Positions 1 to 4,578 of a stretch of DNA of 4,578 nucleotides are shown here, one piece after another; the first letter of the stretch is position 1; the number at the start of each line of letters is the position of its first letter. The DNA is from a virus (lineage: Duplodnaviria; Heunggongvirae; Uroviricota; Caudoviricetes). The stretch lies in the IMG/VR virus record IMGVR_UViG_2531839474_000004; one strand, 5' to 3'. The notes under the pieces were generated by a model. That model saw only the letters and a list, made by a program, of their open reading frames with translations. It did not search any database and had not been told where the DNA came from. Position numbers and translations under genes: made by a program.

Positions 1-1253
1 GGCCCGTCACCAAACCTGACCTGCAAATGCTGAAACATCCCCTGAACCTGTGTGGCATCTTTGGGGTCAAGAAAGGTCAGTCCGGTGATGAGCGCACCAT
101 CTGTACCCGGGAACCAGCCATAACTGTTTGTCTCAATAATGCTCACCGGCCCCAGACGAAAACGGATTTGTGTCTCCCCCGGGTCACCCTTCGGTCCCTG
201 AGGTCCGGTAGCCCCCACCGGGCCAGACGCACCTGTTTCCCCTTTCGGTCCCTGTGGGCCTGCCGGGCCTGCTGCCCCGGTATCTCCCTTTGGCCCCTGT
301 GGACCTGTACTTCCCGTCAAACCGGTCTCTCCCCGCTCTCCCCTGTCGCCTTTCGGCCCCTGCGGGCCTGCCGGACCTGTATCTCCTGCCGGCCCCCGTT
401 CACCGGTTGCCCCTGCCGGACCGGTGTCACCACGCTCTCCTTTATCTCCCTTCGGCCCCTGAGGACCCGCGGGACCCGGGTCACCCTTTGGCCCGGCTGG
501 TCCCACCACGGTGGGGATTCGGTTTACGGCGTCTTCCGCCGCTATTCTGCTTTGTTCCGCTGACTGTGCGCTTTCTGCTGACTCCCGGGCTTTTTCTGTT
601 GCGGTCGTTGCATCCCTGGCTGCATTACCGGCTGCACTTTCTGCCGTCTTTTTTGATAACTCAGCATCTGTTGCACTTTGTAATGACTCTCTGGCTTTTT
701 GAGCAGCCTCTGAGGCCGAGGACGAGGACGCTTCCTCTGACTTCTTTGCTGAGGCTGCACTTTCTGCCGCCTGCCGGGCTGACTCCGATGCATCCCCTGC
801 TGAAGCGTCAGCATTTGCAGCGCTCTTTTCTGCCTGACTGGCTGATATGCCGGCATTCCTCGCTGACGTCTCCGCCTCTCCGGCATTCTTCTTCGCCTCC
901 TCTGCGTGACGCGCGGCCTCTTCCACCATTTGTTCAAAGCGACGCAGTGCCTCCGGACGGGCATCATCCTCCGTCATTGCGCCGAGGAAATCATTCAGTG
1001 TGCCCGGCTTTGAGTCCTCATACACTGTGATAATCCCGGCATGTGATGGCGGGAACCCCTCCACCAACAGAATAACGCTGTACTGACCGTACTCAACGTC
1101 CATGCTGTAACGCCCGGCTTCATCCGGATTTTCAGAGGCCACCGTGTTCACCACCACCGTGGCGCTGTTACGTCTGGCTTTCAGTTGAATGGTGCAGTTC
1201 TCTACCGGTTTTCCTGTCCCGTCTTTCAGTACACCTGAAATCTTTACTGCCAT
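1..1253 (-). CDS. stf: Side tail fibre protein (Stf-like), N-terminal 417 codons; the CDS continues beyond the window start, with no stop codon in-window
   Basis: Hand translation of the minus strand from ATG at 1253..1251 gives [112 protein letters not shown]..., which closely matches the N-terminus of lambda Stf (orf-401) as I recall it. The frame stays open for 417 codons to position 3, with 2 bases left over. It is not in the ORF track because that track needs a stop codon. It lies 64 nt downstream of lom, as in lambda. A weak SD-like GGGGTG sits upstream of the ATG. Confidence 0.85.
171..503 (-). repeat. Collagen-like Gly-X-Y repeat tract inside stf: 37 uninterrupted triplets, codons 251-361 ([111 protein letters not shown])
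   Basis: Seen directly in the minus-strand translation. On the plus strand it appears as reiterated ggncc/cctttcggtccctg-type motifs. The GGN-CCN codon periodicity also explains why several other frames here lack stops and produce spurious ORFs. Confidence 0.85.
630..769 (-). repeat. Pair of exact 17-nt direct repeats (plus-strand ggctgcactttctgccg at 630..646 and 753..769) inside the Ala/Ser/Glu-rich shaft region of stf; the 123-nt offset keeps them in frame
   Basis: Direct reading of the sequence. On the coding strand the repeat is cggcagaaagtgcagcc, encoding the A-E-S-A-A motif twice (..[11 protein letters not shown].. and ..[11 protein letters not shown]..). Shorter copies of the ctttctgc core recur at about 569, 636, 759 and 827. 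Confidence 0.8.
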
Positions 1254-1261
1254 ATTCACCC

Positions 1262-1290
1262 CACAAAAAAGCCCGCCTGAACCGGCGGGC
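1262..1290 (-). terminator. Rho-independent terminator downstream of lom (minus-strand orientation)
   Basis: Minus-strand reading is GCCCGCC-ggttca-GGCGGGC followed by TTTTTT: a 7-bp all-GC stem (plus 1271..1277 pairing with 1284..1290), a 6-nt loop and a U-tract (complement of 1265..1270). It sits 28 nt after the lom stop and 11 nt before the stf ATG. Confidence 0.65.
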
Positions 1291-1317
1291 TGTCATAACA
1301 CTGTGTTACCTGGCTAA

Positions 1318-1917
1318 TCAGAATTTATAACCAACACCCACGATGAAACCGTCAGTGCGCCAGTCACCACTGCCGGAACCTTCATAAGCGACATCAATGG
1401 CCACGGATTCAGTCGGGTTAAACTGCACGCCAGCTCCCCACGCCAGAGACGTGTTGCTGTGGCGACCGTCATCACTTCCGGTCAGCACATCGTGCGTTTT
1501 CCCCTTGTTATCAGTTACGCGGAGATAATCCCCGGAAAAAGTCGACACACGGCTGTAAGCCACACCCGCCATCGCATACGCGCTGAACCATTCATTCACG
1601 CGCACAGACGGCCCCGCCATTACGCTGAACCAGCGGTTACGAACGGAATCTTCATGCCAGCGGGTATCGCTGTAACGGGTCAGCTGGCGATTCTTGTCTC
1701 CTGCATAGCTGAATGACGTCACCAGCCCCAGTGTGTCCGTAAACTCATAACGGTATTTCACGTTAATCCCGTTCAGATCATCACTGCCGGGAACGTTCGT
1801 CGAGGCATGAAGATACCCCGCGCTCAGCGTGGACTGATGTTCAGACGCCCATGCAGGCGCACCGGATACGGCCAGACAAATGGCTGCGGACAAAATTGCT
1901 GCACAAACTTTATGCAT
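1318..1917 (-). CDS. lom: Outer-membrane protein Lom (Ail/Lom/PagC/Rck/OmpX family, 8-stranded beta-barrel); a phage moron / lysogenic-conversion gene
   Basis: 199-aa ORF. The N-terminal signal peptide MHKVCAAILSAAICLAVSGAPAWA has an A-W-A cleavage motif. The C-terminal stretch ...VDVAYEGSGSGDWRTDGFIVGVGYKF, with its terminal aromatic F typical of OM beta-barrels, matches the lambda Lom C-terminus as I recall it. It sits between J and stf, as in lambda. An SD-like GAGGT lies 4 nt upstream of the ATG. Confidence 0.93.
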   Translation of the reverse strand: MHKVCAAILSAAICLAVSGAPAWASEHQSTLSAGYLHASTNVPGSDDLNGINVKYRYEFTDTLGLVTSFSYAGDKNRQLTRYSDTRWHEDSVRNRWFSVMAGPSVRVNEWFSAYAMAGVAYSRVSTFSGDYLRVTDNKGKTHDVLTGSDDGRHSNTSLAWGAGVQFNPTESVAIDVAYEGSGSGDWRTDGFIVGVGYKF

Positions 1918-1922
1918 AATTA

Positions 1923-1927
1923 CCTCT
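1923..1927 (-). promoter_or_regulatory. Shine-Dalgarno-like element for lom (GAGGT on the minus strand)
   Basis: Minus-strand sequence gcgaGAGGTaattATG immediately upstream of the lom start codon at 1917. Confidence 0.4.
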
Positions 1928-1941
1928 CGCTTTTCTGCAAT

Positions 1942-1966
1942 AAAAAAGGCGTCATTCCTGACGCCC
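1942..1966 (-). terminator. Rho-independent terminator between J and lom (tJ-like)
   Basis: Minus-strand reading is GGCGTCA-ggaa-TGACGCC followed by TTTTTTATT: a 7-bp stem (plus 1948..1954 pairing with 1959..1965), a 4-nt loop and a U-tract (complement of 1942..1947). It starts 22 nt after the J stop codon. Confidence 0.6.
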
Positions 1967-1987
1967 TTTATTGGGGTTATAAATATT

Positions 1988-4578
1988 TCAACGAATACTG
2001 ATGCCGGAAGCAGCTTTTTTGGTCACAATCACCGTACAGTCGGTGATATTGCCTGCCCCCTGATTGCCTTTCTGGAAAATCTTAAACTCCAGAGTGACGC
2101 TACCACCACCACTAGGCATATCAATAACTGCACTGTAACTACCGGGAATGGCCCCTTTAGTTTCTCTGGATGCGATTAATACGCCGTTTTTGCGAACTTC
2201 AAAACCATAACCCGTGTATCGCGTGCCTCCTGGGTTATTTCCGCTCCCCGGATCGTCATACGCTATACCGTTAAAAATAATGGGCGGAATAATAATCTGA
2301 CGGTCAAAGTTATGATCATCGCTGATGGTGACTGTAACCGTACCGTTTGGTGTTTCCGTGTTACCCCACGTACCGACTTTTTTCGGGAAGGCTTTTGATA
2401 CAGCTTTAACGAAATCCCCTCTGACCTGGGTCGCCTCCAGCATGCCCTTAATCGTACAGTTCTGGTTAATCGTGACATTGTTGAGCGTTCCTGAGTTCGC
2501 ATTCACACTGCCACTGATATCCGCATTTTTAGCGGTCAGCTTTCCGTCTGATGTCAGGGAAAATACCGGAGGACTGCCACCGCTGGTAATGGTGGGGGCC
2601 GTCAGGCGCTTCAGGAACACGTCGTTCATGAATATCTGGTTGCCCTGCGCCACAAACATCGGCGTTTCATTCCCGTTTGCCGGGTCAATAAACGCGATAC
2701 GGTTAGCGGCAACCAGAAACTGGCTCAGCTTGCCTTCCTCCGTGTCCTCCATGCTGAGGCCAAGCCCCGCGACATAATGTTTGCCGTCTTTGGTCTGCTC
2801 AATTTTGACGCCCCACATGGCATTCCATTTATCACTGGCGTCTTTCCACTCTTTCGAAAACTCCTCCAGTTTGCTGGCGTTATCCTCCGTCAGCTCGACT
2901 TTTTCCAGCAGCTCCTTGCCGAGATGGGATTCGGTTATCTGGCCTTTGAAAAAATCCAGATAACCTTCCGCATCATCGCTCGCCCGACCGACGGCCTCCA
3001 CAAATGCCGATTTACCAACGGTATTCACGCTGCGGATGTAAAAGTAATAATCATAACCCGGCTTAATATTGCTACTGGCAGCTATCCAGTACAGCGCCGT
3101 ACCAAGATAACGCGCGCTGGTTTCAACCTGCCTGATATCCGCAATCCGCGTTTCCGAGAACCAGAACTCAAACTGCACCGTCGGATCATAAACCGCAAGA
3201 TGCGGTGTGGCGGTTATCTGAAAATAGCCCGGCGTCAGCTCAATCCGCGACGGCGCTGCCGGTGCGGCAATCCGGAATGATACCGACGCCGGATCACCCT
3301 GCTGCCCCCAGGCATTTACCGCCCTGACTGTCAGCCTGTAGTTCCCTGGCGCCAGCTGCCTGAAGCGGTATGTGGTTTCCGTCGTCCGGGCCGTGCTGAC
3401 CAGCCGCTCACTGCCGTCATCCGCTGCCACGGTCAGACGAAGCAGAAAGCTCACCCCCTTCACCACCTTCGGCGTGTCCCAGCGCGCCAGCACCTGATAT
3501 TCCCCGCTGTCGGCGGTGACTTCGGCGGTCAGGTGCTGCACCGCTGGCGGCGTGACACCATTCACCGTGCCGCTCTGGTCGCCATCAAAGTGCGCCCCGT
3601 TATCCACGATGGCCTCTTTTTCCGGTACATGCTGCACGGCGGTGATGGCATACGTGCCGTCATCGTTCTCACGGATACTCACGCAGCGGAACAGGCGCTG
3701 GCGCAGCGTCGGCAGCTTCAGCCCCCATACGCTGTATCCGGCAACGCCGTCAGGAACACGGCTCACTTTTACCTTCACGCCGTCGGTGACGGACTGGACC
3801 TCCACGCTGACCGGATTACCACTTCCGTCAACCAGGCTTATCAGCGTGATACCGGAGGATGGCAGCGTGATTTCACGGTCGAGCGTCAGCGTCCGCGTCT
3901 GGCTGTTCACCGCCAGCACACGCCCGCCGATGCTGATACCCGCATAGTCATCATCACAGATTTCAATGACATCGCCCGGTACATGGCGAAGCCCTTCAGC
4001 ACCCACGCTGAAGTCCACGGTCTGCGTTTCCAGCAGCTCCGTTTTAATCAGCCACAGCCCGGCGCGGTGTGCCTGCCCCCGGCTGGTACAGCCAAAAGCA
4101 TCCATCTTCGTGACGTTACGACCGTAACGGGCAATGGCCTGCGTGTCCTCCACAAGCTCTGTCGCCGTCTCCCAGCCGTTATCCGGGTCAATCCAGTTCA
4201 CCTCAACGGCATTATGGCGGTCCTTCAGAGCGCTGAAGCTGTAGCGGAACGGCGCGCCATCATCCGGCATCACCACATTACTGCGGTTATAGGTCCACAC
4301 CTTATCCGATGGCCGGTCCTGCACGAACGTCAGCGTCTGCCCGTTCCATACCGGCATACAGCGCATCGCCGAGCAGAAATCACTGAGCACATCCCACGCC
4401 TTGCGCTGTGTGGTCAGGTACGCATTACAGGTGATGCGCGGCTCCGTGCCGCCAAAGCCGTCCGGCACCGACTGGTCGCAATTCTGGCCGATGACATACA
4501 GCGCCCATTTGTCCACATCCGCCGCACCAAGACGTTTCCCCATGCCGTAGCGCGGGTGGGTCAGCATATCCCACAGAC
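1988..4578 (-). CDS. J: Tail-tip host specificity protein J (central tail fibre), C-terminal ~860 codons; the N-terminal part lies beyond the window end
   Basis: The 859-aa track ORF (1988..4567) stays open upstream to the window edge (..LWD before [28 protein letters not shown]..). Over most of its length the translation closely matches lambda gpJ as I recall it (e.g. [101 protein letters not shown]). Stop codon TGA at 1988..1990. Confidence 0.95.

Follow-up and report, generated by a model that had tools for sequence, protein, structure and literature searches.

The closest described relatives of the gene analysed here are the side tail fibre (Stf) of Ur-lambda and the collagen-containing proteins EPclA and EPclB of E. 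coli prophages and phages. In Ur-lambda, residues 1-94 of Stf fold into a six-stranded sheet and a helix, and 12 copies, arranged as four trimers, form a collar at the junction of gpM with the tail-tube protein gpV; the side fibres make adsorption 10-30-fold faster and are dispensable for plaque formation (PMC12617516). EPclA has a total length of 437 aa and consists of PfN, a PCoil segment of 116 aa, a Col domain of 111 aa and PfC (Ghosh et al. 2012, PLoS One 7:e37872, PMC3368898). CD, AUC, SEC-MALLS and EM characterised the recombinant protein, rEPclA, as a hinged trimeric dumbbell, in which PCoil is a trimeric coiled coil that melts at about 50-52 C, Col is a true collagen triple helix with a Tm of 42 C, and PfC serves for trimerisation and renucleates the helix (PMC3368898). 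Ghosh et al. graded the phage role of the EPcl proteins as strongly suggested, not proven. Immuno-EM placed EPclB at tail ends, and Sp5 is not infectious without it.

The stretch of DNA analysed here (the window, 4,578 nucleotides in full) carries part of a tail operon. Its positions 1-1253, read on the minus strand, very probably carry codons 1-417 (of about 437) of a side tail fibre gene (stf) from a lambda-like E. coli prophage, of the collagen type found in phage 434 and in the lambdoid prophages of EHEC and EPEC (EPclA), whose product would be a trimeric fibre that aids adsorption. The features are as follows.

1-1253, minus strand: probable stf of the EPclA/phage-434 type, codons 1-417 of the expected 437, cut by the contig end
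972-1253, minus strand: collar or tail-attachment domain, aa 1-94 (phmmer to PDB 9E7M chain Ta, E 4e-51)
855-1253, minus strand: PfN domain, aa 1-133 (PF08400 phage_tail_N, Pfam 6.8e-69)
504-854, minus strand: Ala/Ser/Glu-rich low-complexity segment ("PCoil"), aa 134-250 (composition)
171-503, minus strand: collagen triple-helix domain, aa 251-361 (37 unbroken Gly-X-Y triplets by regular expression; Pfam Collagen)
3-170, minus strand: PfC domain (PF06820), aa 362-417 (Pfam 2.1e-27), with about 20 residues beyond the edge
1259-1262, minus strand: Shine-Dalgarno-like GGGG, 6-9 nt 5' of the stf ATG (sequence)
1265-1291, minus strand: intrinsic-terminator-like hairpin and T-run between lom and stf, 8 pairs of which 7 are G-C (scan)
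1318-1917, minus strand: lom, encoding an Ail/Lom outer-membrane beta-barrel, 434-type allele (Pfam 8.9e-122)
1988-4578, minus strand: J (central tail fibre), last 862 codons, running off the other edge (Pfam, five J-specific domains)

The stf frame begins with an ATG at 1253-1251 and continues to base 3 through 417 codons without a stop, bases 2-1 opening codon 418, which agrees with the minus-strand frame of the original prediction. The closest in-frame stop upstream of the ATG is a TGA at 1295-1293, and at the base composition of the region a single frame would stay open over 417 codons with a probability of about 2e-7. The gene is absent from the program-made list of open reading frames, as had been pointed out, because it extends past the window edge. 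It is under purifying selection, as shown by a dN/dS of 0.16-0.19 (about 0.17; Nei-Gojobori, against 434, UTME-12, L005 and ECs_2717) and by the position of 55-64 of the 84-94 nucleotide differences from 434, UTME-12 and L005 at the third position of stf codons. The hairpin upstream of the gene is at 1291-1270 and has a T-run, and the record of phage 434 has a terminator annotated at the matching position and a ribosome-binding site annotated at the position that matches the GGGG at 1262-1259. A scan for sigma-70 promoters found none in window positions 1-2100, consistent with expression from the phage late transcript, and Rfam at its gathering thresholds gave no match in the whole window.

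Three Pfam families are matched by the stf translation, all well over their curated cut-offs. PF08400 (phage_tail_N) aligns residues 1-133 to positions 1-133 of its 134-position model (230.5 bits, cut-off 26.6), Collagen (PF01391) matches with 65.8 bits (cut-off 27.2; E 3e-18), and Phage_fiber_C (PF06820) matches aa 363-417 (2.1e-27), covering model positions 1-55 of 64 within the window. In PHROGs the protein falls in tail-fibre families (E 1e-135). In the segment of aa 134-250, Ala accounts for 31% of the residues, Ser for 19% and Glu for 12%. Next come the 37 Gly-X-Y triplets (111 aa) in uninterrupted register, with Pro at X in 18 of the 37 and with 22% of residues charged; both the Pro at X and the content of charged residues are as reported for EPclA. 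An Ala/Ser/Glu-rich shaft followed by a collagen-like tract had been read from the letters alone, and both were recovered here, as was the accuracy of the C-terminal sequence then quoted. In contrast, what had been described as the start of a distal domain proved to be most of it, 56 of the approximately 76 PfC residues being present and the gene being about 95% complete. PfC is presumed to be a C-terminal trimerisation knob and the receptor-contacting tip. An AlphaFold2 monomer model of a Col-PfC fragment (100 aa, alignment of 13 sequences of close relatives) had a mean pLDDT of 49.4 and a pTM of 0.38, which is too weak for a fold search, the domain being an obligate trimer and the alignment shallow.

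Comparison with lambda orf-401 by BLASTP revealed 104 identical residues among the first 117 (89%) and no significant alignment past stf residue 117, in line with the earlier statement that about 115 residues match the lambda Stf N-terminus. StfR of E. coli K-12 is identical to the stf product at 109 of the 123 N-terminal residues (89%); the last identical residue is again 117, and no significant alignment to StfR was found past it. In DNA comparisons, two main blocks of the window match lambda. The first (4578-2432, 94%) covers J to about 140 codons short of its end, and the second (1445-904, 86%) starts in the 3' part of lom and reaches stf codon 117; an additional match comprises a 59-nt stretch inside lom. 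The blastn limit with lambda at window position 904 coincides with the mosaic junction at residue 117 (window position about 904), and no lambda DNA match was found below 904, in the part of stf after the junction. However, phage 434 is collinear with all 4578 nt of the window at 95.0% identity. The original prediction had interpreted the gene as a product of tail-fibre exchange, with a conserved N-terminus fused to a different shaft and tip. The fusion is confirmed, but the mosaic is not a local event, since the whole window is collinear with 434 and the architecture is fixed and widespread. Thus, the mosaic relation to lambda is real, and the junction is, as judged from these alignments, an old, fixed module boundary and nothing particular to the window sequence.

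The neighbouring genes also belong to the 434 type. J, lom and stf all lie on the minus strand, in an order shared by lambda, 434 and Sp14. Lom of the window has 96.5% identity to 434 Lom vs 47.5% to lambda Lom, and the J fragment has 97.4% identity to 434 J. The same fragment is at least 92% identical to lambda J up to about its residue 700 and 36-50% identical thereafter; its last approximately 160 residues are 94-100% identical to 434 J vs 36-50% identical to lambda J. By these identities the C-terminal receptor-binding domain of J appears as that of the 434 type. The J protein of phage 434 has been described as targeting OmpC.

Over the 417 residues encoded in the window the stf product aligns ungapped to ECs2717 (ECs_2717), which represented EPclA in the work of Ghosh et al., with 390 identities (94%), and likewise ungapped to the side tail fibre of phage 434 (UMO75288, record OL657226, 437 aa) with 93% amino acid identity. 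The domain order PfN-PCoil-single Col-PfC and the identity of over 90% are those of EPclA, and the lengths of the PCoil (116-117 aa) and of the single Col (111 aa) match as well, while the total of 437 aa is reached solely after the inferred contig join described below. PF08400, the homology to the solved collar and the location of the gene directly after J and lom place the product in the Stf family; the gp37-like tip and the downstream Tfa that define lambda Stf proper were not found. The gene type is therefore already known, being a widespread and biochemically characterised collagen-containing side tail fibre, and the window carries a moderately divergent allele of it, with 93-96% DNA identity to the best matches in complete genomes and phages.

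Reverse-complemented, positions 5340-9917 of scaffold JH659570.1 (assembly GCA_000261145.1) are identical to the window, whose contig is flanked there by a gap of 1865 N and a gap of 100 N. The contig past the 100-N gap starts with 90 nt identical to the window end, and the two contigs, when joined, encode a 437-aa protein ending ...GDGPWQDVKGLDEVGSDTGRSGE, in which PF06820 is complete (1-64 of 64). Because the join adds merely 20 codons, the distal domain in the window is nearly complete, and stf seems truncated only since the contig ends in a multi-copy repeat, 20 codons before the gene end. Extension of the contig past position 1, which the original prediction had proposed as a way to recover the whole gene, thus formally yields a 437-aa stf, although it rests on the 90-nt overlap and the placement of the contigs is uncertain. 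The overlap sits in a multi-copy segment that is invariant among copies, and the protein collection contained no exact match to the reconstructed 437-aa protein, so that the join over the 100-N gap is provisional. In addition, a second J fragment on JH659570.1 overlaps the window J for 1709 nt at 95.4% identity. The presence of two differing copies of J on one scaffold indicates that contigs of different prophages were strung together and that their placement is unreliable; the neighbouring contigs may belong to other prophages, and the NleG and potB context was therefore not relied on. A host other than E. coli, suggested by the best identities of 93-96%, was considered and rejected, the potB-potA-pepT flank of the scaffold being 99.8% identical to E. 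coli chromosomes, with the reservation that scaffold placement is unreliable.

The two parts of the gene differ in their distribution. Of 5426 complete E. coli genomes, 4737 (87%) carry the N-terminal module (window positions 900-1300) and 715 (13%) the collagen shaft with the tip (window positions 1-900), the latter at a median copy number of 10 per genome. Several hundred phage records contain the shaft and tip as well, most of them records of Stx-converting phages. The gene type is over-represented in attaching-effacing pathotypes, and type III effector genes lie next to it. A homologue search with the PfC segment returned 47 matches of 48-102 aa, all at least 67% identical, with no distant relatives and no deep alignment. 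Most of these matches were "partial" fragments at contig edges, as fits a multi-copy gene that breaks short-read assemblies.

In the scaffold, 434, UTME-12 and Sp14 an ORF of 89 aa starts 1 nt past the stf stop. It contains a full PF06820 domain of its own (1.7e-35), which was the sole Pfam family matched by the scaffold ORF at E up to 0.1; no match to a Tfa family was obtained. In place of a downstream tfa chaperone gene, which the original prediction had proposed to look for, the relatives have this 89-aa PfC paralogue, which is not a lambda-type Tfa. In the records the ORF is named a chaperone (434), an alternate tail fibre tip (AU6Stx1) or hypothetical. The equivalent ORF68 of Sp5 is outside the nine essential morphogenesis genes and is listed as non-essential; a role as a reservoir for tip variation has been proposed for it. 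Among database proteins, P0038 is a natural in-register hybrid of both PfC paralogues, the only such hybrid seen. At the few variable tip residues (V370, Y378, G383 and M406) the window allele has a combination of its own, and the dN/dS of PfC against ECs_2717 is about 1, on very small counts.

These observations can be combined in a speculative proposal, to which we assign a low probability, that the PfC knob and the 89-aa paralogue form an exchangeable tip system, in which recombination between the two PfC copies, or attachment of the paralogue to the fibre end, would alter binding, and that the side fibre might provide lambdoid siphophages with a second contact, to the essential protein BamA. 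The idea of the BamA contact derives from the approximately 90% identity between the PfC of the siphophage fibre and that of short-tailed Stx2 phages, which use BamA. The siphophage phi330, which is OmpC-dependent, carries a PfC fibre as well, and its plaque formation is not inhibited by BamA; since this result is expected of a non-essential side fibre, it does not decide the BamA question.

If the stf product functions as its relatives do, three chains would assemble into one fibre. Residues 1-94 would fold as the collar domain and attach the N-terminus to a lambda-like tail, the Ala/Ser-rich segment (aa about 118-250) would form a trimeric coiled coil, and the 37 Gly-X-Y triplets would wind into a collagen triple helix, with a flexible hinge between it and the coiled coil. 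PfC would trimerise, nucleate the folding of the triple helix and, as the distal knob, presumably contact the cell surface. The side fibre would speed reversible adsorption, as in Ur-lambda, while the central fibre J, in this case probably of the OmpC-using 434 type, would provide the essential contact. By analogy with rEPclA, its biochemistry (trimer, triple helix, coiled coil and hinged dumbbell) should transfer to the window protein; attachment to the tail of its own phage and a role in adsorption are likewise inferred by analogy.

Decay of the gene within a defective prophage, leaving an ORF that looks intact and is out of use, is unlikely, even though the majority of lambdoid prophages in EHEC are defective and the reading frame is lost in some EPclA copies (Ghosh et al. 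2012, Table 2; PMC3368898). With a median of 10 copies per carrier genome single copies may also be redundant, and the prophage around the window is obscured by gaps and by the chimeric scaffold. However, decay is opposed by the intact 417-codon frame, the unbroken register of the Gly-X-Y triplets, the purifying selection described above and the occurrence of the same gene in the viable phages 434 and phi330.

The side tail fibre also has to be distinguished from a product that serves the bacterium, namely a collagen-like surface adhesin or virulence factor carried as prophage cargo and comparable to Streptococcus Scl or Bacillus BclA. Binding to host matrix or cells is known for collagen-like proteins of other pathogens, the collagen tract of the window matches the collagen-like region of BclA (1wck, E 2e-9), and such a function would be in keeping with the association of the gene type with attaching-effacing pathotypes and type III effector genes; moreover, Ghosh et al. 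left open whether the EPclPs have any role for E. coli itself. Nevertheless, this function is very improbable for a protein that has neither a signal peptide nor an anchor and whose N-terminus is the tail-collar domain of lambda Stf. The gene is part of the late tail operon, with lom on one side and the end of the structural module on the other, expression was reported to be linked to phage induction (according to Ghosh et al.), and the related EPclB, as mentioned, is found at tail ends and is required by Sp5 for infectivity.

Finally, it is virtually certain that neither of the plus-strand ORFs at 27-563 and 254-1030 is a real gene overlapping stf, despite their length (178 and 258 aa), their remaining open in three homologues and the annotation of a comparable antisense ORF, orf206b, within orf-401 in the lambda record. 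Against three relatives they show 27-53 non-synonymous and just 4-9 synonymous codon changes, a skew that arises because the substitutions sit on the third position of stf codons, and they have no Pfam match. When the codon order of stf was shuffled, the longest antisense open run was 172 +/- 51 codons, reaching at least 258 codons in 6% of cases and at least 178 in 38%. In lambda orf-401 itself the antisense strand is open over runs of 235 and 290 codons; the annotated orf206b is overlapped by one of the two, so that orf206b, too, looks like an antisense shadow ORF. Given the codon changes, the shuffles and the lack of a Pfam match, the two ORFs are regarded as shadows of a GC-rich gene rich in Ala, Ser, Gly and Pro, and their earlier dismissal as artefacts was justified. 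Fibre genes that are GC-rich and of low complexity produce long shadow ORFs on the antisense strand, which should stay unannotated.

The discovery value of the stf gene of the window is small, the type being annotated in hundreds of phage records and a 94%-identical protein having been characterised in 2012, and the window adds no new leverage on what the collagen-type fibre binds or on what the 89-aa tip paralogue does. The locus does illustrate that genes crossing contig ends escape ORF lists and that multi-copy stf genes are typical breakpoints of short-read assemblies, which leave many partial database entries.

Among the known systems, the Stf of Ur-lambda (structures PDB 9E7M and 9MGH; counterpart orf-401/orf-314 in lambda PaPa) shares with the window protein the collar of residues 1-94, 89% identity over residues 1-117 and the locus after J and lom. 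Lambda Stf has a long Ala/Ser-rich shaft, a T4 gp37-like OmpC-binding tip and a 194-aa Tfa chaperone; the window stf instead encodes a collagen helix and a PfC knob of about 76 aa, and in its relatives the 89-aa PfC paralogue occupies the place of Tfa. StfR of the cryptic Rac prophage of E. coli K-12 (b1372, 1120 aa) has the same junction at residue 117 and is wholly different beyond it, with a lambda-like shaft and tip and the TfaR chaperone.

The fibre of phage 434 differs from the window protein at 31 residues, four of them in the PfC tip (V370, Y378, G383 and M406), and no functional difference between the two is known. Phage 434 shares the order J-lom-stf and the positions of the terminator and the ribosome-binding site, and its 437 aa equal the length of the window stf after the join. 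An identical 434-type fibre gene is present in lambda h434 hybrids and in many Stx1 and Stx2 siphophages. ECs2717 of prophage Sp14 in E. coli O157:H7 Sakai differs by 27 substitutions, seven of which fall within the 56 PfC residues present. A PfC tip about 90% identical to that of the window occurs in the records of Stx2 phages reported to be short-tailed. EPclB (ECs1228 of Sp5, L0121 of 933W, and phi24B) shares PfN, PCoil, collagen and PfC, and likewise precedes a PfC paralogue of the 89-aa type. It differs in having two collagen domains and a Pf2 repeat in 645 aa, and it is an essential podophage fibre with BamA as receptor; unlike EPclB, the window protein would be an accessory side fibre, carried by a siphophage in addition to J.

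The following segments of the window were compared with lambda and phage 434:

1988-2470, minus strand, the last ~160 codons of J, by amino acid identity to lambda J and to phage 434 J
1318-1917, minus strand, lom, a 434-type allele with 96.5% amino acid identity to 434 Lom

Up to ~160 residues from its C-terminus, J retains at least 92% amino acid identity with lambda, whereas its final ~160 residues are 36-50% identical to lambda and 94-100% identical to phage 434 J. This drop in identity to lambda, with identity to 434 maintained, assigns the receptor-binding domain to the h434 (OmpC-using) type, and position ~2432, within J, marks a second mosaic junction of the window. The encoded Lom shares just 47.5% amino acid identity with lambda Lom, and the lambda-like part of the gene comprises only the last ~40 codons (82%). 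The lambda-homologous DNA block 1445-904 therefore runs as a single unit from the 3' end of lom across the terminator to codon 117 of the side tail fibre gene stf, whose codons 1-117 it includes.

Along stf (window 3-1253, by segment) dS against relatives is highly uneven, being 0.32-0.44 in residues 1-117, 0.24-0.30 in the collagen part and merely 0.05-0.10 in the Ala/Ser/Glu-rich PCoil and the C-terminal tip (PfC), a pattern indicative of intragenic recombination among EPclA alleles. PfC is the segment with the highest dN/dS, 0.3-1.1, a range based on 2-7 changes only. The collagen-coding part contains a repeat:

218-307, two 45-nt copies, 78% identical, each of 15 codons or five Gly-X-Y triplets

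Reported lengths of the Col domain among alleles range from 63 to 144 aa, and repeats of this kind could be the source of such variation.

An ORF of 89 aa begins 1 nt past the stf stop in the window's source scaffold and in related phages:

JH659570.1 (L004), 10170-10439
phage 434 (L002), 3669-3938
UTME-12 (L001), 4669-4938
Sp14 (L007), 10828-11097

Its product contains a complete Phage_fiber_C domain of its own (E 1.7e-35), preceded by a Cys-rich N-terminus (CGCGKHDDC), and is annotated differently between records as a chaperone, an alternate fibre tip or a hypothetical protein. The 92-aa protein P0038 is a natural in-register hybrid, made up of the first 40 residues of this paralogue followed by the final 52 of Stf PfC, which suggests that the two PfC copies have recombined.

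In each relative examined, the region immediately past the fibre genes encodes type III secretion effectors:

JH659570.1, 10542-12077, two NleG genes
phage 434, 291-3491, NleC genes with NleH- and NleB-like fragments
Sp14, 8711-10702, EspJ and TccP
UTME-12, 2856-4217, a T3SS protein

Such cargo in phage 434, a classical laboratory phage, deserves mention.

The scaffold itself includes the following:

1766-3474, a second J fragment, overlapping the J of the window, which itself occupies 5340-9917
1039-1138, 1666-1765, 3475-5339 and 9918-10017, runs of N

The two J copies overlap over 1709 nt at 95.4% identity, indicating that JH659570.1 combines contigs of different lambdoid prophages. The 90-nt contig overlap resembles the k-1 overlap left by a de Bruijn assembler.

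An ORF antisense to a fibre gene is also annotated in the lambda reference record:

lambda (L003), 5148-5768, orf206b, 206 codons, antisense to orf-401 (stf)

Opposite orf-401, stretches of 235 and 290 codons are free of stops, as its codon make-up would predict; therefore, orf206b is probably a shadow ORF of the same kind as those at 27-563 and 254-1030 of the window.

Follow-up and report, generated by a model that had tools for sequence, protein, structure and literature searches.

A collagen-like tract of perfect periodicity in the DNA of a tailed virus raises the questions of whether the frame that reads as Gly-X-Y is the one translated, to which protein the tract belongs, and whether its repetitive make-up has allowed the encoded shaft to change in length. 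The tract lies in a stretch of 4,578 nucleotides, hereafter the window, and had been claimed in a preliminary description, made from the letters alone, to be an uninterrupted run of 37 triplets (111 residues) in the shaft of a tail fibre. Translation of the minus strand returns exactly this run (171..503, residues 251-361), with no interruption of the glycine periodicity. We consider it highly probable that the tract is the Col domain of an EPclA-type side tail fibre of a lambdoid prophage, encoded downstream of J and lom. The feature itself is already known, the EPclA type being a widespread class that was described and biochemically tested in 2012.

Gene context and domain architecture

The window holds three genes, all of them on the minus strand. 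The J-type central tail fibre gene, whose 5' end is cut, has its longest ATG-initiated open reading frame at 4567..1988 (859 residues) and matches the Pfam families PF13550, PF24421, PF24489, PF09327 and PF12421. It is followed by lom (1917..1318), with a match to the Ail/Lom family PF06316, and then by the side-tail-fibre gene (1..1253), whose architecture, as read from translation and Pfam matches, is PfN-PCoil-Col-PfC. The frame of the latter is open from its ATG (1253..1251) to the left edge of the window, where its 3' end is cut after 417 residues. With J and lom directly upstream on the same strand, the fibre gene occupies the location typical of a lambdoid prophage tail module, and the order J-lom-fibre is that of lambda, phage 434, VT1-Sakai and E. 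coli prophages. A Shine-Dalgarno-like GGGG (1259..1262, minus strand) can be read in the sequence 6-9 nt 5' of the fibre ATG, at the position where a ribosome-binding site is annotated in phage 434. Likewise, the interval between lom and the fibre gene holds an intrinsic-terminator-like hairpin (1270..1291, minus strand; an 8-bp stem with seven GC pairs, then TTTTTT), and a terminator is annotated at the matching place in phage 434.

The commonest triplets of the tract are GPA and GPK (six each) and GPQ (five), followed by GER, GDT and GET (three each). Pro occupies 18 of the 37 X positions, Asp or Glu 13 and Ala four, while the Y positions are mostly taken by Lys or Arg (11), Thr (10), Ala (seven) and Gln (five). 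This agrees closely with the published profile of the EPclPs (PMC3368898), in which Pro makes up 48.1% of the X positions (49% here), the top triplets are the same three (GPK, GPQ and GPA), and the further preferences are for Asp/Glu at X and for Lys/Arg, Ala, Gln and Thr at Y (Table 4, PMC3368898). Outside the tract, no Gly-X-Y run in any of the six frames exceeds three triplets. Shuffling a GC-rich stretch of 500 nt that includes the tract 2000 times gave a run of at most six, as against the 37 observed, which rules out the tract as a product of chance or a low-complexity artefact. A Pfam search for the collagen triple-helix repeat, PF01391, recovered the tract at 65.8 bits (E 3e-18; the curated gathering threshold is 27.2 bits), and collagen chains from the PDB match it with E-values down to 1e-69.

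The domains that flank the tract, all on the minus strand, point to a tail fibre. First, the N-terminal PfN domain (residues 1-133; 855..1253), delimited by its match to PF08400 (E 6.8e-69), is a homologue of the lambda StfN collar domain. Its residues 1-94 match the chain named 'Tail fiber protein' in PDB 9E7M/9MGH (E 4e-51), which represent the Ur-lambda tail tip with the side-fibre collar formed by gpStfN, each fibre being trimeric. Second, the Ala/Ser-rich PCoil region (residues 134-250; 504..854), 117 residues long by our own boundaries, is identical at 104-108 of these to EPclA-type relatives. Third, a PfC domain cut by the window edge (residues 362-417; 3..170) directly follows the tract; its match to PF06820 (E 2.1e-27) spans residues 363-417 and profile positions 1-55 of 64. 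The tract is thus bounded by a coiled-coil region upstream and by an adjacent trimerisation or nucleation domain downstream. In PHROGs, too, the protein falls into families of tail fibres.

This architecture is that of the EPclA class (PfN-PCoil-single Col-PfC) of Ghosh et al. (2012, PLoS One 7:e37872; PMC3368898), whose standard form has 437 residues, with a PCoil of 116 and a Col of 111 (their Table 2). Most lambdoid prophages of the O157:H7 strains EDL933 and Sakai have this standard form; examples of EPclA are ECs2717 of Sp14 and ECs2941 of Sp15/VT1-Sakai (PMC3368898). The window protein has the same domain order, with PfC cut 20 residues short of its end, and comparable lengths (a Col of 111 and a PCoil of 117 residues). 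It aligns without gaps to the full-length 437-residue (1314-nt) genes of phage 434, an E. coli E2 prophage and VT1-Sakai (H0004), all taken from annotated records, which implies that the window is without only the last 20 codons. Compared with the VT1-Sakai (Sp15) copy of EPclA, 386 of 417 residues are identical (92.6%), and the two share domain order, Col length (111 residues, 37 triplets), triplet preferences and the J-lom-fibre context. They differ by allelic substitutions only, every one of which keeps the Gly-X-Y pattern, such as GPA/GPP in the first triplet, GDP/GEP or GEQ, GDT/GDA, GST/GNA and GAS/GAA.

The first 1320 nt of the window have counterparts at 80-95% DNA identity in 4743 of the 5426 complete E. 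coli genomes, one genome having as many as 16 such places, and in 364 phage records, mostly of Stx-converting phages, with phage 434 in addition. Over the whole window, identity among the complete E. coli genomes is 96.5% at most, and a 38-mer specific to this allele has no match among the GTDB species representatives. The search for homologous proteins returned no near-identical cluster of 437 residues among its results, though DNA searches find hundreds of such genes.

Relatives, triple helix and a model of assembly

Phage 434, a bona fide cultured lambdoid phage, offers a close comparison: its side tail fibre gene (UMO75288.1) is 93.6% identical in nucleotides to the window over 1320 nt, has 37 triplets and the same layout of terminator and ribosome-binding site, and differs from the window by point substitutions only. 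Downstream of it lies a gene for an 89-residue 'tail fiber assembly chaperone' with a PfC-like domain, the counterpart of which falls outside the window.

Lambda itself presents a different distal fibre. Its Stf is a trimeric side fibre, like the class of the window protein, and has a homologous N-terminal collar, a proximal Ala/Ser-rich coiled coil and the same position after J and lom. Similarity to lambda orf-401 extends over residues 1-253 at 59% identity and then stops. After about residue 250, Col plus PfC stand in place of the distal part of lambda Stf, which is made up of a hinge, an intertwined coiled coil of the gp37-like kind and a Tfa-dependent tip that binds OmpC. A Pfam search of the window's fibre protein gave no match to PF03406, the mark of that gp37-like, Tfa-dependent region with its Pf2 repeats. 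The statement in the preliminary description that lambda Stf has no collagen-like tract proved correct, there being no Gly-X-Y run of more than three triplets in any frame of the lambda stf-tfa region. Its further suggestion of an acquired shaft module holds in so far as a module has been swapped relative to lambda, but not as to the direction of the exchange, since the data do not indicate the ancestral state; 'alternative module' is the safer wording for Col plus PfC.

The physical nature of the tract can be read from work on EPclA (PMC3368898). The recombinant protein, studied by CD, ultracentrifugation/MALLS and electron microscopy, is a trimer that dissociates on denaturation; it gives a collagen-type CD spectrum with a cooperative melt at 42 C, and its trimeric coiled coil undergoes a separate transition near 50-52 C. 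Its PfC domain both trimerises and renucleates the Col helix. In the electron microscope the protein appears as a dumbbell with a thin stalk measured at about 28 nm, as compared with the 32 nm predicted for 111 residues at 2.9 Å each (PMC3368898). The idea that the tract is long enough for a triple helix in a trimeric fibre is therefore borne out experimentally in a near-identical member of the class. By virtue of the same near-identity, the tract in the window would be a collagen triple helix about 30 nm long that contains no hydroxyproline.

We accordingly picture the fibre in general terms as follows. Three chains would assemble in parallel, and their N-terminal PfN domains would dock on the tail tip, like the StfN collar of Ur-lambda; for this phage, such docking is suggested by homology because residues 1-94 match the gpStfN collar structure. 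The Ala/Ser-rich segment would form a trimeric coiled coil, and the 37 Gly-X-Y triplets would wind into the collagen helix, stabilised in lieu of hydroxyproline by Pro at X and by charge pairs between Asp/Glu at X and Lys/Arg at Y. The C-terminal PfC would trimerise, nucleate the helix and form a distal knob, presumably the cell-contacting end of the fibre. The collagen-like lateral fibre of lambda_2B8, a relative, does not use BamA. The tract between coiled coil and knob would then serve as a thin, semi-flexible spacer that sets the distance of the knob from the tail.

State of the gene copy and alternative readings

It might be argued that the window preserves a decaying relic in a defective prophage, so that the tract is real but no longer functional there. 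Many EHEC prophages are indeed defective, frameshifted EPclA* copies are on record (PMC3368898), three alleles among the homologues (P0109, P0113 and P0118) are frameshifted, and VT1-Sakai itself has a truncated J; moreover, the window includes neither the end of the fibre gene, with the final 20 residues of PfC, nor the 89-residue gene downstream of it. We nevertheless regard such decay as rather improbable, given that all 417 fibre codons are open, as are J (859 codons) and lom within the window, and given the pattern of substitution in the tract. Counted by first, second and third codon position in the minus-strand frame, the differences number 5/2/19 from phage 434, 5/1/15 from E. coli E2 and 5/3/21 from VT1-Sakai, and synonymous codon changes outnumber non-synonymous ones by about 2.4 to 1 across the three relatives. 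This predominance of third-position, synonymous changes implies purifying selection at least until recently.

A second alternative would have the protein serve mainly the bacterium, as a surface adhesin or mimic of host matrix comparable to streptococcal Scl or Bacillus BclA, rather than as a part of the virion. The collagen-like proteins of Gram-positive pathogens do bind host matrix and cells, BclA is among the PDB sequence matches, and Ghosh et al. do not exclude a bacterial role for the EPclPs (PMC3368898). There are also real structural parallels: in Scl1/2 of S. pyogenes and BclA of B. anthracis a hydroxyproline-free Gly-X-Y triple helix is nucleated by a globular trimerisation domain, as in the EPclA type, and its length varies through repeat changes, as in the class of the window protein. 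Unlike the latter, however, these proteins belong to the cell surface or the exosporium, carry signals for secretion and anchoring, show other preferences at X and Y, and have unrelated flanking domains. The window protein has neither signal peptide nor anchor and begins with the StfN tail-docking domain, its gene follows J-lom in the late tail operon, and reported expression is linked to phage induction. Further, the EPclB proteins of short-tailed Stx2 phages (L0121 of 933W, ORF67/ECs1228 of Sp5 and gp61 of phi24B) are built, like the window protein, from PfN, PCoil, Col and PfC modules with a collagen-like shaft, and the one from Sp5 (ORF67), a relative with two Col domains, has been localised to the tail end by immuno-electron microscopy. 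Taken with these observations, a primarily bacterial function is very unlikely.

Finally, the proposition that the Gly-X-Y frame is untranslated, the real gene being one of two plus-strand open reading frames that overlap the tract (27..563, 178 residues; 254..1030, 258 residues) or the tract a non-coding GC-rich repeat, is in practice refuted: one plus frame of 171-503 is indeed free of stops, but open shadow frames are expected opposite coding sequence rich in GGN and CCN, neither plus-strand frame has a Pfam match, PF08400, PF01391 and PF06820 all fall in register in a single minus-strand frame, the substitutions relative to the relatives follow the third codon position of that frame, and the minus-strand gene is called in all annotated relatives. 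The tract is thus best read as a translated fibre shaft, as had been supposed at the outset.

Repeats, deletion junctions and shaft length

The preliminary description had further characterised the tract at the DNA level as highly reiterated and GC-rich, and as prone to in-frame expansion or contraction. Its G+C content is indeed high (0.70, compared with 0.55 in the rest of the fibre gene), but the repetition is loose. TRF reports a single array of two copies of a 45-nt unit at 78% matches, a repeat search yields a 29-nt family (D2) of six copies at 72-79% identity, and the longest exact direct repeat, at 178 and 475, is 14 nt. A true tandem array of DNA repeats is therefore not supported. 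It is chiefly as protein that the tract is repetitive, the DNA repeats being broken up by synonymous differences.

Variation in length among relatives is nevertheless abundant and in frame. The protein search supplied 120 representatives of homologue clusters, in which the Col run is between 4 and 38 triplets long, and the published range for EPclA is 63 to 144 residues (PMC3368898). Once the alignment is made triplet by triplet, most of the shorter PfC-type alleles read as the 37-triplet form with one clean deletion. In the one allele read at the DNA level, that with 26 triplets (L004), exactly 99 nt are missing, and the crossover passes from an upstream to a downstream GPQGPK copy inside the shared GGNCCNAAGGG, within two copies that code for GPQGPKGD.

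The junctions of these deletions are far from randomly placed. Among 23 distinct deletion events, 11 have a junction repeat homology of at least six residues by a looser count, in which two or three events rest on near-exact homology, and nine by exact homology. Taking as the null all 1061 possible in-frame deletions, only 12 (1.1%) would have such homology, which gives a binomial P of about 5e-16 for 11 events; the nine exact events are likewise far above this expectation. A permutation conditioned on deletion size is uninformative here because the spacing of the repeats fixes the size.

The junctions used fall on five copies of a GPQ-GPK-G(D/E) motif, all members of family D2 on the minus strand, and on a GPVGATG pair. 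The first copy, GPQ-GPK-GDK (triplets 5-7; 441..467), is a junction of the 8-, 14-, 19- and 26-triplet alleles, and the second, GPQ-GPK-GDR (triplets 16-18; 342..368), of those with 19 and 25 triplets. The third, GPQ-GPK-GDT (triplets 23-25; 279..305), is where the 99-nt deletion of L004, as read in the DNA, has its upstream junction. The fourth, GPQ-GPK-GET (triplets 28-30; 234..260), is a junction of the 14-, 20- and 25-triplet alleles, whereas the fifth, GPQ-GPK-GDP (triplets 34-36; 180..206), serves the 8-, 19- and 26-triplet alleles as their downstream junction. A deletion between the 14-nt exact repeats would yield a product of four triplets, and a homologue matching it exists (P0090). 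The expectation of in-frame contraction through repeats is thus supported by the clustering of junctions at this motif; longer forms exist as well, both in our survey (38 triplets) and in the published table of EPclA (114-144 residues; PMC3368898).

The tract also appears to be a place where distal modules are joined. Proteins of the Peptidase_S74 type have the first 17-29 triplets in common with it and then diverge, which points to module joints inside the tract. In our reading, unequal recombination or slippage takes place in frame at the five GPQ-GPK-G(D/E) copies; it has generated the natural series of shorter alleles and also joins the tract to alternative C-terminal modules. At the same time, the imperfection of the repeats, with exact matches of 14 nt or less, means that the present-day instability of this particular copy may be low.

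While recurrent, repeat-mediated resizing of the shaft is shown by these alleles, selection on length or an effect on adsorption goes beyond what the evidence shows, and in the literature on fibre length we found no study of the effect of shaft length on reach or host range. It is in this light that we raise, as a speculation of which we are doubtful, the notion that Col is an evolved device for length-tuning and module-joining and not just a passive spacer, whereby the shaft is resized from 4 to about 48 triplets, distal domains are swapped at in-frame junctions, and selection fits the reach of the fibre to the thickness of the O-antigen or capsule layer on the current host. Under such length-tuning, the five motif copies together with the many co-resident prophage copies within one genome would make repeated resizing possible.

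With the class named, counted in EHEC genomes and biophysically characterised since 2012, the tract mostly confirms what was known, and variability of its length in multiples of three residues had also been tabulated before. The increment offered here is the map of junctions and, with it, the finding that the shorter natural alleles are mostly clean single deletions that end on a few long repeated motifs. Shaft length may have an effect on fitness. If shaft length does affect adsorption on smooth as opposed to rough hosts, this variation would bear on the spread of Stx-converting and other lambdoid phages, and also on the engineering of fibre reach in synthetic phages.

Junctions and frame loss within the collagen tract

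The homologue clusters P0059-P0108 are EPclD-like and end in PF13884, the Peptidase_S74 (intramolecular chaperone) module. With the fibre gene of the window they have in common the PfN domain, the coiled-coil PCoil region and the first 17-29 Gly-X-Y triplets, after which the sequences diverge from the tract at window positions 171-503. This pattern of a shared proximal part followed by divergence places the junction of the distal module within the collagen tract, and we infer that it is here that alternative distal modules are joined. In three further cluster representatives (P0109, P0113 and P0118), the Gly-X-Y frame is lost after 3-4 triplets, corresponding to about 480-503 in the window, and the sequence continues in the -1 frame (VLRGRR...). 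These are frameshifted or defective copies, comparable to those that Ghosh et al. (PMC3368898) list as EPclA*. The collagen tract is thus a site not just of in-frame change but also of frame loss.

The preceding PCoil region is also variable in length among the homologues, with the collagen tract starting at residue 188, 210, 224, 251 or 264. A short tandem repeat of GAGGAC (x3.2; 712-730), which encodes a run of serines (SSSS), is a minor feature of this low-complexity coiled-coil segment.

Relatives of the window and the gene downstream of the fibre

Among the complete E. coli genomes in the collection, none matched the whole window at more than 96.5%, and a 38-mer specific to its collagen allele was not found in the GTDB species representatives. 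While the protein search for homologues returned no near-identical 437-aa cluster, the DNA searches, in contrast, recovered hundreds of relatives at 93-95%. In relatives, the fibre gene is separated by 1 nt from a downstream gene for an 89-aa protein (2669-2938 in locus L001, 3669-3938 in L002 and 2774-3043 in L004, which carries the 26-triplet allele), at a position equivalent to that just outside the left edge of the window. Its product itself matches PF06820 (PfC) and is annotated in phage 434 as a tail fibre assembly chaperone. The adjoining of a small PfC-like partner protein to a fibre with a PfC end is a curious pairing. Further downstream lie genes for T3SS effectors, such as NleG, NleC and others.

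The lom cassette and the central fibre

The lom homologue (1318-1917, minus strand), whose product shows only 46% identity to lambda Lom, lies between J and the side-fibre gene and has terminator-like hairpins at both ends (1270-1291 and 1948-1965), which give it the look of an insulated ‘moron’ cassette; likewise, terminators are annotated on both sides of lom in phage 434. The product of the J gene (1988-4567, minus strand) is 85% identical overall to lambda J, with near-identity as far as residue ~700 of the window ORF and strong divergence, including gaps, in the final ~140 residues (chiefly about 1988-2450). The divergent residues make up the C-terminal receptor-binding domain (PF12421 in Pfam), which makes it probable that the central fibre recognizes a receptor different from LamB.

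Follow-up and report, generated by a model that had tools for sequence, protein, structure and literature searches.

A 434-type receptor-binding domain, predicted to be directed at OmpC, at the end of the tip attachment protein J of a lambdoid prophage

In phage lambda the end of the tip attachment protein J is the part that meets the receptor LamB. In the lambdoid sequence studied here, J follows lambda over most of its length and then departs from it, and this raises the questions of what the divergent end is, how it came to stand on a lambda-like body and which outer-membrane receptor it would serve. The window, i.e. the whole stretch of 4,578 nucleotides that was analysed (Caudoviricetes; IMG/VR record IMGVR_UViG_2531839474_000004), is the exact reverse complement of L004:7340-11917, which lies between two N-gaps of scaffold JH659570.1 (GCA_000261145.1). 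On this scaffold the tail operon of a lambdoid prophage is arranged in the order H-M-L-K-I-J-lom-stf-tfa and is followed by two nleG effector genes and then by chromosomal genes, the last of which carries PhoQ sensor-kinase domains.

The open reading frame list gives gene J, coding for the tip attachment or central tail fibre protein, at 1988–4578 on the minus strand with its C-terminal 862 codons and a TGA stop (1988–1990). The frame stays open up to the window edge at 4578 without a frameshift, and about 275 N-terminal codons fall past this edge into an assembly gap. In BLASTP the fragment aligns to lambda J residues 276–1132 with 85% overall identity and to residues 276–1137 of phage 434 J with 97% identity. 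The Pfam families Phage-tail_3, Ig_J, Ig_J_second, Phage_Tail_Tip and Ig_GpJ_C follow each other in this order with E-values from 7e-43 to 4e-25, all above the curated cut-offs. The score against the NCBIfam model lambda_TipJ (NF049904) is 1653 bits over model positions 276–1163, below the cut-off of 1950, a shortfall which is expected because the first 275 residues are outside the window. Furthermore, the place of the gene in the tail operon, with I before and lom and stf after it, fits a lambda-type TipJ. Two plus-strand open reading frames that overlap the end of J (1880–2179 and 2325–2777) have no support except being open and were set aside as antisense shadows.

[quoted passage not shown] Over the 643 amino acids preceding the divergent end it is 96.0% identical to lambda J (MAFFT, J02459) and 97.4% identical to 434 J, so that the claim of a sequence-only reading of this DNA, namely that J tracks lambda gpJ closely over most of its length, is borne out. 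The same reading had let the last ~157 amino acids depart from the lambda C-terminus. In the alignment this end is far from near-identity with lambda, reaching 40.4% by MAFFT and 37% by tblastn. BLASTP against lambda J is near-perfect up to about lambda residue 985 and poor past there. The DNA behaves alike: identity to lambda per 60-nt bin is 0.90–1.00 down to position 2479, 0.63 in the bin 2478–2419 and 0.33–0.63 onward. When the alignment of the J coding sequences was scanned by maximum chi-square, the break fell at 2468, and 94.6% of the positions agree with lambda 5' of it but 49.6% 3' of it (chi-square = 670; the largest of 300 permutations reached 19.2). The left edge proposed from the letters, 2461, lies within 7 nt of this statistical breakpoint, and the stretch 1991–2461 encodes 157 amino acids ending AASGISIR. 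The coordinates given for the module were thus right to within a few bases, but the residues NVTINQ, quoted in that reading as its start, sit six codons further upstream, at 2462–2479. Four indels separate the module from lambda J, at lambda residues 1011/1012, 1043–1051, 1078/1079 and 1099–1113, and its GC content is 47.3% vs 58.5% in the body. The divergence from lambda extends past the J stop through the intergenic spacer and nearly all of lom, to about 1400.

The breakpoint, the class of the module, its modular distribution and its domain family were all determined here by computation. The divergent end (1991–2468, minus strand) is, by alignment, Pfam and phmmer, a receptor-binding domain of the 434 type, predicted to be Ig-like, which differs from that of lambda. 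Residues 726–861 of the J fragment match PF12421, Ig_GpJ_C (E = 4.4e-25), a family whose Pfam title is 'Tip attachment protein J, C-terminal receptor binding domain'. Compared with residues 981–1137 of phage 434 J, 153 of the 157 residues are identical (97.5%) without any gap, in BLASTP as well as in MAFFT, and the module of lambda h434 imm21 gives the same value. In tblastn, the module is 100% identical in phages ASU11, Stx2_EH2201 and mEp460_ev081, and it is 94.9–99.4% identical in Kati, 569R4, Evi, 2B8, cdtI, mEp460, phi458, Perceval and many Stx1a and Stx2c phages. Over its full length the window can be aligned collinearly with phage 434 (95.0% nucleotide identity) and with lambda h434 imm21 (94.8%). 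The identity profiles of lambda against 434 and of lambda against the window fall in the same 60-nt bin (2478–2419) and recover together at about 1400. Phage 434 gpJ (OL657226, UMO75286) and that of lambda h434 imm21 (OM418627) share with the J studied here the length class, the lom and stf types and the breakpoint against lambda. The differences from 434 are four substitutions in the module, about 5% nucleotide divergence elsewhere and the downstream cargo, which is nleG here vs nleB/C/H in 434.

The divergent end of J is thus the long-known 434/h434 host-range module, which has already been sequenced and annotated and is abundant. Of 5426 complete E. coli genomes, 2113 contain DNA near-identical to the 434-type module (513 records reach 99% nucleotide identity or more), while lambda's own module was found in 98 of them, always at 99% or more; the records listed for the latter come from laboratory strains, DE3 derivatives among them. 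In these genomes the 434-type end outnumbers lambda's about 20-fold, and it is the commoner natural form, lambda's version being the rare one.

Two other assignments of the module were rejected. A lambda-type, LamB-binding module does not agree with 37–40% identity to lambda J 976–1132 and gaps at 1011/1012 and across 1099–1113, where the host-range residues 1012 and 1107 lie. A module of the A8/BP-4795 type does not agree with 45% identity over 148 aligned residues of A8 and 48.6% to BP-4795. The A8 gpJ chimera (PDB 9WCA/9WCB) has a natural J C-terminus, similar to the J end of BP-4795, on lambda J and uses OmpC. Among solved structures the closest chain in phmmer is 9wca, 'A8 gpJ 713' (E = 1.9e-60), ahead of lambda J (8xcj/8iyk, E = 3e-51); A8 gpJ is the best-scoring solved homologue of the module and, although of the same fold family, belongs to a different class. 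AlphaFold2, run on the 157-aa module as a single sequence, gave a mean pLDDT of 49.1, too low for a fold search; the homology at sequence level is independent of this model. No Rfam family matched the window, so that no RNA element accounts for the region.

How the 434-type domain came to follow a lambda-like body can be read from its distribution. A search with the J end by itself recovered the 434 class, and the module identities in the phage collection are bimodal, with 74 records at 90% or more, 169 below 60% and none between (tblastn). In addition, J body, module and Lom were compared as three segments across ten phages (MAFFT), and here the relatedness of one segment does not predict that of the next. 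ASU11 combines a body of 68.9% identity with a module of 100% and a Lom of 96.0%, and lambda a body of 96.0% with a module of 40.4% and a Lom of 47.5%. The corresponding values are 65.0, 48.6 and 96.0% in BP-4795 and 87.1, 44.5 and 89.4% in PhiR55_1. The bimodal identities and the discordance between body and module led us to reject gradual C-terminal divergence and bear out the earlier suggestion that a replaced module stands on a conserved body. A fixed cassette of J end and lom was also considered, because the divergence from lambda covers both; it was rejected since BP-4795 has 96% identity in Lom with 48.6% in the module and PhiR55_1 89% with 44.5%. J body, module and lom reassort independently, which fits the published modularity of J.

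The 434-type lom gene (1318–1917, minus strand; 199 aa) encodes an outer-membrane beta-barrel of the Ail/Lom family (Pfam Ail_Lom, E = 8.9e-122) and shares the diverged DNA block with the J module; the similarity to lambda returns at about 1400, in the last ~25 lom codons. Its product shares 47.5% of its residues with lambda Lom in MAFFT and 46% in BLASTP, vs 96.5% with 434 Lom, and it is lambda's lom that is the outlier. Directly upstream of the module lies a conserved junction (2462–2551, minus strand, by alignment), which is nearly invariant in lambda, 434, ASU11, cdtI, mEp460, phi458 and PhiR55_1 and recognisable in BP-4795 and Fels-1, with the sequences diverging immediately past it. This junction is likely the site of homologous exchange. 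Fels-1, a Salmonella relative, reaches 48.6% identity in the module. In a study of 1207 natural J homologues the specificity region 960–1132 was described as a module that evolves independently and has its indel hotspots at 1012, 1048–49, 1077–78 and 1107 (Maddamsetti et al. 2018, PMC6646904), and the four indels between the module and lambda coincide with these hotspots. The natural J modules of lambdoid prophages described there involve the same region, the same four hotspots and independent recombination, and the window is another instance without substantive difference. The 434-type J module and its modular behaviour are therefore already known and published, and they are ordinary and common in E. 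coli prophages.

As to the receptor, the primary report, by Hantke in 1978, is said to have named protein Ib/OmpC as the receptor of phage 434. Later papers state that 434 infects via OmpC and that lambda with the 434 tail-fibre gene binds OmpC (PMC3509688, PMC11101478). From the 97.5% identity of the module to 434 together with this literature we infer that the prophage J most likely attaches to OmpC instead of LamB. Of the two options offered by the sequence-only reading, a different outer-membrane receptor or a different variant of LamB, the former is favoured and the latter is not, since the module is of the 434 type, whose reported receptor is OmpC. The record of lambda h434 imm21 (OM418627) switches from lambda to 434 at 17619–17637, corresponding to J codon ~705–711, and past the switch it is 434-type through J, lom, stf, tfa and beyond. 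From the position of this switch it follows that the classical h434 host-range allele includes the module found here. However, the 434-derived segment also holds lom, stf and tfa, and the hybrid alone cannot separate J from the side fibre; J is taken as the probable OmpC determinant from the reviews cited above and by analogy with lambda. In the chimeras of A8 and 1A2 gpJ, a swap of the J C-terminus alone retargets lambda particles to OmpC (Brödel et al. 2024, PMC11338833). Both chimeras belong to another module class, A8 having 45% identity in the domain vs 91% across 53 residues upstream. OmpC use by lambda-like central fibres has also been found by experiment for the J of Gifsy-1 of Salmonella (PMC12312913) and for an evolved J of phage 21 (PMC11336670). 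Phage 21, in contrast to the exchange seen here, gains OmpC via a point mutation from a LamB-binding ancestor and not via a new module (PMC11336670). A literature search returned no useful receptor data for mEp460/mEp460_ev081, PhiR11_1/PhiR55_1, 569R4 and Kati, looked up as carriers of the module, and a search on h434 together with OmpC found no paper.

The whole account, a 434-type exchangeable receptor-binding domain of J which is predicted to be OmpC-directed and to act through a lambda-like trigger, is held with high confidence, and three readings that would limit it have to be weighed. A divergent end could still bind LamB, either as an alternative solution for the same porin or as a fit to a LamB variant. 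Some J proteins with diverged C-termini do use LamB, and phage 21 J begins on LamB and reaches OmpC by a single mutation (PMC11336670). The module here nevertheless belongs to the 434 class, whose receptor in the literature is OmpC and not LamB. Its identity to the lambda domain is only ~40%, and each of the four specificity hotspots carries an indel, so that LamB binding is very improbable. Still less credible is that the junction is an assembly artefact in which a 434-type end was joined in silico to another J body. The draft scaffold is fragmented, the window fills the exact interval between two of its N-gaps, a second, overlapping J fragment on JH659570.1 is 95.5% identical and comes from another copy, and E. 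coli genomes match the window at a median of 2 places and at as many as 17. Yet the junction lies ~2.1 kb inside a gap-free contig, and the succession of body, module, lom and stf is collinear over 4578 nt in the finished genomes of 434, lambda h434 imm21, Evi and 2B8 and in many complete E. coli chromosomes, where the identity to the whole window is about 95–96.5% at the nucleotide level. Moreover, the conclusion about the module is independent of the body attached to it.

The third reading takes the module as real but places it in a decayed prophage without a present-day role in adsorption. The N-terminus of J is not recoverable from the scaffold, and the nleG effector cargo is typical of domesticated lambdoid prophages in attaching and effacing E. 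coli. On the other hand, J has 862 open codons without a frameshift, the upstream genes H, M, L, K and I show the expected Pfam families, and the module recurs unchanged in phages that are inducible or form plaques (ASU11, which is mitomycin-induced, and mEp460_ev081). We regard decay as unlikely, and it concerns the state of the prophage rather than the identity of the module.

Taking the 434-type domain as OmpC-directed, its mode of action may be modelled on lambda. [quoted passage not shown] On binding, the domain spreads and the beta-prism fibre is compacted and twisted, and as a result the tail tip opens (PMC11101478). With the lambda gpJ-LamB complex (PDB 8XCJ/8XCK/8IYK; PMC11101478) the J studied here shares the family, the domain order, Ig_GpJ_C and a body of 96% identity, and the trigger is presumably the same; the differences are the domain itself, 37–40% identical with indels at four sites, and the receptor reported for the 434 type, which is OmpC and not LamB. 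Since the 434-type domain is homologous to that of lambda and the fibre is 96–97% identical, we infer the same mechanics from the lambda structures. The Ig-like domain, as a trimer, would form the distal tip of the fibre, and the bottom loops of the trimer would, by homology with lambda J, enter a trimeric outer-membrane porin at its extracellular mouth. Contact with the porin would spread the domain, twist the beta-prism fibre above it and open the tail tip for DNA ejection. With OmpC as the docking site in place of LamB, virions would infect without the need of maltoporin. The domain itself would behave as an exchangeable cassette on a lambda/434-like J body, moved among lambdoid phages by homologous recombination at the junction.

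For annotation this means that the J of the prophage is to be read as a host-range allele of the 434/OmpC type and not of the lambda/LamB type. The type of the J allele affects the predicted strain range of prophage virions or of particles engineered from them; beyond correct annotation the finding on the J module matters little.

Within the 434 class a finer question is posed by the four codons that differ from 434 J in the BLASTP alignment, which span 2057–2347 on the minus strand. They encode N here vs D1019 in 434 (2345–2347), I vs V1108 (2078–2080), Q vs H1110 (2072–2074) and G vs R1115 (2057–2059). All four sites are polymorphic in other 434-class phages, the last one with G, R or W. The I/V, Q/H and G/R differences fall within 8 residues of each other in a gapped loop, EFK(I/V)F(Q/H)KGNQ(G/R/W)AGN, which in an approximate alignment corresponds to the host-range hotspot at lambda 1100–1107. 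It is rather unlikely, in our view, that the four substitutions alter recognition, such that the protein would use only certain natural OmpC alleles (e.g. that of the host lineage and not that of K-12) or another general porin, e.g. OmpF. Such a change would find a basis in the clustering of three of the four differences in this loop and in lambda residue 1107, which is critical for the gain of OmpF use (PMC6646904). The variation between G, R and W at the last site is as expected of a contact residue under diversifying selection, and among the chimeras 1A2 delivers efficiently only to OmpC of the EDL933 variant, whereas A8 accepts both this variant and that of MG1655 (PMC11338833). However, the domain is 97.5% identical to that of 434 and free of indels. 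The exact allele is widespread, as the 513 E. coli records at 99% or more attest, which include phages with K-12-derived or generic E. coli hosts, and no evidence ties these residues to a receptor switch within the 434 class. With similar reserve, and as a suggestion with a small chance of being correct, the loop FK(I/V)F(Q/H)KGNQ(G/R/W)AGN might be the 434-class counterpart of the lambda 1104–1107 host-range hotspot, and the allele might then serve a different set of OmpC variants than 434 does or an additional porin.

The remaining features of the window are two hairpins and a side tail fibre gene. In the 70-nt spacer between J and lom a pattern scan found a GC-rich hairpin (1948–1965), and the records of 434 (OL657226) and mEp460 (JQ182728) both have an annotated terminator at the corresponding position. 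A terminator-like hairpin followed by a T-run was found by scanning after lom (1270–1291, minus strand), where the 434 record likewise has an annotated terminator. The side tail fibre gene stf (1–1253, minus strand) is present with its first 417 codons, as judged from translation and Pfam, and runs into another assembly gap. It contains the Pfam families phage_tail_N, Collagen and Phage_fiber_C, is lambda-like for roughly its first 100 codons only and is mostly 88–100% identical to 434 stf per 60-nt bin, with one bin at 0.82.

The GC content falls from 58.5% in the body of J (window 2484-4578) to 47.3% in the receptor-binding module (1991-2483) and amounts to 54.7% in lom and 59.2% in stf. The sites at which the window differs from 434 J (2057-2080 and 2345-2347, minus strand) are also variable among other 434-class phages: in the numbering of 434 J, residue 1019 can be N or D, residue 1108 I or V, residue 1110 Q or H and residue 1115 G, R or W, to name examples. 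On an approximate alignment, the cluster 1108-1115 of 434 J corresponds to the host-range loop 1100-1107 of lambda.

In comparison with lambda, the J module, a spacer (1918-1987) and lom down to about window position 1400 lie in one diverged block of about 1.07 kb. The Lom protein of the window (1318-1917, minus strand) is of the 434 type, sharing 96.5% of its amino acids with the Lom of 434 and 47.5% with that of lambda. The J module and lom reassort independently, as can be seen in other phages such as BP-4795, in which a Lom with 96% identity to that of the window is found beside a J module with 48.6%. Terminator-like hairpins are located after J (1948-1965) and after lom (1270-1291, minus strand), and counterpart terminators are annotated in the records of 434 and mEp460. 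This match suggests that lom is an insulated unit of the moron type.

In the lambda h434 imm21 hybrid (OM418627), which carries the classical h434 host-range allele, the crossover from lambda to 434 lies at record positions 17619-17637, around J codons 705-711, and from there on the sequence remains of the 434 type across lom, stf, tfa and the nle region. The h434 allele in its historical form thus extends far beyond the receptor-binding module. DNA of the 434-type module is present in 2113 of 5426 complete E. coli genomes, at up to seven sites in a single genome. For the lambda-type module the number is 98 genomes of the same set, in every case with at least 99% identity, and the matches listed are laboratory strains, DE3 derivatives among them.

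The window is bounded exactly by the N-gaps at 5475-7339 and 11918-12017 of the draft scaffold JH659570.1 (GCA_000261145.1), of which it represents the contig piece 7340-11917. A second J fragment lies on this scaffold at 3766-5474 and shows 95.5% identity where it overlaps the J region of the window; thus, two J copies were placed in tandem by scaffolding, and the real N-terminus of the window J is uncertain. Directly downstream of the tail fibre genes (scaffold 12542-14077) two type III effector genes of the nleG family (PF06416) are found, which characterise the host as an E. coli of the attaching/effacing type. Phage 434 possesses nleB/nleC/nleH-like cargo at the equivalent position, whereas the genes beside the window belong to the nleG family.

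The N-terminal part of stf (1-1253, minus strand) consists of a phage_tail_N domain followed by a low-complexity segment of about 120 amino acids rich in Ala, Ser and Glu, about 100 amino acids of collagen-like G-X-Y repeats and Phage_fiber_C. It resembles 434 stf throughout, but lambda stf over roughly the first 100 codons only. Two open reading frames rich in Pro, Leu and Arg (27-563, 178 amino acids; 254-1030, 258 amino acids) run on the plus strand antisense to the collagen-like and low-complexity part; they appear to be compositional shadows cast by the GC-rich repeats rather than genes.
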